A model generated the notes under the pieces. It was not told the DNA's origin. It was given only the letters and a program-made list of their open reading frames with translations, and ran no database searches. A stretch of DNA of 64,000 bases. It comes from a virus. Its lineage: Duplodnaviria > Caudoviricetes. The translations under genes and the position numbers were made by a program. Positions 1 through 64,000 of the stretch are shown here, piece by piece. Positions within the stretch are counted from its first letter, which is position 1, and every line of letters starts with the position of its first letter. The stretch lies in the IMG/VR virus record IMGVR_UViG_2585427684_000001, positions 6,736 to 70,735 of that record; one strand, given 5' to 3'.

Positions 1-20
1 CTTACTCCAATCGATCTTGC

Positions 21-287
21 TCACAGCTCATACCTCTCATCAATCCAACGCCCAGGCGCCAGAGCGGGTGTAGGTTCGGGTTGGGTTTCGTGCGGGGAGA
101 GCTGGCGCTCGTTGCCGGCCTGCAGCTGGCTGTCGGGGATGCAGCTGATGCCGCCTCGGTTACCGGCTTGGTAAAGCCAGCAAGTCGCGGCGTGCTCATC
201 GTCGTGGAAGACATGAACCCCGTACGGCAAAGGTGCTGCGCTGGCGCCGGTGGCCAGCAGCAGGAGGCAGAGGACAAGGCGGGTCAT
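21..287 (-). CDS. Small secreted phage hypothetical protein
   Basis: Signal-peptide-like N-terminus (MTRLVLCLLLLATGASA); paralog at 48995-49288 has a near-identical C-terminus (..GRWIDERYEL). Confidence 0.7.
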   Translation of the reverse strand: MTRLVLCLLLLATGASAAPLPYGVHVFHDDEHAATCWLYQAGNRGGISCIPDSQLQAGNERQLSPHETQPEPTPALAPGRWIDERYEL

Positions 288-664
288 GATTTGCTCCCGA
301 TCGATGCCGCCGCCTCAACAATGGCCCGCCGGGTGGCGCGGAAAGGATCGTCGCCGTGGTAGATGTCGAACTCACCAAAGCGCTCAGCATCCACAACGGT
401 ATACGGGTCCGTGTCTCCGTCGAACGGCTCAACGATGTGGATCTGGATGCCCAGGCGGTCGCCCCGGCCCATCAGCACGGCCAGGCGCAGTGCGTCGCCA
501 TCGTTGATCAACGGATTCCAGTGAGCACGAACACCCGACTGACCTTTCAAGCGGAAAGGCCACTTTGGATCGCGGCAAGTGCATGGCTCGATCTCAAGCT
601 GTGCGGCCTTGGCGGCCAGCTTGAGCAGTTCAAGATCGCGTTCGTCTACTTCGGACACAGGCAT
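284..664 (-). CDS. Phage hypothetical protein
   Basis: Probable start MPVSEV; WNPLINDGDALRLAV segment typical of phage early proteins; 4-nt overlap with the next gene. Confidence 0.65.
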   Translation of the reverse strand: MPVSEVDERDLELLKLAAKAAQLEIEPCTCRDPKWPFRLKGQSGVRAHWNPLINDGDALRLAVLMGRGDRLGIQIHIVEPFDGDTDPYTVVDAERFGEFDIYHGDDPFRATRRAIVEAAASIGSKS

Positions 665-856
665 TCCTTGGCCGCCATATCGCGGCAGTGAATAGAGGGG
701 AGAGGGGTTAGAAATCGAGAGAGTATTCAGCCTGGTAGGCTTCTTGCGGGGTCTGTCCACGCGCCCAGTTGTATTCCTTCCACAGCTCTGGCATGCCGGG
801 CGTGTGCCCGTGCTTGGCGGCGATAGCCACCAGTTCGGCCCACCACTGCTCCCAAC

Positions 857-1357
857 TCATGGCTGTATCTCAAGGGCCGCACGCACATTCTGTATCAGGA
901 TCCACTCGGCATCGCTTCGGCCCACGCCATCGTCAATGAAGGCCAGCACCTCTCGCAGCAGTGCATCCCTCTTGGCCAGATGGTCACGTAGGGCTGCGGC
1001 CTCATCACTGGCTGCGGCGCGCTCATCCTCGCATTCGCGTAGCTCCTCGCGGCAGAGCAAATAGCGGTCGTCGTCGTTGAACTGCCCTGACCCTACACGC
1101 TCCTTCACTGGCTCGCCGGTGGCGCGCGCTTGAATGGCCGCCCAGGCTGGTTCGTACTCTGGCCAATCGCTCTCGATCACTAGGCACTCGCGCTGCGGAA
1201 GATGCGCCTGGAGGTGAAAGAGCGGTTCAACCAAAGCGCTCCGGTAGGCCACCGGCACTTTCGCCAGATCGCTGCGCTTGACCACGATGTACCGGTCTTC
1301 GCGCTGGAACGGCACGCTGACCATCTCTGTGTTGCTGGATCGGTTTTCTGTGGGCAT
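857..1357 (-). CDS. Phage early hypothetical protein
   Basis: 166-aa ORF collinear with the early operon; N-terminal REDRYIVVKRSDL and C-terminal coiled coil. Confidence 0.65.
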   Translation of the reverse strand: MPTENRSSNTEMVSVPFQREDRYIVVKRSDLAKVPVAYRSALVEPLFHLQAHLPQRECLVIESDWPEYEPAWAAIQARATGEPVKERVGSGQFNDDDRYLLCREELRECEDERAAASDEAAALRDHLAKRDALLREVLAFIDDGVGRSDAEWILIQNVRAALEIQP

Positions 1358-1376
1358 GGGTAACCTCGCCTGGGCG

Positions 1377-2270
1377 TCATAGGGTTTCGAGATAGGCGGC
1401 TATGAAGTGCGCCGCCGCTTCAGCATTGATGGCGTTTCCGTAGGCGCGCAGGCGTCCCACTCGGCTGGGAGCCCCATGAGCCAGCGGGAATGTGCCGGGT
1501 TCAACTGGCCGCCACTTTCCATCCCGGCAGAAGAGCCAGTCAGCATCTGCCCATAGGCCGTTAACCGGGCCGGGCTGCACATTTTGGCTAGACCCTGATT
1601 GGATGGCCGCGGCTTGTCCTTGTTGCCCTGGTCGTACTGGTAGTCCCCGCGGCGACTGTCGATCGCTGTTGGCGTTTGCCAGCCCGCGAATTCCACTTGC
1701 TTCCGAAGCTCTGATCGCCGGCATTCGGGATCGGGTTCGTAGGTATTGCCTCGGCCGTCGCAGGCTTTCGGAGTCGGCCACCCAGTACGTCCGATCCCGG
1801 ATATGCGGCGCACCGACGCCCGCAGACGGGAACGCAACAGCCCCGAAGGCATACGCCAGGGCTTCCACGTCAGCTTGTACAAGGTCGAGCCAAGGCTCTG
1901 CATCCTTGCTTGCAACCTGCTCTCCAAAGACGATTGCAGGCTGGCACTCGCTGATGAGCCAATGGAAGTGCGGCCAGAGGTGCCGCTTGTCATCAAACCC
2001 AGTTCCTGCGCCTGCCGCGCTGAAAGGTTGGCACGGACAGGAACCGGTCCAAACAGGTCCATCATCTGGCCAGCCGGCGCGGCGAAGGGCGTATGACCAA
2101 ACGCCGACGCCGGCGAAGAAGTGGCATTGGTTGTAAGGCTTGAGGTCATCGGGGTGCACATCCTCGATCGAGCGTTCGTCTACGTCGCCTGGCGCGATGT
2201 GGCCGGCAGCAATCAGGTTGCGGAGCCACTGCGCAGCGTATGGGTCGATTTCGTTGTAATACGCAGCCAT
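1377..2270 (-). CDS. DNA cytosine-C5 methyltransferase, large (alpha-like) polypeptide
   Basis: Motif [41 protein letters not shown]; no motif IX in this frame. Confidence 0.92.
1400..2065 (-). CDS. Overprinted (+1 frame) probable beta polypeptide of the C5 methyltransferase; start uncertain
   Basis: Open frame nested in the MTase gene; carries motif-IX-like [16 protein letters not shown] and two GW(P/Q)TP..D repeats. Confidence 0.7.
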
Positions 2271-2335
2271 ACGGCTCCTCGCCGGGGAGGCGTTATCGTT
2301 GAATAGGGGAAGGCGCTGGCGGGCAGCGCCATGTT

Positions 2336-2364
2336 TTGCCGAGGGCGTCGATGTTTGATATAAC
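2336..2364 (+). promoter_or_regulatory. Sigma70 promoter of the lipoprotein moron
   Basis: TTGCCG-17-TATAAC with extended -10 TG; equivalent TTGCGG-17-TGTAAT at 50975-51003. Confidence 0.7.
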
Positions 2365-2392
2365 GCCGGACCATTTCACAGGAGGGAACCTC

Positions 2393-2563
2393 ATGAAACG
2401 CACCGTCATCGGCGCAATCCTTGTCGCCGTCACTGCGCTGTCGCTGAGCGGATGCTTTGACTCAGAAGACGAGCAGAAAGCTAAGGCGCAGCAGGAATCC
2501 AGTGACAAGCTCTGGGACATCCCTAAGCCAGATCGGAGCAAGGACAAGGGCTTTACGCCCTGA
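2393..2563 (+). CDS. Small lipoprotein moron (family A)
   Basis: RBS GGAGG, lipobox LSGC, 56 aa, opposite strand to the early operon. Confidence 0.8.
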   Translation: MKRTVIGAILVAVTALSLSGCFDSEDEQKAKAQQESSDKLWDIPKPDRSKDKGFTP

Positions 2564-2581
2564 TTTTTCTGCTGCCATCGA

Positions 2582-2606
2582 CGCCGCCGATATAGGGCGG
2601 CGTTTT
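2582..2606 (+). terminator. Intrinsic terminator after the moron
   Basis: CGCCGCC-loop-GGCGGCG-TTTT. Confidence 0.7.
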
Positions 2607-2637
2607 CGTTTAAGAGCTGGCGGGCAGCGCCGGAGTG

Positions 2638-3261
2638 TCAGGGGCAGTTGTTCGCGCCGCAGTTCTGGCAGTCGTTGAGGAATCGGCCGTCCCAGCTGAT
2701 GAAGCGTCCGCAGCCGTGGCAATTGAGCGGTCGCTCCCAAGGCTTGCGTTGCTTTCGAGGAACCACCAGTTCAATGCCGGTACCTTGCAGGGCCTCTTTG
2801 ATACTCACGTCCCGCTTGTGCACCAGGCGCCTGGCCTTGGCCTCAAGGTAAGAAAGGGGCCAGATCACTGCTTCATCTGGGGTGTTGCCGATCGCTTTGG
2901 CGGCCTCGATGGTGAGGTGGTGCGCCTTCTCGAATCGGAAGGTGTGGCCAATTGGCCACTTGGCCAAGGCAATGTCGTTCCCGTTCCAGTGCCCCCGGAT
3001 CTGAAGGACGACGATGCATCCCGGGCTCAGCTGATTGCGGGCTTCGTCCTGGCTGATGTACTGGTGGTCAACGCCGAGGTGGGCGCGGGAGTCGACGTAA
3101 TCCTTTGGCCACGGGATGTCTGTCTCCCTGTGTCCGCAGGCCTGCTCCTTGGTGAACAGTTCGGCCCGTTCCAGGTCAGTGGTGTAGCCGCCGCCCAGGG
3201 CCCAGAACATGAGGCCGTCACCCGTGTTGCTGCGGCTGTCCTGTAGGTAGAACTGGCTCAT
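2638..3261 (-). CDS. Phage hypothetical protein with C-terminal Zn ribbon
   Basis: CHGC..CQNC at the C-terminus; probable start MSQF. Confidence 0.7.
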   Translation of the reverse strand: MSQFYLQDSRSNTGDGLMFWALGGGYTTDLERAELFTKEQACGHRETDIPWPKDYVDSRAHLGVDHQYISQDEARNQLSPGCIVVLQIRGHWNGNDIALAKWPIGHTFRFEKAHHLTIEAAKAIGNTPDEAVIWPLSYLEAKARRLVHKRDVSIKEALQGTGIELVVPRKQRKPWERPLNCHGCGRFISWDGRFLNDCQNCGANNCP

Positions 3262-3352
3262 GGCTTTCTCCATGCATGCGCCGCCCTCCGTGGCCGGATG
3301 CGGAATGGTGGCAATTGGTCTGTGTATAGTGGTCGTCTGTCACGGCGACATG

Positions 3353-3601
3353 TCACGTTGTGCGAATCAGCTTTTCGAGCTGCTTGTCTGTGAGGCGGTC
3401 GGCGCCGTGGATGAGGCGCGAAATCAGGTCCTGCTCTTCCTCGATCCCCGCGCGGGCCATCGAGCGTTTAAGCGCGTTGTCCGTGTTGTGATAGAGGTCC
3501 GTGACAATGCGGCGTGACAGCAACCGGGCTTCGCGCTCCTCTGCTGTCAGCTTGTCCCGCTCGCGCTGTTCCTGCTTGCGCTGGGTTGGCGACTTCGCCA
3601 T
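3353..3601 (-). CDS. Phage hypothetical protein
   Basis: MAKSPTQRKQEQRERDK basic N-terminus typical of small phage DNA-binding proteins. Confidence 0.7.
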   Translation of the reverse strand: MAKSPTQRKQEQRERDKLTAEEREARLLSRRIVTDLYHNTDNALKRSMARAGIEEEQDLISRLIHGADRLTDKQLEKLIRTT

Positions 3602-3682
3602 TGCTGATACCTCCCAAGCCGCTAGGCGGCAGATTGATGTGCTGCTGGCGCCGACGCTGCTGCACTTTCGTTCGGATGGATC

Positions 3683-3853
3683 TCAAGGGCTGCAGGTCTC
3701 GATTGGCGTTTTCTTTGTCGACTCGGAAGGCATGACCAACAAGAGGCGCCTGTTGCCGCGATACACACCCCAGGGCTTGCCTGTGGACTTCGCCATGGCG
3801 GCCGCATACTTCACGGCCGAGACGGGTTGTGAAATGGTTGCGATCATGGTCAT
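3683..3853 (-). CDS. Small phage hypothetical protein (56 aa, below the ORF-track cutoff)
   Basis: [31 protein letters not shown]..; ATG overlaps the ssb stop (ATGA). Confidence 0.55.
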
Positions 3854-4347
3854 TCACCTGCGAGGTGGTGCATCGGGGCGAAAGGTATGTCGTCGTCGAA
3901 GCTATCGCTATTCGGTGGTGCTGCCTGCTGGCTCGGCGGCTGTCGCGCCTGGCGCTGTTGCTGAGGTTGCCTGTCAGGCGGATACCCGGCCTGCTGGCCC
4001 TGCGGTCGGCTGCCAAGCATCTGCATCGTGCCGTTGATGTCCACGATGATTTCAGTGGTGTAGCGCTTGATGCCGTCTTTCTCCCACTCGCGGGTTTGCA
4101 GCTTGCCCTCGATGTAGCACTGGGCGCCTTTGCGCAGGTACTCGCCAGCAATCTCGGCGACCTTTCCGAACAGAGACACGCGGTGCCACTCGGTGCGCTC
4201 CACCTTCTGGCCTGAGCGCTTGTCCAGCCATTGCTCGCTGGTTGCCAAGCTGAGGTTGGTGACGGCGTTGCCATTTGGCAGGTACCGCACTTCCGGATCC
4301 TGGCCGCAGGTGCCCACCAGGATGACCTTGTTAACTCCGCGGCTCAT
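3850..4347 (-). CDS. ssb: Single-stranded DNA-binding protein
   Basis: [23 protein letters not shown]; acidic tail DDDIPF. Confidence 0.97.
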
Positions 4348-4682
4348 GACTGCGAGACCGCCGTAGCGATGATGGACAGAAGCACCAGCAGCGAGCCCCA
4401 GCGGGTTGCGCGCTCGCCGTTCGGTTGGGCCTTCACGACGGCAACCACGGGCAGGGTCTTGGCTTCGATAGCGCGCTCCAGGCTTTCCGCATAGCGAACT
4501 GCTTGTGGGTAGCTGGTGTTGCGACCGTATACGCGGTTGTTGGCGGAAGAAACGACGGCCCAGCCTTTACCGCTCTGCGTGACAAAGAAGCGTGACTTGC
4601 TACGGAAGGCCTCGGTGGCCGTGATGACTTCCTGGCGCAAAGCCTCGAGCTGGCCCTGTTTGTTTTGGATGGCTGCTTGCAT
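4344..4682 (-). CDS. Phage hypothetical protein with C-terminal hydrophobic segment
   Basis: Coupled to ssb and the LuxR-like gene by overlaps. Confidence 0.6.
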
Positions 4683-4701
4683 TGGGGTTGTCCTCAGTTG
4701 G

Positions 4702-5085
4702 TCAGGCGTGAAGTTCCAGGCTTTCAGCCCGGCGAAGTATTCGAACTTGCGCAGTACGACGCTCAGGTGCACGGCGGTCGCGGCGCATCGGATCGTTGTC
4801 GTTGATGACGGAGTGCATGGCTACAAGGCCGGCCAGCACGATGCAGAGCGGGCTGATGATCTGCTGGCGCATGGCCTTGGTGACCGCCTCGATGCGGCGC
4901 CCGGCTTCCAGCTTGAACAGCGCCGCCTCGATACGGTTGGCCACGGTGCCGGGGGTGACCGCCATCTGCCGCGCGATCTCTTTGGTGGTCAGGCCCTGGG
5001 CAACCCAGAGCAGTGCTTCCAGCTCGCGAGGTGCCAGCGTCTTGCCGAGCTGGCCGGTCCATGAGCCGCAGGTGATCGTTTCCAT
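4702..5085 (-). CDS. LuxR-type helix-turn-helix protein
   Basis: LAPRELEALLWVAQGLTTKEIARQMAVTPGTVANRIEAALFKL. Confidence 0.88.
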   Translation of the reverse strand: METITCGSWTGQLGKTLAPRELEALLWVAQGLTTKEIARQMAVTPGTVANRIEAALFKLEAGRRIEAVTKAMRQQIISPLCIVLAGLVAMHSVINDNDPMRRDRRAPERRTAQVRILRRAESLELHA

Positions 5086-5100
5086 GATTGTCCTCAGCAA

Positions 5101-5800
5101 CCGCATTGGTCAGGCGTCAGGCGCAGTGACCAAACTGGGCGTGAAAAGCCAGCCTGGCGTCTGCCAATGCGGTCGTATGTGAAGGGAAGGGGATGCGGGA
5201 TGCATCGGAGATTGATCGGAACACCAGGGCGCTACTCCTGCTTGGTTCCCGCCGCGTTTCTGGTATTGGCCGTCTCGCATATACCGGCTCAGGAGGTTCA
5301 CGGGTCTTTGCGATCCTAGCGCTGCAGCTCGCTTGAGCACGTTCCGATCAATCTCCGATGCAGCCTGCGATGGGGAGCAGGGCATCGGGCCGTCTTTCCG
5401 GCTGTCATGCACCAGAGCCCGGCGGGCCGTGCAGTTGCGCATTACCGAGGATTGCGCAACCTGATGATCTCACCTCGGTTGATTCGGTGATTTCCCGTCT
5501 GGCCCTGTCGCCAAGGCCAGGCAGTGAAATCTCCCGGCCTCGCTACTGGCGTCAGGCCGGGGTGTTGCTTCAGCGGTGATCCCTCTGCGCCAGGGTGGCG
5601 CCGCGTCTGCCGCTGCTGATTGCAGCTCTGCGGTTCGTCGTGGTTGCGGGCGTCGAGCTTCCTCCTCGCGACGTCAAACAGCATCTGTCCGCCGCGGATC
5701 ACAGGTCCTTACAACATGCACGCTACAGCTCTGGGTGCCCTAGCTGATTGGGGCAGGGTGCATGAGGTCCGGCGCCCCTCGATGCCGAAGCTCGGGGCGC
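5101..5800. ncRNA. Candidate structured RNA region in the PL leader
   Basis: Nested inverted repeats, including a perfect 22-bp pair (5201-5222/5341-5362); no convincing CDS. Confidence 0.45.
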
Positions 5801-5920
5801 TAATTCAAAGATTCGTGTTGCCACTCCCGCTTACCGAGGTCGATACAGCCAATCCCAGGGAGCCGCGTGGCTTTGTGGATTCGCTAACGCCTTTCCCGGC
5901 AGGAGCTTGAACAAGTCGAG

Positions 5921-5933
5921 TTGTTAAAGAGCG
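5921..5933 (-). promoter_or_regulatory. boxA (nutL-like antitermination site)
   Basis: Minus strand CGCTCTTTAACAA just downstream of PL. Confidence 0.8.
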
Positions 5934-5979
5934 GTGAGTGCTAACTGCCGCGCCGCCGTGGAAGCGAGCGCTTGAGGTA

Positions 5980-6030
5980 AATTTAGAAAACTAAACAAAA
6001 AGCGTCAAGTACTATTTTAGAAATCTAAAC
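5980..6030 (-). promoter_or_regulatory. PL promoter with two operators
   Basis: TTGACG-17-TAAATT (6008-5980); TTTAG-N4-CTAAAC at 5982-5996 and 6016-6030. Confidence 0.8.
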
Positions 6031-6103
6031 AGCGCAGGCGAGCTTCACCCGCCCTTGTCAAGACTTCCAGCCTTGTAGGACTTCAGCTAATCTGCTGTGG
6101 TAC

Positions 6104-6119
6104 CTGTATGGATGTACAG
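6104..6119. promoter_or_regulatory. LexA (SOS) box
   Basis: CTGTATGGATGTACAG = CTGT-N8-ACAG, upstream of the 6135 gene. Confidence 0.85.
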
Positions 6120-6134
6120 CAATAAGGAGGTCGC

Positions 6135-6449
6135 ATGGCTAGGCAGAAGCAACAACCAGAACGATCAGGGATGTCCGGGCTAGAGCGCCTGGAGCTGAGG
6201 GTTTCCTCGATGATCAATCACCCCATTGCCCAACAGCAGCGATGGGTGACAATTCACCGTCTTGATACCGATGGCGAGCGCGAGTGGGAAGAGCTGATGA
6301 GGGCGCTTTCAGAGACGGACGGTCTTGAAATGGCCTTCAGCGATGAGGACGAGTCGGTGACGCTCCAATGGGAAGCGCTATCAGATGATGACCCAAGAGC
6401 TGAGCACATCGAAGAGTTCACTGCGATGGAAGAGCCGGCACCCTTCTAA
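6135..6449 (+). CDS. DUF1654-like protein
   Basis: RBS AAGGAGG; acidic 104 aa, GLERLELRVSSMINHPIAQQQRWVTIHRLD. Confidence 0.75.
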   Translation: MARQKQQPERSGMSGLERLELRVSSMINHPIAQQQRWVTIHRLDTDGEREWEELMRALSETDGLEMAFSDEDESVTLQWEALSDDDPRAEHIEEFTAMEEPAPF

Positions 6450-6456
6450 GACCGAT

Positions 6457-6474
6457 TGGCCCGCAAGCGGGCCA
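6457..6474. terminator. Hairpin between the convergent DUF1654 and cI genes
   Basis: TGGCCCGC-AA-GCGGGCCA. Confidence 0.55.
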
Positions 6475-6486
6475 TGCTGACTGGAC

Positions 6487-7311
6487 TTATGCCTTCTTGG
6501 CATTCCAGATCAAGAGCACCTTGGCATGGATCGTCACATCGTCGATGCGAGCGGTCTGGTTCTCGTAATGGGGATTATCTGAGATCAGGCGAAAATGATC
6601 TTCGTCAAGGCGCATCATCCGCTTGATGTAGAGCTCCTGATGCCAAGTAATGACGTAGATGCCTTCTCCCACAAACTCATTGACCCCACGATCAACGATG
6701 ACCAGATCCTTGTCGTTTATCGTTCCTTCCATGCTCTGGCCCCAGCCAGTGATCATGGCCAGGGCAGTAGGGGAGGTGTAGGTGACGCCTTTCTCTCGCA
6801 AGGTGTCCTCACGGACTACCAGGTTTCTGACCGCTTCGTTGTAATCCGCAGGGACCTGACCATGCCCCATCGCCGCCCTCACATCGTATTGAGGGATCAG
6901 AATCTCGTCCTGCTTTGGACGGAGATTGGAATACGCTGACGGCAGATACTCCTGGGTAGGAGTTGGGTTGTCGGCTTCGGCTGCAGCGGCCAGCATCACT
7001 TCGCGGGCCTTTTCGGACAGGTTTTTTCCTGCGCGCGATGCGAGCATCTGTGCAACTAGCTCGGCCGTGCTGGACGCAGGTGCTTCCGAATGTGCCGCTA
7101 CGTCGCCTGGGCTCCCAGTCCCATCCGATAGCCACTGGGGCGAGCACTTGAGCACTTTCGCGAGGGCGAGAAGATTTTTGCCCTTGGCACCGTTAGTTCC
7201 GTTGATCCAGAAGCTAACGGTCGCCTTGGACACGCCAGACAGTTTGCTGAGGTCGGTAGAGCTGATGTCCAGCTCTCTCATGCGCCGCACAACGCGATCT
7301 TTGAATTCCAT
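6487..7311 (-). CDS. cI: CI-like repressor (XRE HTH + S24 peptidase)
   Basis: N-terminal HTH; AAMGHG cleavage region; GQSMEGTI Ser and YIKR Lys. Confidence 0.95.
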   Translation of the reverse strand: MEFKDRVVRRMRELDISSTDLSKLSGVSKATVSFWINGTNGAKGKNLLALAKVLKCSPQWLSDGTGSPGDVAAHSEAPASSTAELVAQMLASRAGKNLSEKAREVMLAAAAEADNPTPTQEYLPSAYSNLRPKQDEILIPQYDVRAAMGHGQVPADYNEAVRNLVVREDTLREKGVTYTSPTALAMITGWGQSMEGTINDKDLVIVDRGVNEFVGEGIYVITWHQELYIKRMMRLDEDHFRLISDNPHYENQTARIDDVTIHAKVLLIWNAKKA

Positions 7312-7312
7312 A

Positions 7313-7375
7313 TTTAGGATTCTAAACCTTAGCGAGTTTAGATAACTTGCCTTGTATTGTTAAGAACTCTAAACT
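7313..7375. promoter_or_regulatory. OR region: three operators, PR and candidate PRM
   Basis: TTTAG-gatt-CTAAAC 7313-7327, GTTTAG-ataa-CTTGCC 7336-7351, GTTAAG-aact-CTAAAC 7359-7374; PR TTGCCT-17-TAAACT; minus-strand TAGAAT 7 nt before the cI ATG. Confidence 0.75.
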
Positions 7376-7400
7376 CACCGAGAACATCGGAGAGCCATCA

Positions 7401-7610
7401 ATGACCTTTGACGAAGCCCTGAACCATTTTCGAACCGGCCGCGCCATCGGTGACGCTCTCGGTGTGTCCGGTAGTCGTGTTTCCCAGTGCCGGGCAGCTG
7501 GAGGATTTTCCTATCCAATGCAATGCGTATTGGAGAAGGAGTCAGGAGGCGAGCTCGTCGCTCGGCGCCAGGATGTGCCCGGGACCGGCCCGCTAAAGCA
7601 GGCAGGTTGA
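7401..7610 (+). CDS. cro: Cro-like protein
   Basis: Divergent from cI; AIGDALGVSGSRVSQC HTH; RBS GGAG. Confidence 0.85.
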   Translation: MTFDEALNHFRTGRAIGDALGVSGSRVSQCRAAGGFSYPMQCVLEKESGGELVARRQDVPGTGPLKQAG

Positions 7611-7749
7611 CTGAATACAGTCTGATGTATCGCACAGCGCGCCAGTAGATGGCTGAAACACCTGCGAATCCATCCAGTATTGAGATCGCAGACGAAAAAA
7701 AACCGCCTGGCAGGGCGGCTTTCTCTACAACATTTCAACGGGCTAAAGC

Positions 7750-8607
7750 ATGACAAACATCGTCCCACTTGACAAGTCCAGGGGGTTCACCCGGATGGAC
7801 AACCAGCTCATGGATGGCCTCTTGGCTATCGATCTTCCGGCACGAGAAATGAAGATCGTGCTGTACGTGGCCAAGGCCACCATCAACTTCGGGGCAGGCG
7901 CCCAGCGCATCCCAGCCACCGACATCGCCAAAGCCATCCATGCACACCCTGACACCGTATCCAAGGCTGTTTCCAGCCTGCTGCGTCGTCGCGTGCTGTT
8001 TCGTGACGGTGGCGCTCGTGGCGATATCGGCGTCAACGACCCGAAAGACTGGGTCTACGTAACTGATCCGAAACAGACCAAAACAGCCGATTCGGCTCAA
8101 GTGGTCCGAATCGGCTCGGAGTCGAAACAGACCAAAACCGCCGAGTCCCTTCTTTATTCTAAGAAACAAACCCCCTATGTATTTCTTCCTTCGGAAGAAG
8201 ATACATGCCCCCCCAGCGAAATCGACGAGCCTCCAGCCAAGGCCGATCGCAAGACCCCATTCGGGAAGGCCGCCATGCTGGCCGACAACCCCCACGGCCT
8301 GGATGAATCGCTGATCGCTGATTACCTGGCTGTCCGCAAGGCGGCCAAGGCAACTGTTAGCGCTCGCATCTGGTCCCGCCTGAACGCCAAGCTCGAGCAG
8401 TGCAAGGCCTTCGGCATCCAGCCTGCCCAGGCCTTGGAGATCGCGGTGGAGAACGGCTGGCGCGGATTCGAGGTGGAATGGGTCACCAAGCGCGTTGGTG
8501 GCCAGCCGCCTGCCAAAGCCAATCCCAATAGCCGTCATCACGGCTTCAACGAGCGCGACTACACCGCTGGCCTGGCCCCGCGGGAGGACGGTACCTATGC
8601 GATCTGA
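7750..8607 (+). CDS. Phage replication initiator (lambda O-like)
   Basis: GFTRMDNQL..LPAREMKIVL N-terminus; internal iterons. Confidence 0.88.
   Translation: MTNIVPLDKSRGFTRMDNQLMDGLLAIDLPAREMKIVLYVAKATINFGAGAQRIPATDIAKAIHAHPDTVSKAVSSLLRRRVLFRDGGARGDIGVNDPKDWVYVTDPKQTKTADSAQVVRIGSESKQTKTAESLLYSKKQTPYVFLPSEEDTCPPSEIDEPPAKADRKTPFGKAAMLADNPHGLDESLIADYLAVRKAAKATVSARIWSRLNAKLEQCKAFGIQPAQALEIAVENGWRGFEVEWVTKRVGGQPPAKANPNSRHHGFNERDYTAGLAPREDGTYAI
8069..8206. repeat. Probable replication origin inside O
   Basis: 22-bp direct repeats 8069-8090 and 8123-8144 (21/22 identical), AT-rich tract, hairpin 8177-8206. Confidence 0.65.
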
Positions 8608-9409
8608 ATCGGTGATCACCATGTCTGAGGTGAAGAACGCTGCTGGCTTTCGTGTTCAGCCGGGCGAGTGCGAACAGCACGGGGCCTTCGAGCAGCGCGT
8701 GACCCTGTTGATGGGGCGCGAGATCGTCGGCCGTTGCCCAGACTGCGAGAAGATCGCCATCGCCGAACGCGAGGCCAAGCAGCTGGCCGAGGAAACACGC
8801 CTGAAGCGTGAGGCCATGACCCGCAAGCTCGGGTCTGCGCTCATCCCGAAGCGATTCGCCGACCGCACCTTGGCCAATTACCGGGTCGAGCACGAGGGCC
8901 AGCGCAAGGCCCTGGCCTATTGCACGCGGTACGTTGCGGCGTTCGACGAGATCCAGCGCACCGGGCGATGCCTGATGCTGTTGGGCCAGGTCGGTACCGG
9001 CAAGACCCATCTGGGCGCTGGCATGGCCAACGATTTGATGCGTAACACCTCGGCTACCGCCGTGTACCGCACGGTAGGCGCTGTCCTGCAGGCCATCAGA
9101 GCGACATACGACCGACACAGCGAGCAGTCCGAGGCCGACATCCTGTCCAGCCTGATCGAGCCGTCGCTGCTGGTGCTGGACGAAGTCGGCGTCAGCAAGG
9201 AGCAGCCGAGCGAATTCGAGCTGACAACCCTGTTTTCGATCATTAACGGGCGCTACGAGCAAATGCGCCCCACGGTCGTGATTTCCAACTTGGAAGCCAG
9301 CCAACTGCGCCACGCCATGGGCGAGCGGTGTTACGACCGCCTGCGCGAGGGCGGCGGTGTGGTGGTGCCGTTCCAGTGGGAGTCTCACCGTGGCAGAGAG
9401 GAGTTCTGA
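8597..9409 (+). CDS. DnaC/IstB-like helicase loader ATPase
   Basis: Walker A GQVGTGKT, Walker B LLVLDE, RCYDRL. Confidence 0.92.
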   Translation: MRSESVITMSEVKNAAGFRVQPGECEQHGAFEQRVTLLMGREIVGRCPDCEKIAIAEREAKQLAEETRLKREAMTRKLGSALIPKRFADRTLANYRVEHEGQRKALAYCTRYVAAFDEIQRTGRCLMLLGQVGTGKTHLGAGMANDLMRNTSATAVYRTVGAVLQAIRATYDRHSEQSEADILSSLIEPSLLVLDEVGVSKEQPSEFELTTLFSIINGRYEQMRPTVVISNLEASQLRHAMGERCYDRLREGGGVVVPFQWESHRGREEF

Positions 9410-9411
9410 CC

Positions 9412-9708
9412 ATGCGGCAAACCAAGCTGACCAGGGCTGCGCGCGGCCGGGAGTGTCAGGTGCGTATTCCGGAGGTGTGCAACGGCAACCCGGAAACCAC
9501 CGTTCTCGCGCACTACCGCTTGGCTGGCACCTGCGGCGTCGGCAAGAAGCCGCACGACCTACAGGGCGCCTGGTGTTGCAGCGCATGCCATGACGCTTGC
9601 GACGGGCGCAGCAAGGCCGTAGATCGCGAAACAGCCCGGCAGTATCACGCCGAGGGCGTCATGCGCACCCAGGCGCTGCTGCTCAACGAGGGGGTGCTCA
9701 TAGCATGA
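9412..9708 (+). CDS. DUF1364/YbcO-like Zn-binding putative nuclease
   Basis: ARGRECQVRIPEVCNGNPETTVLAH..CCSACHD. Confidence 0.85.
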   Translation: MRQTKLTRAARGRECQVRIPEVCNGNPETTVLAHYRLAGTCGVGKKPHDLQGAWCCSACHDACDGRSKAVDRETARQYHAEGVMRTQALLLNEGVLIA

Positions 9709-10133
9709 AGCCGGCAACCGTGTCTGGGTTCAGCCCCAAGAAGCCCCGGGCCAAGCGCGTAGATCGCGAGGGCAGCGAGCAGGCCACCCTGATGACCGAG
9801 ATCAAGCTGCGCTATCCAGAGGTATACGCGAGCCTTCATCACACCCCGAATGGTGGGCATCGCAGCTGGGCCGAAGCCAAACGGCTCAAGGCCCAAGGCA
9901 CCAAGCCTGGCATTCCCGATCTGCAGCTGACGCTGGCCCGCGGCGGATATTTCGGCCTGTTCATCGAGTTCAAAGCCACCGTTGAACCGGCGCCTGTCTC
10001 GCCTGAGCAGTACGCCTGCATCGAGCGGCTGACCCGCGAGGGTTACCTGGCGGTCGTTTGCTACGGCCATTTCGACGCCATGGAGTGCTTGAGAGCCTAC
10101 ATGGCCCTGCCCAAAACCGAGGTAGTGCAATGA
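9705..10133 (+). CDS. VRR-NUC domain nuclease
   Basis: HTPNGG..GIPDL..IEFKA..SPEQ PD-(D/E)XK pattern. Confidence 0.88.
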   Translation: MKPATVSGFSPKKPRAKRVDREGSEQATLMTEIKLRYPEVYASLHHTPNGGHRSWAEAKRLKAQGTKPGIPDLQLTLARGGYFGLFIEFKATVEPAPVSPEQYACIERLTREGYLAVVCYGHFDAMECLRAYMALPKTEVVQ

Positions 10134-11419
10134 CCAACACCGCTGCTGTGAAGATCAGCGATTCCGAGATCCGCCGCCAGGCCGCCGGGTCGGCAAGAGA
10201 CCTGCGCAGCCTGGCCAGCAAAGGCCTGTATTTCCGTTTTCACCGGTCCCGCGATCGAGGTTCCTGGTACCTGGTCATCAAGGGGAAATGGCACCGGATC
10301 GGCTCATACCCAGAGCTGAGCGCCGCCAAGGTGGCCGCTGCGCTGCCGGATATCCGCCTGCGTCTGGAAGCGGGCGAGGGCTCTAGCCTGTCGAGCTGGG
10401 TGCTGACCGGCGAGCTGCTGACCTGGTTTGCTGAGCGCATGGCCCGGGACCGCAATCTTTCGGGCAAGCGCAAGAGCACCGCTGCATCGGCCATCAAGCA
10501 GCATTTGGTGCCGCGCCTCGGGCAAGTGCCGCTGGCCCAGATCGACAAGGCGCTGCTCGACCGGGAGCTGATGTGGCCGCTGCAAGAGACCCTGTCCATC
10601 GACTACGTGCGGTTGGTCTTCCAACTGCTGGCCCTGGCCTTCCGGCAAGCCTTCAAGCTGCGCTACATCAGCTCCAACCCCATGGCTGGTATCCGCTTCG
10701 GGGACTTCTCGAAGGCCAAGGTCACGGTCAAGCCATCGCGCCTGCGTGGCGTGCACCTTGAGGATCTGATGAGCCGCATGAAGAGCGCTCTGGCCAACCG
10801 GCCACAGCATGGCGTGCTGGCTCTGATGATGCTGTGCCACGGCACCCGGCTGGGCGAAACCCGCCTGGCGCGTTGGAGCCACATCAGCCTGGCCGAGCGT
10901 GAGTGGTACATCCCGGCCGAGCACACCAAGACCGGCGTGCAGCACCGTTTGCCCCTGACCGACCAAGTGCGGTTCCTGCTTATGGCCTATCGCGAGATCC
11001 AGCGCAATCAGGGCTATGACGGCGAGTTCGTTTTCCCAGGGCGCCAGGGCAAACCCATGAGCGAAGCCAAGGCATCGGCAGTCTTCACGGTCATGGGGCA
11101 GGGTGAGTGGACAAGCCACGACCTGCGCAAGCTGGCCCGCACAGGCTGGGCTGACCTCGGCGTTGACCACCTGGTGGGTGAGCTACTGATAAACCACGCC
11201 ATGGGCCACAACGTGAAGGTGTACATCCAGTCCGACATCATGGCCCGCAAGCGTGAGGCTCTGGAGAAGTGGCATGCACACCTTGATCAGAAGGGTTTCG
11301 AGTCGGTTCACGGCTTGACCGGCGATAGATCGACGGATTCAGGGATTCTCTCGCGGGCCGCTGAGCGTGCGGGCTTCGGGGCGCTTCCGGTATCCACCAT
11401 AAGCGAGGATTCGAAATGA
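10130..11419 (+). CDS. Tyrosine recombinase (integrase-like) inside the nin region
   Basis: R (GTRLGE), K (HTKTG), HxxR (SHDLRK), H (INH), Y (VYI); N-terminal arm-binding-like domain. Confidence 0.88.
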   Translation: MTNTAAVKISDSEIRRQAAGSARDLRSLASKGLYFRFHRSRDRGSWYLVIKGKWHRIGSYPELSAAKVAAALPDIRLRLEAGEGSSLSSWVLTGELLTWFAERMARDRNLSGKRKSTAASAIKQHLVPRLGQVPLAQIDKALLDRELMWPLQETLSIDYVRLVFQLLALAFRQAFKLRYISSNPMAGIRFGDFSKAKVTVKPSRLRGVHLEDLMSRMKSALANRPQHGVLALMMLCHGTRLGETRLARWSHISLAEREWYIPAEHTKTGVQHRLPLTDQVRFLLMAYREIQRNQGYDGEFVFPGRQGKPMSEAKASAVFTVMGQGEWTSHDLRKLARTGWADLGVDHLVGELLINHAMGHNVKVYIQSDIMARKREALEKWHAHLDQKGFESVHGLTGDRSTDSGILSRAAERAGFGALPVSTISEDSK

Positions 11420-11697
11420 CCATTTTTGAGATTGAGACCCTGCGAGAGCAGTTCATCGACGCTTACCGCAGCCTGCTTATTGCCGAAGGAATGAACATTC
11501 AAGATCGGCATTTCGAATGGCTTGAGGGCGGTTTTTCCCATCGTGAAACGGCTGTCGCTTGGTGGGCTTGGCAAGAGTCCAGAAAGGTACTGGTCATCAC
11601 CTTGCCGAAGGCCTTCAGCACTATGGCCGGGCCTGTGATGTGGGCGGACTGCGTTCGTGAGGCTGTCGATGCCCAAGGCCTCAAGGTGACTGAATGA
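11416..11697 (+). CDS. Phage hypothetical protein
   Basis: ATGA-coupled on both sides; AWWAWQESR. Confidence 0.65.
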   Translation: MTIFEIETLREQFIDAYRSLLIAEGMNIQDRHFEWLEGGFSHRETAVAWWAWQESRKVLVITLPKAFSTMAGPVMWADCVREAVDAQGLKVTE

Positions 11698-12011
11698 GGA
11701 AGAGCCACGGCCCAGCCTTCAAGAAGGCCGTGATCGAGCTGGACAAGTGCCCTTTGTGCCGTGGGAGAGCGGTCACAAAGAGCATGTTCTACGAGATGCC
11801 CTGCGGCCACTGCAACGGCTCCGGCTTTGTGGAAGCTGAAACAGGCGAGGCATTGCCACTGGATGAACTGGTTACCCAGCTCAGCCTGGCCCTGCAGGCC
11901 GCGCACCGGCAGATCGAGCAGTTGAAGAACCCTCAGGCATCCGGGCCTGAGGCTACATATCAGGGAAGCAACCAGCGCGGTGCTGGGCGCGCCAACTACA
12001 CCGGTGATTGA
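11694..12011 (+). CDS. Zn-finger hypothetical protein
   Basis: CPLCRG and CGHCNGSG motifs. Confidence 0.72.
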   Translation: MRKSHGPAFKKAVIELDKCPLCRGRAVTKSMFYEMPCGHCNGSGFVEAETGEALPLDELVTQLSLALQAAHRQIEQLKNPQASGPEATYQGSNQRGAGRANYTGD

Positions 12012-12022
12012 GGGGGAAGGAC

Positions 12023-12709
12023 ATGATGTACAGCAGTGTATCGGGTGCAGTAGTTGCCGCTCTGGCGGCGGGCGAGAAGGGATCGGCGAAGGCCCAGGCC
12101 TGGCAGAAGCTTTACAAATCGGCAGAGGAGGAGGGTGGGTGCCTCGCCTCGCTCGGAGGAGGCTCTGGTGGTATTGATCAATCCCAGGTCGATTACTGGT
12201 TGTGCGCACGGCTACATCACATGCTGAAGCCGCAGCACTGGGATGCGCTTGTGGCCAAATACAGCACGAGCAAAGTGAAGAAGGTTCAGGCCATAACGCT
12301 GGTCAGGCCGCGCATAGCGAGCCCCGCCTCCCAGTTATTCATCTACAAGGCGGTCACGGCCTGGGCGATTCCGAAGCTAAAAGGCGCTCGTCGCAAGCCC
12401 CCGCGCTCCGTGTCGGTTGAGATTCCTTTGGATGCCTCGGCATGGCGTCGTGACGCGACCGTCAATGCTGCCGTTGCAGCAGGCCAGGCAGAGAAGAAGC
12501 GCATCGAGGCGCTGCATGAGGGCGTGATCATCCTGCCGGACAGCTTCTACGACATGAACACGTGGGACCTGGACGCCACGCCGGAGTCGACACGCCGCCG
12601 CTGGAGGGCTGAAATCAACGAGAAGCTCGACGGCCTAGTGGATGATGCCTTGGCTGATGTGAAGGTGATTCTGGAGACTGAAGGGTTGCTGATGAAAGAG
12701 GCTGCGTGA
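12023..12709 (+). CDS. Probable late antiterminator Q
   Basis: Last early gene before a promoter/terminator and the holins; C-terminal STRRRW HTH-like segment. Confidence 0.65.
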   Translation: MMYSSVSGAVVAALAAGEKGSAKAQAWQKLYKSAEEEGGCLASLGGGSGGIDQSQVDYWLCARLHHMLKPQHWDALVAKYSTSKVKKVQAITLVRPRIASPASQLFIYKAVTAWAIPKLKGARRKPPRSVSVEIPLDASAWRRDATVNAAVAAGQAEKKRIEALHEGVIILPDSFYDMNTWDLDATPESTRRRWRAEINEKLDGLVDDALADVKVILETEGLLMKEAA

Positions 12710-12716
12710 TTGCCTG

Positions 12717-12745
12717 TTGACATCAATGAGCGACTGAGCGAAATT
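12717..12745 (+). promoter_or_regulatory. Candidate late promoter PR'
   Basis: TTGACA immediately after Q; -10 (GAAATT) is weak. Confidence 0.5.
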
Positions 12746-12789
12746 ATCCCCATCCTGTCATTCCTGCGCGTGGTGAGGAGTGGCCATTT

Positions 12790-12822
12790 AAAGCCCAGCC
12801 CAAAGTTGGGCTTTTTCTTTTT
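12790..12822 (+). terminator. tR'-like terminator
   Basis: AAAGCCCAGC-ccaaa-GTTGGGCTTT plus T run. Confidence 0.8.
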
Positions 12823-12831
12823 GGAGCTGGC

Positions 12832-13143
12832 ATGAAAAGGGACTTGACTGTAATTCGTCTCATCCTTCGGAAGGTCGAAGAAAACGCGGACTACGACTGC
12901 TCAATTGCCATTAATCAGTTGATTGAGGAGTACGTTTCTCAACAGGGAAAGGACGTTCGAGACGGCGCGCTCATGTATGCCTCCTTCAGGATGCTCAAGG
13001 CTGAGAAGTTCATACTCTTCGGCGAAACAAACCAGCAGACCCCCACCGGGTCTACCACTTGGGAAACGATCAAGGGGATCACCTGGCGCGGGTACAACCT
13101 TATTGATGCAATCGATAACGGCAGGCCTCTAGAATTCGTTTAA
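12832..13143 (+). CDS. DUF2513-like moron protein
   Basis: MKRDLTVIRLIL..ITWRGYNLID; lower GC; flanked by terminators. Confidence 0.75.
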   Translation: MKRDLTVIRLILRKVEENADYDCSIAINQLIEEYVSQQGKDVRDGALMYASFRMLKAEKFILFGETNQQTPTGSTTWETIKGITWRGYNLIDAIDNGRPLEFV

Positions 13144-13157
13144 TTTAGATCGTCACC

Positions 13158-13219
13158 AAAGCCCAGCAATCGAGCTGGGCTTTTCGTGTCTGAGCCCTGG
13201 CAAATGCCGGGGCTTTTTT
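13158..13219 (+). terminator. Tandem terminators before the holin
   Basis: AAAGCCCAGC-aatcga-GCTGGGCTTTT and GAGCCCTGGC-aaat-GCCGGGGCTTTTT. Confidence 0.75.
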
Positions 13220-13233
13220 ATGGAGCAGTGCTT

Positions 13234-13608
13234 ATGGCCGAGCCAAGTACCGGCGCCCTAGCAGTGACCGGCGTACTTGCCAGCGTCGGCCTGGGTGCTG
13301 CATTCCCCCAGCTGGATCTGGCCGCGCTGGTCGGCGCGTTCGGTGGGGCTTTCTTCTACGTAGTTTTCGCAAAGGACATCAGCACCTGGCGCCGTGTCGG
13401 CTATCTACTGGCTGGCTGGATCGGTGGCTACTTCGGTGCAGCGGAACTGATGGGCCGGGCGTGGACCCAGACCGCTGGCTTCAGCGCATTCGTATGCGGC
13501 GTGCTCTGCGTCGTCACATTCTCTGGCTTGCTGGAGTGGATGCAGACCGGTCGCATGCCTACCTGGCTGCAATGGGTCTTCCGGCTGCGCGCCAGGAAGG
13601 AGGGTTGA
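13234..13608 (+). CDS. Putative holin
   Basis: Multiple TM segments, basic C-terminus, first late gene. Confidence 0.72.
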   Translation: MAEPSTGALAVTGVLASVGLGAAFPQLDLAALVGAFGGAFFYVVFAKDISTWRRVGYLLAGWIGGYFGAAELMGRAWTQTAGFSAFVCGVLCVVTFSGLLEWMQTGRMPTWLQWVFRLRARKEG

Positions 13609-13890
13609 ATGGTTGCCGTTATCCAGGCCGCACTCTGCGCCGTCATCTTCGTGATGATTGGGCTGCGCTACCGGCCATATCCCGATGCTCGCTACAAGCT
13701 GAGTGTGTCGCTCATGGCGTGGGCTGCCTGCGCCGTGACCGGCATGCAGTGTGTGAGTCTCATCGGCCGCATGGTGTTGCACGATGACTTTGCTGATGCT
13801 TCCTGGTTCAACACTGCGTTCTATCTGCTGGCCGCCATCCTGGTGTGCCGGGCAAAAGGGAATGTTGCCAAGATCGTGAGGGTGGATTGA
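13609..13890 (+). CDS. Second holin-family membrane protein
   Basis: Three TM segments, 93 aa, abuts the holin. Confidence 0.7.
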   Translation: MVAVIQAALCAVIFVMIGLRYRPYPDARYKLSVSLMAWAACAVTGMQCVSLIGRMVLHDDFADASWFNTAFYLLAAILVCRAKGNVAKIVRVD

Positions 13891-14135
13891 TGAAGCTGAT
13901 ACTGAAGCGTTTGGCGCCTGAGATTGACGTTACCTGTCTTGGCGATAGCTCCTCTCGATTTGCTCTTGGTAAGCCCGACGGATCCTCTCCATTCGCTCTG
14001 CACACAGAGAGCGGTGACCTGCTGCCATGCCAGGTCAGCACGACCATGCGGAGTGAGCCAGGTGAGCCAGTACGCCTCACTGTCGTGTTCACTGTGGATG
14101 GCGACAAGTTGCTGGTTCAAGGCGATGGCCTGTAG
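13890..14135 (+). CDS. Phage hypothetical protein
   Basis: TGATG coupling; probable start MKLILKR. Confidence 0.5.
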   Translation: MKLILKRLAPEIDVTCLGDSSSRFALGKPDGSSPFALHTESGDLLPCQVSTTMRSEPGEPVRLTVVFTVDGDKLLVQGDGL

Positions 14136-14185
14136 TGGATGCGCCGCTCGGCGCGAGTGGATCAACAAGTGGACAAAGGTGGCGT

Positions 14186-14365
14186 ATGAGCGAGCCCGTT
14201 ATCTCGTTACTGGAGCAGATACTGGAAGAGCAGAAGAAGCAGACAAGCCTGCTCGAGCAGATCGCAACCCAGAACCTGGCACTGATCGAAGCTCTGGCGG
14301 ATGAAGGCGGTGTCGATCCTGATGCCCCACCGCAGACCTACCTGAGTGGCGCGCCATGCCGTTGA
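14186..14365 (+). CDS. Small phage hypothetical protein
   Basis: SLLEQILEEQKKQTSLLEQIATQNLALIEALAD..TYLSG.. Confidence 0.6.
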   Translation: MSEPVISLLEQILEEQKKQTSLLEQIATQNLALIEALADEGGVDPDAPPQTYLSGAPCR

Positions 14366-14724
14366 GACCTCAGCGGCCATGTCGGGCCCAGGGCTGTCGT
14401 GCTCTGCACCGCAATGCCAATGGCTACTGCGATGGCCATGCCAACCTGGCTGCCGAGCAGGCCAAGGCCTGGGCGACCCGTAAGGGGTCGGGCCGTGGTG
14501 GTCGCCCCTGGCGCCGCAAGCGTGAGCGAATCCTGAAGCGAGACCAGTACCTCTGTCGGTGTGACGACTGCACGCAGCTTGGTCGCATTCGCGAAGCCCA
14601 TGAGGTTGACCACATCGTGGCCCTTGCCCACGGCGGCACGGACGATGACGACAACCTTCGGGCGATCAACCGCGACTGCCACAAGGCGAAGACGCAGCGG
14701 GAGTCGAAAACGATCAAAAAATGA
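14356..14724 (+). CDS. HNH endonuclease (packaging-associated)
   Basis: EVDHIVALAHGGTDDDDNLRAINRDCHKAKT; directly upstream of terS. Confidence 0.93.
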   Translation: MPLRPQRPCRAQGCRALHRNANGYCDGHANLAAEQAKAWATRKGSGRGGRPWRRKRERILKRDQYLCRCDDCTQLGRIREAHEVDHIVALAHGGTDDDDNLRAINRDCHKAKTQRESKTIKK

Positions 14725-14805
14725 TCGAATACGGCGCAAGTGAGAATAAATCCCGTTTGCGGGGAGGGGGAGGGTCAAAAGTTCAGGCCCTTTCGCTCGG
14801 ACACC

Positions 14806-14814
14806 GCGCCCTCA
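14806..14814 (+). other. Candidate cos site
   Basis: GCGCCCTCA in the HNH-terS gap; position expected for HK97-like cos. Confidence 0.35.
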
Positions 14815-14860
14815 ATCGTTTTTTTACACCCGCGAAATATAAAGTTTAGTGGAGGCGCCG

Positions 14861-15340
14861 ATGCCAGGGGTTGCCGGGCGCTCCGGCCGTCGCCCAAAAC
14901 CCACGGCCCAGAAGGCTTTAGCCGGGAATCCAGGCAAGCGAAAGCTCAACAAGGAAGAGCCTGATTTCGCTCTGGTGACCAATGTCGACCCGCCCGACTG
15001 GCTGTGCGAGCACGCTACTCAGGTCTGGGAAATGCTGGTGCCCGAGCTGCTTCGAGCCAAGGTGTTGGCCCTGACTGACATGCACAATGTCGAGGCCTTT
15101 TGCACGGCCTATGGCAACTGGCGCATGGCCCAGGAATCAGTGCGCGAGCACGGGATTGTCGTCGCGGGCGCCACGGGCGGGCCTGTGAAAAATCCGGCCC
15201 TAACCGCAGCCAATGAGGCAATGCGCCAGATGGTCACCTTCGGTTCGATGCTCGGCCTCGACCCGGCCAGCCGTACGAGGATCATCGGCGGTAACAAGCA
15301 AAAAACCACCAATGAGTTCGCAGCCTTACTGAGTAGCTGA
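14861..15340 (+). CDS. Terminase small subunit (P27 family)
   Basis: [26 protein letters not shown]. Confidence 0.92.
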
Positions 15341-17067
15341 TGGCCAGAGCCAAATACACCAACGTCGACAAGGCGATGGCGTGGGCAAGGTCCGTCCTCA
15401 AGGGCAAATTCCCGGCGTGCCGTTTCATCCGTCAGGCGATTGAGCGCCACTTCGACGACGTAGCAGCGAGCCGCTCGAAGGACTATCCGTACAAGTTCGA
15501 CCCGGCCAAGGCCGAGAAGAAGCTGCGCCTGATGCAGCTGTTGCCGCACACGAAGGGCGAATGGGCCTTCAAGCGGCAACTAATAACACTCGAGCCCTGG
15601 CAGCTGTTCGGCCTGGCCTGCACCTTCGGCTGGGTACGGAAGAAAGGTGGGTACCGTCGGTTCCGCGAGAGCTATTGGGAGGTGCCGCGCAAGAACGGTA
15701 AGTCGGTGATCGCCGCAGGCGTCGGCATAAGTATGTTCACCGCCGACAACGAGTTCGGCGCCGAGGTCTACTCCGGTGCTACCACCGAGAAGCAGGCGTG
15801 GGAAGTATTCCGGCCAGCAAGGTTGATGGTCAGCCGGTCGCCCATGCTGATCGAGGCCGCTGGCATTGAGGTCAATGCCTCGAACCTGAATATCCCGTCC
15901 AACGGCAGCCGGTTCGAGCCGCTGATCGGCAACCCTGGTGACGGTGCATCGCCGTCCTGCGCGATCATCGACGAATTCCACGAGCACGACAGTGCGGCCC
16001 AGTACGACACCATGCTTACCGGCATGGGCGCCCGCCGCCAGCCGCTGATGTTCATCATCACTACTGCTGGCGCGAACATCGAGGGGCCGTGCTACGACAA
16101 GCGGCGCCAAGTCATCGAGATGCTCAACGGCACGGTGCCGGACGACGAGCTGTTCGGCTACATCTGGACGTTGGACGAAGGCGACGACTGGACGGACCCG
16201 AAGAACCTGGCCAAGGCCAACCCGTGCATGGGCGTGTCGGTGTTTCAGGAGTATCTGGAAAGCCAGCTGGCGCGTGCGCTGCGCTCCGCCCGGTTCACCA
16301 ACACCTTCAAGACCAAGCACCTCAACCTCTGGGTGAGCGCCAAGACCGGCTTCTTCAACATGGAGAGCTGGAAAGCCTGCGAGGACAAGACGCTCACGCT
16401 CGAGCAGTTCGAGGGTCAGGAGTGGATCGCGGGCTTCGACTTGGCGCGCAAGCTGGACATGAACTCGCGGGCGCGGCTGTTCTGGCGCGAGATCGACGGC
16501 AAGGTCCACTACTACAGTGTGGCGCCGGCGTTCTGGGTGCCCGAGGACACGGCCAACGACGTAGATAGCAAGCGGATGACCGAGCGCTTCCAGGCCTGGA
16601 TCAACACCGGGCACCTCACGGCCACGCCCGGCGCCGAGGTGGATTACCGCGAGATCCTCGAGGACACCAAGGAAGCCAACAAACTGGCGCCGATCCGGGA
16701 GAGCCCAATCGACCCGCACGGCGCAACTGGCCTCAGCCACGAGCTCGACGACGAGGGCTTCTGCCCGGTCACTATCACGCAGAACTACACCAACATGTCG
16801 GACGGCATGAAGGAATTGGAGGCGGCGATCCAGGCGGGGCGGTTCCACCACGACGGCAACCCGATCATGACCTGGTGTATCGGCAACGTGATCGGCAAGT
16901 ACTTGCCCGGAAACGACGACGTGGTGCGGCCAATCAAGCAGGGCGACGACAACAAAATCGACGGCGCCGTGGCGCTGATCATGGCCATCGGCCGAGTCAT
17001 GGCGCAGGCCCAGCTGGGCAATAGCGTCGATAACTTCATGAACGCCATTCGGAACCCAATCTACTGA
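15340..17067 (+). CDS. Terminase large subunit
   Basis: VPRKNGKS Walker A, IIDEFH, KIDGAVA. Confidence 0.97.
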
Positions 17068-17231
17068 TGAACGCCGCGACGATCCTCTATCTGGTCACCG
17101 CGCTGCTGGGCTTCGCCCTGGTGGTGGCGGGTGTATTTATCCTGGCCGGTACCGGCTGGGCTCTCATCACCGCCGCGTGCAGCCTGTTCTGCATTGCGGC
17201 CTTCGTTCGGCGGGGGCTGATCAGTGGCTAA
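17067..17231 (+). CDS. Small two-TM protein between terL and portal
   Basis: 54 hydrophobic aa, overlapping both neighbours. Confidence 0.6.
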   Translation: MNAATILYLVTALLGFALVVAGVFILAGTGWALITAACSLFCIAAFVRRGLISG

Positions 17232-18534
17232 CTCACTCACGCGGGCGCTGGGCGCTGCAGCCAGTCGGCCCAGGGCGAGTATCAGCGACTGGGTGGGCCA
17301 GAAAATCCGGCTAAGCGACGGTGGCTTCTGGAGCAGCTTCATTGGCGCCCAGTCCAGCAGTGGCAAGTCGGTCACCGTCGACAAGGCCATGCGGCTCTCG
17401 GCGGTTTGGGCGTGCGTGCGGATCATCTCCACCTCGGTTGCCGGTCTGCCGCTGAACATCTATCGCCGCCTGCCTGATGGCGGGCGCGAAAACGCCAGGG
17501 ATTTCCGTCTGTACGACGTGCTCCACACCAGCCCGAACGAGGACATGGCCGCCTTCCAGTTCTGGCAGTCAGTGGTAGCGTCGATGCTGCTGTGGGGCAA
17601 TGCCTACTGCGAGATTCACCGGGCCGGCGGCCGGGTTATTGCGCTGGACTTTTTGATGCCATCGCGAGTGACGCCCGAGCCTGATGATAATGGTCGGCTG
17701 CGTTACTTCTTCCAGCCGCGAAAGGGCGCCCGGCGAGAGATCGAGCGGGCAGACATGCTGCACATTCCGGCGTTCACGCTGGACGGTCGGATGGGCATGT
17801 CGGCAATCCGCTATGGGGCAGATGTCTTCGGCTCCGCCATGTCGGCGGACGATGCGGCCAACAGTACATTCAAGAACGGCATGATGCCGACTGTAGGCTT
17901 TTCGGTTAATCGCACCCTCACACCCGCCCAGCGCGCGGATTTTCGTGAGTATGTGAAGACCATCAGCGGCGCGCTCAATGCAGGCAAGAGCCCTGTCTTC
18001 GAAGATGGTGTGAAGCCTGAGCAGTTGGGCATCAATCCTGCTGATGCTCAGTTGCTGGAGTCCCGCGGGCACAGCGTCGAGGAAATCTGCCGGTGGTTTG
18101 GCGTGCCGCCCTGGATGGTGATGAAGACCGACAAGGGCAGCAACTGGGGCACCGGTCTGGAGCAGCAGCAGATCGCGTTTCTGACCTACTGCATCATGTC
18201 CTACACCGCGCCGATCGAGCAGTGCATCAACAAGTTCTGCCTGACGGCAACCGACCGCATCAACTATTACGCCGAGTACTCCTTGGAAGCGTTCCTGCGC
18301 GCCGACAGCGCCGGCCGCGCCGCCTACCTCAGCACCATGGGCCAGAACGGCTACATGACCCGCAACGAAGGGCGCCGCAAAGAAAACCTGCCAAGCATGC
18401 CAGGCGGCGACGTGCTGACGGTGCAGTCCAACCTGGTGCCGCTGGACCAGCTCGGCAAGCAGGACACCCAGGAAGCCGCCCGCAACGCTTTGAAGAACTG
18501 GCTCGGCGAGTCGAGCAACGCCTCTCAGGAGTAA
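17224..18534 (+). CDS. Portal protein, HK97 family
   Basis: AVWACVRII, PNEDM, LWGNAY, EICRWFGVPP. Confidence 0.95.
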   Translation: MANSLTRALGAAASRPRASISDWVGQKIRLSDGGFWSSFIGAQSSSGKSVTVDKAMRLSAVWACVRIISTSVAGLPLNIYRRLPDGGRENARDFRLYDVLHTSPNEDMAAFQFWQSVVASMLLWGNAYCEIHRAGGRVIALDFLMPSRVTPEPDDNGRLRYFFQPRKGARREIERADMLHIPAFTLDGRMGMSAIRYGADVFGSAMSADDAANSTFKNGMMPTVGFSVNRTLTPAQRADFREYVKTISGALNAGKSPVFEDGVKPEQLGINPADAQLLESRGHSVEEICRWFGVPPWMVMKTDKGSNWGTGLEQQQIAFLTYCIMSYTAPIEQCINKFCLTATDRINYYAEYSLEAFLRADSAGRAAYLSTMGQNGYMTRNEGRRKENLPSMPGGDVLTVQSNLVPLDQLGKQDTQEAARNALKNWLGESSNASQE

Positions 18535-18537
18535 CCC

Positions 18538-19395
18538 ATGAAGCACAAGATCCAATCTCGTGGCCTGCGCAGCGAGGTGAGCCCGCGCGCGCTCGACAAA
18601 TGGAACCCGGCGATCCAAGCGGCCGTCGAGAATACCTCCGACACAATCACCGTGTACGGCGTGATCGGTGAGGACTGGTACGGCGAGGGTGTGACCCTCA
18701 AGCGAATCGACGCTGCGCTTCGCGCTATCGGTGAAAAAGATGTGACCGTTTACATTAACTCGCCCGGCGGCGATATGTTCGAAGGCATCGCCATCTACAA
18801 CCGCCTGCTCGAGCACAGCCACAAGGTCACCACCAAGGTGCTCGGCATGGCGGCCAGCGCCGCGTCAATCATCTACCTGGCCGGTGCCGAGCGCCAAGTC
18901 GCTAGCAGCGCCTTCCTGATGATCCACAACTGCTGGACCTTCCTTGCCGGCAATCGCCACTACCTGCGCGACGTGTCGGACGACATGGAAGAGTTTGACG
19001 CTGCCATGAGCGATCTGTACGCCGAGACCAGCGGCCAGACGCCCGAAAGCATGGCGGAGCTGATGGATGACGAGACGTTCATCCGTGGCAAGCGTGCCGT
19101 AGAGCTGGGCCTGGCCACCAGCATCCTGGCTGCGGGCGAGGTCACCGAGCGCGAAACCGAAGAATCTACTCAAGCCAATGCGCTGAAAGCCATGGATACG
19201 GCCCTTGCCAAAGCCGGCATGCCCCGGTCCGAGCGCCGCGAATTGTTCGCCAATTTCAAGTCCAGCATGCCTCGCGCTGCTGGCGGGGGTACGCGTAACG
19301 CTGCCCCGACCGACAAGCCGAACGCTGTCGCGCCAGACCTCTCCGCCTCACTGAGCGCGGCAACCAATCTCTTGAACTCTCTGAAAGGTAAATGA
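18538..19395 (+). CDS. ClpP-like head maturation protease
   Basis: YINSPGGD, AASAAS, MIHN. Confidence 0.93.
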   Translation: MKHKIQSRGLRSEVSPRALDKWNPAIQAAVENTSDTITVYGVIGEDWYGEGVTLKRIDAALRAIGEKDVTVYINSPGGDMFEGIAIYNRLLEHSHKVTTKVLGMAASAASIIYLAGAERQVASSAFLMIHNCWTFLAGNRHYLRDVSDDMEEFDAAMSDLYAETSGQTPESMAELMDDETFIRGKRAVELGLATSILAAGEVTERETEESTQANALKAMDTALAKAGMPRSERRELFANFKSSMPRAAGGGTRNAAPTDKPNAVAPDLSASLSAATNLLNSLKGK

Positions 19396-20585
19396 CCGTG
19401 GACTATGAAGCCCAAGTCAAGGAAATCAACGCCGCCCTCAAGGGGATCGGCGACCAAATCAAAAGCCAGGCCGAGGCAACCGAAAAGCAAATCAAGGCCT
19501 CCGGCGCGATGAGCGAAGAAACCCGCGCCAAGGTGGACGAGTTGCTCACTAAGCAGGGTGAGCTGAACGCGCGCCTGGGCGAAGCCGAGCAGAAACTCGT
19601 CAACGCCAGCCGTGGCCAGCAGCATCAGGAAGAGCCGCAGAAGTCGGTGGGCGCCCTGGTAATTGAGAGCGAAGAGATGAAGGACATGAACTCGTCCTTC
19701 CGCGGCTCCCGCCGGGTATCGGTTCCTCGCGCCGCGATCACTACTGCCACCGGCGGTAGCCTGGTCGCGCCTCAGCGCCTGGACACCATTGCCGCGCCGC
19801 CTCCGCGCCGTCTGACCATCCGCGATCTGGTGGCGCCCGGTACCACCGAGTCGAACTCGATCGAGTACATCCGCGAAACCGGCTTCACCAACAATGCGCG
19901 CACGGTTGCGGAAAACACGGCCAAGCCGTATTCCGATCTGACCTTCGCACTGGCCACTGCCAATGTGCGCACCATCGCGCATCTGTTCAAGGCCAGCCGT
20001 CAGATGCTCGACGACGCCAAGGCACTGCAGAGCTATATCGACGGCCGCGCCCGCTACGGCCTGATGATGGCCGAGGAAGCCCAGCTGCTGTACGGCAGCG
20101 GTACCGGCGCCAACCTGCAAGGGCTCATGACCGTCGCTCAGTTGTACGCCGCGCCCACTGGTGTGACCGTGGTCGGCGAGCAACGAATCGACCGCCTGCG
20201 CTTGGCGCTGCTGCAGGCCGAGCTGGCCGAGTTCCCATCGGACGGCATCGTGCTCAACCCCATCGACTGGGCGGCGATCGAGCTGACCAAGGACGGTGAG
20301 GGCCGCTACATCATCGGCCAGCCGCAGGACGGCACCACGCCGCGCCTGTGGAACCGTCCCGTCGTCTCCACCCAGGCCATGACTCAGGACGACTTCTTGG
20401 TCGGCGCTTTCAAGCTAGGCGCGCAGATCTACGACCGCATGGAAATCGAGGTGCTGATCTCGACCGAGAACGACAAGGACTTCGAAAACAACATGGCGAC
20501 CATCCGTGCTGAAGAGCGCCTGGCCTTCGCCATCTACCGAGACGAGGCGTTCGTTACCGGTCCGCTGACTGGCACCAAGCCTTAA
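19392..20585 (+). CDS. Major capsid protein, HK97 fold
   Basis: Coiled-coil delta domain, RLTIRDL, IRAEERLA. Confidence 0.95.
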   Translation: MTVDYEAQVKEINAALKGIGDQIKSQAEATEKQIKASGAMSEETRAKVDELLTKQGELNARLGEAEQKLVNASRGQQHQEEPQKSVGALVIESEEMKDMNSSFRGSRRVSVPRAAITTATGGSLVAPQRLDTIAAPPPRRLTIRDLVAPGTTESNSIEYIRETGFTNNARTVAENTAKPYSDLTFALATANVRTIAHLFKASRQMLDDAKALQSYIDGRARYGLMMAEEAQLLYGSGTGANLQGLMTVAQLYAAPTGVTVVGEQRIDRLRLALLQAELAEFPSDGIVLNPIDWAAIELTKDGEGRYIIGQPQDGTTPRLWNRPVVSTQAMTQDDFLVGAFKLGAQIYDRMEIEVLISTENDKDFENNMATIRAEERLAFAIYRDEAFVTGPLTGTKP

Positions 20586-20633
20586 CTGACCATGTTCATG
20601 GCGCCAGCAATGGCGCCACACAGGAGCGACCCC

Positions 20634-21143
20634 ATGGCTAGTACCAAGAAGCAGGACAAGCCCACCCCGGTACCGGAACAGGCTGCTGCAACCGTAACTG
20701 ACCACACCTTGAATACGCCCGAAATCAGCGGGGCTGCCACTGCTGATCCGGCTGCGGGTGGCACCGCAATCACTCCGGCCAGCGCAGGTACGGGCACTGA
20801 CGAAACGCAGGAAGCGGGCGGCTCGGGGGCAGATTCGCCAGTACAGCTGGCGCCGACGGTTACTTCGACCGAGGATGCTGCAACCGCCGCTTCCTCCCCG
20901 GGGCGCCCAGCCCAGGCTGGCGACGAGTCGCATGACTCCTCCAAAACAACAGGGCCGAACGAAACTGCCTCGAGCGTTTCAGTAGAGCTGAATCCCGCCA
21001 AGGTCCAGGTGTATCCGCTTCGCTCGTTTATGGACGAAGGTGAGCTGCGCCGCCGCGGCGGGCCGAGCTACCTGGTACCGCGGCTTCACGCAGAAGACCT
21101 CGAGCGCCGCAATCTGGTATCGCGTACTCCACTGGAGGAGTGA
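20634..21143 (+). CDS. Head-region hypothetical protein with long A/T/P/G-rich N-terminus
   Basis: Low-complexity first ~115 aa; compact C-terminal VYPLRSFMD..LERRNLV. Confidence 0.65.
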   Translation: MASTKKQDKPTPVPEQAAATVTDHTLNTPEISGAATADPAAGGTAITPASAGTGTDETQEAGGSGADSPVQLAPTVTSTEDAATAASSPGRPAQAGDESHDSSKTTGPNETASSVSVELNPAKVQVYPLRSFMDEGELRRRGGPSYLVPRLHAEDLERRNLVSRTPLEE

Positions 21144-21146
21144 GCC

Positions 21147-21623
21147 ATGTCAGTGATCGATATCGAAATGGCCATGCACCACCTGCTAGCCGAACCTGAC
21201 GACCAAGTGCTGGTGCAGACGCAGCTCGATGCGTCGGAAGAGGCAGCCATGCAGTTCCTCAACCGCCGTTTCTACCTCGACCAGGTGGCGCTCGACTCGG
21301 CTCGCGCTGGTGTACCAGCGGCAATGCAGCAAGCCAAGGAAGCGAACGCAGCCGCCGTAGCTGCCGCTGAGGCGGAGCAGGACCACACCCTTCGCTGCCG
21401 TCAGCTTGAATACGCAAGGAAGGCACTGGCGGACGCCTACGACGTGGCGGATTCCATCGCCTATGGCATGGTGCTGAACCCTGCCATTCAGGCGGCTTGC
21501 CTGCTCAAACTGGGCCACTTATTCGCCAACCGCGAGGAGGTGGTCACCGGCACGATCGCCACTGAGCTGCCTCTGGCGTCCCAGCACCTACTGATGCCCT
21601 ACCGCATCCGGATGGGTGTGTGA
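21147..21623 (+). CDS. Head-tail connector (gp6-like)
   Basis: IQAACLLKLGHLFANRE..LLMPYR. Confidence 0.9.
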   Translation: MSVIDIEMAMHHLLAEPDDQVLVQTQLDASEEAAMQFLNRRFYLDQVALDSARAGVPAAMQQAKEANAAAVAAAEAEQDHTLRCRQLEYARKALADAYDVADSIAYGMVLNPAIQAACLLKLGHLFANREEVVTGTIATELPLASQHLLMPYRIRMGV

Positions 21624-21964
21624 TGCAGGCTGGTAGGCTGCGGCACCGTATCGACATTCAGGAACTGCGACCGGTGCGTGACCCGGTGACCCTGGAGTTC
21701 GGTGAACCTGAATGGGTGACCCGCTGGGGGAAATGCCCGGCCAGTGTCGAAGACCTGTCGGCCAGAGACTTCATCGCGGCGCAGGCCGGCCAGGCGCAGG
21801 CCACCGGCCGCATGGTGATCCGTTACCGCCCGGGCGTGCTCCCTACCATGCGCATCCTGTACCGGGGCGATGTATATAGCATCGTCGGCCCACCCTTGGC
21901 TGACGCCAAGACCGGGCTGGACTACTTGACGATTTTGGTCGAGAAGGGGGTGAAGGATGGTTGA
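21620..21964 (+). CDS. Head closure protein
   Basis: AGRLRHRIDIQ, IRYRPGV..MRI. Confidence 0.9.
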   Translation: MMQAGRLRHRIDIQELRPVRDPVTLEFGEPEWVTRWGKCPASVEDLSARDFIAAQAGQAQATGRMVIRYRPGVLPTMRILYRGDVYSIVGPPLADAKTGLDYLTILVEKGVKDG

Positions 21965-22445
21965 CGGTGTCGAGTTCTCTATCACTGGCCTGGATAGTCT
22001 GCTCGGCAAACTGGATGCCGTCAGCTACGACATTCGCCGCAAGGGTGGACGGGCAGCGCTGAGGAAGGCTGCCCAAGTGGTGGTGCAAAAGGCCAAGGCC
22101 GGCGCCGAGCGCATTGATGACAAGGCTACTGGCCGCTCGATTGCGGACAACATCGTGCTGCGCTGGAACGGGCGGCTGTTCAAGCGCACCGGCGACTTGG
22201 GTTTCCGTGTCGGAGTGCTACACGGCGCGGTGCTCAAGAATGGCGGGGACTTGAGCCAGAATGCCCCGACCCCTCACTGGCGATTGCTTGAGTTTGGCAC
22301 CGAGAGTATGGCTGCAGTGCCGTTCATGCGGCCGGCCTTGGCCAACAGCATCAGCGAGGTGACCAACACTTTCGTCACCGAGTACGAGAAGTCGATTGAC
22401 CGCGCTATCCGGCGCGCTGCGAAGAAGAAGGCGGCATCCTCATGA
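21957..22445 (+). CDS. HK97 gp10-family tail completion protein
   Basis: WRLLEFGT..PFMRPA. Confidence 0.9.
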   Translation: MVDGVEFSITGLDSLLGKLDAVSYDIRRKGGRAALRKAAQVVVQKAKAGAERIDDKATGRSIADNIVLRWNGRLFKRTGDLGFRVGVLHGAVLKNGGDLSQNAPTPHWRLLEFGTESMAAVPFMRPALANSISEVTNTFVTEYEKSIDRAIRRAAKKKAASS

Positions 22446-22810
22446 CACCACCAATCGTTGAGGCCTGCGCCGCGAGTGCTGCCGTGACGGCTTTGCTCGG
22501 GGCGGGGGTGGACATGCGCCTTTACTCGTTCGGCGAGGCCGAGGAGGGCGTGGCCAAGCCATACGCGGTCTGGCAGTTGATCACCGGTGACCCCGAGAAC
22601 TACCTGGCTGGCCGGCCGGATGTCGACAGCTTCACGCTGCAGGTCGATATCTACGGCACGACCGGTACCTCTGTCCGGAGCGTGCGAGACGCCATCCGGG
22701 ACGCTATCGAGCTGCAGGCCAACATCACCCGGTGGGGCGGCGAGAGCCGAGACCCCACCACCAAGAACTACCGAACCAGCTTCGACGTGGACTGGATAGT
22801 CCGCCGTTGA
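22442..22810 (+). CDS. Tail terminator (DUF3168-like)
   Basis: PYAVWQ..LQVDIY; position before the tail tube. Confidence 0.82.
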
Positions 22811-22862
22811 GCCAACCAGGCCCGCCAAGTGCGGCCATTTCTTTGCCCGACAGGAGACCACC

Positions 22863-23378
22863 ATGTCGATTTTGACTCAAGGCACCCAGGTATTCGCACT
22901 GGTACCACCCGTGACCGGCACCGGCCCGCTGACGGTGATGGAGGTGGAGTGCGCCACCGCGTTCAACCCGGGCGGCGCTCCAAAAGAGCAAATCGAGGAT
23001 ACCTGCCTCAGTTCGCGGGAGCGGTCCTATAAGCCGGGTCTTCGAACCCCTGGACAGGCATCTCTGACCATCAACGCTGATCCCAACAGCCCGAGCCATA
23101 TCCGCCTGCACCAGCTATCTGAGGCTGATGGTGATTCTACCGTGCGCTGGGCTGTAGGCTGGTCTGACGGACCATTGAATGCTGCAGGGAAACCAACCGC
23201 CCTCCCAACGCTCAATGCGAACAAAGACGACTTCGAGCTGCCCACCAGCCGCACTTGGTATGTGTTCGAGGGGTACGTAGCTGACTTCCCATTCGATTTT
23301 GCTGCCAATGCCGTAGTAAGCACCGCAGTTTCAATCCAGCGCTCGGGCGGTTCCGCCTGGATCAAGAAATCGACCTGA
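22863..23378 (+). CDS. Major tail (tube) protein
   Basis: IEDTCLS..GLRTPG..FPFDF..SIQRSG. Confidence 0.88.
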
Positions 23379-23386
23379 GGTAGACC

Positions 23387-23854
23387 ATGAAGCTCAACAT
23401 CGAAAGCCTGCGCCAGGCTGGGTCGTTCACCGGCCGGCCTGTCCAGAAAGAAGTCCAGTGGCGCCAGGGCGATGACATGATCACCGCCACGGTGTTCGTT
23501 CGCCCACTCGGCTACCAGAGCGCGGTCAGCGACGTGCTCGCCGCCGGCGGCAAGCAGGACAGCATCGCCGGGCGGATCGCTGCCGCCATCTGCGACGAAG
23601 AAGGTAACCCGGTGTTCACCGCGCTGGACATCACACATGGCCCGCTGGACACCGCCGAGCTGGCCAAAGACCCGGACAGCACCAAGCGCATGGGCGCGCT
23701 GGACGGCAACCTCACCGTGGCGCTGCTCACCGCCATCCATGAGGTCAACAACCTGGGAAAGACGACGAGCTCACCGCCCTCGATGAGTTCTGGCATGAGC
23801 TCGTCCTCGCCGGGGTCGGTGGCCGCACCATCGCGCAAGCGCAAGAAAACCTGA
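23387..23854 (+). CDS. Tail assembly chaperone (gpG-like)
   Basis: Between tube and TMP; contains slippery GGGAAAG. Confidence 0.85.
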   Translation: MKLNIESLRQAGSFTGRPVQKEVQWRQGDDMITATVFVRPLGYQSAVSDVLAAGGKQDSIAGRIAAAICDEEGNPVFTALDITHGPLDTAELAKDPDSTKRMGALDGNLTVALLTAIHEVNNLGKTTSSPPSMSSGMSSSSPGSVAAPSRKRKKT

Positions 23855-24075
23855 GCCTGCGCGAGTTCCACTCATGGCTGAAGTTCAGGGAGCGGCGGGG
23901 GTCGTTCCACCTCGGCATGAGGGTGGAGCGCGGCGTGGCGCTGCTGGCTTCGATTCTCGCGAACCAGGGTCGTGACCCGCAGCGCCGGCCTGAACCCTTC
24001 ACGCCTGCGGACTTTACCCCTCACGAAGATCGCTTGCCGGTCAGTCTGGAGCAGGCAATGGAGCAATGGGTGTGA
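23755..24075 (+). CDS. -1 frameshift extension (gpGT-like)
   Basis: GGGAAAG at 23755-23761; -1 frame open for 104 codons (DDELTALDEFWHELV..AMEQWV) to TGA 24073-24075. Confidence 0.8.
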   Translation, partial: GKDDELTALDEFWHELVLAGVGGRTIAQAQENLSLREFHSWLKFRERRGSFHLGMRVERGVALLASILANQGRDPQRRPEPFTPADFTPHEDRLPVSLEQAMEQWV

Positions 24076-24143
24076 CGCCTAGCCCTATGGCCTTATGCCG
24101 TCGGATGTTAGATTGCCCTAATTTTCAGGGAGGGTGGCTAACC

Positions 24144-24497
24144 ATGGCAGCTGATGTGAATACTTACATGGGCATAGGCACGACTGTAACTGCGGCGCTG
24201 ATCTACTTTACCCCGGCAGTCATCGCATGGATCCGGCGGCACCCGAATCGTGTTTCGATATTTTTGCTCAACCTGATGCTCGGGTGGACATTCATTGGAT
24301 GGCTCGTTGCTCTTATTTGGTCGGCGTCAGCAATTAGGCGGCGGTCCATTGATGAGCCCTCAAACTATCCGGGCCCGCCACCTACAGATAACGACAGCTA
24401 CCGAAAACTCGAACAGCTGGCCGATCTTAAGGAGCGCGGTCATTTGACCCAAGATGAATTCGACGAAGAAAAGCGTAGAGTTCTGAAGGACAGATAG
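24144..24497 (+). CDS. Superinfection immunity protein (T4 Imm-like) with SHOCT-like tail
   Basis: YFTPAVIAWIRRH..IFLLNLMLGWTFIGWLVALIWS; LEQLADLKERGHLTQDEFDEEKRRVL. Confidence 0.88.
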   Translation: MAADVNTYMGIGTTVTAALIYFTPAVIAWIRRHPNRVSIFLLNLMLGWTFIGWLVALIWSASAIRRRSIDEPSNYPGPPPTDNDSYRKLEQLADLKERGHLTQDEFDEEKRRVLKDR

Positions 24498-24512
24498 CCA
24501 AATAAGCAACGA

Positions 24513-24535
24513 GCCCGCTGACGCGGGCTTTTTTT
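24513..24535 (+). terminator. Terminator after imm
   Basis: GCCCGC-tgac-GCGGGC-T7. Confidence 0.8.
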
Positions 24536-24550
24536 CGCCTGGAGGAAAGC

Positions 24551-27109
24551 ATGGCGAGCCGTTCTCTTGGCACATTGACTCTCGACCTGATCGCGAGGAT
24601 TGGCGGTTTCACCGGCCCGATGGACAAGGCCGGGCGCGAAACACAGAAGCAGATGGCAGAGATACGCAAGCACGCTGAGCGGCTGGGAACAGCCGTAGGT
24701 GCTACTTTCGCTGCCATTCCTGCTGTGGTGGCTGGCTTGGTGACCAGCTCCGCAGCCGCTGCGAAAGAGCTATCGAATCTGTCAGCACTTGCTGGCCTAA
24801 ATACAACAGAGTTCCAGCGTTATGCCGCTGCCGCAGCTTCCGTAGGTGTGCAGCAGGATAAGCTTTCAGACATCTTCAAGGATACCAACGACAAAGTTGG
24901 AGACTTCCTTGCAACCGGCGGGGGCGAACTCAAAAACTTCTTCGAAACGGTAGCACCGAAAGTTGGCGTCACAGCAGACCAGTTTCGCAAGCTGAACAGC
25001 GCGGATGCCCTACAGCTGTACGTCAGTAGTCTGCAGAAGGCTAACGTTAGCCAAGCGCAAATGACCTTCTTCATGGAGGCGATCGCTGACGAGGCTACAG
25101 CCTTGGTGCCGCTCTTGGCTGACGGGGGTAAGAAATTCAAAGAGCTTGGTGATGCCGCGCAATCTGCCGGCATGATTATGGATGAGCAGACGATTGGCGC
25201 CGCTCAACAGTTTAGCGCTGAACTGACTATTATCGGTCAGTACGCCAACTCGGCGAAGACCGCACTGGCTGCCGAATTCATGCCAGTATTGGCGCAGTTG
25301 GCCCAGGATCTTGCTGATACGTCCAAAGAGGCTGGCGGCCTGAGAAATGTTGTGCATGAATTCGCTGAGGACTTGATTGAGGTCACCGCAGTCACTGCAA
25401 GCCTTGCCGATGGCACAAGTCGAGCTTTCACGATTGTTGCCGGTACTATCGCCAGTGGCTTTGCCACGACAATGGCTTATCTGCAAAGCATTGGTGCAAC
25501 AGCCAACACCCTCCTAGGCGCCGTTACGTTTGGCGATATGTCGAAGGATTTCAAGGCAAGTGCCGCGAAGTTGACGGCTGACGCAATTGATCACTCTCGC
25601 ACTGCAGGAATGATAGCCGCAGATCTGGCCGATGAGTTCAACAAGCCGTGGTCTGGTGACGTCATTCGCGAGTACGTAAAGGAAGCGCGAAAGGCAGCAT
25701 CCGAACTGCCCAAAATAGTACCAGTCGGTAATGGAAAAGCCGGGGTTATAGGTCAAACCGATGCACAGAAGGCAGCTGCCAAGGCTGCCGAGGCTGCGGC
25801 CAAGAAGCTCAACCAGGCTTTCGAAACAACGGAAGAGAACTACAAGCGCCAGATTGAGCTGATCAACACCTCGACCGACAAGCGCAAAGACGCGACCGAG
25901 GTTGAGAAGCTGGCATTCGAGGTCTCGAGCGGCAAGCTTGATGGCATCAACGACAAGCAGCGCAAACGCCTGGAAGGCTTGGCAGCTGAGCTCGACGCCC
26001 TGAAGAAGATCAAGCACGCCGAGGAAGACGCCAAAAAGCTCGCGGCCTTCAAATCAAGCGCCAACGAGGACTATCTGAGCGCCAAGAATGGATTCGACTT
26101 GGAGCTCGCTGGCGCAGGTCGCGGCGACAAGTACAAGGAGCGACTAAAAGAGCGTTTGGCCATCGAGGAGGATTTCAATCGCCAGCAGCGTGACCTGGTG
26201 CTGCAGCGCAACAGCGGCGATATCAGTTCCGAGCTGTACGAGCAGGAAACCGAGGCGCTGAGCGAAGCCCTTGCGCAGCGGCTGGTGCTACAGCAGGACT
26301 ACTACAACCAGGTAGACGAAGCTCGGCTCAACTGGATGGATGGAGTTACCAGTGCCTGGGAAGATTTCGCGGATGCCGCGACGGACTACTCAGCCATAGC
26401 AGCCGACGCGACTACTTCGATTCTTGGCAGTGCTCGGAGCGAGCTCAGCACGTTCATGAGCGATGTGGCCACCGGCTCCGCCGACGCTGGTGACGCGCTT
26501 ATGGACATGGTCAGCGGCTTCGCCAAGTCGATGGTCGGCGCGTTGGCAGACATGGCGGCGCAGTGGCTGGTATATCAGGCCGTCCAATTACTGGTCGGCA
26601 AAAGCACCCAGTCGGTCGCGGCCATGGGCATGGTGGCAAACGCGCAGGCGACTTCGTTCCAAGCCCAGCTGGCTGCCTATGCCTCCACTGCCGCGATCCC
26701 TATCGTCGGCCCGGCCCTGGCGCCTGGTGCGGCGATGGCCGCAGCCATGGCCACGGCACCGATGGTGGCCGGCGTGGCATCCACATCCCTCATGGGTATG
26801 GCTCACAACGGCCTCGACAACATTCCGCGAGAGGGCACCTGGCTGCTCGATGGCGGCGAGCGAGTGCTGAACCCGAACCAGAACCGCGACCTGACCCAGT
26901 ACCTGCGCAATGCGAATGACGCTGGTGCGGGCCGCGGCGGGGGCGGCGGCATCACCATCCATGCGCCGGTCACAGTCCAGGCCCAACCAGGCATGAGCGA
27001 CGATGCCGCGCGTCGTCAGGGTGAAATGATGGCCAGAGGGCTGGAGGAGCAGATGGAACAGGTGATCTACAAGGCCACTCAGCAGGGCGGAATCCTCTGG
27101 AGGAAGTGA
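24551..27109 (+). CDS. Tape measure protein
   Basis: 852 aa, Ala-rich helical; SLGTLTLDLIA start; GMAHNG..EGTWLLDGGERV. Confidence 0.95.
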   Translation: MASRSLGTLTLDLIARIGGFTGPMDKAGRETQKQMAEIRKHAERLGTAVGATFAAIPAVVAGLVTSSAAAAKELSNLSALAGLNTTEFQRYAAAAASVGVQQDKLSDIFKDTNDKVGDFLATGGGELKNFFETVAPKVGVTADQFRKLNSADALQLYVSSLQKANVSQAQMTFFMEAIADEATALVPLLADGGKKFKELGDAAQSAGMIMDEQTIGAAQQFSAELTIIGQYANSAKTALAAEFMPVLAQLAQDLADTSKEAGGLRNVVHEFAEDLIEVTAVTASLADGTSRAFTIVAGTIASGFATTMAYLQSIGATANTLLGAVTFGDMSKDFKASAAKLTADAIDHSRTAGMIAADLADEFNKPWSGDVIREYVKEARKAASELPKIVPVGNGKAGVIGQTDAQKAAAKAAEAAAKKLNQAFETTEENYKRQIELINTSTDKRKDATEVEKLAFEVSSGKLDGINDKQRKRLEGLAAELDALKKIKHAEEDAKKLAAFKSSANEDYLSAKNGFDLELAGAGRGDKYKERLKERLAIEEDFNRQQRDLVLQRNSGDISSELYEQETEALSEALAQRLVLQQDYYNQVDEARLNWMDGVTSAWEDFADAATDYSAIAADATTSILGSARSELSTFMSDVATGSADAGDALMDMVSGFAKSMVGALADMAAQWLVYQAVQLLVGKSTQSVAAMGMVANAQATSFQAQLAAYASTAAIPIVGPALAPGAAMAAAMATAPMVAGVASTSLMGMAHNGLDNIPREGTWLLDGGERVLNPNQNRDLTQYLRNANDAGAGRGGGGGITIHAPVTVQAQPGMSDDAARRQGEMMARGLEEQMEQVIYKATQQGGILWRK

Positions 27110-27456
27110 TGGCAGAAACATTCAGCTTCTGCACTCGGGTGGGTGCAACTGGCGAAATCAAGCAGCGGGTCTGGGAGAACGACTTCGGCGACGGCTACAG
27201 CCAGTCCGGTGGTACCGGAATCAACAACAAGACCCAGGAGTGGTCGCACAAGGCCGTGGGCAGCCTCGACGCTGGCCAAGAACTTCGCCTGATGCGCGAC
27301 TTCCTCGACCGGCACGAAGGCTACAAGTCGTTCTTCTGGACGCCGCCGGGCGGCACTCAGGGGCGGTACAAGGCCAACGGCTACAAGCTCGACCCGAAAG
27401 GCGCCGGGCTGTTCGAGATCAGCTTCACAATGAAGCAGACATTCACCCCTTACTGA
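27109..27456 (+). CDS. Minor tail protein M-like
   Basis: FGDGYSQ..GINN, FLDRHEGYKSFFWTPP. Confidence 0.9.
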   Translation: MAETFSFCTRVGATGEIKQRVWENDFGDGYSQSGGTGINNKTQEWSHKAVGSLDAGQELRLMRDFLDRHEGYKSFFWTPPGGTQGRYKANGYKLDPKGAGLFEISFTMKQTFTPY

Positions 27457-27490
27457 CCCCGCGCTGCGGGGTTTTTCTTTTTGAGGCCCC

Positions 27491-28192
27491 ATGACATTCG
27501 AATCCGATATCCAGAAGCTCGAGCCGGGCAACCAGATCCGGCTCTACGAGCTGGACGCGACCCGACTGGGCGGGAACATCATGCGCTTTCATGGGCATGC
27601 TCAGGAGGCCGATATCATCTGGCAGGGCCAGCTCTATTCGGCCATGCAGATCGAGGCCAAGGGCTTCGACATTCGCGGCGATGGCCGGCCTGCCACCCCG
27701 ACCCTGCAGATGGCCAACGAGATAGCTGGTGTGCGTGGCGCGGTCACAGCGCTGTGCTTGGCGCTCAAAGACCTGGTGGGCTCCAAGGTCAGGGTCATCG
27801 AGACCTTTCGCCACTTTCTGGATGCGGTGAACTTCCCGGACGGAAACCCTGATGCGTCCAACCAGGCCCGGGAAAACCTCTGGTACATCGAGCAGAAGAC
27901 CGACGAGAACCGCCAGCAGGTGACCTTCCAGTTGTCCAGCCCTTTGGACATGGGCGGCGTCATGCTGCCGGCCCAGCAGATCACCAAGCTATGCCGCTGG
28001 GCCTGTCGTGGGCAGTACCGGGGCGAGGCCTGCGCCTATACCGGCGCTGCCATGTACACCAAGCAGGACGAACCCACTGACAACCCGGCGCTCGACCGCT
28101 GCCCGGGGCGCTGGAAGAGCTGCAAGCTTCGCGGCAACACACGCCGCTTCGGCGGCTCCATGGGCGCAAGCCTGATCGTCAGTTCGAGGTGA
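27491..28192 (+). CDS. Minor tail protein L
   Basis: Cys cluster CRW..YRGEAC..DRC..SCKLR..FGG. Confidence 0.92.
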   Translation: MTFESDIQKLEPGNQIRLYELDATRLGGNIMRFHGHAQEADIIWQGQLYSAMQIEAKGFDIRGDGRPATPTLQMANEIAGVRGAVTALCLALKDLVGSKVRVIETFRHFLDAVNFPDGNPDASNQARENLWYIEQKTDENRQQVTFQLSSPLDMGGVMLPAQQITKLCRWACRGQYRGEACAYTGAAMYTKQDEPTDNPALDRCPGRWKSCKLRGNTRRFGGSMGASLIVSSR

Positions 28193-28195
28193 TCG

Positions 28196-28978
28196 ATGCG
28201 TATCAACCAGTCACTGCAGGCCGCGATCCGCGAGCATGCCGAACGCGCGTACCCGGCCGAGGCGTGTGGGGTGCTGATCAAGACCGACCAGGGCCGGGCC
28301 TATGTGCCTTGCCGTAACCTGGCGAAAACACCGCGGGAGAACTTCCGCCTGCACCACGAGGACCTGGCGAACGCTGAAGACCAGGGCGAGCTTCTGGCGA
28401 TCGTACATAGCCATCCTGATGCTGCGCCTACGCCCAGCATGGCGGACCGGGTGAGCTGTGAACTGCACGAAGTGCCCTGGGGGATCGTGGGCTGGCCAGG
28501 TGGTGACATGCAATGGTTCAAGCCATCCGGCTACCAGGCTCCGCTGCTGGGTCGCGAGTTCGCCCATGGCCTGCTCGACTGCTGGGGCGCCTGCCGCGAC
28601 TGGTATGCCCGCGAGGCCGGGCTGATGCTGCCCAACTTCGAGCGCGATGACCTCTGGTGGGAACAGGAAGACGGCCCAAGCCTATATGAGGCCAACTTTG
28701 CGGCCACCGGCTTCTACCAGGTGGATGAGCCCCAGCGCGGTGACATGTTGGTGTTTATGGTGCCATCGCCTGGGCGGCCCTGCTTTCACCCTAATCATGC
28801 GGCTATTTACCTCGGCAGCCAGCCGGAGCTGATCAGCGAGCCGGCCGCGCGCCTGGGCGGCAGTGGGCCCTTCATCTACCACCACATGGCCGGCAGGGCC
28901 TCCACGCGGGAAGTCTACGGCTGGTCAATGGCCAACCGCTGCCGGCTGATTCTGCGGCACAAGGACTTTCAGCCATGA
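28196..28978 (+). CDS. Tail protein K (JAB + NlpC/P60)
   Basis: HSHPD..PSMAD; DCWG; NHAAIY..HH. Confidence 0.92.
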   Translation: MRINQSLQAAIREHAERAYPAEACGVLIKTDQGRAYVPCRNLAKTPRENFRLHHEDLANAEDQGELLAIVHSHPDAAPTPSMADRVSCELHEVPWGIVGWPGGDMQWFKPSGYQAPLLGREFAHGLLDCWGACRDWYAREAGLMLPNFERDDLWWEQEDGPSLYEANFAATGFYQVDEPQRGDMLVFMVPSPGRPCFHPNHAAIYLGSQPELISEPAARLGGSGPFIYHHMAGRASTREVYGWSMANRCRLILRHKDFQP

Positions 28979-29559
28979 AGCGCAAGGTCAAACTGTACGG
29001 GGTGCTGCGCAAGCACTTCGGGCGTGAGTATGAATTGGATGTAAACAGCACACGTGACGCCATCCAGGCGTTGTGCAACATGGTGCCCGGCTTCGAAAAG
29101 TTTTTGACCACAGGCGAGGAGCGGGGGCTGGTGTTCACCGTATTCTCCGGCACCCGCAACCTGTCAGCCGATGACTTGGACATGATGGGCGACGACGCCG
29201 GGGACATCCGAATCGCCCCGATCATTCAGGGCAGCAAGCAGGCCGGGCTGTTCACCACCATCATTGGCGTTGTGCTCATCGTGGCTGGCTACTTCACCTT
29301 CGGTACCACCTCCGCCTATGGCGTGGCGATGATCGCTGGCGGTGCCGCGATGGCTGCAACTGGTGTTGTGCAGATGCTTTCGCCCACGCCGACAACTGGC
29401 AGCCTCGATCGCAATGAGGACGGCAACAACCCCAGCTACGGGTTCGGCGGTGCGGTCACCACGATCGCCCAAGGCAATCCCTACCCAGTGCTGTACGGCG
29501 AGCGCGAGATCGGCGGAGCCGTAGAGTCGGGGGGAATCTACCCGCAAGACCGGCTGTGA
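28975..29559 (+). CDS. Tail assembly protein I
   Basis: KLYGVL..FGR, SYGFGG..QGNPYPVLYG. Confidence 0.92.
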   Translation: MKRKVKLYGVLRKHFGREYELDVNSTRDAIQALCNMVPGFEKFLTTGEERGLVFTVFSGTRNLSADDLDMMGDDAGDIRIAPIIQGSKQAGLFTTIIGVVLIVAGYFTFGTTSAYGVAMIAGGAAMAATGVVQMLSPTPTTGSLDRNEDGNNPSYGFGGAVTTIAQGNPYPVLYGEREIGGAVESGGIYPQDRL

Positions 29560-29613
29560 ATATTGGCAACACACGACCCGCTTCGGCGGGTTTTTTCGTT
29601 TGTGGAGACTGGA

Positions 29614-32600
29614 ATGGTCCAAGTATCGAAGCGCGCCCCGCAGCAGTCCCGCGCAGCACGTAAGCGCCAGGTTGTGGGCAGCAAGGGTGGGGAGAAGAAG
29701 CAGAAGCAGCCCAGCATCGCTTCCAACAGCGTTCCGTCCATCGCCGTTGCCCGCCTGCTGTACCTGTGGAGCTGGGGCCCCATTGTAGGGCCGGTAAATG
29801 GGCTGCGCTCCGTCAAGCTCGATGGCACTCAGGTCATGGCCGACGACGGCACCATGAACTACCCGGGCGTGAAATGGCAGTTTCGCTCCGGTGAGTTGAA
29901 CCAGGAGCGTATGACTGGCATCACCGAGTCGAGCAACGAGATTGCTGTTGGCCAGTTGCTGCTGACCACCGCGCCCTACGTGCACACCATCAGCAACCCC
30001 ATGCTGGATGCCGTGCGCCTGCGTTTCTCCTGGCCACAGCTCCAGCGCCAGGACCAGAGCGGCAACATTGATGGCGTGCGCATCGAGTATGCGATAGACG
30101 TTTCGACTGACAACGGCCCCTTCCAGCAAGTCCTGGTGTCCGAGGTCAACCGCAAGAACGTCACCAAGTACGAACGCTCGCACCGGATCGAACTCCCCGC
30201 CGGTTCTCGCTGGACGGTCCGCGCCCGTCGTATCACCCCCGAGGCCAACAGCTCGCTGACCCAAGATGGGATGTACGTTGAGGCGCTGTCGGAGGTGGTC
30301 GACAGCGACCAAGAGTACCCGCTGACCGCTGTCAGCTGCGTGGAGTACGACGCCGAGCAGTTCGGTGGCGATATCGCCAAGATCGCCGTGCTGATGCGCG
30401 GGCGAATCGTGCGCGTACCTGCCAACTACAACGCGGAGACTCGTACCTACGCCACCAGCGGTGTAGGCACAACGAACGGGGTCTGGGATGGGACCTTCAA
30501 GGAGGCCTATACCAACAACCCGGCCTGGGTCTTTTATGACCTGGTGCTGCATCCTTACTACGGCTTGGGAGATCGCATTGATCCGAGCATGATCAATCGC
30601 TGGTCGCTGTATCGCATCGGGCAGTATTGCGACCAATTGGTGCCAGACGGCATGGGCGGCCAAGAACCGCGCTTCACCTGTAACCTGTACCTGCAGAAGC
30701 AGGCCGAGGCCTGGGCGGTGATCCAGGACCTGGCAGCCATCTTCCATGGCCTGGCCTTCTGGGACGGTAGCCAGATCACCGTGAACGCAGATCTGCCGCA
30801 GGACCCGGTCTACAACTACACCCTGTCACAGATCCTCGACGACGGCGCAGTCAAGTACACCGGCAGCAAGCTGCGCGAGCGGCATAGCCAGGCCATGGTG
30901 TCGTTCGATGACCCGGCGCGGGGGTATGACACCGACAAAGAGCCCGTTTTCGACGAGGACGCGATCGCTGAATATGGGGTCCGCGAGATCTCCGTAGAGG
31001 CGGTGGGGTGCACCTCGCGTGGCCAGGCCCAGCGCGCTGGCCAGTGGGCTTTGATGACCGAGCAGCTGCAACTCAGGGGGGCAACATTCCGCGTTGGCCT
31101 GGATGGCTACATTCCGAAGCCAGGCAAAGTCATCACCTTGTCCGACCCAATGCTCGCTGGGCGGGACAATGGCGGACGTATCGCCGCTGTAACGGGCCGC
31201 GTCGTGACGTTAGACCGTGACATCAATGTTCCAAGCGGCGCCCGCCTGCTGGTCAACCTGCCTAGCGGCAGGTCCGAGGTTCGCCAGATCCGTTCTGTGA
31301 CCGGTCGCCAGATCACCGTGGTAGCTGAATTCAGCGAGGCGCCGCAGCCTGAGTGTGCCTGGGTGCTGGACTTCGACGACCTCAAGGTCATGCAGTTCTA
31401 CGTCCGCAACATCACCCGGCCGGAGTGGCACCAGTTTCAGCTGGAGTGCATCCAGTATGAGCCGGGGAAATTCGACGCTATCGATTTCGGTACCATCATT
31501 GATGACCGGCCCATCAGCGTGCTTCCCCCGGGCGTGCAAGATGCACCCGCGCGCGTGCTGATCGGCAGCCACTCCGCTGTGGACCAGGGCATTGCGGTCA
31601 CCACCATGTCCATCTCCTGGGATGCGGCGCCTGGTGCTGTGGCCTACGACGTTGAATGGCGGTGGGGCTCCCGTGACTGGGTGAGGATGCCGAGAACTGG
31701 CCAGCTCACCGCTGATGTACGTGGGGCCTATGCCGGTCAGTACTTGGCCCGTGTGCGCGCGGTCAGTGCCATGGATGTGGCTTCCATCCCGACCACCTCA
31801 GCCCTGACGGAGGTTGCCGGCAAAACGACGCCGCCGCCGGCGGTGACGTTCCTGCGCGCTGAAAGCTTGATTTTCGGGATCAAGGTCACTATCGGTTACC
31901 CAGCCGGTGCCAGCGATACTCAGCGTGCAGAACTGTGGTACGGGCCGGGCTCAGACCTGGCAGCAGCCACGAAACTGACAGATCTGGCCTACCCGCAGGC
32001 CGACCACACCCTGCAGGGCTTACGCGCTGGCCAGACGTTCTACTTCTGGGCGCGCTTGGTCGATCGCTCTGGCAACATCGGCCCTTGGTTTCCGGTCGAT
32101 GCACCGGGGATTAAGGGCCAGGCCAGCGCCGACGCCGGTCCTATCCTCGAGCAGATTGCCAAGCAGATCGGCGAAAGCGAGCTCGGCAAGGAACTCACCA
32201 GCAAGATCGAAAAGATTGCGCTCATTGACGGCAACGGTCCGGGTTCGGTAAACGAGCGCGTTGGAGCCGCCAAGACCGAGCTGGCCAAGCAGATCAGTGA
32301 GGTCAACAACGCCCTTGGCACCGTAAAGGGCAACCTTGAGCAACAAATCACGGCCGTCAGCGCGGACGTTTCCGCTGCCAAGACCGAGCTGCAGCAGCAG
32401 ATTGCGAACGTCTCGGCCCTGGCCGGCTCGCTGCCGTATCGCAAGGACAAGGCCTATAGCGTCGGCCAAAGCGTCCTGGGTAGCGATGGCAAGTTGTACC
32501 AGGCCCTGAAAGCGGTACCCCTGAACACGCCACCGCCGAACGCCACCTACTGGACCGATGTTGGCCAGGCGGTGGTAACTGCCAATGGCATGGCCGCGCG

Positions 32601-35600
32601 CGTCTCGAAAGTCGAAACCGATGTGTCGACGCTGGATGGCAAGGTCACCGCCCAGGCGTCTCAGATCAGCGGGCTGCAATCGAGCCTGACCACCACCAAT
32701 GGCAATGTCTCGGCTGCCCAGCAGGCTGCTCAGGATGCGGCCACGCTGGCGGGCGGGAAGGGCAAGGTCATCGTTCAGTCGGCCGCGCCTGCCGTCGCTG
32801 ATCGCCTGGCGCAGAATCTCTGGATCGACACCACCAGCAATGGCAACACCCCGAAGCGCTGGACCGGCTCGGCTTGGGTTGCGGTGACGGACAAGGTGGC
32901 CACCGATGCAGCCGCTGCTGCCGCTGGCGCACTGGCTCTGGCCCAGACCAAAGCCGATGCCTCGGTAGTCAGCAGCCTGACAACCCGCGTCAGCGATGCA
33001 GAGGGCAAGCTCACATCGCAAGCCAACAAGCTGGACGGCATGCAGACCAGCATCGACGGCAAGGCCAGCTCGCAGGCGCTGCAGCAGGTCACCAGCCGTG
33101 TGACCGCTACCGAGCAGAAGGATGCTGCTCAGGATCAGCAGCTGACCTCGCAGAGCCAGGCCCTGACCTCGCTGACCGACAGCGTGAGCAAGAAGGCCGA
33201 CGCTTCAACGGTCCAGGCCCTGAGCAACGAGGTGAAGACCCAGGGGCAGATCCAGACCGCCCAGGGCCAGGCGCTGACCCGGATAGACACCAAGCTGCTG
33301 GCCAGCCAGGACAACTCGCCGACCAAGGTCTATCAGAGCGTGTTTTCGGACATGGCTCAGGATCAATGGGTGTCAACCAATTCGGGTGCCGGTTCTTCGG
33401 CATCGTTCGGTACGCCCACTGGCATCACGCGGGGCGCTGCGCTGATTTTGGACGGCGGCGCCGGCAATAGGACCTGGTGGGGCGCTTCGACTCGCAAGAT
33501 TCGCTTCGACCCGACGCGCCTGTACAAGCTGACCATTCGAGTGCAACAGGTCGCCATGGGTACCGGCTCGCCCGGCACCTACGCTGGCCTTGATTGCTAC
33601 GCGGAAGACGGCAAAACCCGCGTCAGCACCATGGGCACGGGCTCGGTCGGGTCCTCTCACTACGTTCTGCTGAGCAACAGGAAGCTCGGCCAAGGTGAAT
33701 GGGCTACCGCCGAGGTGTATGTGAAGGGCCATACCACTGGCTCGGAGGGCGGGGCAGCCGGTGCAGGGACGCTGGCAGACCCCAAGCGGCTCAAGGAAGG
33801 TGCTGCCTGGTTCTCGCCCATGATCATCGCCGGTTACTCGGACGTTGGCGGGCAGGTCGTTGTCGATTATTTCGACATCGAGGACGCCACCGAGCAGGCG
33901 CAGATCGACGCTGGTGCTACGGCCACGTCGGCCATTGGTGCGCGGGTTGAGCGAACGGAGCAGGGTCTAAGCTCGCAATCCGGAGCCATCACCGTACTCA
34001 TCAATACGCTGAATGCAACCAATCAGGACCTGGCCAGGAAAGCAGAATCATCTGCAGTCCAGTCTCTTAATAACGTCGTATCACAGCAGGGCGCTGCGAT
34101 CACCGCCAACGGTCAGGCCTTGACAGGCATCAATGCAAGCCTGAGCAACTTGGGCGCCAGTGGCGTCAACCTGGTCCCTGCTGAGTACTGTGCGTTCACA
34201 AAAGACTTGCCGCCCATGTACTCCAACGGTGGCGTCAACGTCACTACAGTGGCGGATCCGCAAGCCCTCAAAGGCTATGCATTGCGGGCTGATAGTCGCG
34301 CCGTCGACTCTCACACCTTCGGTTTGAACATCGGTTTCAATGCGTCTGGTTGCAACATGGACTTCAAGCCAGGGAAATACCTGGTGTCCTTCTATGCCAG
34401 GACGGAGACGGCTGGCCATATGGTGGGGGCCTACGCCCGCGTGTTGCTCGCGGACGGGACATCTTTCAAGACGTCGAACGCGCCTACCTTCGCGTTGACG
34501 ACCTCGTGGGCCAGGTACTCAGGGGTCATTGACCTCACAGACCCGGCCTACACCGGTACGCAGATGCAATTGGCTATCCAGGGCAACCGCTCCGGGGTGG
34601 CCAACCGGGTCAGCTACTTCGACCGGTTCATGTTCGAAGCGGTGGTCAACGAGCAGAAGTCGCCGTCCACGTTCAGCATGGGCAACAGCTTCGACCAGGC
34701 CCAAGCGAACGCCCTGGCTAACACAGCCCTGACGGGTCGAGTAGAGCGGGCCGAAAGCGGGGTGACCAGTGTCTCCGGTCAGCTGACCGAGCTGTACAAT
34801 AGCATCGGCGATGTGGGCGCGGAAAACCTGGTCTTCAACCCATCGTTCGAGCGGGTCGACCCGGGCACGCCAGGAATGGCAGACGGCTGGTGGTATGACG
34901 GCACCGGCAGTACGACTCGAGTCCCGAGTCTGGTGCCGTCCTCGCTGGCATCGGGCACGGCCCAGCGACTGGACGTGACCGGCCTGACGTCGACCACCTG
35001 GGCCCGGTTCTACGTAAAGTCGCAGTTCCGGTTTAAGCCAGTGCCGGGCAAGACCTACACGGCATCGGTCTATATGCGCGGCACGGCGGGGCTGCGCATC
35101 TTGCCGCAGGTCTATGGGACCAATGAGGCAGGTGCCGGTACCGAGAGCTGGGCAGCGGCTCGCACCGATGCAACAGACAGCTGGGTGCGGCTGACCGTTA
35201 CCTTTACGCCCGGTACCGCTACGACCAAGATTTACGCAGCGGTCGTTGTGTACGGCGGTGGTTCGGCCAACAGCGGCTTCATTGAGGCCGACCGCTATCA
35301 GATCGAGGAGGGTGTTCGGGCAACGGGCTGGCGGGACAATGGCCAGGTCAACAGCTTTGAGAGCTCGGCCTTGTCGTCCGCCGTGACTGGGCTGTCATCA
35401 ACGGTCTCGCAACAGGGCTCGACCCTGTCGAGCGTCAGCAGCAGGACGACCAACCTGGAGAACGCTGTCAACAGCACCTCCAGCGGTTTGCCGTCCAAAG
35501 CCAGCACCAGCGCGCTCCAGTCCTTGACCGGTCGCGTGACAGCGGCGGAGGGCGGCTTGACCGCTGCCAATTCGAGCATTACGCGGATCGGCAGCCAGGT

Positions 35601-37188
35601 CGAGGCTATCGGCGGGTCAGGGTCAAACCTGATGCCAGCGGAGTACTCCACGTTCACTGACTCGCTACCGGTCTTCCGAAGCCAATCCGGCTTAGTGTTC
35701 AGTGAAGTGGCAGACGCTGCGGCGTACAGCGGCAGGCTGCTCAAGGTGGAGTCTAACGCCGGGTCTGGCTGGACGTGGCTGGCAAATAGCCCCACCGACT
35801 ACAACCTGCGCTTGGTAACCGGGCGACAGTACATCGTCTCGTTCTGGGCCAAAGGCAGCGCGGCCCATAACGTGGCGGTCCGTATGCGCTTCCAGAACAC
35901 CGCGGGCGGCGAAAGCGAGGTGGTCTTCGCCAACGTGAACGTGGGCCTGGAGCTGGCGCGGTACAGCGGTGTGTTCACGGCTCCTGCCGCGCTGGCTGGG
36001 CCTGCCTGTGTGGTGCTGTTCACGCAGTCAGCAGGTAAATCCGGGTCTACGTGGTTCGACGGTTTCATGGTCGAGGAGAAGATCGGTGAATCGACGGCGC
36101 CCTCTGCCTTCACCCCTGGCACCTCAACGCGCCAGGCCGCTGGTCAAGCGCTTGCGGTATCGGCTTTGGATACCAAGGTTACGCAGCAGGGTGCCAAGAT
36201 CGAGTCGGAGGCCAAGCGCACGGACGGGCTGTACACGTCAGTGGGTAACGCCAATTCAGCGATTCAGGATGAAACGACTGCTCGCGCCAGTGCCGACTCA
36301 GCCCTGAGCACTCGAATCAACACCGCCCAGGCGAAAGCCAATGAAGCGGCGGCGGCTGTCCAGAGTGAGGTGCAAGCACGGGCCGATGCCGATGGCGCTC
36401 TTTCCAAGCGCGTTGAAACGGCCCAGGCAACGGCGGGTAACGCCAATGCTGCAGTTCAGCAGGTCGCTACAGCGCAGTCCGACATGAAAGGGATGCTCAA
36501 CGCGCAGTACACCATGCGTGTGCAGATCAACAACCAGATGGGCGTGCACCATTGGGGCGGGTTTGGCATCGGCATCAACGAGCAAAACGGGGTGGTGCAA
36601 TCGGCCTTCGTGGTCTATTCGGACCAGTTCGTGTTGCTCAACGCCAACGGGGGAGGGCTTTCGTCGCCATTCTCCGTGGTTGGCGGACAGACGTTCATCT
36701 CCGACGCCTATATCCGGAACGCGAGTATTGGCACCGCCAAGATCGCCAACGGTGCAATCGCCAATGCCCAGATCCAAGACGCGGCCATCACCAACTCGAA
36801 GATCGGCAACCTACAGGTGGACACGCTCAAGATCGGTAACGAGGCAGTGACCATCCCCCGTTACGCTGGCTATGCCCCTCGCTTCAACTGCAACGGGAGT
36901 TGGCAGACGCCGCTGACCATTACGTTCTACATGCCTCAGCCTGGCATGGTTTACATCAACTACTGCGCAACGTTCCTATCGAACGGCACCCAGTTCTACC
37001 AGTACCGCCTGGTCCTTGATGGAAACATGATCGCTGAATCTGTCGCGAACTGGTCGGACAGCTCCATCACCCTGGCCTCTGGACAGTACGTGGGAGCAGG
37101 CCAGCACACGGTCGATTTCTCGATCCTGGGGGCGGTAGGCGTGGTGCTCTCTTATCAGAACCTTATGGTGCAAGGAATCATGAGATGA
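29614..37188 (+). CDS. Tail tip/host-specificity protein J, very long (~2520 aa)
   Basis: J N-terminus (GSKGG, YTNNPAW), FN3-like and coiled-coil segments, four beta-rich inserted modules. Confidence 0.93.
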   Translation: MVQVSKRAPQQSRAARKRQVVGSKGGEKKQKQPSIASNSVPSIAVARLLYLWSWGPIVGPVNGLRSVKLDGTQVMADDGTMNYPGVKWQFRSGELNQERMTGITESSNEIAVGQLLLTTAPYVHTISNPMLDAVRLRFSWPQLQRQDQSGNIDGVRIEYAIDVSTDNGPFQQVLVSEVNRKNVTKYERSHRIELPAGSRWTVRARRITPEANSSLTQDGMYVEALSEVVDSDQEYPLTAVSCVEYDAEQFGGDIAKIAVLMRGRIVRVPANYNAETRTYATSGVGTTNGVWDGTFKEAYTNNPAWVFYDLVLHPYYGLGDRIDPSMINRWSLYRIGQYCDQLVPDGMGGQEPRFTCNLYLQKQAEAWAVIQDLAAIFHGLAFWDGSQITVNADLPQDPVYNYTLSQILDDGAVKYTGSKLRERHSQAMVSFDDPARGYDTDKEPVFDEDAIAEYGVREISVEAVGCTSRGQAQRAGQWALMTEQLQLRGATFRVGLDGYIPKPGKVITLSDPMLAGRDNGGRIAAVTGRVVTLDRDINVPSGARLLVNLPSGRSEVRQIRSVTGRQITVVAEFSEAPQPECAWVLDFDDLKVMQFYVRNITRPEWHQFQLECIQYEPGKFDAIDFGTIIDDRPISVLPPGVQDAPARVLIGSHSAVDQGIAVTTMSISWDAAPGAVAYDVEWRWGSRDWVRMPRTGQLTADVRGAYAGQYLARVRAVSAMDVASIPTTSALTEVAGKTTPPPAVTFLRAESLIFGIKVTIGYPAGASDTQRAELWYGPGSDLAAATKLTDLAYPQADHTLQGLRAGQTFYFWARLVDRSGNIGPWFPVDAPGIKGQASADAGPILEQIAKQIGESELGKELTSKIEKIALIDGNGPGSVNERVGAAKTELAKQISEVNNALGTVKGNLEQQITAVSADVSAAKTELQQQIANVSALAGSLPYRKDKAYSVGQSVLGSDGKLYQALKAVPLNTPPPNATYWTDVGQAVVTANGMAARVSKVETDVSTLDGKVTAQASQISGLQSSLTTTNGNVSAAQQAAQDAATLAGGKGKVIVQSAAPAVADRLAQNLWIDTTSNGNTPKRWTGSAWVAVTDKVATDAAAAAAGALALAQTKADASVVSSLTTRVSDAEGKLTSQANKLDGMQTSIDGKASSQALQQVTSRVTATEQKDAAQDQQLTSQSQALTSLTDSVSKKADASTVQALSNEVKTQGQIQTAQGQALTRIDTKLLASQDNSPTKVYQSVFSDMAQDQWVSTNSGAGSSASFGTPTGITRGAALILDGGAGNRTWWGASTRKIRFDPTRLYKLTIRVQQVAMGTGSPGTYAGLDCYAEDGKTRVSTMGTGSVGSSHYVLLSNRKLGQGEWATAEVYVKGHTTGSEGGAAGAGTLADPKRLKEGAAWFSPMIIAGYSDVGGQVVVDYFDIEDATEQAQIDAGATATSAIGARVERTEQGLSSQSGAITVLINTLNATNQDLARKAESSAVQSLNNVVSQQGAAITANGQALTGINASLSNLGASGVNLVPAEYCAFTKDLPPMYSNGGVNVTTVADPQALKGYALRADSRAVDSHTFGLNIGFNASGCNMDFKPGKYLVSFYARTETAGHMVGAYARVLLADGTSFKTSNAPTFALTTSWARYSGVIDLTDPAYTGTQMQLAIQGNRSGVANRVSYFDRFMFEAVVNEQKSPSTFSMGNSFDQAQANALANTALTGRVERAESGVTSVSGQLTELYNSIGDVGAENLVFNPSFERVDPGTPGMADGWWYDGTGSTTRVPSLVPSSLASGTAQRLDVTGLTSTTWARFYVKSQFRFKPVPGKTYTASVYMRGTAGLRILPQVYGTNEAGAGTESWAAARTDATDSWVRLTVTFTPGTATTKIYAAVVVYGGGSANSGFIEADRYQIEEGVRATGWRDNGQVNSFESSALSSAVTGLSSTVSQQGSTLSSVSSRTTNLENAVNSTSSGLPSKASTSALQSLTGRVTAAEGGLTAANSSITRIGSQVEAIGGSGSNLMPAEYSTFTDSLPVFRSQSGLVFSEVADAAAYSGRLLKVESNAGSGWTWLANSPTDYNLRLVTGRQYIVSFWAKGSAAHNVAVRMRFQNTAGGESEVVFANVNVGLELARYSGVFTAPAALAGPACVVLFTQSAGKSGSTWFDGFMVEEKIGESTAPSAFTPGTSTRQAAGQALAVSALDTKVTQQGAKIESEAKRTDGLYTSVGNANSAIQDETTARASADSALSTRINTAQAKANEAAAAVQSEVQARADADGALSKRVETAQATAGNANAAVQQVATAQSDMKGMLNAQYTMRVQINNQMGVHHWGGFGIGINEQNGVVQSAFVVYSDQFVLLNANGGGLSSPFSVVGGQTFISDAYIRNASIGTAKIANGAIANAQIQDAAITNSKIGNLQVDTLKIGNEAVTIPRYAGYAPRFNCNGSWQTPLTITFYMPQPGMVYINYCATFLSNGTQFYQYRLVLDGNMIAESVANWSDSSITLASGQYVGAGQHTVDFSILGAVGVVLSYQNLMVQGIMR

Positions 37189-37571
37189 CCCAATCACCCC
37201 CAGCCGGGGAGGTAGTGCTCTACAACGAGCGCGGAGAAATCCGTATGCGGGGCTACATGTCCCAGCTCGAGGCGGAGCTCAACGCGAAGCGAACAGGATT
37301 CTCCTATCTATTCGCCCGGGCCAGCGAGCTCGAGCAGTTCGTCAGCGCGGGCAAGATCGTGCCTCGACCCAAGATGGCACTGCAGCTGGTTGGCATGACC
37401 CTTAAAGGCGTGCCCGCCAAAGCCGTGCTCAACATTGAGGGCGTGGAGTACACCGCCGACGGCAGCGACATCGAGTTGGGCTTCAGCCTGCCCGGCGAGT
37501 ATGAGGTCGTGATCGACCTGTGGCCTTACCAGAGCGAGGTATTGAGCGTTGAAAATCGAGCACAAAAGTGA
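37185..37571 (+). CDS. Tail-associated hypothetical protein
   Basis: ATGA coupling to J; PGEYEVVIDLWPY. Confidence 0.75.
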   Translation: MTQSPPAGEVVLYNERGEIRMRGYMSQLEAELNAKRTGFSYLFARASELEQFVSAGKIVPRPKMALQLVGMTLKGVPAKAVLNIEGVEYTADGSDIELGFSLPGEYEVVIDLWPYQSEVLSVENRAQK

Positions 37572-37719
37572 CCATGCCAAAGCCCGGGCCACTGACTACC
37601 CGGCGATCGAGGAACAGCTGGACATGCTTTGGCACGCGATGGACCAAGGAACAATGCCCAAGGCCGAGCCGTTCTATTCCACGATCCAACGAGTAAAACA
37701 GCAGTACCCAAAAAACTGA
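37549..37719 (+). CDS. Small tail-associated protein (56 aa, TTG start)
   Basis: RBS GAGGT; YPAIEEQLDMLWHAMDQG..VKQQYPK. Confidence 0.6.
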   Translation: MKIEHKSDHAKARATDYPAIEEQLDMLWHAMDQGTMPKAEPFYSTIQRVKQQYPKN

Positions 37720-37776
37720 CGGTCAATTACCCCACAAGCCCGCCACGCGCGGGCATTTTTTTGCCTGGAGAAAACT

Positions 37777-38004
37777 ATGCCCTACGTAGCCATCAACCTG
37801 ACCAACGATTACGACCCTGACAACAAGACCCGCTTCACCACCCTGGAACAGGCCAAGGAGCGTATCCAAGCCGGCCTGCGCCAGTTTCCCAGCCACCGGT
37901 TCGTTACAGCCGAGCTCCTCGAGGAGTTCACCGCCGAAGTCGTTATCACTGGCAGCGAGCCAGCCAAGCCCGATCCGGTACCGGACGAGAGCACCGAGGC
38001 CTGA
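37777..38004 (+). CDS. Phage hypothetical protein
   Basis: RBS GGAG after a terminator; 75 aa. Confidence 0.65.
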   Translation: MPYVAINLTNDYDPDNKTRFTTLEQAKERIQAGLRQFPSHRFVTAELLEEFTAEVVITGSEPAKPDPVPDESTEA

Positions 38005-38098
38005 GCCCCACGCTTAACCATACAGCCCGCTCGGCGTGGGCAATTTGTGCCTGTCGAGTTACTTTCCAAAGCGCCTCATGCGCGAGTAGCGGTGCCTC

Positions 38099-38308
38099 TC
38101 ATTTCCTGCCGATTTGAAACTTCAGTTTATCGGTTGGCCACCAGTTGAAAGACGGGGGTGGCTCATAGCAGCCTGGCTGGTTAGCAGGCGAAGCATCACA
38201 CCGAACGGTGTATCCCTTCGAGCCTAGCTCTGTAGTGTTATCGCTGGAGCTGTAGTGAGAGCAGCCCGCCAGCGCGGTGAATATGAGTGATGCAGCAACA
38301 CGCTTCAT
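38099..38308 (-). CDS. Small lipoprotein (family B, copy 1)
   Basis: Lipobox LAGC; CDASPANQPGCY. Confidence 0.8.
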   Translation of the reverse strand: MKRVAASLIFTALAGCSHYSSSDNTTELGSKGYTVRCDASPANQPGCYEPPPSFNWWPTDKLKFQIGRK

Positions 38309-38390
38309 AAGAAATTCCTTCCATAGATTGCGCCATCGTATCGCTTAGCAGTGGCGGGTAGGGCCGTAGATCTCAGAGACCACCAGTGAT

Positions 38391-38588
38391 TCAAGAAAGC
38401 GAGTCGAGCAGCTTGTTGAGGATGCCTTCCTGATACTGCCGGTTGTAGCAGCCCGGTTGATTCGGAGGAGTGTCATCGCACGCAATCTCATGCTTGTTGG
38501 TCGTGCTCCCATAAGTGCTGTTGGAAAAGTGGGAGCAACCAGTAAGCAGGTAGCTGAATAGCGCTAGTGCAAAAAATCCATTTTTCAT
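38391..38588 (-). CDS. Small lipoprotein (family B, copy 2)
   Basis: Lipobox LTGC; CDDTPPNQPGCY; real start MKNGFF inside a longer track ORF. Confidence 0.8.
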   Translation of the reverse strand: MKNGFFALALFSYLLTGCSHFSNSTYGSTTNKHEIACDDTPPNQPGCYNRQYQEGILNKLLDSLS

Positions 38589-38690
38589 ACCCAGTCTCGC
38601 GTAACGGATGATGCAGATTGGACGTTCGTGCAACAAATAAGGCACATCCGGCCCGCCCAGCGCGGGCTTTTTTTCGTCCGGAGAAAACCT

Positions 38691-39137
38691 ATGACCACAC
38701 CACGCGGTGTCCGCAATAACAACCCAGGGAACATCGATTACAACCCGCGAAACGCCTGGCAGGGGCAGTTGGGCCTGGAGGTAGGCCTGGCCAAGCCGCG
38801 CTTCGCCCGCTTCGACCATCCAGAGAACGGCATCCGCGCCCTGGGCAAGCTGCTGCTCAACTACCGGGGCAAGGATGGGATGCCCGGCGTTGGCCGTCCT
38901 GGCATCGACACCCCGCTGGAGTTCATCAACCGCTGGGCGCCGGCGAGCGAGAACGACACCAATGCCTACGCCCAGGCCATCGCAAAGCGTCTGGGCGTCG
39001 GTGTGCGCGACTCGATCGACATCTCTAAGCCGCAGATCCTGCGCGAACTGGTGGTCGGCATCATCGTGCACGAGAACGGCACCAACCCGTATCCGTCGAC
39101 GCTGATCGATGAGGGCATCAGGCGGGTCCTGACGTGA
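38691..39137 (+). CDS. Putative endolysin
   Basis: RGVRNNNPGNI..RWAPASENDT..HENG; directly upstream of the spanins. Confidence 0.75.
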   Translation: MTTPRGVRNNNPGNIDYNPRNAWQGQLGLEVGLAKPRFARFDHPENGIRALGKLLLNYRGKDGMPGVGRPGIDTPLEFINRWAPASENDTNAYAQAIAKRLGVGVRDSIDISKPQILRELVVGIIVHENGTNPYPSTLIDEGIRRVLT

Positions 39138-39640
39138 GCCCCTGGGTCGGTTTAGCAGCTGGGTTGGTGCTGGTGGCCAGCCACTGGGGCGCCTACGAAC
39201 ACGGCCGAAGCGTCGAGCAGGCGAAGGCCGACCAGGCCTCGGCCCAGCGCGATAGTGGCGACCGTCTTGCGGATGTGATCGGCGAGCGTGGCGCCCGTCA
39301 GCAGGAACATCAACGCGCCCAGGCGCAGGAGGAGGCGAGAGGCCATGGTCATGAGGAAAGATCTATTGCGAGTGCTGGCGCTGCTGGCGCCGATGCTTCT
39401 GGTCAGCGGCTGCGCGACGACGGCGCCAAGTTCGCCGCCGCCGTCAGTTGCCTCGGCACGGATACCGCCGCTGTCGCCCGAGGCCAGGCAGCCAGCCGCG
39501 CCGCCATGGTGCTCTCCGACCTGCTCGCACGGGCTGATGCTCGAGCGGGAGAACTGGCGAAGGCTTATGACCAAGCCCGAATAGCAGGGGAGCAGTGCCA
39601 GCGAGAATACGACGCCCTGTCAGCGACTGGAGAGCGATAG
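39134..39640 (+). CDS. Rz-like i-spanin (DUF2514-like)
   Basis: N-terminal TM, coiled coil, AGEQCQREYD. Confidence 0.85.
   Translation: MSPWVGLAAGLVLVASHWGAYEHGRSVEQAKADQASAQRDSGDRLADVIGERGARQQEHQRAQAQEEARGHGHEERSIASAGAAGADASGQRLRDDGAKFAAAVSCLGTDTAAVARGQAASRAAMVLSDLLARADARAGELAKAYDQARIAGEQCQREYDALSATGER
39351..39584 (+). CDS. Rz1-like o-spanin embedded in Rz
   Basis: Lipobox VSGC; Pro-rich; CSPTC. Confidence 0.8.
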   Translation: MRKDLLRVLALLAPMLLVSGCATTAPSSPPPSVASARIPPLSPEARQPAAPPWCSPTCSHGLMLERENWRRLMTKPE

Positions 39641-39788
39641 AACCCACCAAGAAATTCGAAGGCTTCATGCAAAGAGAGCGGCCACCGGGGATGCGTCAAC
39701 ATCCCTGCTGACCGCCGGACCCGCAGACCATACCTGCAAGCCCAGCTAAAGCTCCCGCTCTGTGCACAAAGCACGGCGAGCCTAGCAC

Positions 39789-39804
39789 CTGTTCATCCAT
39801 ACAG
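39789..39804. promoter_or_regulatory. LexA (SOS) box
   Basis: CTGTTCATCCATACAG, 14 nt before the methylase start. Confidence 0.8.
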
Positions 39805-39818
39805 TAAAGGTTTGCAAA

Positions 39819-40613
39819 TTGAACAACCCAATCATTCCCTGGATGGGCGGCAAGCGCCGCCTGGCCGATCGCCTTATTCCGCTGTTCCCTGCTCACGAAT
39901 GCTACGTCGAAGTGTTCGCCGGCGGCGCTGCTCTTTACTTCATGCGGCCGCAGCCTGCGCCAGTCGAAGTGCTAAACGACCTGAACGGCGATCTGGTCAA
40001 CCTCTATCGGGTGGTGCAGAACCACCTAGAGGAGTTCGTTCGCCAGTTCAAGTGGGCGCTGTCCTCTCGCCAGATTTTCGAGTGGCAGAAGATGGCCAGG
40101 CCTGAAACCCTCACGGACATCCAGCGCGCCGCCCGATTCTTCTACCTGCAGCAACATGCCTTCGGAGGCAAGGTGAGCGGGCAGACCTTTGGAACGGCCA
40201 CTACCGGACCGGCCATCAATCTGCTGCGCATCGAAGAAAATCTGTCAGCAGCCTGGCAGCGCCTGTCGGGCACCTATGTCGAGAACCTCTCCTGGCTCGA
40301 CTGCGCGCAAAGGTACGACCGGGCGCACACGTTCTTCTACATGGATCCCCCTTACTGGCAGACCGCAGGCTATGGCCTGGACTTTCCATTCGAGCAGTAC
40401 GAGCGCATGGCCGAATTCATGCGGAGTTGCAAGGGCAAGGTGATGGTGAGTATCAATGACCATCCGGACATACGCGAGGCCTTCGCTGGCTTCCATATTG
40501 AAAGAACTGACATTCGCTACATCACGGCCAATCAGCGCAACGGGCAGGCCGACGTAACTGGTGAGCTTATCATCATGAATTGGAAGCCTTCCGAACTGGG
40601 GCAGCTTTTCTGA
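39819..40613 (+). CDS. DNA adenine methylase (D12/Dam class)
   Basis: PWMGGKRR, EVFAGG, NDLNG, DPPY. Confidence 0.95.
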   Translation: MNNPIIPWMGGKRRLADRLIPLFPAHECYVEVFAGGAALYFMRPQPAPVEVLNDLNGDLVNLYRVVQNHLEEFVRQFKWALSSRQIFEWQKMARPETLTDIQRAARFFYLQQHAFGGKVSGQTFGTATTGPAINLLRIEENLSAAWQRLSGTYVENLSWLDCAQRYDRAHTFFYMDPPYWQTAGYGLDFPFEQYERMAEFMRSCKGKVMVSINDHPDIREAFAGFHIERTDIRYITANQRNGQADVTGELIIMNWKPSELGQLF

Positions 40614-41025
40614 TCGATCGCTGACTGGCTCCTCAAAAGGCCCGTCTTCGGTGGTAAGTGCATTGCTTGCAACCTCGATCATCGACAAAGAGCTTGATCT
40701 ACGTCCATTGCAAGTCGACACCTGCAAGGGGTGGGGTGTTCGCAGGCTCTCTTCTACTTGCGGGCTGAGCAGGCCAAGTGGAGCCTGAAGTGCGCATCGC
40801 GCGGTTCGCGGTGTCAGTGCAGGTGCCGTGCCGCGCACCCGACATCTAGGCCAACATGGGCAGCTGCCAATTTAAATAAATAGGATAATGTAGAGATCAA
40901 GGTCCGTGCGCTCTTAGCCGAGCGAAGACAGAGAATTGGATTTGAGAAACAGCTAGCAACTGCTATTTGGTGGTGCACATATACAATCATTTGTATAGCT
41001 CATTGAATAGAGCCCGGCGAGCTCA

Positions 41026-41526
41026 TTAGCTTCGGTTTTTTTCAGCTTCTATTGCCATTTCCATGTAAATCATGAATGCGTCTAGTTGTTTTGATATGCT
41101 GTGGTTGGCAGAGGTATTGGTGCGAAATATATGACTTGCTCTCTTTAGTATTTCTCTGCTATACCCGAGATTCATTTCCTTTTCATAACTGTAGAGCGAG
41201 TCATAAAATTCCTGAGCACTTTTAGAATTAGGCTGTGCAATGGACTCGTAAGCTTTTTGAAAGTACGCGATCGCCTTTTCTGTTCTGTCGCTTTGAGGTA
41301 AAGTCTTTATTTTCAAAATTATATTGCTAAGGGTGATGACTGAGTCATTTGCGAGATCTCGGTTTTGTGCCGCTATTCCTAAAGCATTCTCGTAGTTCGA
41401 TCGAATTTCTCTTTTTTTTTCTCTCCAGCCTCGCCAAGCGTACCCAACAATGCTAAATGCACAGCCAGCAACAAGGCCGTATGTTATGTTTACGATTTCC
41501 GCTACATCTAGTTGAATGCTCATCAT
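41026..41526 (-). CDS. AT-rich hypothetical protein, N-terminal TM plus helical domain
   Basis: 166 aa; ITYGLVAGCAFSIVGYAW; low GC. Confidence 0.75.
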   Translation of the reverse strand: MMSIQLDVAEIVNITYGLVAGCAFSIVGYAWRGWREKKREIRSNYENALGIAAQNRDLANDSVITLSNIILKIKTLPQSDRTEKAIAYFQKAYESIAQPNSKSAQEFYDSLYSYEKEMNLGYSREILKRASHIFRTNTSANHSISKQLDAFMIYMEMAIEAEKNRS

Positions 41527-41753
41527 GGCTTCTCTTGTCAGTCTGGTTGCCTAGTGCAGCTGTTGACAACATCAGTCAGGTGAGTTCCGTTGTCTGAAAA
41601 ATGCGCACTGATATTTAGAGTGCTCCTGCATCGAATCCGCTTCTGCCGCTCTGGGCAAGGCAGTCATCTGCGCTGCGATGATGCTCTCCGACCCGCTCCT
41701 AGGACTGATGCTGGAGCGGGCGGGCTGGTGCTAAAGGGGGCTGACAATCGTAA

Positions 41754-43022
41754 TCAATTGGCGAAAATGTCACCCCAACGAATGTAGAAAAGCAAATACG
41801 GATCTCGAATATCCAGCACCTCACTTTCATTGTCCCATTCGATGATATTGGCGTTTGCAGAGTCATTCGCGATTTTTGCGATATGGCTACAGGCGCCAGT
41901 AATACTTGAGCCGCTCGGGGAGGAACCGTTACACAGAGCTCTCACACCAGCAGTAAGATCATCGTACCGCAACGTAAGTCGAGGGGGATCGTTGGCCAAG
42001 CAACGCATAATCAACGAGTAGACATCACCCTGCTGACCGTCTTTAAGTATGTATCTGATCCTGTCTGAGCCGCGTACTCGTGGACCTTCCAACATTTTTT
42101 CAACAGTAGAGCTGTAGTCCGCTGAAAGCACTGCCCTTCGACATATGTTTTCGAAGGAGTTCGCGGCGAACAGCAGATTAGTTCCAGCAGGCTGTTGCTC
42201 TCGCATGTCATGTTCAAAGCAAGCATTAAGGCACAACTGCTGCATGAGCTGCGGAGACCCTGCTGCTTGCTCAGCAAAACTATTTGAAAGCTGGTCGTCA
42301 TGCTTGATGCCTAAAGCATTGAAACCTAGTTCAGCGATTTTTTTTAGATTTTCTCGGTTCCAGTAGCTGAAATCAATGTTAACTATGCGTCCGCGAAGAT
42401 CTGGATTGCCTCTGACTACATCGTCGGAGTGGTAAGGGACAGATGCCACGATAAAGGTAACGCCTTGGCGGATTGCCTCTTTAATCTGGCGCGCAATTTC
42501 TGTTTGAGTGTTACGAGATATGTAGTGGAAATCGTCAATAAAAATCACGAAGTCCAGCTCTTTTAGGGTGTTGATGAGTATTTGAAGATAATCGGTGGGC
42601 CGATCAAATGTAAGGGTTTCACCTTGCGCATTTTGATGCGATGCTGAGCCTTCTGCCCCAGCTTTTGCGAAGATCAATGAGCCGCTCGCGGAGAGCTTCA
42701 CTGTAAATCCATTTGTTGAATTGGCGGAAGAGCTTCTGGAAGTTGGGATGTCAATCCCAAGTTGGTCGAAGATACGGGTCCATAGAATTCCTATCGAATC
42801 TATGCCAGCTCCAGTGACCTGAATGATCTTCTCTTTGCCCAGGCTTTGCTCAACAAAGACAGTCTTACCTGACTTCGATGGGCCAGAAATCGATATCAAC
42901 ATCGTGCCTGTATCAATCGTATCGTGGAGCACCTGATGCTTGGCTGTCAGGTGATCGTTGACGAAGGTGTAGCTAGGAAAGCCCCCGGGGGTAAAAATGT
43001 CCTTGGCTTTTAACATGTCCAT
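41754..43022 (-). CDS. P-loop ATPase (STAND/AAA+-like), no obvious effector domain
   Basis: GPSKSGKT, IFIDDFH, GRI, GSPQLMQ; low GC. Confidence 0.85.
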   Translation of the reverse strand: MDMLKAKDIFTPGGFPSYTFVNDHLTAKHQVLHDTIDTGTMLISISGPSKSGKTVFVEQSLGKEKIIQVTGAGIDSIGILWTRIFDQLGIDIPTSRSSSANSTNGFTVKLSASGSLIFAKAGAEGSASHQNAQGETLTFDRPTDYLQILINTLKELDFVIFIDDFHYISRNTQTEIARQIKEAIRQGVTFIVASVPYHSDDVVRGNPDLRGRIVNIDFSYWNRENLKKIAELGFNALGIKHDDQLSNSFAEQAAGSPQLMQQLCLNACFEHDMREQQPAGTNLLFAANSFENICRRAVLSADYSSTVEKMLEGPRVRGSDRIRYILKDGQQGDVYSLIMRCLANDPPRLTLRYDDLTAGVRALCNGSSPSGSSITGACSHIAKIANDSANANIIEWDNESEVLDIRDPYLLFYIRWGDIFAN

Positions 43023-43281
43023 CTCGCGATTTGTTTCGGTTAGTGCCCCTCGGCCGATGTGGGTTCGCCTGGGCGAGGAGGGCTGGCTGCAACAGAATCT
43101 CCAATCACGCGGAAGGTAGATTTGGCACCACGTCGGTATCCGAAATGCTTCTCTGACCGCTGACTCTACAAGGTGTCCTGGGAAAGTGTGTGGGTCATAT
43201 ACCCTTCAGCCTAGCAGGTCGAAAACGGATTCTAAACCCGTTGTCTGTCTATAATTCCCTGATCAAATTAGGGTATCCCCG

Positions 43282-43506
43282 ATGGACAAGGATGAATTTG
43301 CCGCTGCCGTTGAGGCAGGCGAACCGCTGATTGAGCAGTCGATGGAAGCTCTCAAACGGTACTGGGAGGCGAGGGACTATGGCGCGCCGGCCGAGGAAGT
43401 AGAGCGGCTGCGGCTCCATTCCGAGTCCTTGGCCCAAGCGGTTTCCGACTATCAGTTTCGCACCGTCTCCAAGCTGATGGGCAACAAACTACCCCCTACG
43501 CACTAG
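43282..43506 (+). CDS. Prophage hypothetical protein
   Basis: 74 aa, helical. Confidence 0.65.
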   Translation: MDKDEFAAAVEAGEPLIEQSMEALKRYWEARDYGAPAEEVERLRLHSESLAQAVSDYQFRTVSKLMGNKLPPTH

Positions 43507-43526
43507 CGCATCCTGCTTATCGGCAG

Positions 43527-43572
43527 TTGCTCGCCCCATTGCAGGCCACTACCATACTGTTCATTCATACAG
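43527..43572 (+). promoter_or_regulatory. Promoter with LexA box
   Basis: TTGCTC-17-TACCAT then CTGTTCATTCATACAG (43557-43572). Confidence 0.8.
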
Positions 43573-43588
43573 TATGGAGGCCCCGCCA

Positions 43589-43954
43589 ATGAACACCACC
43601 CTTGACTTCGAAATCGACGATCTGCCCTTGCTCAGCCTGGACGATCTAATGCAAATCCGTGCGCCCTGGACCTATCTGGTCAAGATCGAGGGCGAAAGCA
43701 TGCAGGGTATTGGGATGTACTCCGGCGACCTGCTGGTCGTTGATCGAAGCATCGAGGCCAAGCACGGCGACATCGTGATTGCGGCGGTGAACGGTGAGCC
43801 GACCTGCAAGCGCATGTGCCGTGAGCACGGTGTGCTGGTCCTGCGATCGGAGAACCCCAAGTACCCGTCTCGGTACATCATGGAGGGGGATACGTTCGAG
43901 GTGTGGGGTGTGGTCCGGTTTAGCGTCCGGGATCACGATCATGGAGCGAGGTAG
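43589..43954 (+). CDS. umuD: UmuD/RulA-like S24 peptidase lacking the N-terminal cleavage arm
   Basis: GESM, GDLLVVDRS, TCKR, VWGVV; RBS GGAGG. Confidence 0.8.
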   Translation: MNTTLDFEIDDLPLLSLDDLMQIRAPWTYLVKIEGESMQGIGMYSGDLLVVDRSIEAKHGDIVIAAVNGEPTCKRMCREHGVLVLRSENPKYPSRYIMEGDTFEVWGVVRFSVRDHDHGAR

Positions 43955-43990
43955 GAAGATTCGGCAGAACGCCGGAGGAGGGTGGCCACG

Positions 43991-44066
43991 CTGTCTAATA
44001 CTGCCGTGAGGCGCCGCGCTTTTACTAGGCGAAACGCGCTAAAAATGGGGATAGGGTATTAGACAG
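43991..44066. repeat. 11-bp inverted repeat near the prophage right end
   Basis: CTGTCTAATAC (43991-44001) / GTATTAGACAG (44056-44066). Confidence 0.7.
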
Positions 44067-44155
44067 ACATGGCTTGGAGGCCGCAGATTGTGCGGCTTAA
44101 GGCGGGCATGTTCCGCTACTGCTGCAGTACTAGAAGCTAATTCAGGTCCATGAGT

Positions 44156-44599
44156 TCAAGGATTGTCAACTGCTGGGGCCGGCGACTGGATGCGCTCAAG
44201 GACGCCCTCAATTTGAGCCAATTCTGGGTGACCTTTGAAAACAAATTTCCTTTTGCTGACGCGCCGCCCCGAGCCGCCGGCGCCAATGCTGAAGGCCTCA
44301 CCTTCGGCGCTCACGCCAACATGGCCTTTACCGGCGTATTCGAAGTACTCAGTCATCTCCACCTCGTAAGCCGTCTCGATGCGCCTTGCGATAGCCAACT
44401 CTTGGGCAACCCTGGCTTCGGCTTCTGACATCCGCATTTCCAGCTCGCGCCGCTCAGTCTCCACCCTGAGTTCATCGAGTCCTGCCGGTTCCGGTCTCTC
44501 CTTCACGGACTCTTCGAACGCATCGACCAAGTAGGAGGTCGGGCTGTTCATGAATTTCAGACCCTCGATAAAACCCTTTTTGACTACATCAATAGCCAT
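44156..44599 (-). CDS. Hypothetical protein (coiled coil plus Gly-rich beta region)
   Basis: 147 aa; RBS AGGAG. Confidence 0.75.
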   Translation of the reverse strand: MAIDVVKKGFIEGLKFMNSPTSYLVDAFEESVKERPEPAGLDELRVETERRELEMRMSEAEARVAQELAIARRIETAYEVEMTEYFEYAGKGHVGVSAEGEAFSIGAGGSGRRVSKRKFVFKGHPELAQIEGVLERIQSPAPAVDNP

Positions 44600-44968
44600 T
44601 TGATATCTCCTGAATGAGCGGTAACGCTATAGCGACTTCAGCGCGGTGTCTAGTGGCGTTCGGTCGCGCCCAAAATCGATTCCAAACTGAAAGGTCCACC
44701 CCTGCTGTATGCGGTCTGTAGCCAAGCTGTTTCGTATTTGTTTTGGAATCTATTTTCGCCGCCGGCACCACTTGTGGCTGGAGCTTATGCCACAGTCTTT
44801 AAACTCGTTAAGCCAAACCGATGCGTTTGGTCATCCTCTGGTAGGCGACTTGAGTTCTGCCTCTTGCGAAATGCTGCTTTCGACCTCATAGCTGCCCTTC
44901 ATGAAGGGCAGGCAACGAAAGGAAACGGTATCGAGCGCCAGGCTATAGCGTCCACGTTAACCCAACAG

Positions 44969-45589
44969 TTATGCATTCTTTGCCAAATTTTGAATTGTTG
45001 GATTTGAAATCGCATGTCGTACAGCAGACCAAAATATTTCTGGACTAAATGGCGTTCGATCATAAGGATATGTATCATCTCCATTTCCGCCTAATACAAG
45101 TGGGGCTTCGCATGACGATTCACTGAGGGCCACAAAGGTTACGGCAGATTCAGAGAGCTTTACCACGCTCTGATGAAAAACTCCGCGCTCAACAAAATAT
45201 TGCTCGCCTGCGATACGCATTTTCGAGGTGTGTTTCGATATTCTGGTTTTCATGTCTGTTCTTGTAATTTCAGAGTCGCCGTTGAAATATGTTACTTTAT
45301 ATATGGAGAAGTCTTTTCCGTCGATTAGCTCGCACTGGATGTCCTCAATATTTCCGTGTAGAACAAGGCTAGATAAAGCGTATGAGTGTGTGTGCACGGG
45401 CCAGTCCGGGTTTTTGGTGCGCCGTTCATTCGGTGGCCAGTAATGCACGCGTAATGTGACACTGCCGGGATTGTCTCGTATCACACAGGAGACAAATCCG
45501 AGTGGGTGCCAAAAAGGTTGAATGCTAGCCGCAAGCGTATCTATATTTTGTAGGAGAAAATTTATATTATCGAGGGCATTAGTTTTCAT
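44969..45589 (-). CDS. Cupin-fold protein (HxH...H, thiol-dioxygenase-like)
   Basis: WHPLGF, LRVHYW, VHTHS..VLHG, GEQY..GVFHQS. Confidence 0.75.
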   Translation of the reverse strand: MKTNALDNINFLLQNIDTLAASIQPFWHPLGFVSCVIRDNPGSVTLRVHYWPPNERRTKNPDWPVHTHSYALSSLVLHGNIEDIQCELIDGKDFSIYKVTYFNGDSEITRTDMKTRISKHTSKMRIAGEQYFVERGVFHQSVVKLSESAVTFVALSESSCEAPLVLGGNGDDTYPYDRTPFSPEIFWSAVRHAISNPTIQNLAKNA

Positions 45590-46466
45590 AAGGATTTTTC
45601 GATGTCTTACATGCTGTGGCGATTACCTGAGCGGTTACTTGCTTGCAAATGTCCCCTAGTCCAGCTGTTGCTAACACACTCTCTACATCATTTAAATCAA
45701 TCTCGGCGAGCTGAATTCCATGCCGCATACCACCCAGATTAATCTTTCTGGCTTGATCACGCGCTGTTTGCATTTGGAGATTGAAGTGATTCGCCGTAAA
45801 ATGCTTCTGGGTAATCATTAAAGCAGGGCTTCGGCGATCCTCTACGGTTAAAATCATCGCTTCGTCGCTGCCGTCAATGCGGATGGGGTCGAATTTCCTA
45901 GAAAGGAATATGTTTATATCCATTCCTTTGTTTCTTACGTACCACGCCGCGATAACAATGGTCACCATCACCTCAAGTGAAACAGTCGCAGAGTCGTACT
46001 TCTTGCCTTTGTCAATAGCATTGATATTTCCCCTATATTCTGCGTGCCTTGCACAAAGCTCTTGATTGGCCGGGTCAATTAGGCAAACAAGGACCTGAAC
46101 ATTGGTTTTAGATGCCAGTGCGGGCAGTACTTTTCCTCTAAGGTAGCGGCCAAAGTTCCCTTGATATCTCCAGCGGGTAGCGGAATCTAACAGTTTCTCA
46201 AACTCGGCTGTAATCTCTTGTGCGGGAATTTCGATTATCTCTCCTTTTTCCTTGCTTGGGACGAAAGGGACTATTATCAATAGTCCAAATAGCGCGGTTA
46301 TAAGGGCTGAGGCAATCGACTTTACTTGATCAAGAATTACATCACTAAATGGCTGTCCAAGTTGGTAGTGTGCGATAAATAATGATATCAAATATATAGA
46401 AACCAGGAGTGCGACAAAAGTTTTTTTGTGATGCCGCGGTAGGTTGAGTATTTTATCTGCGTCCAT
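45579..46466 (-). CDS. 2TM membrane protein with PLD-like/DUF5919-like cytosolic domain
   Basis: Two N-terminal TM helices; WRYQGNFGRYLR..VLVCLIDP..INIF..DEAMILT; 11-nt overlap with the cupin gene. Confidence 0.7.
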   Translation of the reverse strand: MDADKILNLPRHHKKTFVALLVSIYLISLFIAHYQLGQPFSDVILDQVKSIASALITALFGLLIIVPFVPSKEKGEIIEIPAQEITAEFEKLLDSATRWRYQGNFGRYLRGKVLPALASKTNVQVLVCLIDPANQELCARHAEYRGNINAIDKGKKYDSATVSLEVMVTIVIAAWYVRNKGMDINIFLSRKFDPIRIDGSDEAMILTVEDRRSPALMITQKHFTANHFNLQMQTARDQARKINLGGMRHGIQLAEIDLNDVESVLATAGLGDICKQVTAQVIATACKTSKNPYEN

Positions 46467-47161
46467 TCTTCTTTTACTATGTGGTTGTTTGGGTCGTATG
46501 GTGATTAGTCTATGAAGCAGGTCAAAGCAGCTCTGAAAGGATTGTTGGCCTAATTGAGTCAGCTCAAATGGCTTTCATTCCAGGCAGTGTCTTCCTTATA
46601 CGCTGTTTCTCATCTTCTTTTGCAATAACTATATGCCGATTGGCTTTAAATCGCCCAGTTTTTTGCATAACCTCCTGTCGCTGGGGCCAGCATGCAGCCG
46701 TGTATAGCGCTATTTGCGCAAATCTGTCTGGCAGCATGCTGGGCCGATTGCACATTAGCCCCGAGTGGCGGAGCTAGACAAGGGGGGGGGAGAGCAATAA
46801 CTGGAACGGATTGCCTGCAGTCGGGGCTAAAAGTTCATTCCAGCTATCATAGATTCGCTTGAATGACTGTTTCTGACCATTACCTGCCTGTCGCGAGCGG
46901 CAGCTTTGGGTTGGTAGCAAGACATTGAATCTGGCGGTGCATGCCCCTGGAACGACGGATGGTATACCGGATCGGCATAATGGATAGATCAAAGCCCTCG
47001 AACCAATTCGCGAACCAACACATGCGTTTTGGTGGGGGATTGAGGGGAGCTTGGCCCAGCAAAATCTACACATCCCCACCCGCTAAACCCCATGGCATAG
47101 CGCATGGTGATGTTTGCTGTGGAGATCAAGTGCTTGTCCTGCGGGGGTTCCAGAGGTGTAT

Positions 47162-47480
47162 TTAGGCCCTCTCGTCAGTTCTGGGCCAATTTTGGGCCAT
47201 TTCGACTCGGGGCGGCAGCTTCTCCAGCTCCCTCCAGTCCAAGGAGGAGCTGATCCATTTCGCGTAGGTAGAGAGCTACATCTCGACGCTGTAGCCGAGC
47301 TGGCTCGCGATGAACGCGGGGTTCATCCCAGACATCAGGCACATGGTTGCGTAGGTGTGGCGGGTGTCGTACTGACGGCGTTCACGGATGTTCAGCGCCT
47401 TCAGCGCCGATTTGAAGTGGCGGATTGTAACACTTGGCTCGTTGATCCACAGCCCACCTTTGCTAGGTTGGAACACGAAG
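47162..47480 (-). pseudogene. Tyrosine integrase C-terminal fragment
   Basis: RQYDTRHTYAT..AFIASQLGYSVEM*LSTYAKW (in-frame TAG). Confidence 0.85.
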
Positions 47481-47489
47481 GGACTGGTT

Positions 47490-47872
47490 GGTGCTGACCA
47501 GCACTTGGGCTTCGTTTCACTTGAAGATCAGGATTCCCTCAGGTTCCAGTACACGGAAACGCTCGGCAAAGTCTTGGGGGATATCCTCCCGCCATTCACT
47601 GGTGAGCACTCTGTACATTGCCCGCATCCAGCGAGCCACGTCGGCCCGGGTCAGATGCGGCGGATCGAACACGACCAAGCGCAAAGCGGCGTCCCCAAGG
47701 GCAGACTCCGAAAGTCCATCAGCACATCTGGCTCAACCTTCAGTATCCGGCTGTCGCATCGCTGGTGTTCGTCGTCGCGGATGTCGCCGAACAGGGCGCG
47801 CTGGTCTTCCTTGTCGAACCACATCATGCGGCGGGCACTGCATGTGTCGAGCGGTTCAACCGCTGCGCTCAT
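47490..47872 (-). pseudogene. Phage SAM-dependent methyltransferase pseudogene
   Basis: RMMWFDKEDQRALFGDIR..PDVLMDFRSLP, frameshift, VVFDPPHL..LIFK*NE. Confidence 0.82.
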
Positions 47873-48136
47873 CGCGGCCCCCTGCAAATCAGGTAGGCCA
47901 TGTACATCAGGGCTAGGGTCATAGAAGGTGTCCTCCGGCATACCGCAGGGCGTCACGATCTTGTCGAAGCTAATCGCGCGCTTTGATCAGGCCTTGATTG
48001 CGGTTGAAATGTTGCGGTGCTCCAACTCGAGGGTAATGGCAACGCATATAATGCGTCAGGATCACCTCGCCCGGCTTCTGGCCGAGCCAAACCCGCCTGG
48101 AACGGCATCACGCCGGCCGGGCTATGACTCAGGGAA

Positions 48137-48616
48137 ATGAGACCAATGAAGACCGTTATCAAGGCCGGTATCGCTGGCGCGGTGCTGGCAGTAGTGGGCG
48201 CAGCCCACGCCGAGCTGCACGGGGAAGAAGCAGAGATTGCAGCACGGGATGCAGCGGTGCGTCAGTACGCGGCGAAGCTTGAGGCCGATTGGCAGCAGTG
48301 CTTGAGAAAGCCGGAGACCAAAACCACCCAGGATTCAGCTCATTGCGCATATGAAATGCGGGAGGCGGCCAAGGACGCGGTGGAAGAGAAGTACCAGAAG
48401 GCCCTGGCCACCGCAAAGGTGTATGTCGATGAAGGCTCGCTCCCGAAAAATGTACCGGCCATGATGCCCCAGGCGCAGGCAGCGTGGGAGAAGTTCGTAG
48501 AGGCAGATTGCGACGTGGTAGGTGCTCTCGTCACTGGGACCGCGAGTTCTACCTATCAGATAGTGTGCGAGTACAAGCACCAGATACAACGTCTCCACGA
48601 CTTGGACGAATGGTGA
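48137..48616 (+). CDS. Lysozyme inhibitor LprI (DUF1311)-like secreted protein
   Basis: Signal peptide; C..TTQDSAHC..AQAAWEKFVEADC..C. Confidence 0.8.
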   Translation: MRPMKTVIKAGIAGAVLAVVGAAHAELHGEEAEIAARDAAVRQYAAKLEADWQQCLRKPETKTTQDSAHCAYEMREAAKDAVEEKYQKALATAKVYVDEGSLPKNVPAMMPQAQAAWEKFVEADCDVVGALVTGTASSTYQIVCEYKHQIQRLHDLDEW

Positions 48617-48994
48617 TTTTGATGGTGTTTGATAGGCGCAGGTCGTCGTAGTCGGGGCAGTCGCTCGATTTCGAAGCTTCGATGATTTCTCCCAAGGATC
48701 TCATGGCTTGACTCCAGCGGCCAGGGCCTCAGCCTCCAGTGAGGCGTACGCCACGCCATCCAACGCGCTGCCTCGTGGTATTTGGCGGGGTTCTGCCACT
48801 GGCCCACGTCCTTGACGATCTGCCTCAGCAGCCAGCCTTCTGCTTCGATCCGGTCGGTCATGTCTAGCCCCAGTAGCCAAGGTCTTCGTCAATAGCATCA
48901 TGCGGATGCCAGGCGCCGAACGTCTTATGCAGAGAGTCGGCCATCTTCCAACTAGCCCACCCTATGACAGCCTTCAAGAAATCTCGAATTTTCC

Positions 48995-49288
48995 TCACAA
49001 CTCATACCTCTCATCAATCCAGCGCCCAGGCGCCAGAGCAGGTGGAGGTTCGGGTTGGGTTTCGTGCTGGGAGAGCTGGCGCTGATTGCTGGCCTGCGGC
49101 TGGCTGTCGGAAATGCAGCTGATGCCGCCGAAGTGTCCGCCGTAGAATACGTAGTAGGTAACGCCGCGCTCCTCGTCGTGCACACAATTGCCGCCCCTGT
49201 CGATGTTCCCGAATGCCTCGACATGAAAGGTTTGCCCGGCGCTTGCGCCTGTGGCCAACAGCAGGAGGCAGGAGGCGAGGCGGGTCAT
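48995..49288 (-). CDS. Paralog of the 21-287 protein
   Basis: GGISCI..QLS.HETQPEP.PALAPGRWIDERYEL shared. Confidence 0.7.
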   Translation of the reverse strand: MTRLASCLLLLATGASAGQTFHVEAFGNIDRGGNCVHDEERGVTYYVFYGGHFGGISCISDSQPQASNQRQLSQHETQPEPPPALAPGRWIDERYEL

Positions 49289-49462
49289 TCGCTCACCTCA
49301 TCAACGGGCACCACCGTGCCGCCGTTTGTGCGCTGGGCCTACGGATTTCTTGGCCGCCATATCTCGGCACTGATGCGTAAATACACCATTAAAAATGCGT
49401 CAGGCATATATACTAGCCGGACAAGTAATTAAGATAATTCAAATTTCAAGAGAGATAGCCAC

Positions 49463-49963
49463 GTGCGCAAAACACACCTAAGCCTGATCGTAGGCGTTGC
49501 TGCCACACTTCTGATTCACGGCGCCCTGAAGAGAAAAGAGGAAAATTACGGGGGATCTTGCGATTCAATTGATGATGGAAGGTACGTGCCTGAGGTAACT
49601 GGCAAGGCAGCGGCATCATTGTTTGAGGTTAGGCGACGCCTATACGCAGCTGCAATCGCGGTGTTTATTTCATTCGCTTGGAGTATCGCGTGGTGGTTTG
49701 AGGGAGACGCTGCGCAATTTTCACGGTCGGGATCTGTTATAACTGTATTTGCCCTTCTTGGCGAATCGCTTTTGGGCGAGGGTGTGAGCAGACTCAACAG
49801 GCAGATGCGAAGATCGCATGGCAGTTACTACACATTGTGGCGCGCTGTTTGCGCCATCGCGGCAGTCTTGGGAACGCTGGTCTGGGGTTACGGTGATCTG
49901 TTACATGCCAACCTGATGCCGGAGCCTGTGCCTCAGCCTCAAATTTGCATGCAAACCAATTGA
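49463..49963 (+). CDS. Membrane hypothetical protein (moron-like)
   Basis: FSRSGSVITVFALL, 3-4 TM segments, AT-rich upstream region. Confidence 0.6.
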   Translation: MRKTHLSLIVGVAATLLIHGALKRKEENYGGSCDSIDDGRYVPEVTGKAAASLFEVRRRLYAAAIAVFISFAWSIAWWFEGDAAQFSRSGSVITVFALLGESLLGEGVSRLNRQMRRSHGSYYTLWRAVCAIAAVLGTLVWGYGDLLHANLMPEPVPQPQICMQTN

Positions 49964-50119
49964 AGCAGAGGCTTCTCTAAGCTGGCTGTTCGCTGGGCAC
50001 GAGGGGGAACCGAGCCGCTAGTATGGTTTTATGTGGGGCGGGTCAGGCTTTATCGACATAGCGCAGCAGTGAATAGAGAGAAAGGGGGTATAGCGGAGCG
50101 TAGTACATTTGTACTCCTA

Positions 50120-50548
50120 TTAGGCTTTCAGCGTATTACCTGCCTTCGCCAGCTCGGCTGTTACACGCTGACGCCAATCCGCGCCGTGCCTAAGGGAGTG
50201 CCCGAGAGGCCAGTGAATCACGACGGCCTGCTTGACTTCGGCATTGGGTGCGATCGTGAGCCCCATGATACGTTGAGCCTTGGCGATGTGGTGGCAAGTA
50301 AGGTTCGGGCGTCCGAGGATTTCGCGAAGGTCGCTGCTGAGCGCTGGAATGATTGTGGTGTTCCAGTCAGCTAGCTTGGTGTGCAGTTCCAAATTCTCGG
50401 CCCGAATACATCTACCCTGGATGTCAGCGTCATCGTGGATCGTCAATGCCAGCTGCAGCTCTGCGATTTCCAGCAGCTGATTGATGTCGGCGCTATCGAC
50501 ATAGGTCCAGCCCAACAATCGGCAGCCCAGCCTGCCTAACTCGCTCAA
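50120..50548 (-). pseudogene. Degenerate phage early protein
   Basis: ILGRPNLTCHHIAK..VIHW..HGADW; no clear start or RBS. Confidence 0.5.
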
Positions 50549-51031
50549 GGTTATCTATACCTCAAGGTATGGTGTTTCCTAGCATGACTAGATCACAAAG
50601 TGTTGCGTACTTGGCTGAGCTGAAAAGACCACCATTGGAGTCGATGAACTTTAGTGATGGTGAGGTCTATCGGTGATCTGCCTGGAAAAATGATACTGAT
50701 AGTTTCCCCAGTTGCGTTTATATTTACGGTGTTGCAATTAGGTCAGATATCTTGGGTCGAATTTGGTCGAAGACTTCGATCGGTGAAGCACTTTTGAGTA
50801 CGCAGAAGCTTACGTAAAAGGAATGTGCCTGCAGCGAAGTAAAGAGGATATGGAGGCTAGTTATAATTAAACCCACATGGAGGCGTTTTCACCTCCTTCA
50901 AAGAATTCGGTTGGACATGGAAGCGTTCATGTTTTGAGTACGGCAGGTGGTGGCTACTGGCTCAGCGCCATGCTTTGCGGCGATTGGCGATTTTTGATGT
51001 AATGCCCGACCATCTCACAGGAAGGAACCTT

Positions 51032-51199
51032 ATGAAGCACACCATGATTGGCGCAATTCTCGTCGCCGTTACTGCGCTGTTGCTGAGCGGCTGCTTTGGC
51101 TCAACAGAAGAGCAAAAAGCAAAGGCGCAGCAGGAATCCAGCGACAGGCTATGGGACATCCCACCTCCGAAGACACCAGATAAGGGTTTCAAGCCCTGA
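51032..51199 (+). CDS. Small lipoprotein moron (family A, copy 2)
   Basis: Lipobox LSGC; EQKAKAQQESSD.LWDIP shared with 2393-2563. Confidence 0.8.
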   Translation: MKHTMIGAILVAVTALLLSGCFGSTEEQKAKAQQESSDRLWDIPPPKTPDKGFKP

Positions 51200-51351
51200 T
51201 GGGGAATTTCTAACGCCGCCTATCCCTAGGCGGCGTTTTTCGTTTGGGTGCTGGCGGGCAGCGCCGCAGGGTTAGGCGGCAGCGCGAACTACGAAGCTCA
51301 GGATGGCAGTGGCGTCGTCGTTGAAACACTCGGCCAGGTTTTGATACGTCC

Positions 51352-51495
51352 GATCCTTCGAGTTTTTCCAGCTTGCTCCAGTCGGAGCTTGGGTTGAGCC
51401 AACGGCATAGGTCGATATCAGCATGTAAACGCTGTGACCCAGCTGTTGGGCTATGAATGCGGGACTTAGAACAGAGGCAGTCGGCGTATGGCCTG
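51352..51495 (-). pseudogene. Second integrase C-terminal fragment
   Basis: PAFIAQQLGHSVYMLISTY, frameshift, RWLNPSSDWSKLEKL. Confidence 0.75.
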
Positions 51496-51987
51496 GCGAA
51501 CTGGATAGCACGTAAAGCCTGGTCGTTCAGCAGCACACAAGTCCCTTTCTGTCTTCGTTCCTTCCTCTATCTTGCTTAGGGCGACTCTCCTTATGACTTG
51601 CTGCATCCTCTTCTGCAGATTGATCACATCCCATCGGCTGGCATGACGTCTATCGGTACATTAGCTACGTCTTTAATCTTACTGCGCTGCGAGAGGGCGA
51701 GAGTCGCAAAGAATGCGCCATCTGACTGAAGTGCAGCGCACACGCCGACCTCGTGGGAAGTCATTGCGCGTTGCTCGCTCAAGTTGATCCTCCTTGAGCA
51801 TCCAAGCCCAAGTCCATGGGCTTTCCAGCAACGGACCGGGGCGGGTCGTTGGGAGACAACGCTACGACGGCATGAGGCCGTACGGTTACGGGTGGTGCGT
51901 CCAGGGGGATAGGTGGTCATCCTTGGAAGTCTGTGCAGGATTGCCTTAGAGTTTGCGCTTTACTCAAGCCTTCAAAGGAATGACTCC

Positions 51988-52293
51988 ATGGTCACCTGCC
52001 ATGTTCGTTATGTGATTGATCCCTACCAGCTTCCCGCTTTTGAGGCGTATTCCCGTCACTGGATCGCTCTGGTCGAGCGCATGGGAGGCCAGCACCATGG
52101 CTATTTCCTGCCTTCTGAGGGGGCGAGCAATGTCGCCTATTGCCTGTTCAGCTTCGAGAGCCTTGCTGCCTATGAGCAGTATCGACAGCAGGCGGCAGGC
52201 GATTCGGCATGTATGGAATTGGTCAAGGAGGCCAGCGATAGGAAATTCATTCTGAGTTACGAGCGAAGCTTCTTGCGCCCAGTGTTCGAGTAG
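51988..52293 (+). CDS. NIPSNAP family protein
   Basis: TCHVRYVIDP..HHGYFLPSEGA..AYCLFSFESLAAYEQYR. Confidence 0.88.
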   Translation: MVTCHVRYVIDPYQLPAFEAYSRHWIALVERMGGQHHGYFLPSEGASNVAYCLFSFESLAAYEQYRQQAAGDSACMELVKEASDRKFILSYERSFLRPVFE

Positions 52294-52399
52294 TAAGCAG
52301 ATTTCCTTGTATCAGCCCAGCTCTGTTCTGGGCTTTTCGCATCTGGGCTGGGCCACGCCGCCTTGTGGTGGATTCCCGGCATCATCAAGGAGGGATCAA

Positions 52400-52750
52400 A
52401 TTCGAATCTTGATCGGGGCAATGGGTTTGGCTTTGCTAGCGGGATGCATGGCTCCAACCATGAATGAAGCTCGTCAGGCTGGTCCCTATAAAGTTCTGAG
52501 ATCGACCAAAACTGACGCCGCGCTGGCGAAGTGTGTCCAGTACGAATGGCAAAATCAGCCGATTTTTGGTGGAACACCTGGCGCCACTCTTCAAGCAGGC
52601 CGCGATGTCGGCTATACCGTCTTCACGCAAGTATCAGAGTATTTCGTAGACATCCAGCCAGCACCGAGTGGGTCTGAAGCAAAGTACTACGTGGTGCTGG
52701 GGAACTGGATCGCAAAAAAGCGCCTGTCAGCATTGCAAGGCTGTCTGTAG
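52400..52750 (+). CDS. Lipoprotein (family C, copy 1); ATT start or lost start codon
   Basis: RBS GGAGGG then ATT-CGA-ATC; lipobox LAGC; AKCVQYEWQ. Confidence 0.7.
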   Translation: MRILIGAMGLALLAGCMAPTMNEARQAGPYKVLRSTKTDAALAKCVQYEWQNQPIFGGTPGATLQAGRDVGYTVFTQVSEYFVDIQPAPSGSEAKYYVVLGNWIAKKRLSALQGCL

Positions 52751-52812
52751 CGGTTCCGTCGAGCGCGCAGATGCCGGGCTGATACGGTCTCGACTTTCAG
52801 GAGATAGAAAAT

Positions 52813-53169
52813 ATGCGAAACATCATAGTCGGGTCGGGCTTGGCATTGCTGGCGGGGTGTGCGAGCGTTGGCGACACCCGAAGCAATCCGCCACTGCTGG
52901 ACTTGAAGTCGTCAAGGCCACCCCAGCAGGTTGCCGAGTGCATCCGAGATGCCTGGCAGAACACCACGGTGCTGGGGGTAAGTGTCGGCGGTATCTTGCA
53001 GACATCTGGCGACCGCTACGCTGTCTTGGCGCCTGACGCGCAGACGCCTATCCATTTGGTCGATGTGGCATCAGCACCAAGTGGTTCGACTGTCCGTTAT
53101 CACTTCTATCGCACCTGGCAGTCACCGCTGGAGCGCGTGACAGATGCGGTCAGGTCATGCGCCGGTTGA
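52813..53169 (+). CDS. Lipoprotein (family C, copy 2)
   Basis: Lipobox LAGC; SSRPPQQVAECIRDAWQ; terminal Cys. Confidence 0.82.
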   Translation: MRNIIVGSGLALLAGCASVGDTRSNPPLLDLKSSRPPQQVAECIRDAWQNTTVLGVSVGGILQTSGDRYAVLAPDAQTPIHLVDVASAPSGSTVRYHFYRTWQSPLERVTDAVRSCAG

Positions 53170-53370
53170 CCTATCCGGGGTGGATAGCTTTTCAATGGTC
53201 GCTGACTGCTACCGAGCGCGTGGTGGCCACGCTCAAGGCCACGGTGCCCGCCACTGAGGAGTACAGCATCAATGAATGCTGTGGCGTGCTGCATTCCTTA
53301 ACCTGAGAACACATAATGCAGCACAGAGGACGCACGACAGGGTGCGGCTCAAGGCACGAAAGGACGGCCA

Positions 53371-53559
53371 ATGACCGAGAAGGAGGAGCTGGAGCTTGAG
53401 AAGCTCCAAGCTGAAATTCACAAGCTCACCGCCGAGGCGCGAAAATTGATCGCCGAGGCCAACAAAATGAAGCGCGAGACGCTGTTTTACCCCTTTGTCG
53501 CGGTGGGAGGGCTAGTCACCGTCATCGTTACCGCTGCGGCCTTCATTCAAAAGCTCTAG
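53371..53559 (+). CDS. Small coiled-coil protein with C-terminal TM
   Basis: 62 aa. Confidence 0.65.
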   Translation: MTEKEELELEKLQAEIHKLTAEARKLIAEANKMKRETLFYPFVAVGGLVTVIVTAAAFIQKL

Positions 53560-53679
53560 CCTGCCGTCCTGAGAAACAGGCTTGCGCCGAGTGGTCTTGA
53601 GCTTTACGCCAATTCGGCCGACACTATCGCCATAGGGTCTAGCAACAGGCGTGACCTGGCATCACAAGCGAGGACGACC

Positions 53680-53847
53680 ATGAGCCATGATCAAGTTATC
53701 AAGCAGATGAAAGAGAACCTGGCACAGCTGGGCAGTGAGGTCCGCGAGGGCACGCAGCACCAAGCGCGCAGCATCTTTCTGTCGGCTGCTGCGGGCGCAG
53801 TCTTTGCTTTGGCGACGAGCTGGGTAGCGTTCAAGCTCTTTTCCTGA
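53680..53847 (+). CDS. Small protein with C-terminal TM (55 aa)
   Basis: RBS GAGG; MSHDQVIKQMKENL..SWVAFKLFS. Confidence 0.5.
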   Translation: MSHDQVIKQMKENLAQLGSEVREGTQHQARSIFLSAAAGAVFALATSWVAFKLFS

Positions 53848-53953
53848 TCGGTCGGGGCCGTTACCGGCAAGCCCCACCCGATAGCCTGCTTGGTTTTCTC
53901 GAGAGCACCCAGGCCTGTCTGGATCGCGCTTCATTCTGCTCCTGTAAACTCTG

Positions 53954-54331
53954 CTAGAGTCGCTCCGATATCTCTATCAAGTTGAGATCCGGGTCGCGCA
54001 CATAAACGGATCGGATAGGTCCCGTGGCGCCGGTGCGTTGAACGGGGCCCTCGATAATTGGCCACTGCTGTGCTTCTAGATGGGCCACGACTTTCTCAAG
54101 GCTGATCGAGGCGATGAAGCAGAGGTCCAACGCGCCTGAGACTGGCAAGTGAGCCTTGGGTTCGAATTCGTGGCCACGCACGTGTACGTTGATCTTTTGC
54201 TCACCGAAGCGCAAAGCCAAGCGCCCGGCACCGAAAATTTCCAGGTTCATGCCCATGACGCGGGTATAGAAATCCTTGCATGCCTCGACATCGATGGTTG
54301 TCAAAACGAGGTGATCCAGATGGTTGATCAT
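53954..54331 (-). CDS. VOC/glyoxalase family protein
   Basis: LDHLVLT..FYTRVMG..SVYVRDPDLNLIEIS. Confidence 0.92.
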   Translation of the reverse strand: MINHLDHLVLTTIDVEACKDFYTRVMGMNLEIFGAGRLALRFGEQKINVHVRGHEFEPKAHLPVSGALDLCFIASISLEKVVAHLEAQQWPIIEGPVQRTGATGPIRSVYVRDPDLNLIEISERL

Positions 54332-54420
54332 TTCACTGCCTCCCTGGGTGAGCAGTTGGTTTTCGATGAAGGTTTCGTAATGGTCAATGAGCGGACCAGT
54401 AGCACCCCACGGCTGCAGTG

Positions 54421-54858
54421 CTAGCCGGGCAAGCTCAGGTGCAGCAAGGGGAACGGGCGGCCCTCACCATCGAGAGGGGAGCGGCCTGTTTGGATAAAAC
54501 CATAATGCAGATAGAACCCGACCGCTTTCGGATTCTGCTCATTCACATCAACGCTAATTTGGCCGCGTGAACTCCGGGCGTGATCCAGTAGCGCGCGGCC
54601 GATGCCTTCACCTCGCCGACTGGGTTCGATAAACAGCATTTCTACGTGGCTTACGTTAAGCCCGATGAACCCAAGCGGGCCGTTTACGGCATCCTCTGCC
54701 ATCCATAATTCGACAGCCGGCGGGTAGCTATCGCGCAGTTGAGCAAACAACGCCTCGATATCGGCTTCCTGTAGGAAATGGTGAGTGGCACGAACGGCGC
54801 GCAGCCAAAGGTCGAGCAACTGCGGATGGTCGGTATTAGTAGCCTGGCGAATGATCAT
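54421..54858 (-). CDS. GNAT acetyltransferase (YjaB-like)
   Basis: EMLFIEP..RGEGIGRALL..VNEQNPKAVGFY. Confidence 0.92.
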   Translation of the reverse strand: MIIRQATNTDHPQLLDLWLRAVRATHHFLQEADIEALFAQLRDSYPPAVELWMAEDAVNGPLGFIGLNVSHVEMLFIEPSRRGEGIGRALLDHARSSRGQISVDVNEQNPKAVGFYLHYGFIQTGRSPLDGEGRPFPLLHLSLPG

Positions 54859-55028
54859 GGCATCATCCTTAACGGGTGATAGCGGAAAAAGAGGGGTGGC
54901 AGGGAAGATAGCGAGTCTAAGCGTGGCACATCGGTAGGGTGGCCGAACGAGCAGCGCCTGGAGCGTGGTTTTGACGAGGCCAATTGTAACGTATGGCTCA
55001 TCCACTGTATTTGACCTGACGTGACCTG

Positions 55029-55445
55029 ATGAAAAATTATCGATATCTGCTCATGGCCACTGTCGTGCTTTCGAGCTGCACTGCGCAACCTGTACGGCCG
55101 GTTATGGGTGAGGCTCAGTACAAGGGTTTTGCGCTGTCATCCATTACAGGTGAGCAGTGCGCGCTCACTGGGATGCTGGATGTCGACCTGGCCGCCGCCA
55201 ATAGTGTGATGCTCGAGGCGCGAGCTGCGGCGTTCGAGTATGACCCAGCAAGGATGGAAATTGAGCGTCGGCAAGCCGCTATCGACCTGCAGCGTGGGCA
55301 TGGCGTGACTGAGCCTGTCTGTCATGCGCTTGCTTATGAGGTATTGAGAGCGCTGGCGGTGCGCAGGATCGAAGATCAGTCAGCGCTGCAGCACAAGCGC
55401 ATGACCTTGCAGGCAATGAAGCAGGCGCGCGGTGTTCTTCCCTGA
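55029..55445 (+). CDS. Putative lipoprotein
   Basis: Lipobox LSSC. Confidence 0.6.
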   Translation: MKNYRYLLMATVVLSSCTAQPVRPVMGEAQYKGFALSSITGEQCALTGMLDVDLAAANSVMLEARAAAFEYDPARMEIERRQAAIDLQRGHGVTEPVCHALAYEVLRALAVRRIEDQSALQHKRMTLQAMKQARGVLP

Positions 55446-55857
55446 CCTACTGATAACCGGGACATAGTAGCTGATGGCCGCAATTTTCCGGCACACGTCA
55501 ATTCATGCGGATACAAGGCGCGGTGAATCAGAACGACGACAGAGACTGCGATCGTTTGAGTGCAGCACAGGTGGTGATAAACGTGCAGGCCATGCTTAGG
55601 CGGTTTCAGAGATGGTTTACACCAGCGCGCAAACGATGGGCGGGGGGGGCATTGATCGTTATCGCGTTGGTGGGTATGGCAATGAATCCCGCGAGCAGGT
55701 GGCCTTGGGTGTTGGCGACAGGCGTGATATGGCTGCTCGCGGCCTGGTTACCCAGAAGATGACAGATCGTTAGTCGCAACTGCTGGTGCTCGATCCGCTG
55801 TCGCTAGCGTGGCTGTCCCCGATAGGGCGCTATTGCTGACGTGATGGCAGTCGTAGT

Positions 55858-56370
55858 GTAACCGTCCGGCAACCACATCTTCCCCACACGACTGCTGAAG
55901 GCCATGGAGCCCCCTAAGTTTGAGTGGACACCATTTCTGGTCCATCAAGCGGATTTCCTATGCAGCCTCGTTTTCTGGGCTCGTGGAATGGCTAGTTGGT
56001 CTGCGATGACTTTGCAGGTTACAACGCCAGCTTCGTACAGGGCTTGTTCGACATTGGCTGTATGGCCCATGTCCGTCGCAAATTCTTTGACCTGTTCGCT
56101 TCGAATGTGCCCATCCATAACAATCAGGGGGGAAATCAGATTCGCCCATGGGCCCTCGGTCATTCGAACTGGCTCCTTGCCAGGTCGTTACGCAGCGGTA
56201 AACGGGCAGCGGCGATCATGAGCCTGATCCAGTCAGCACGGCTGAATGGACATGATCCATACGCCTACCTGAAAGACGTCCCTAGTCGTCTGCCAACCCA
56301 AAGGGTAAGCGAGTTTCCTGATCTGCTTGCGCATACGTGGGCGCCTGAAGCGAGATGAGCCGCTTCCAAT
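55858..56370 (+). mobile_element. IS66-family remnant (internally deleted)
   Basis: Left end GTAACCGTCC; TnpC fragments CDDFAGY..GCMAHVRRKF and SLIQSARLNGHDPYAYL. Confidence 0.8.
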
Positions 56371-56426
56371 TGCGGCTACATATCTGTAAATTCGCATATG
56401 CGTAGAATCGAATATAAAGGTTGGTC

Positions 56427-56777
56427 ATGCCCATTCAGCCGCCTATTTTCTTTAAATGCCTTGGTGACGAAACCCGCGCCCGGATCATGCTCATGCTCGC
56501 AGCTGAGGGTGAGCTGTGCGTCTGTGAACTGATTTGGGCACTCGACGACAGCCAGCCGAAGATCTCACGCCACCTGGCTCAGCTTCGTACCTGCGGGCTG
56601 CTGGAGGACCGTCGGCAGGGCCAATGGGTTTACTACCGTCTTCATCCGGAACTGCCTCTATGGGCACTGGATGTACTTCAGGCGACGCTCGAGGCTAACC
56701 GCACTTGGCTCGGTGATGACCAAGGTCGCCTTGCTTCCATGGAAGGTCGCCCGGTACGCCAGGTTTCCTGTTGCTAA
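56427..56777 (+). CDS. arsR: Arsenic-responsive repressor
   Basis: [20 protein letters not shown]; terminal CC. Confidence 0.95.
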
Positions 56778-56796
56778 GTGTTATTGGAGACCCGAG

Positions 56797-58086
56797 ATGT
56801 TGCTGGCAGTGTCTATTTTTCTGGTAACGCTGGTACTGGTGATCTGGCAACCCCGAGGGCTTGGCGTGGGTTGGAGTGCGTCTGCCGGAGCGGTGGTCGC
56901 GTTGCTAACTGGCGTTGTTGCGCTCAGTGATATCCCGGTGGTCTGGCACATTGTGTGGAACGCAACGGCGACGTTCATTGCGGTGATCATCATCAGCCTC
57001 CTGCTGGATGAGGCAGGCTTTTTCGAGTGGGTAGCGCTTCATGTGGCTCGTTGGGGGAGAGGCAGCGGGGCACGCCTGTTTGCACTAATGGTACTCTTGG
57101 GTGCAGCTGTCTCGGCCCTGTTTGCTAATGATGGCGCAGCATTGATTCTGACCCCCATTGTCATCGCAATGCTTACGGCGCTGCGCTTTAGCCCGGCAGC
57201 AACCTTGGCTTTCGTGATGGCTGCCGGCTTCATTGCCGACACTGCCAGCTTGCCGCTGGTTGTCTCGAACCTTGTGAACATCGTCTCTGCCGATTTTTTC
57301 GACATCGGATTTGGTCAGTACGCCTCGATTATGTGGCCGGTGAATCTGGCCAGTGTCGGGGCGACGCTAGGCATGCTTTGGTTGTTTTATCGAAAAGAGG
57401 TACCGCTGGCGTACTCACCCGAAGAACTACCGCGACCAGAAGAGGCCATCAAGGATCGCCATACGTTCATTGCTGGCTGGTGGGTGTTGCTGCATCTGCT
57501 AGTCGGTTTGTTCGCCCTTGAGCCCCTAGGCATACCGATCAGTGCTGTCGCCGCTGTATGCGCACTGGTGTTGCTGATAATTGCCGCGAAAGGGCATGTG
57601 ATCTCGACCCGCAAAGTCATGCTCAACGCACCCTGGCAGGTCGTATTGTTTTCACTTGGCATGTATCTGGTGATCTACGGCCTGAAGAATGCAGGGCTGA
57701 CAGAAGGACTCGGCTCATTGTTCGGCACCTTCGCCGATCATGGTCTGTGGGTTGCGACACTCGGCACCGGTTTCACGGCTGCGCTGCTGTCATCTGTCAT
57801 GAACAACATGCCCAGCGTGCTGATTGGTGCCTTGTCGATTCAGGACAGTGGCGCGACGGGGCTCGCCCACGAAGCCATGGTGTACGCCAACATCATCGGC
57901 TGCGACCTTGGCCCCAAGATAACCCCCATCGGTAGTCTGGCGACGCTGCTGTGGCTGCATGTCCTGGCTCAGAAAAACATCCGCATCACTTGGGGTTACT
58001 ACTTCAAGGTTGGCTGCGTAATCACTTTCCCCATTCTGCTGCTGACACTGGCAGCGCTTGCCGTGCGCTTGAGCATCAGCACGTAG
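56797..58086 (+). CDS. arsB: Arsenite efflux pump
   Basis: 429 aa; [31 protein letters not shown]. Confidence 0.97.
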
Positions 58087-58095
58087 GAGTAACTT

Positions 58096-58566
58096 ATGAA
58101 GATGCTGTTCATGTGTACGGCCAATAGCTGTCGCAGCGTCCTGTCCGAAGGACTGTTCAACCATGTTGCGCCGGACGGCTTCACGGCCATCAGTTCGGGC
58201 AGCCTCCCCAGCGGCAAACTCAATCCCCGTGCGGTGAGCACGCTGCAAGGACTGGGTGTCGACACGTCCGCCCTTTATAGCAAGGGATCAGAAGCGTTCG
58301 AGGACTCGCCACCCGATATCGTGATCACTGTGTGCGACAAGGCAAGTAGCGAAGCCTGTCCGGTGTATTTTGGCCCGGCCATCAAGAGCCACTGGGGGCT
58401 GCCTGACCCATCGGAAGTGGATGGCAGCGACGAGGCTATTCAGGTCGCATTCGACGCAACGGTTGAACACATCAAAAGGCGGTTCGCAGCGTTATTCGCG
58501 TTGGATCTGAAGACACTTCAAGGCGACGACCTGAAGCAGGCTTTGGATCGGATTGGAGCATTGTGA
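58096..58566 (+). CDS. arsC: Arsenate reductase (LMW-PTP/thioredoxin type)
   Basis: [22 protein letters not shown]. Confidence 0.93.
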
Positions 58567-59300
58567 TGAACGAGTTCGATATCGACTCTGCCGAGGCCTT
58601 TCCTGCCCTCGATCTGTTGCTGATGGATCTGCCCACTGCCGATAAGCTTAACCTGGCTGATGCGTCGAACGTCAAACCACGCATCCTTCTGCTCTATGGA
58701 TCGACCAGAGAGCGTTCGTTCAGTCGTCTCTTGACGCAAGAGGCCGCTAGACTGCTCCAGTACATGGGCGCCGAGACGGTGATTTTCGATCCGTCAGGTT
58801 TGCCCTTGCCGGATGACGCGCCAGTCGAACACCCGAAGGTACAAGAGCTGCGTAATCTGGTGCTGTGGTCAGACGGACAGGTATGGTGTTCCCCCGAGCG
58901 TCATGGCGCTATGTCCGGGGTATTCAAAGCGCAGATCGATTGGATTCCTTTGACCCTGGGTGCCGTGCGGCCCACCCAAGGCAAAACACTCGCGGTGATG
59001 CAGGTGTGCGGCGGGTCTCAGTCATTCAACGCTGTGAACCAGATGCGTGTGTTAGGTCGATGGATGCGCATGCTGACCATCCCGAATCAGTCGTCCGTGC
59101 CGAAGGCGTATCTGGAGTTCGACGATGCTGGCCGAATGAAACCTTCGCCGTATTATGACCGCGTGGTCGATGTGATGGAGGAACTGGTGAAGTTCACGCT
59201 GCTGGTTCGTGGCCGTGAGGGCTATTTGGTAGATCGATATTCGGAGCGAAAAGAAAGCGCTGAAGCTCTATCGGCCAGGATAAATCAACGCTCCATCTAG
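58563..59300 (+). CDS. arsH: NADPH-dependent FMN reductase ArsH
   Basis: [29 protein letters not shown]. Confidence 0.96.
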
Positions 59301-59539
59301 GAATCGCTTGGATGGGATGTCAGCCATTACGCAACTTCAATTGCAACGTGTAATGGCTGGTGCGCTTACGTCGTAGCTTCGTATCGAGCAGGTTGTGGCC
59401 AGGCGCGTGGTCTCGTCGTTGTCCATGAAGGGCACGGAGGAGGGAGGGCTGATCTGGCTGGAGTCGGTTGAACGGTTGAGTTCAGCGTGCCCTGGCTTAT
59501 CTGTGCGCTTGAACAAGCGGGCCAAGAAAGCAGGCATGA

Positions 59540-59731
59540 CTAGTCCTTTCTTAAAAGCCTGTTGAGCAGCCCCTCTTGGTGCACATTGTCGTAGCACCCA
59601 GGTTGATTAGGTGGCGTGGCGTCACAGGGGATATTTCGTTGATCCCAGCGACTTCCATAGGGGCTGTTGAAATAATGATTGCACCCCGTAAGCAGGGTCA
59701 CCACCAGCCCGATCAGTAGACCTTTATTCAT
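59540..59731 (-). CDS. Small lipoprotein (family B, copy 3)
   Basis: Lipobox LTGC; CDATPPNQPGCY..QEGLLN. Confidence 0.8.
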   Translation of the reverse strand: MNKGLLIGLVVTLLTGCNHYFNSPYGSRWDQRNIPCDATPPNQPGCYDNVHQEGLLNRLLRKD

Positions 59732-59990
59732 TGCACATTCAGCCCTCAAATGTCCCACGTAGTACGGTACTGGCAACTGGCAGGGCAGATTAAAGTCGAA
59801 TCGGATAGGTCCGTTGACTCAGCGGTAAGTTTCGCCCCTTTACGCAGCCAGCGCGCGTCATCTCCCATCGTTCAACGTTCAACGTTCATAATGCCGCTGA
59901 TAAACACGCTTTCTACAAGAAGCCGACCAAGCGCATGCTCTCGAATTCTGACACCTAGTGAGATGCCTGATCGGCCACCGCCAAAGCATA

Positions 59991-60323
59991 TTAGCCATTG
60001 ACCCGCACCGCCAGCAAAGCCCGTTCCTTGCTCAACGGCTTGAGCAGGCCTGGCTGCTCTCCGATGTTCATGAACAGATAGTAGTCTCCGCGCTCGCCAA
60101 GGAGAATGCGATAGACCTGGGCAGTTCTGTCGGTGCTGGGCGAAGTCAATTTGTCCACGAGCAGTGTGTAAGTGGTGACACCCAAGGTGCTCAAGGCCTG
60201 TGTAAGTTCGGTATCGATTTTCGCTCGCCATTTCTGCATGACGTGCCGGTGCGCCACGACCGTCAGGGCGATCGCCAACAGTGGCAACACCGCAGCTGCG
60301 AAGAAGGTCAGTAACGAATTCAT
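59991..60323 (-). CDS. Membrane-anchored hypothetical protein
   Basis: N-terminal TM; probable start MNSLL. Confidence 0.55.
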   Translation of the reverse strand: MNSLLTFFAAAVLPLLAIALTVVAHRHVMQKWRAKIDTELTQALSTLGVTTYTLLVDKLTSPSTDRTAQVYRILLGERGDYYLFMNIGEQPGLLKPLSKERALLAVRVNG

Positions 60324-60519
60324 GATTGATGCTCGCGGTAGATGTGCAGTGCGTCCAGGCATCGCTAATGGCGCCGTATCGCGACAGCCCAGCATTATGG
60401 CACCGACGTTCCCGCTCGTCTGATCGATGAGGTTCGATGCCATATTTCGCTAGTAGCCCAAGCGGCAGGCGGCTAATGTCCCTCGTAGCGGCCATTAGAC
60501 TAAAGTATTAGGAGGCGCG

Positions 60520-60819
60520 ATGCGGATACGCGGCAGTGTGTTCTGGTCCTGGGCTGACCCTACGTTGCACCATCGCGCGCACGAAGAGACATTAAGCGAC
60601 AAGACGTCGATTAATGTACAGGTTCGTCTGTCCCGAAAAGGCCTCGTTCAGCTGTTCATAGGTGTCTATGCCCCTGGCGGCGTGCCTGTCTATGAGGAGG
60701 CGTTCGACGACCGCCCAAAGGAGTCCATGTCCCGGGCATTGGCCTGGGGCGTCATGAGGGCCCGCGAAGTGGCTTCTTTCAATTCCCAGAGCATCCCCAA
60801 AAGCGGTCATGGAACATGA
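60520..60819 (+). CDS. Hypothetical protein
   Basis: RBS AGGAGG; 99 aa. Confidence 0.7.
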   Translation: MRIRGSVFWSWADPTLHHRAHEETLSDKTSINVQVRLSRKGLVQLFIGVYAPGGVPVYEEAFDDRPKESMSRALAWGVMRAREVASFNSQSIPKSGHGT

Positions 60820-61283
60820 TGGCTGCCGATACGTCTGAACTGCTGAGCGCAACAAATGCCCAACGTTTCACACGTTGAGGAGTTTGAACATGACTGAACA
60901 GCAACCTGAACCCAAAAAAGATCAGGTACCGGCTCACGCCACCGAGGAGGAAAAAGCGCGACTCAAGGACAAGAACAAGGATGGCATTCCGCCTGGAGTC
61001 GCCTGACAGTTTTTACCGGGCATGAACTTCTGAATGCCACCGCTTATCTGATTCAGGCGCCGGGTCATTCGGCTCAGGTCAGTCGTTATTCAAGCGGAAA
61101 GTTGCGTATGTTTTCAGAGGACTTCTACGGTATCTACCTTGTTGTGGAGGCGGTGGTGGCTTTCGTCGTGCTGGCGATCGCTGCTCATTGGAGTCAGGGT
61201 ACTTGAGGGTGCGAGACGGCACGGGTCAATCCTGTGCGGTCTGCAGCTGCATCTCTGGGGATTTATTTGAGCCAACTACCCGC

Positions 61284-61580
61284 TCAACCCCTGATCATCT
61301 CCAGCCGTTCGCGGCCTGCTTCGGTAATCGCGTTCTCGCCCTCGTCACTGATGCGGTACCGTCCCGATGGCAGCTTGTGAATCGAGAACCGCACCAGCCC
61401 GCTGCGGGCAAGCGCTTGTCCGGCTTCATAACTCATTGCATTTTCCAGATCGTAAACCTTGATCTCACCAATCTTGAAACGTGAAAACGCAATGAGTGCT
61501 GAATCGATGACGTCTTGGCTGACGGAATGAACGTGTTCCATTTGACTTCCCAGTTCGTGAGTGGCCCGGTCCATGGACAT
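61284..61580 (-). CDS. Hypothetical protein
   Basis: Protein-like composition; start uncertain. Confidence 0.5.
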   Translation of the reverse strand: MSMDRATHELGSQMEHVHSVSQDVIDSALIAFSRFKIGEIKVYDLENAMSYEAGQALARSGLVRFSIHKLPSGRYRISDEGENAITEAGRERLEMIRG

Positions 61581-61830
61581 AAGCAACGGACCTTGGCAGT
61601 TCGTCGAAAGGCGAACGCTACTACGCTTGGTACGAGACGTGTACTGGGTTTGCATCCACGCTGGATGCAAACCCAGCGACATGACCGCGGCACTGGGAGT
61701 GCCCGATGCTTTTCCCCACGACAGCTAACTGAATACTGTAGTAGCAGCCAAGCGCGTAGAGGCGTCATGAGCACTTTGCTTTTGACGCACTCAACCGCAA
61801 TACTTCGCGTATTCAATCGGAGGAAAGTGC

Positions 61831-62166
61831 GTGGAAACAAGAAGTGCTGTAGCTGAAATGTTCATTGGCATCCCAACACATTTCTGGGTATTGCCCGTGG
61901 CAGGCCTGATCGCGTATTACGGCGTCAAATGGTCAGCCAGGCCTACACCACGCGCGCACTGGATCAAAGGGGCAGCCTACTTGCTGCTGATCGCCCTGGC
62001 CTTGATCCCGAACGCACTTTACGCGCTCATGCCGCCTGCCCCCGGTCCTGAGCAGCTCATCGACAACCACCCTATGCCCAACTATGCCGGCCGCTTCTAC
62101 CTGGACCTGTTCTACGTATTCGGCGGCTGGGCGCTGAGCAAGGTGGTCAAGCTCAGGTTTCATTGA
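61831..62166 (+). CDS. Three-TM membrane protein
   Basis: RBS GGAGG; hydrophobic segments. Confidence 0.65.
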   Translation: METRSAVAEMFIGIPTHFWVLPVAGLIAYYGVKWSARPTPRAHWIKGAAYLLLIALALIPNALYALMPPAPGPEQLIDNHPMPNYAGRFYLDLFYVFGGWALSKVVKLRFH

Positions 62167-62201
62167 GACGATCTTCGGGGGATGGGATTGTACTCAATGC
62201 G

Positions 62202-62438
62202 TCACTTGTTACGCACGGCAGGGCTAAGTGAGCTCTGCATCTTGGTTGCCACCTCCCGCAGGGCTTCGGTTACCTGTGCAAGGGCTTCAATGTGTGCGTT
62301 CACGTCGATCTGATCCGGATGAGCACCCCGCGCCTGCATGAAGCGCGCATGGCCGTTCATGGCTTTGCCAAGTTCTTCTAGATGATCTGCGGTTTTGACC
62401 AAGTCCGATTTGATGCAGTCAAGTGATTCCATGAACAT
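62202..62438 (-). CDS. Helical hypothetical protein
   Basis: Start uncertain. Confidence 0.5.
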   Translation of the reverse strand: MFMESLDCIKSDLVKTADHLEELGKAMNGHARFMQARGAHPDQIDVNAHIEALAQVTEALREVATKMQSSLSPAVRNK

Positions 62439-62562
62439 GTTGACTCGATGGGCGATGCGTTCAACGTTAGCATGTTTGTCAGCCGCTGCGCTTGGCCCGG
62501 CTTCCAGCAACGGAAGGGAACGCCTGTGCCCACGCTCTTTCTCCACCTGCCCACGACCCCAA

Positions 62563-62769
62563 TCAGGAGGGTGCTTGATCTTCGGATTGCACCATTAGAA
62601 CCGATCCCTGAGCGTCAGTACCCAGCAAGGCCGGGCCACTATCAACACGCGTTTCGGCAAGCGCTGTATCAGGGGAGCGAAAGATCTGCTGACGCTGCTC
62701 GGGGCTCACGAGGGTTATCAGCTTACCGTTCTGGTAAAACAACCGCGTTTGTTTAGACGACTCGTTCAT
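62563..62769 (-). CDS. Short protein resembling the N-terminus of RHS-core proteins
   Basis: RLFYQNGKLIT..QIFRS..LAE..LLGTDAQGSVL. Confidence 0.55.
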   Translation of the reverse strand: MNESSKQTRLFYQNGKLITLVSPEQRQQIFRSPDTALAETRVDSGPALLGTDAQGSVLMVQSEDQAPS

Positions 62770-62886
62770 GGGCTCGGCATCCTTGGCTGAAGGGTTCGCG
62801 TGCCGGGATTGGCCTGATGACATTGCCACCCTATACCTGCCCTTGCTACTGGCAGAACTGTCAGGCGACAACCTGCACAGCGCCGC

Positions 62887-63195
62887 CTACTCTATCAAGC
62901 GTTCCGGGTTGAAGAAAAAAGAGGCGATCAGAACTGCGGCGATAACACCACTGGCGTCAGCCAGGAACAACGACAATGAGTGACTGTTGCCTGCTGTTGC
63001 GCCCAGGCCTGTAGCAAAATTCACCCCATGCGGGAATGCAGCGACCATCAGCAGCACGCTGGCCAGCAGGCAAGCGAGCAGCTTCATGTACAACCTGCCG
63101 AACGCCAGCCCGTAGGTCCAGAACACCAGGATGCACACCACGGCCAGACCGGTCGATGTTGCAAATTGTGCAAGCACTTCTAGCCACCACACCAT
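62887..63195 (-). CDS. Three-TM membrane protein
   Basis: Hydrophobic 102 aa. Confidence 0.6.
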   Translation of the reverse strand: MVWWLEVLAQFATSTGLAVVCILVFWTYGLAFGRLYMKLLACLLASVLLMVAAFPHGVNFATGLGATAGNSHSLSLFLADASGVIAAVLIASFFFNPERLIE

Positions 63196-63409
63196 GTAGG
63201 ACTCCAGCGAATCGCCTAATTAAATCAGTCAAGCAGTGCCCACATTTGTGTGGCTGTGCATGATTGCTCATCAGAAACAAGACAGGCTGCATTCGTTCCG
63301 CACGCCGGTAAAAAAGGGCAACCGTGATGTTTCCGGAATTCGACGATGGTCCATTCCTCCTTGGCCCTTTCACTTGCTAAAATGCCCGCGACTGATCGAG
63401 GCCAAAGAA

Positions 63410-63736
63410 ATGCCTAACTTCCTGTATGTCGTGGCGGCGCTGTGTGTAGCACTCGTGGGCTGCGCTTCACCCGGCAAGCCCACTGCAAGCAAGCTCACAT
63501 CCAAAACGCCCCAGCAATATGCCGCCTGCGTTATGCCGCAATGGCAGGCCTTGGCACCCAATTCAACGCAGAAATCCATCCCCCATGGCGTACGCATGAC
63601 GGCGCCTAGTGCGGTGACGACCGATGATGTGCTGGAGGTGATCGAGTCGGGGGAGGGTAGCCGCGCGACATTCTATAAAGGCAGCTTTCTGTCGGGCGAC
63701 AAGCTAAGGGTGGCGGCACGCGAATGCCTTGAGTGA
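63410..63736 (+). CDS. Lipoprotein (family C, copy 3)
   Basis: Lipobox LVGC; TSKTPQQYAACVMPQWQ; terminal CLE. Confidence 0.8.
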   Translation: MPNFLYVVAALCVALVGCASPGKPTASKLTSKTPQQYAACVMPQWQALAPNSTQKSIPHGVRMTAPSAVTTDDVLEVIESGEGSRATFYKGSFLSGDKLRVAARECLE

Positions 63737-64000
63737 CAGGTGCGTCAGGCGGGTTTGCAGGCGGGCGTGATCGCAGGAAAAAGGGCGGTCCTTCGCCTAT
63801 TCAAGAGCGTGGTAGTTGCGGCGCGCCGTTCATTGAAGCAGTGCAGGCTTGCGTGCGGTTTTGCGGCGTACTACATTGCATACCCAGCGCTTGCCACACC
63901 GGTAAGGCGCGCGGATGAACGTCAGGTCAGCGATCAACCTAGCCCCTTGTGCCTTCAGGGCTTGTGCGAGTTGTGCGAGCGTCTCAGCTTCGATAGTCAT

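Follow-up and report, generated by a model that had tools for sequence, protein, structure and literature searches.

A phage C5 methyltransferase gene carries a second conserved protein in its +1 frame and probably encodes a two-chain enzyme

We have identified, in the 64-kb stretch of phage DNA analysed here (64,000 nt, called the window below), a gene that appears to encode both chains of an orphan C5 cytosine methyltransferase of the M.EcoHK31I type. We put the probability of this reading, in which the first chain (alpha) receives its recognition region and motif IX from the second (beta), at about 0.8. One E. coli enzyme is known to have this two-frame layout, which hundreds of related phage genes retain and which annotation usually records as one gene. 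An earlier note, made from the sequence of the window alone, had proposed such a heterodimer; the proposal is supported by the nested open frame and by selection in both frames.

Both chains are read from the reverse strand, as are all parts of the gene described below. Alpha, the 297-aa C5 cytosine methyltransferase chain, is the ORF at 1377..2270 with its stop at 1379-1377. Beta is an ORF of 253 codons in the +1 frame of alpha, running from an ATG at 2161 (1400..2161; stop 1402-1400). The beta ORF, 2161-1400, lies entirely within the alpha ORF, 2270-1377, and ∼760 nt are dual-coded. Beta consists, in this order, of a free leader, a conserved N-terminal part (residues 35-125, 1787..2059) whose DNA also encodes alpha motifs IV-VIII, an array of W-x-T-P modules that varies, and a C-terminal part (residues 197-246, 1424..1573) that is again conserved, is dual-coded with the alpha segment preceding motif X and contains a motif-IX-like stretch.

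The alpha chain is a recognizable methyltransferase over its N-terminal part. The five motifs that the earlier note had listed for it, I, IV, VI, VIII and X, are all present: a motif I-like segment FFAGVG (residues 51-57, 2120-2094), PCQ of motif IV (residues 79-81, 2042-2010), GEQV of motif VI (residues 116-119, 1931-1914), RDR of motif VIII (residues 158-160, 1814-1776) and, in the motif X helix (1439-1401), GNAI at residues 278-281. In 92 sequences P79, C80, E117, R158 and R160, that is, the catalytic Pro-Cys, the motif VI Glu and the motif VIII Arg-x-Arg, are invariant. The conservation profile and pLDDT values mostly >85 delimit a conserved catalytic large domain at codons 1-166 (1773..2270). 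Over its full length alpha falls into phrog_363 (E-value 6e-90), a PHROGs family named ‘DNA methyltransferase’; in NCBIfam it has a weak dcm match and nothing else.

All matches to characterized methyltransferases stop at the end of the large domain. Pfam PF00145 covers alpha residues 74-171 only (E-value 1e-11, 45.3 bits with a cut-off of 22), and in the PDB the alpha profile matches M.HhaI (E-value 6e-16) over the large-domain part only, with the match ending near residue 170. The AF2 model of alpha (mean pLDDT 73.5) is confident at residues 1-170 and in a helix at 283-296 (pLDDT >90); it is unstructured at ∼180-280, with pLDDT <50 at ∼186-278. When this model was used as a Foldseek query, the top hits were M.HhaI, M.HaeIII, DNMT2 and DNMT1, with ∼170 aligned columns that correspond to the large domain alone. 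The small domain (variable region and motif IX) is absent on alpha from the Pfam, PDB and Foldseek matches and from the AF2 model.

An unusual arrangement is seen at the N terminus of alpha. Within residues 1-59 (2270-2094, reverse strand) a GDV...SIEDV stretch resembling the motif II/III region precedes the motif I-like FFAGVG, and the gap from motif I to PCQ is only ∼22 residues, versus ∼60 in M.HhaI. The profile alignment pairs alpha 38-66 with M.HhaI 4-32. The SAM-binding half of alpha may have a permuted strand order.

In a tblastn search 220 phage records match beta and 405 match alpha, in the same places. For comparison, 160 related loci were collected, some on viral contigs and others in genomes of Pseudomonas, Comamonadaceae, Burkholderiales, Enterobacterales, Rhizobiales, Desulfovibrio and others; alpha identity across the ∼160 loci ranges from 43 to 87%. 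In every locus (163/163) the +1 frame of alpha contains a match to beta. Stop codons were counted over the span of beta in the 146 loci with single matches. The beta frame is stop-free in 139 of these loci, with seven stops in total, near the ends, and the alpha frame in 144, with two stops; no locus is stop-free in the +2 frame (1889 stops), and each of the three antisense frames is stop-free in zero to six loci (542-1163 stops each). It is thus confirmed that the beta frame is open far beyond chance. Interruption of the nested frame in close homologs, which the earlier note had named as evidence that would speak against it, is not what the ∼160 loci present: the frame stays open and under purifying selection.

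With 62% G+C, the gene consists of DNA in which long shadow ORFs occur often, so that one might take the beta frame for a chance open frame; a frameshifted pseudogene could also be proposed, given four loci in which one indel breaks both frames. We consider either version to have next to no probability, since the +2 and antisense frames carry 542-1889 stops in the 146 loci against seven in the beta frame, substitutions track the codon positions of beta, and at least 7839 database proteins match it. Nearly all of these proteins are unnamed or ‘hypothetical’, and no Pfam domain is recorded on the beta-matching proteins (at least 7839).

In the four loci in question (L142, L148, L150 and L163) a single indel in the module region breaks both frames together and yields alpha-N/beta-C or beta-N/alpha-C fusions in one frame; they are probably decayed copies or assembly errors. 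Because each of these indels shifts both genes, one mutation inactivates both chains.

The conservation of the two chains was compared in an alignment of 129 distinct relatives. In alpha, residues 1-166 and 234-297 show strong conservation and residues 167-233 none, which agrees with the earlier description of its VIII-X interval as low-information sequence; beta is conserved across this gap. Conservation of beta sets in with DLFGPVPV, just past ATG 2065, continues through a helix and a hairpin (...RLRASVRR) and each G-W-x-T-P, and extends from PARLT to the end; the conserved end includes a 13-residue stretch followed by -x-EW. In alpha the C-terminal conserved region (codons 233-297, 1380..1574) is made up of a conserved segment preceding motif X (1574-1440) and the motif X helix, and codons 167-233 (1572..1772) form an unconstrained read-through linker over the beta modules.

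Where beta is conserved, the synonymous sites of alpha are constrained as well. At the conserved four-fold codons of alpha, third-position entropy is 1.6-1.8 bits at codons 1-70, 1.16 bits at codons 71-110, 0.44-0.58 bits at codons 111-150 and 0.38 bits at codons 251-270, and it returns to 1.87 bits past the beta stop. This drop is a classic mark of dual coding, and its onset coincides with the onset of conserved beta. In the module region the pattern is that of beta alone. Among 277 equal-length pairs of modules of the same type, the DNA is 75% identical and the translations are 82% identical in the beta frame, against 46% for alpha and 48% for +2, and 62% of the nucleotide differences fall at the third codon position of beta; as the pairs were picked by beta amino-acid similarity, the beta identity is inflated, while the codon-position skew and the stop-free test are less affected. 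Stop counts, conservation, entropy drop and codon-position skew refute the chance or pseudogene reading.

The alpha frame across the modules is open to a degree that has to be maintained. In 102 distinct module regions it contains no stop at all, versus 212 expected when the order of beta codons is shuffled; the shuffled sequences have 2.1 alpha-frame stops per region, and ∼15 of the 102 regions would be expected to be stop-free. As residues 167-233 of alpha are unconserved yet never contain stops, they make a meaningless but translated spacer. A need of alpha for its C-terminal 65 residues, including motif X, fits the stop-free middle. Both frames are under protein-level selection; the middle of alpha is not, and there the alpha frame is kept open.

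These data also bear on the idea of a single polypeptide made by two programmed frameshifts, with ribosomes moving from the alpha to the beta frame after motif VIII and back before motif X. The product would have the order I-VIII, target recognition domain (TRD), IX, X, and the conserved blocks are indeed arranged colinearly with those of a canonical monomer (the alpha frame holding motifs I-VIII and X, the beta frame the modules and IX between them). Still, we regard such a double shift as very improbable: two long zones are conserved in both frames at once, which one path through the message cannot explain, the alpha frame is stop-free across the modules, a property needless for a shifted product, and the separate ATG of beta is conserved and, in many relatives, preceded by a Shine-Dalgarno sequence.

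Three ATG codons come into consideration as the start of beta: 2161, 2149 (giving 249 aa by ORF translation) and 2065 (221 aa). The earlier note had described a nested +1 frame of 221 codons from ATG 2065 to 1400. The frame and the codon count stand, but the start does not, as ATG 2065 belongs to an internal Met-Met and the frame opens at ATG 2161. Among the 129 loci an ATG is found 34 codons upstream of DLFGPVPV (window 2161) in 99, at −30 (window 2149) in 71, and at one or the other position in 121, versus 55 with an ATG at −2 (window 2065). Many relatives read GAAAGGAG-y-AT-y-GA-r-G-ATG, that is, AAGGAG 8 nt ahead of the ATG at −34. In this window there is no good Shine-Dalgarno sequence at the candidate beta starts, the nearest being a GAGGA that ends 12 nt before ATG 2149. 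The ATG at 2161 is created by the codon of alpha Asp37, which is GAT in 114 of 126 loci, versus 17-50% GAT at Asp 9, 29, 31 and 42. The beta leader of ∼34 residues ahead of DLFGPVPV puts no constraint on alpha synonymous sites and is disordered in the AF2 model.

Motif IX in its canonical form, after Posfai and Kumar, reads L-T/N-P-x4-R/W-L-M/Q-G-F/L-P-x2-F/W. We used the pattern L-[TNSH]-P-x4-[RWKL]-[LVIM]-[MQ]-G-[FLYM]-P-x2-[WFY], which has a single match in the six frames of the window, at 1504-1457, and none in 200 residue shuffles. The match is a 16-residue stretch in beta (1457..1504), 18 residues ahead of the beta stop. In 97 betas L220, P222 and W227 are invariant, and G217-G218-Q219, H224-S225-R226, L228-M229, P232 and W235 are at least 90% conserved. 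The earlier claim that the end of beta fits motif IX therefore holds as regards a unique and near-invariant pattern match, and lacks HMM support: when the nested ORF was checked against the C5 methyltransferase profile as the note had proposed, none of the 97 beta members matched PF00145 even at E≤10. Since this check was negative, we base the assignment on the pattern match and speak of a motif-IX-like stretch.

Other searches with beta were equally sparse. PHROGs places it in phrog_1008 and phrog_31772 (E-value ∼1e-36), families that are both named ‘DNA methyltransferase’. Pfam and NCBIfam scans of beta gave no match, the PDB sequence search gave nothing relevant with beta alone or with the 97-sequence profile, and a search of the ESM Atlas gave no usable match. 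AlphaFold2 run on beta alone (pLDDT 62) placed residues 70-90 in a helix and residues 95-117 in a hairpin, with another, short helix over the motif IX residues. A VIA-align comparison of this model with the PDB representative set had a best Z of 4.0, over residues 67-123 only and to unrelated proteins; this outcome is neutral on a methyltransferase small-domain fold. An in-frame fusion of beta to PF00145 was seen once among the 240 matches listed, in a chimera (P0183), with no canonical single-chain bridge among them.

Alpha itself, as the earlier note had said, has no canonical motif IX. It does have a weak motif-IX-like RPVEPGTFP ahead of motif X, on nucleotides that also encode the motif-IX-like stretch of beta; the stretch bearing GTFP is conserved and has a loose likeness to the final part of motif IX, although its spacing is wrong. 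It may make a contribution, and because of it alpha might work alone. One could accordingly picture beta as a real overprinted protein with a role other than methylation (e.g. a regulator or another anti-defence function), alongside an alpha that is complete by itself. The lack of detectable homology of beta to known domains would agree with this picture, as would the conserved 45-residue segment with the GTFP stretch that alpha retains before motif X. We nevertheless judge it unlikely, because the beta C terminus, which hardly varies, matches the motif IX pattern in its exact spacing, alpha is without a structured small domain, beta accompanies alpha in one register in 163/163 loci, and the variable tandem modules of beta resemble a specificity region. 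A role of beta as the small domain of the enzyme is what we infer from the motif IX pattern, from what alpha lacks and from the precedent of M.EcoHK31I.

The array between the conserved parts of beta is where related genes differ most visibly. Beta proteins carry one to six W-x-T-[PTCAS] units (mode 3, median 35 aa), and some betas in the databases carry more than six. The beta of the window has two, in accordance with the two GW(P/Q)TP..D repeats noticed earlier: module 1 (33 residues, 1682..1780) with GWPTPKACD and module 2 (31 residues, 1589..1681) with GWQTPTAID. The unit cores were clustered around representatives; single linkage had merged nearly all of them through the common W-x-T-P head. 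This clustering gave 116 types, which form 152 architectures in 223 betas, and one module type can occupy various positions in the array. The array of the window has a type B module first and a type J module second. The nearest alpha relatives are 77-87% identical in the flanks, yet their module sets are wholly different: E-G in L004, two other types in L005, three modules in L006, C-x-G in L144, E-Q-O-A in L143 and five modules in L145. Modules are shuffled even between close relatives, and array size and alpha length vary together.

The suggestion of the earlier note that the beta repeats may form the target-recognition region gains from these comparisons, in that the repeats behave as exchangeable modules of a recognition type. 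Judged by architecture, the array looks as would be expected of a specificity-determining region. A more far-reaching view, which we hold to be possible though short of probable, is that beta is a detachable modular specificity subunit, a cytosine-methylase counterpart of the Type I HsdS; cassettes of ∼35 aa with W-x-T-P would each set a target and be shuffled to track host restriction, while alpha reads through a stop-free, meaningless linker.

Some betas have acquired further sequence. In L159:1471-3141 beta is followed, in the beta frame, by a separate 170-aa ORF (2468-2980) with an HNH-like H-x-H-H...C-P-A-C-H motif, and in L152:1438-3120 an extra coding stretch after beta is fused to it; in both, the alpha frame is open for 400-500 nt across the extra stretch to reach motif X. 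The longer betas in the databases mostly have bigger arrays, and some are fused to HNH, PD-(D/E)XK, Dam or helicase domains. In L099:1450-2616 and L128:1486-2592 alpha has an insertion of ∼25 residues between FPL-x-DG and GNAI, and beta is lengthened by the same DNA; the insertions leave both frames open.

The two-polypeptide layout of M.EcoHK31I was reportedly described by Lee, Kam and Shaw in 1995; its beta has 176 aa. M.EcoHK31I (from E. coli HK31, YGGCCR) and M.EaeI are two-polypeptide C5 methyltransferases; in M.EcoHK31I both chains are required for methylation, and internal Met codons of beta also act as starts (PMC2836561, PMC3404938). [quoted passage not shown] The M.EcoHK31I beta carries motif IX, to which the pattern match in our beta would correspond, and its N-terminal part, which matters for association, has a conserved counterpart here. 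The likeness is one of layout, and the beta described here, at ∼250 aa, is longer than that of M.EcoHK31I. M.EcoHK31I belongs to a restriction-modification system, whereas the present enzyme is an orphan in a prophage early operon. For M.EcoHK31I, published work assigns the predicted target-recognition domain to alpha; here the variable modules are in beta, and the VIII-X interval of alpha is unconstrained. If the two enzymes are homologous, the textbook placement of the M.EcoHK31I recognition domain in alpha would need revisiting.

Tandem modules are familiar from the enzymes of the SPR/phi3T type, phage-borne orphans in which tandem target-recognising modules of ∼40 aa lie between motifs VIII and IX and vary in number and order between phages. 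The multispecific C5 methyltransferases of the Bacillus phages SPR, phi3T, rho11s and H2 are said to have been described by Wilke et al. in 1988 and Trautner et al. in 1996, works cited in PMC8936443 and PMC12707154. The present gene resembles them in having tandem exchangeable modules ahead of a motif-IX-like stretch; this is a likeness of architecture, from which multispecificity may be suspected here. The SPR/phi3T enzymes are single polypeptides read in one frame, whereas here the array is on a separate, overprinted chain. M.AquI (CYCGRG) is a split C5 methyltransferase with motifs I-VIII on alpha and IX-X on beta (PMC3404938). Its conserved motifs, too, are divided over two polypeptides, but the split is linear, while in the present gene motif X is on alpha and beta is nested in the other frame. 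No published description of this phage two-frame methyltransferase family was found in the literature searched.

In the M.EcoHK31I-like reading that we prefer, alpha (297 aa) would consist of the catalytic large domain and the motif X helix and would be made by reading straight across the spacer, and translation of beta (∼250 aa) in the +1 frame would begin at a separate ATG. Beta would dock on alpha as the missing small domain, and its modules would read the target sequence, each array recognising at least one target. Phages that exchange modules would then alter the host restriction sites from which their DNA is protected. Should specificity indeed lie in the modules, the shuffling would account for the way temperate phages adjust their protection against host restriction, and the modules would offer a set of small recognition cassettes with which cytosine methylation could be programmed. 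The gene is also a clean natural model of overlapping-gene evolution, since three regimes adjoin in it: both frames constrained, beta only, and alpha merely open.

The earlier note had expected standard annotation to miss the second gene, and this is what the records have: one frame is annotated, with alpha as ‘DNA cytosine methyltransferase’ and beta, if called, as ‘hypothetical protein’. The annotated frame is that of alpha in Salmonella phage SW3 and Erwinia phage Eho59 and that of beta in Pseudomonas phage PMG1. As each frame has PHROGs matches, each has already been annotated as a gene in some phage. It is probable that thousands of methyltransferases from phages and prophages, now described as single-chain, are two-chain.

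The neighbours of the gene in the window are prophage early-region genes; one codes for a CI-like repressor and another for a sigma factor-like protein, and none was recognised as encoding a restriction enzyme or endonuclease. Outside the methyltransferase gene, on the forward strand at 2336-2563, lies an ORF of 75 aa with a lipobox-like LSLSGC.

Follow-up and report, generated by a model that had tools for sequence, protein, structure and literature searches.

Among the ways in which siphophages shut their own door, the best understood relies on small periplasmic lipoproteins whose genes lie next to those for tail fibres. The Cor proteins of phages T1, phi80, N15 and HK022 bring about FhuA-dependent superinfection exclusion, and the classic genes of the Cor/Llp type have been described as matched to the receptor-binding protein. 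To our knowledge, the characterised examples of the Cor, Llp and Rtp45 type all come from enterobacterial phages. The cor gene of T1 is antisense and follows J and two small genes; its product carries a cysteine near both ends of the mature part. Llp and Rtp45 are periplasmic lipoproteins of about 6 kDa whose genes lie beside that for the receptor-binding protein; binding to FhuA or LptDE at its periplasmic face, they alter the shape of the extracellular loops (PMC9586334, PMC12685063). In Llp an intramolecular disulphide ties both termini together; the bond is conserved in the related Cor family (PMC9586334).

How does the locus studied here compare with these systems? The window, by which we mean the whole stretch of 64,000 nucleotides analysed, comes from an IMG/VR provirus record of 70.7 kb. 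Its late region is that of a lambda-like siphovirus, with a major head protein, a tape measure, homologues of L, K and I, and J. J is followed by three small genes of the plus strand; next come A and B, on the minus strand, and after them the endolysin and the Rz spanin (table 1). The three open reading frames picked out in a sequence-only reading of this DNA are all present where it placed them, on the minus strand, each with a lipobox and a loop. As that reading also held, A and B run antisense to the late operon, J on one side and the endolysin and Rz genes (38628–39640) on the other being plus-strand genes, and copy C does lie beside arsH, 240 bp from that gene (58563–59300).

Table 1. Positions in the window of the small lipoprotein genes and of the features that surround them.
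Feature	Position	Strand	Remarks
Central tail fibre J, 2541 aa	29563–37188	+	phrog_31, phrog_2589; last large tail-module gene; TMP, L, K and I homologues upstream
Three small late genes after J (128, 56, 75 aa)	37185–38004	+	convergent with the cassette
Left junction hairpin, degenerate	38025–38041		GCCCGCTCGGCGTGGGC, no T-run
Inserted A–B cassette	38042–38650		not in seven close relatives
Gene A	38099–38308	-	second cassette gene; 69-aa prelipoprotein, subtype T1
Gene A tail			Pro/Trp-rich, EPPPSFNWWP...KFQIG; subtype T1
Gene B	38391–38588	-	first cassette gene; 65-aa prelipoprotein, subtype T2
Endolysin	38628–39137	+	phrog_873; divergent from gene B
Right junction hairpin and T7, intrinsic-terminator-like	38651–38674	+	sole copy in cassette-less relatives
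Rz-like i-spanin	39134–39640	+	encloses Rz1
Rz1 o-spanin lipoprotein, embedded in Rz	~39345–39584, +1 frame	+	lipobox LVSGC, Pro-rich
ars genes (arsB, arsC-like, arsH) and IS66 transposase fragment	~55996–59300		insertion relative to locus L042
Gene C	59540–59731	-	third copy; 63 aa, subtype T2; outside the prophage proper, beside the inserted ars operon

The true start of the endolysin is probably the ATG at 38691. Terminator-like hairpins on the plus strand stand after the tail-side small genes (37738–37754) and immediately before the endolysin (38651–38674), and no holin-like gene adjoins the endolysin; the lysis genes may for these reasons need antitermination or a promoter of their own. 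In the cargo region of the prophage a 422-aa AAA-type ATPase (41754–43022, minus strand) matches the PADLOC candidate defence model PDC-S59 at E 5e-32.

Genes A, B and C each encode a basic N-terminus and a hydrophobic core followed by a lipobox, LAGC or LTGC. From the lipobox cysteine the proteins read CSHYSSS (A), CSHFSNS (B) and CNHYFNS (C) and, 20–21 residues further on, come the loops CDASPANQPGCY, CDDTPPNQPGCY and CDATPPNQPGCY. The motifs that they have in common, C-[SN]-H-[YF] and C-D-x-[ST]-P-[AP]-N-Q-P-G-C-Y, occur in proteins that are 32% (A and B) and 52% (B and C) identical; judged as a sequence pattern, this sharing is far beyond chance. Gene A has a ribosome-binding site, GGAAGGA, 7 nt upstream, and orthologues of it were found in related loci. 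The start of gene B is an ATG internal to a longer, spurious open reading frame. Its tail, NRQYQEGILNKLLDSLS, is helical by prediction, and its orthologues in related prophages are 74–97% identical.

Do these proteins belong to a family already described? Against Pfam, NCBIfam, PHROGs and PADLOC, A, B and C gave no match beyond signal-peptide noise, and the family profile met only signal peptides in the PDB, among them that of T5 Llp (8a60_B, E 0.8). Feature searches of the Atlas returned generic ‘lipoprotein’ clusters only, with an RzoQ cluster at rank 23. No member was found by tblastn, with four members as queries, in 50,697 sequenced phage genomes even at E = 10, a search that was possibly insensitive. 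An Rfam scan of 37000–40000 gave no RNA family. The same three sequences, made into a profile and run against 1.8 billion representative proteins, brought in some 20 further clusters at 50% identity, with E values of 1e-5 to 1e-14; the match P0018 (995 aa, 12 stretches), a repeat protein without the motif, was discarded. The suggestion, made from the letters of the window, that the family may be undescribed is thus upheld, Pfam, NCBIfam, PHROGs, PADLOC and the PDB having given no match beyond the signal peptide. By their sequences, A, B and C are members of an undescribed family of lipoproteins of 44–75 residues with a two-cysteine loop.

We surveyed 114 loci of this family, 63 from IMG/VR viral contigs and 51 from contigs of one genome per species, found by pattern scans and confirmed by tblastn; the genome contigs were scanned with the three-sequence alignment. 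All 51 genome loci are from Pseudomonas, except two labelled Pantoea or Enterobacterales (L094 and L095). The DNA of these two has a GC content of 61–62%, and L095, the one labelled Pantoea, has its nrdA/nrdB synteny in common with the Pseudomonas genome L111; on these grounds both labels are probably wrong. In the material searched, then, the family is found in Pseudomonas only. A genus-wide search detected it in 25 of the 301 Pseudomonas species genomes sampled, and it is therefore a patchy accessory gene. Where present it is under purifying selection, as follows from dN/dS values of 0.07–0.30 in ten orthologue pairs.

What is conserved in so small a protein? Across 95 aligned members the lipobox cysteine, both loop cysteines and the P, N, Q and P of the loop are invariant, while its G and the final Y are conserved in at least 90%. 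The core consists of the lipid-modified cysteine followed by x-x-[YF], a variable linker of 15–25 residues, and the loop C-[DN]-x-x-P-x-N-Q-P-G-C-[YH]. The two cysteines stand 10 residues apart in 95 of 95 members, and the 11-residue element that they bound is presumably closed by a disulphide. Subtypes are set by what lies C-terminal to the loop. The A-like subtype has a Pro/Trp-rich tail with a KFKLG-like end; the subtype of B and C has a short tail, xRQxQEGxLNxLxD, predicted to be helical; further subtypes have several other tails. In the tail-less subtype, precursors of 44–50 aa end directly after NQPGCY, and the mature form would be a lipopeptide of about 25–31 residues, against 25–55 residues after predicted signal peptidase II cleavage for the family as a whole. 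Since these tail-less members exist, loop and linker together represent, as far as the alignment tells, the functional minimum.

Lol sorting rules decide between the outer- and inner-membrane fate of a lipoprotein. The family lipobox is L-[AT]-G-C, the residue at +2 being S or N and +2 to +4 reading S/N-H-Y/F, and the lipobox region contains no known inner-membrane retention signal (no Lys-Ser at +3/+4). Under these rules, anchoring in the outer membrane is expected. AlphaFold2 predictions for A (95-sequence alignment) and B (21-sequence alignment) reached a pLDDT of about 60 and a pTM of 0.2, and predicted the signal helix only, plus a short C-terminal helix in B. Such a lack of an autonomous fold in the models fits a peptide that becomes ordered upon binding a partner.

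How far, then, does the resemblance to the enterobacterial proteins extend? Like Cor, the family consists of small two-cysteine lipoproteins and, as in T1, its gene in the window is a siphovirus accessory gene placed antisense after J and small genes. Like Llp (PDB 8a60) and Rtp45 it would be a small periplasmic lipoprotein, and its gene in prophages lies near J or the tail-fibre genes. The likeness to Cor drawn in the sequence-only reading therefore stands for size, lipobox, two conserved cysteines and gene position. It does not extend to homology: hhalign of the family profile with T1 Cor aligns just 25 columns of signal peptide, with no kinship beyond them, so that the analogy to Cor, Llp and Rtp45 is one of position and type only. 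With Llp, too, the only match is the signal peptide, and AlphaFold2 predicts no fold. The family cysteines, moreover, presumably close a short loop of 11 residues, whereas in Llp the disulphide ties both termini and the cysteines of T1 Cor likewise lie near the two ends. Unlike Cor, the family has a mature part of down to 25 residues, was found only in Pseudomonas and, as set out below, is uncoupled from the J allele.

Is the A–B pair an integral part of the phage? With the 128-aa gene that follows J as the entry point, we gathered 15 prophages closely related to this one. The pair is present in six of these; seven others lack exactly the A–B segment of about 0.6 kb, and the remaining two are without the family and have the slot arranged differently. 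The cassette-less relatives align to the window at 37085–38053 and resume at 38645–38651. Between the last tail-side gene and the endolysin they carry a single hairpin, GCCCGCCCAGCGCGGGC, followed by T7; in the window this junction hairpin is duplicated, with one copy at each end of the cassette. The GC content of family genes is 53%, against 58% for their loci. We conclude that A–B is a moron, an add-on cassette that is dispensable and horizontally mobile, and not a structural or lysis gene. It resembles the lambdoid morons (HK97 gene 15, lambda bor and lom) in being a discrete, dispensable insertion of lower GC at a terminator site, and differs from them in its protein family and in consisting of two paralogous genes. 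A prophage lipoprotein moron near tail-fibre genes is a known kind of element. Measured against the libraries searched, the novelty lies in the family as such, in how small its members can be and in the invariant loop.

With 87 upstream regions scored against controls, no enrichment of a consensus sigma-70 promoter was seen. The cassette itself has no consensus sigma-70 site upstream, and the minus-strand hairpin 3' of A is weak. Given the missing enrichment, the argument for expression of the cassette in lysogeny is the orientation of the genes.

A small lipoprotein adjoining a lysis cassette could be a lysis component, either an o-spanin or a lysis lipoprotein of the bacteriocin-release type. 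The 25–55 mature residues and the Pro/Trp-rich T1 tail do recall Rz1, and an RzoQ cluster was among the Atlas results given above. But the family genes lie on the strand opposite to Rz, seven near-identical prophages do without the cassette, and stand-alone copies exist in chromosomes. The phage, furthermore, has its own Rz1 embedded in Rz, so that the family does not supply its o-spanin. The o-spanin identity was rejected on account of the strand, the genuine Rz1 and the cassette-less relatives, and a lysis function of any kind, by now largely refuted, is highly improbable.

What neighbours does the family keep elsewhere? An endolysin was identified in 57 of the surveyed loci, and its sequence family is one of four (phrog_873, 181, 938/15649 and 7). 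Each of these 57 loci has the family gene oriented against the late genes and endolysin, and in 42 of them the endolysin is divergent, at most 400 bp upstream of the family gene. In the siphovirus-type loci and in one baseplate-type element the family gene is convergent with J or tail-fibre genes; in that element, a myovirus or tailocin, it follows baseplate wedge and tail-fibre genes. Some members are located past the lysis genes and not beside the endolysin. At many genome loci no phage genes are nearby and the family gene stands alone, between nrdA and nrdB or beside GGDEF-EAL, LysR, MFS, solute-binding or aquaporin genes, with no constant partner gene among such chromosomal loci. The earlier claim that copies are retained outside phages is borne out by these stand-alone genes between housekeeping genes, which, as gene contexts, fit a benefit to the host.

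Two side observations concern the survey. In several related prophages (L038, L044, L057–L061 and others) a 414-aa ‘lipase’ (phrog_6102) ends the lysis cassette, and near some of these ‘lipase’ genes no Rz homologue was detected; for that reason the protein may be an alternative disruptor of the outer membrane. An OprF homologue of P. fulva (L123) contains a Cys-rich linker, CPDTPANVTVDADGC, that has C-x-x-T-P-A-N...G-C in common with the family loop, CDATPANQPGC in many of the members. So short a resemblance is not significant; as a sequence likeness it offers a possible lead to mimicry.

The adjacency to endolysins raises the main rival to an exclusion function, namely that the protein inhibits muralytic enzymes. 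Its disulphide-closed loop would enter the catalytic groove of lysozyme-like enzymes, as does the CKPHDC loop of Ivy, and would shield the peptidoglycan of the lysogen against lysins carried by the virions of incoming phages, against T6SS muramidases or against endolysin leaking from the prophage itself. The conserved CKPHDC motif of Ivy, a precedent for such a loop, also controls bacterial lytic transglycosylases (PMC3660660). An invariant, presumably disulphide-closed loop would suit a conserved catalytic cleft; an envelope location would be shared with Ivy, MliC and PliC; and the immediate divergent neighbour in those 42 of 57 loci is an endolysin, the endolysins being of four sequence families. 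Yet the protein is several times smaller than these inhibitors and has no homology to them: Pfam gave no match to Ivy, MliC, PliC or LprI, and the sole NCBIfam match to a C-type lysozyme inhibitor, at E 0.03, covers residues 7–42, mostly signal peptide. Members placed beyond the lysis genes are not adjacent to an endolysin, the same endolysin is found with and without the cassette, and the chromosomal copies adjoin no hydrolase. Endolysin adjacency may, moreover, merely mirror a permissive operon boundary. We regard inhibition of muralytic enzymes as unlikely.

If the family were a matched receptor blocker of the classic type, how would it vary with J? One J allele (identity of at least 96% across the C-terminal 1200 residues) is accompanied by the cassette in the window and in L139, but not in L130, L134 and L137. 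Alleles of J that share just 35–60% identity in the variable middle part are likewise found with the cassette in some cases and without it in others, and identical cassettes go with different alleles. Nor is there a one-to-one relation between tail subtype and the clustering of J C-termini, one J cluster having three subtypes. Because the cassette is independent of the J allele, the family does not behave as a matched receptor blocker, and pairing with the phage's own receptor-binding protein is not supported. The proposal that the family had diversified to cover several receptors likewise finds no support, for the loop is invariant and some members stop at NQPGCY, with no tail. The invariance of the loop across siphovirus- and baseplate-type elements argues, at the level of sequence, for one conserved target and not for each phage's own receptor.

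Independence from tail-fibre and endolysin alleles would also suit lysogenic conversion unrelated to phages, in which a Bor-like lipoprotein alters the envelope physiology of the host (stress, serum or predator resistance, adhesion, vesiculation). The antisense moron architecture is that of lambda bor, and several species have stand-alone copies in the midst of housekeeping genes. Against this, no Bor, Lom or other family is matched (for the Bor family, no Pfam match up to E 1), the slot beside tail-fibre genes is kept across unrelated elements, and the very small peptide favours a ligand-like role. We consider a conversion function of this sort unlikely, to much the same degree as enzyme inhibition.

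Does the third copy owe its position to arsenic resistance? In locus L042 a C-type gene lies beside the same flanking genes without an ars operon, and directly abuts a homologue of 55505–55762. Since the ars operon is an insertion that L042 lacks, the arsH neighbourhood of C is incidental, and a functional link of C to arsH is not supported. Elsewhere, the C subtype (T2) is found in the tail/lysis slot of prophage L100 and, in L055, close to the end of a prophage. C and the ars operon recur in identical form on a sister record, the contig with loci L041 and L130, whose prophage is without A–B. To the right of the prophage are diverged copies of early-region DNA: 48988–49288 matches 14–287, with 83% identity, and 50963–51282 matches 2324–2647. 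This DNA seems, from such matches, to contain remnants of a related, decayed prophage, and C may accordingly be a survivor of that older element. A second, unrelated small lipoprotein (mature CFDSEDEQKAK...) is encoded at 2336–2563 and 50975–51199, both on the plus strand, with 77% DNA identity.

What, then, might the family do? Our preferred reading, which we hold tentatively and at somewhat less than even confidence, is by analogy with Llp and Rtp45: the protein would be a periplasmic mini-lipoprotein, anchored in the outer membrane, that binds a conserved envelope target and so excludes other phages. We infer that the cassette would be transcribed in the lysogen from its own promoter and be read antisense once late transcription begins. 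The anchored protein, with its loop closed by the disulphide, would dock through that loop onto a conserved, periplasm-facing component of the Pseudomonas envelope, most likely an outer-membrane beta-barrel or translocon. The cell would thereby become refractory to other phages or tailocins, much as Llp acts on FhuA and Rtp45 on LptDE. A bolder form of the proposal sees in the family a lipid-anchored, disulphide-cyclised peptide, at its smallest of about 25 mature residues, whose PxNQPGC loop would modulate one conserved and possibly essential Pseudomonas envelope machine (LptDE, BAM, a TonB-dependent transporter or lysozyme-fold hydrolases). In that form the idea is quite improbable; if true, it would define a new class of minimal exclusion factor and provide a peptide lead.

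The natural occurrence of near-isogenic prophages with and without the cassette makes for an easy and clean comparison. Should the family do nothing to phages, it would caution against annotating exclusion factors by position alone. Were the loop to target muramidases or a conserved machine of the outer membrane, it would provide a compact, natural ligand. And if the exclusion reading is true, the family would be a Pseudomonas counterpart of the enterobacterial lipoproteins, and its functional element would stand out as unusually small and very rigidly conserved.

What the first reader, a model, noticed from the sequence alone, without database searches (positions are those of the whole stretch)
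44969..46466. Coupled pair: 2TM/PLD-like protein and a 3-His cupin; candidate new defence or signalling system
Seen: two strongly AT-rich genes overlap by 11 nt. The first has two N-terminal TM helices and an alpha/beta domain with a G..R..R / LxDP / R.D..D pattern resembling HKD-less PLD/DUF5919 ligand-binding folds. The second has HxH...H cupin metal ligands. The pair lies between two prophage elements. Known: 2TM-plus-sensor proteins are typical effectors of nucleotide-signal anti-phage systems, and a cupin is not a standard partner in the systems I know. Inference: the cupin makes or modifies a small-molecule signal, such as an oxidised nucleotide or thiol, that gates a membrane effector.
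Basis: partly seen in the sequence, partly recalled or inferred. Interest (0 to 1): 0.72.

Follow-up and report, generated by a model that had tools for sequence, protein, structure and literature searches.

The report
Membrane pseudo-PLD protein plus cupin pair
Two overlapping genes in the cargo end of a Pseudomonas prophage encode a membrane protein with an inactive-looking phospholipase-D fold and a five-histidine metal-binding cupin; the two always travel together, often beside known phage-defence genes, so they are a well-supported but untested candidate for a new bacterial immune or exclusion module.

Summary
Gene A (45579-46466, minus, 295 aa) and gene B (44969-45589, minus, 206 aa) overlap by 11 nt and are low-GC (42-46% against 55-60%). 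A has two N-terminal TM helices and a confident PLD fold (Z 11-12.5) without an HKD motif. B is a cupin with an HxH...H site plus two more invariant histidines.

Neither matches Pfam, NCBIfam or PADLOC.

B follows A in every intact locus examined, from Proteobacteria to Chloroflexota and Actinomycetota, down to about 20% identity. Two natural A-B fusion proteins exist.

The cassette is rare and patchy. It sits at prophage ends, integrases, transposases, plasmids and a conjugative element, and close to PARIS, Lamassu, Shedu and OLD-type ATPases. Five or six contexts look purely chromosomal.

Best reading: an autonomous mobile two-protein membrane complex, most likely anti-phage or anti-MGE (about 0.45). 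Its claim that the pair lies between two prophages is only half right.

No TIR-swapped relative was found here. Two distant variants link the cupin to Tmk-type kinases.

This scan had already flagged the same kind of pair on other genomes (e1-3855086, e1-3855087).

The parts
45579..46466 (-). Gene A: 295-aa inner-membrane protein (2TM hairpin + cytoplasmic HKD-less PLD-fold domain + small helical C-terminal region + invariant NPYEN tail)
   Evidence: ORF. 167+ homologs at E<=1e-3 and 635 clusters at 50% identity in a profile search. AF2 pLDDT 87.6. No Pfam, NCBIfam, PADLOC or PHROG hit.
46263..46436 (-). Two TM helices (residues 11-36 and 40-68). The basic N-terminus (RHHKK) suggests both termini are cytoplasmic.
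   Evidence: AF2 helices. A hydropathy scan found 2 TM segments in 134 of 148 top family representatives. The topology is inferred from the positive-inside rule.
45732..46250 (-). PLD-fold domain (residues 73-245) with family-wide G103, G106, R110, P132, R145, T169, R196, D198, T207 and A215, and no HxK...D motif
   Evidence: Foldseek E 1e-5 to TrmBL2, PssA and Nuc. VIA Z 12.5 SauUSI, 11.8 TrmB, 11.4 Nuc, 11.3-11.4 FAM83. Conservation.
45582..45695 (-). C-terminal helical region (258-287) and N-P-Y-E-N tail. P292 and Y293 are conserved in over 90% of a 19-55% identity family alignment, and the motif is retained in fusion protein P0212.
45579..45589 (-). 11-nt overlap. B's ATG lies inside A's P-Y-E codons (CCnTATGAr), which points to translational coupling.
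   Evidence: The same junction occurs in all 17 intact loci from five phyla or classes.
44969..45589 (-). Gene B: 206-aa cytoplasmic cupin with an N-terminal helix, a jelly-roll barrel and C-terminal helices
   Evidence: ORF. AF2 pLDDT 94.2. Cupin matches, best to B. subtilis cysteine dioxygenase at Z 10.4 in a flat list. 190 homologs at E<=1e-3 with a profile.
45386..45394 (-). H66-T-H68, cupin motif-1 metal ligands
   Evidence: Invariant in 14/14 sequences, including Actinomycetota, fusion proteins and the Vibrio relative.
45173..45175 (-). H139, cupin motif-2 metal ligand. H28 and H49 are two further invariant histidines.
44893..44910 (-). Perfect 18-nt palindrome about 60 nt after B's stop. 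It may be a terminator stem or a binding site, but has no T-run.
   Evidence: Read from the sequence. The consensus terminator scan did not call it.

Best explanation
A and B form an autonomous, horizontally mobile two-gene module whose products work as one membrane-tethered complex. A is anchored in the inner membrane by a 2TM hairpin. It presents to the cytoplasm a PLD-fold domain that has lost the HKD catalytic motif but keeps a conserved Gly-rich loop and three invariant arginines (R110, R145, R196), with D198 and T207. This looks like an anion- or phosphate-ligand pocket rather than a phosphodiesterase site. B is a cytoplasmic mononuclear-metal cupin with a 3-His site and two extra invariant histidines. 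It is made in step with A through the overlapping start codon and is, I infer, bound to A's cytoplasmic part. The module is carried as cargo by prophages, integrative elements, plasmids and IS-flanked islands. Its most likely role is defence of the host or its element against phages or competing elements. In that role B would be the catalytic or sensing subunit, and A would be the ligand-binding membrane output, acting by membrane damage or exclusion at the membrane. What is shown: the folds, the conserved residues, obligate pairing, fusions, mobility and defence-gene neighbourhoods. What is inferred: physical binding, topology, the ligand pocket and the defence function.
For: Pairing. B lies directly after A in 17/17 intact loci, with the same ATG-in-NPYE overlap. 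Distant pairs of 19-31% identity occur on Rhodococcus, Methylobacterium and Nonomuraea replicons. In 400 random Pseudomonadota species, all three confident cupin hits have an A-family gene overlapping upstream.

Fusions. P0212 (514 aa) and P0324 (505 aa) are A-B fusions.

Co-divergence. The A and B identity matrices correlate at r=0.83, Mantel p<=2e-4.

Folds and motifs..

Mobility and rarity. The A profile hit 1/400 Gammaproteobacteria species and 11 loci in a pattern scan of about 185,000 species genomes. The pair is low-GC in the window. One copy is cut by an IS and one is pseudogenised.

Context. Window: prophage cargo beside a PDC-S59-type ATPase. Kineobactrum: PARIS AriA/AriB two genes away. 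Methylophilaceae: Lamassu directly downstream. P. chlororaphis: two Shedu genes and an integrase fragment. P. syringae and Halomonas: OLD/AriA-type ATPases. Alcaligenes: conjugative element with an Nhi-like helicase. P. fulva: next to the integrase of a small prophage or satellite. Others: transposases or plasmids.
Against: There is no functional data of any kind. The defence association is anecdotal: about 16 of 22 contexts carry MGE or defence markers, with no formal background rate. Five or six loci (L006, L014, L016, L017, L027, perhaps L025) lie among housekeeping or metabolic genes with no MGE marker. Neither protein hits PADLOC, and no close relative was found in IMG/VR viral contigs or GenBank phages. 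The cupin fold list is flat (Z 8-10.4), so no chemistry can be assigned. Mapping A's conserved residues onto the HKD site rests on secondary-structure register, not on a residue-level structural alignment.
Confidence: 0.45

Rival explanations
1. The cupin is an enzyme that makes or modifies a diffusible small molecule, such as an oxidised nucleotide or thiol. That molecule binds the pseudo-PLD domain and gates a lethal 2TM membrane effector. This would be a signal-plus-effector abortive-infection system analogous to CBASS or Pycsar, with a new signal chemistry.
For: The PLD-fold domain keeps a conserved Arg-rich, Gly-loop pocket although the catalytic HKD is gone. TrmB shows that this fold can be a pure ligand-binding domain. 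The cupin metal site is invariant. Two distant variants link the cupin to Tmk-family nucleotide kinases: L038 carries HTH-Tmk-A-B, and L022 carries cupin-tmk-pyrF. Very distant 2TM-PLD-like proteins sit beside HD_5 or radical-SAM-like plus NUDIX genes instead of a cupin.
Against: A diffusible signal does not require strict 1:1 coupling. Natural A-B fusions and the conserved overlap fit a stable complex better than a generator with a separate receptor. No cyclase or nucleotidyltransferase is present. No toxicity or ligand is shown. The Tmk and Chloroflexota links are few and distant.
Confidence: 0.15
2. A toxin-antitoxin or addiction-type module. The 2TM protein is a membrane toxin held in check by the cupin (or the reverse), and its main role is to stabilise the mobile element that carries it. 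Any phage effect would be secondary.
For: It is a two-gene, translationally coupled, mobile cassette on plasmids, an ICE and prophage ends. On both plasmids it is followed by a serine recombinase. One copy is IS-disrupted and one is decayed, as is often seen for addiction modules.
Against: Both proteins are large, with elaborately conserved catalytic or ligand-type residues. That is unusual for a simple antitoxin. Fusion of a toxin to its antitoxin is atypical for type II TA. No DNA-binding autoregulator is present in the core pair.
Confidence: 0.15
3. A non-immune accessory function. This could be a membrane-associated redox, thiol, metal or nucleotide-modifying enzyme complex, or a lipid head-group modifying or sensing pair. 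Such a pair would help the host under some environmental stress and would be spread horizontally like many niche genes.
For: The best, though tied, structural neighbours of B are thiol dioxygenases, which are the hits that align from residue 1: B. subtilis CDO Z 10.4, mercaptosuccinate dioxygenase 8.8, ergothioneine dioxygenase 8.6 and rat CDO 8.2. The PLD fold also includes phospholipid synthases (PssA Z 9.8). Several loci lie among metabolic genes. ars operons lie near the pair in the window and in L040.
Against: No conserved metabolic neighbour exists, and the flanks differ in every locus. The very low prevalence and the frequent defence and MGE neighbours are not what a metabolic trait usually shows. 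Pfam's CDO_I and PCO_ADO HMMs do not match B.
Confidence: 0.2

Closest known systems
Single-domain PLD-superfamily proteins and pseudo-PLDs: Nuc (1byr), NucT, SauUSI nuclease domain (7clg), TrmB sugar-binding domain (2f5t/3qph), FAM83 DUF1669 (4urj, 5lzk)
   Same: Same alpha/beta PLD fold over residues about 73-245 (Z 11-12.5, rmsd 2.3-2.7 A, 126-149 aligned). Like TrmB and FAM83, it lacks the HKD catalytic motif.
   Different: Sequence identity is only 4-13%. It has an N-terminal 2TM anchor and its own conserved motif set (GxxGRxxR, IDP, RxDxxD, TVEDR, C-terminal NPY). It has an obligate cupin partner. No nuclease or lipase residues are present.
3-His thiol dioxygenase cupins (B. subtilis CDO YubC 3eqe/4qm9; mercaptosuccinate, ergothioneine and 3-mercaptopropionate dioxygenases; ADO/PCO)
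   Same: Cupin barrel with HxH...H and no acidic fourth ligand, plus an N-terminal helix packed on the barrel. These are the top Foldseek and VIA hits (E 1.4e-6; Z 10.4).
   Different: The hit list is flat, with many unrelated cupins at Z 9-10. Pfam's CDO_I and PCO_ADO HMMs do not match. B has two extra invariant histidines (H28, H49) and a C-terminal helical extension. No substrate is known.
Two-gene defence systems with a TM effector plus an enzyme (Pycsar PycC+PycTM, CBASS with 2TM/4TM effectors)
   Same: Small mobile operon. One protein has an N-terminal TM module fused to a putative ligand-binding domain and the other is an enzyme-like protein. The setting is a defence island or prophage cargo region.
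   Different: There is no cyclase or CD-NTase. The partner is a metal cupin. The sensor-like domain is a pseudo-PLD rather than cNMP-binding, SAVED or STING. Natural fusions suggest a stable complex. The function is untested.
Pfam DUF5919 (PF19319)
   Same: A language-model neighbour cluster (score 0.92) has DUF5919 on 23% of its members.
   Different: hmmscan of A, and of the Rhodococcus and Methylobacterium relatives, against Pfam gives no DUF5919 hit at E<=0.05-0.1.

Membership tests
PLD superfamily (HKD phosphodiesterases) | PLD alpha/beta fold | tested here: met
   VIA Z 11-12.5 to SauUSI, TrmB, Nuc, NucT and FAM83 over residues 73-245. Foldseek E 1e-5 to 3e-4.
PLD superfamily (HKD phosphodiesterases) | HxK(x4)D catalytic motif | tested here: not met
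   No HxK...D is present in A or in the family consensus. By secondary-structure register, the strand pair that carries HKD in Nuc reads R196-I-D198...D201. That register is my inference, not a residue-level superposition.
Pfam DUF5919 (PF19319) | Match to the family HMM above the gathering score | tested here: not met
   No Pfam family at E<=0.1 for A or at E<=0.05 for distant relatives. There is only an Atlas feature lead: score 0.92, 23% of one cluster.
Cupin superfamily | Double-stranded beta-helix barrel | tested here: met
   AF2 pLDDT 94.2. 134 PDB matches at E<=1e-3, all cupins. Z 8-10.4 to 50 cupin representatives.
Cupin superfamily | Motif 1 HxH and motif 2 H metal ligands | tested here: met
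   H66, H68 and H139 are invariant in 14/14 diverse sequences. Metal binding itself is not testable here.
Thiol dioxygenases (Pfam CDO_I PF05995 / PCO_ADO PF07847) | Match to the family HMM | tested here: not met
   No Pfam hit for B at E<=0.1. PF05995 is not found in the record. Atlas similarity is only 0.76.
Thiol dioxygenases (Pfam CDO_I PF05995 / PCO_ADO PF07847) | 3-His iron site without a carboxylate ligand, plus substrate-binding Arg/Tyr | tested here: inconclusive
   The 3-His pattern is present and no acidic residue lies 4 residues after H68. The equivalence of R47 and Y131 to the CDO Arg and Tyr could not be checked, because model coordinates and residue-level alignments were not available.
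Known or candidate anti-phage systems in PADLOC-DB v2.0.0 | HMM match of either protein to a catalogued system component | tested here: not met
   0 families for A and for B at E<=0.1.
CBASS/Pycsar-type signalling defence | Nucleotide cyclase or CD-NTase signal generator in the operon | tested here: not met
   The conserved unit is only A+B and the neighbours vary in every locus. No cyclase family was seen.
Defence-island gene family (guilt by association) | Frequent location next to known defence systems | tested here: inconclusive
   PARIS, Lamassu, Shedu x2, OLD/AriA-like ATPases, an Nhi-like helicase and PDC-S59 lie within about 8 kb in 7 of about 22 contexts. MGE markers occur in about 9 more. 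No background rate was computed.

The most novel reading that the evidence does not exclude
The pair is a new class of immune module. A metal-dependent cupin oxygenase creates or destroys a small phosphorylated ligand, possibly a modified deoxynucleotide given the Tmk links. That ligand is read by a catalytically dead PLD-fold domain, which then switches a 2TM membrane effector. This signalling chemistry and sensor fold have not been seen in any described defence system.
Probability: 0.15. Interest if true: 0.85.

Novelty: new variant of a known kind. Interest (0 to 1): 0.58.

Why it matters
If the pair is a defence or exclusion system, it would add a metal cupin and a pseudo-PLD sensor to the short list of protein folds used in bacterial immunity. 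It would also give a function to a family with over 600 sequence clusters and no annotation. The module has only two genes, is strictly coupled and occurs in cultivable Pseudomonas and Acinetobacter strains, so it is easy to test. Related cupins of unknown function also occur in phages, which might point to counter-measures. If it turns out to be a TA module or a metabolic module, it is still an unnamed, widely transferred family worth a Pfam entry.

Tried and rejected
Family scans. Pfam, NCBIfam, PHROGs and PADLOC gave nothing for A. For B the only result was a weak phrog_4784 hit of unknown function, E 0.0024.

PDB sequence profiles. Profiles of A1, A2 and A4 gave only chance hits.

Viral and phage collections. 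IMG/VR viral contigs with both profiles gave no relatives. GenBank phages gave no tblastn hit for B and no megablast hit for the 40.7-47.6 kb cargo region.

TIR-swap lead. Earlier scan notes say that TIR-fused versions of the PLD-fold domain pair with the cupin. I saw no TIR or other non-TM N-terminal module. I looked in the top 150 of 635 family representatives, where 134 of 148 have 2 TM segments. I also looked in 400 Chloroflexota, 400 Gammaproteobacteria and 400 Pseudomonadota species genomes.

Literature. Searches for cupin with anti-phage, defence island or abortive infection, and for DUF5919, found nothing on this pair.

CDO control. The attempt to fetch CDO control sequences for a profile-profile test gave no loci.

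Integrase fragments. The 47276-47476 fragment could not be matched to PDB or to the P. syringae integrase, but it was confirmed against phage JBD44. The second supposed fragment (51272-51511) was not confirmed.
Full report
**What is in the sequence**

On the minus strand, ORF A (45579-46466, 295 aa) and ORF B (44969-45589, 206 aa) overlap by 11 nt. GC is 0.42-0.46 over the pair and 0.55-0.60 on both sides. Neither protein matches Pfam, NCBIfam or PADLOC. The only PHROG signal is a weak hit of B to phrog_4784, a family of unknown function, at E 0.0024.

**Protein A**

An AlphaFold2 model built on 31 homologs is confident (pLDDT 87.6). Its parts are:
- two long hydrophobic helices (11-36 and 40-68);
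- an alpha/beta domain (about 73-245);
- a small helical C-terminal region (258-287);
- an invariant N-P-Y-E-N end.

The basic N-terminus (RHHKK) suggests that both termini and the globular domain are cytoplasmic. This is an inference from the positive-inside rule.

Foldseek and VIA-align both place the globular domain in the PLD fold. Z-scores are SauUSI nuclease domain 12.5, TrmB 11.7-11.8, Nuc 11.4, FAM83 pseudo-PLD 11.3-11.4 and NucT 11.3.

There is no HxK...D motif. The residues that stay nearly invariant across a 66-sequence alignment at 19-55% identity are G103, G106, R110, P132, R145, T169, R196, D198, T207, A215, P292 and Y293.

By secondary-structure register, R196-x-D198 sits where Nuc has H-x-K. 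I read this as a conserved anion-binding pocket rather than a phosphodiesterase site. It is an inference, because I had no residue-level superposition.

**Protein B**

The model is very confident (pLDDT 94.2) and is a cupin barrel with an N-terminal helix and two C-terminal helices.

In 14 sequences that include Actinomycetota, Alphaproteobacteria, a Vibrio relative and the cupin halves of two fusion proteins, five histidines are invariant: H28, H49, H66, H68 and H139. So are G31, F32, W51, S74, G79, S106 and G128.

H66-x-H68 and H139 are the classical cupin ligands, and no acidic fourth ligand is present.

The best PDB neighbours are thiol dioxygenases, and they are the hits that also align the N-terminal helix:
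- B. subtilis CDO: Foldseek E 1.4e-6, Z 10.4
- mercaptosuccinate dioxygenase: Z 8.8
- ergothioneine dioxygenase: Z 8.6
- rat CDO: Z 8.2

The list is flat, however, with dozens of unrelated cupins at Z 9-10. Pfam's CDO_I and PCO_ADO HMMs do not match. So B is a 3-His cupin of unassigned chemistry, not a demonstrated thiol dioxygenase.

Phage proteins of unknown function are somewhat better structural matches, with TM-scores of 0.5-0.63: Caulobacter phage CcrBL9 and Burkholderia phage BcepNazgul.

**The pair is one unit**

- *Synteny.* In 17 of 17 intact loci, B follows A, and B's ATG lies inside A's P-Y-E codons (CCnTATGAr). The loci come from Pseudomonas, Acinetobacter, Halomonas, Kineobactrum, Methylophilaceae, several Alphaproteobacteria, a Chloroflexi MAG and others.
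- *Damaged copies.* One further copy is truncated by an IS3-type insertion, and one has frameshifts in both genes.
- *Distant pairs.* Pairs at 19-31% identity, again overlapping, lie on the Rhodococcus opacus plasmid pCP135, a Methylobacterium plasmid and the Nonomuraea replicon.
- *Unbiased sample.* A cupin profile run on 400 evenly sampled Pseudomonadota species found four new hits. The three confident ones each have an A-family gene overlapping upstream.
- *Fusions.* Two representatives of the A family are natural A-B fusions: P0212 (514 aa) and P0324 (505 aa), with hhalign 99.2% and 99.6% to the cupin profile. P0212 keeps the NPYE motif in-frame, so that motif is not only a by-product of the overlapping start.
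- *Co-divergence.* The A and B pairwise identity matrices correlate at r 0.83, Mantel p <= 2e-4. Shared ancestry alone could give this result, but it argues against partner swapping.

I therefore regard co-function as established and physical association as likely.

**Distribution and context**

The wider A family has 635 clusters at 50% identity with E <= 1e-3. In a hydropathy scan, 134 of the top 148 have two TM segments.

The family is nevertheless rare and patchy:
- 11 loci in a pattern scan of about 185,000 species genomes;
- 1 of 400 Gammaproteobacteria species with the close profile;
- 4 of 401 Chloroflexota with the broad profile.

No gene other than A and B is conserved around it.

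The window itself is an IMG/VR provirus record. To the left are tail genes, a DUF2514 spanin and a Dam methylase. Next come low-GC cargo genes, including a PDC-S59-type ATPase and an S24 peptidase. The pair follows, and then a C-terminal integrase fragment 80% identical to the phage JBD44 integrase. Further right are LprI, GNAT and ars genes, which is not a second prophage.

| Locus | Organism or replicon | Setting |
|---|---|---|
| L001 | P. fulva | Beside the integrase of a small prophage or satellite |
| L002 | P. syringae | Integrase and an OLD/AriA-type ATPase |
| L003 | Kineobactrum | PARIS AriA/AriB two genes away |
| L013 | Methylophilaceae | Lamassu LmuA/LmuB directly downstream |
| L024 | P. 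chlororaphis | Integrase fragment and two Shedu genes |
| L008 | Halomonas | AriA/OLD-like ATPase |
| L026 | Alcaligenes | Conjugative element with an Nhi-like helicase |
| L007, L011, L018 | metagenome contig; Acidobacteriota MAG; gammaproteobacterial MAG | Transposases |
| L019, L023 | Rhodococcus, Methylobacterium | Plasmids |
| L006, L014, L016, L017, L027, perhaps L025 | various | Ordinary chromosomal genes only |

In all, about 16 of 22 contexts carry MGE or defence markers. This is suggestive, but I computed no background rate.

**Hints about chemistry (weak)**

- L038 is a low-GC four-gene insert in a distant branch. It reads HTH, then a Tmk-family kinase, then A, then B.
- On a Vibrio lentus plasmid, a B-like cupin (hhalign 95.9%) overlaps tmk and pyrF, and there is no A gene.
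- Very distant 2TM-PLD-like proteins in Chloroflexota lack a cupin. They sit beside an HD_5 protein, or beside a radical-SAM-like gene plus a NUDIX gene.

Together these point loosely toward nucleotides, in line with the Arg-rich pocket. They are few and distant.

**Interpretation**

I commit to the following reading. A and B are a mobile two-protein membrane complex, most likely an anti-phage or anti-MGE module (0.45). The cupin is the catalytic or sensing subunit and the 2TM pseudo-PLD protein is the membrane output.

It fits the fusions and the strict 1:1 coupling less well than a stable complex does. The other rivals are a toxin-antitoxin or addiction role (0.15) and a non-immune redox, thiol, nucleotide or lipid function (0.20).

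**Relation to earlier scan notes**

The scan had already described the same kind of pair on other genomes (e1-3855086, e1-3855087). My independent tests agree with those notes on fold, five-histidine cupin, pairing and context.

Other notes claim TIR-fused versions of the PLD-fold domain with the same cupin (e1-2329489, e1-721801). I could not find such forms in the searches available to me, so that lead remains untested. I did see a radical-SAM-like neighbour of one very distant relative.

**Novelty**

The pair is not in Pfam, PADLOC or the literature I could search. In logic it resembles known TM-effector defence pairs, so I class it as a new variant of a known kind. There is a modest chance that it is a truly new signalling chemistry.

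Noticed in passing
window 41026-43022 (-): A low-GC 422-aa AAA/STAND-like ATPase matches the PADLOC candidate PDC-S59 (E 4.7e-32) and phrog_6841. It is followed by a 166-aa TM protein. This is a separate cargo module in the same prophage end (also noted as e1-5887519).
   Followed up: partly
window 43574-43954 (+): A 126-aa Peptidase_S24 (UmuD/LexA-type) protein stands alone between the two cargo modules (Pfam E 4.6e-23).
   Followed up: no
window 47276-47476 (-): A 66-aa ORF is 80% identical to the C-terminus of the Pseudomonas phage JBD44 site-specific integrase. It is a truncated integrase remnant just upstream of gene A. ORFs at 47517-47956 look like decayed DNA methyltransferase pieces (they contain 'VFDPPH'). 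I did not check this.
   Followed up: partly
L038 6601-9500 (G864:C1): A four-gene low-GC insert (31-38% against 56-63%) reads XRE/HigA-like HTH, Tmk-family kinase, A-family protein, B-family cupin, and is tightly packed. This variant of the pair has a nucleotide kinase.
   Followed up: partly
L022 4809-6937 (Vibrio lentus plasmid p1): A B-like five-His cupin (235 aa) overlaps tmk and is followed by pyrF. A second pyrF, a PLP aminotransferase and a glycosyltransferase lie nearby, and there is no A gene. This looks like a nucleotide-modification cluster.
   Followed up: partly
L030 1060-2112 and L031 1456-2580 (Chloroflexota): Distant 2TM, coiled-coil, PLD-like proteins (E 1e-12 and 1e-10 to the family profile) have no cupin. 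One is beside an HD_5 protein. The other is overlapped by a radical-SAM-like gene and followed by a NUDIX gene.
   Followed up: partly
P0254 (601 aa): A tandem A-A fusion, (2TM + PLD-like) x 2, in one polypeptide. It is compatible with the PLD-like domain working as a dimer, as single-domain PLD enzymes do.
   Followed up: no
L019 7727-8329 and L023 5925-6527: On both the Rhodococcus and the Methylobacterium plasmids, the distant pair is followed by a roughly 200-aa serine recombinase gene. The three genes may move together.
   Followed up: no
L039 1555-3279 and 5514-6587 (G1184:C1): Near another distant pair there is a 574-aa protein with an OLD/GajA-type N-terminus and a low-GC 357-aa protein with a PIN-like N-terminus. 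I identified both by eye only.
   Followed up: no
window 56671-59300 and L040 1403-4758: ars operon genes lie within about 10 kb of the pair both in the window (ArsB and a FMN_red protein of ArsH type) and in an unrelated genome that carries a distant pair. This is probably coincidence.
   Followed up: no
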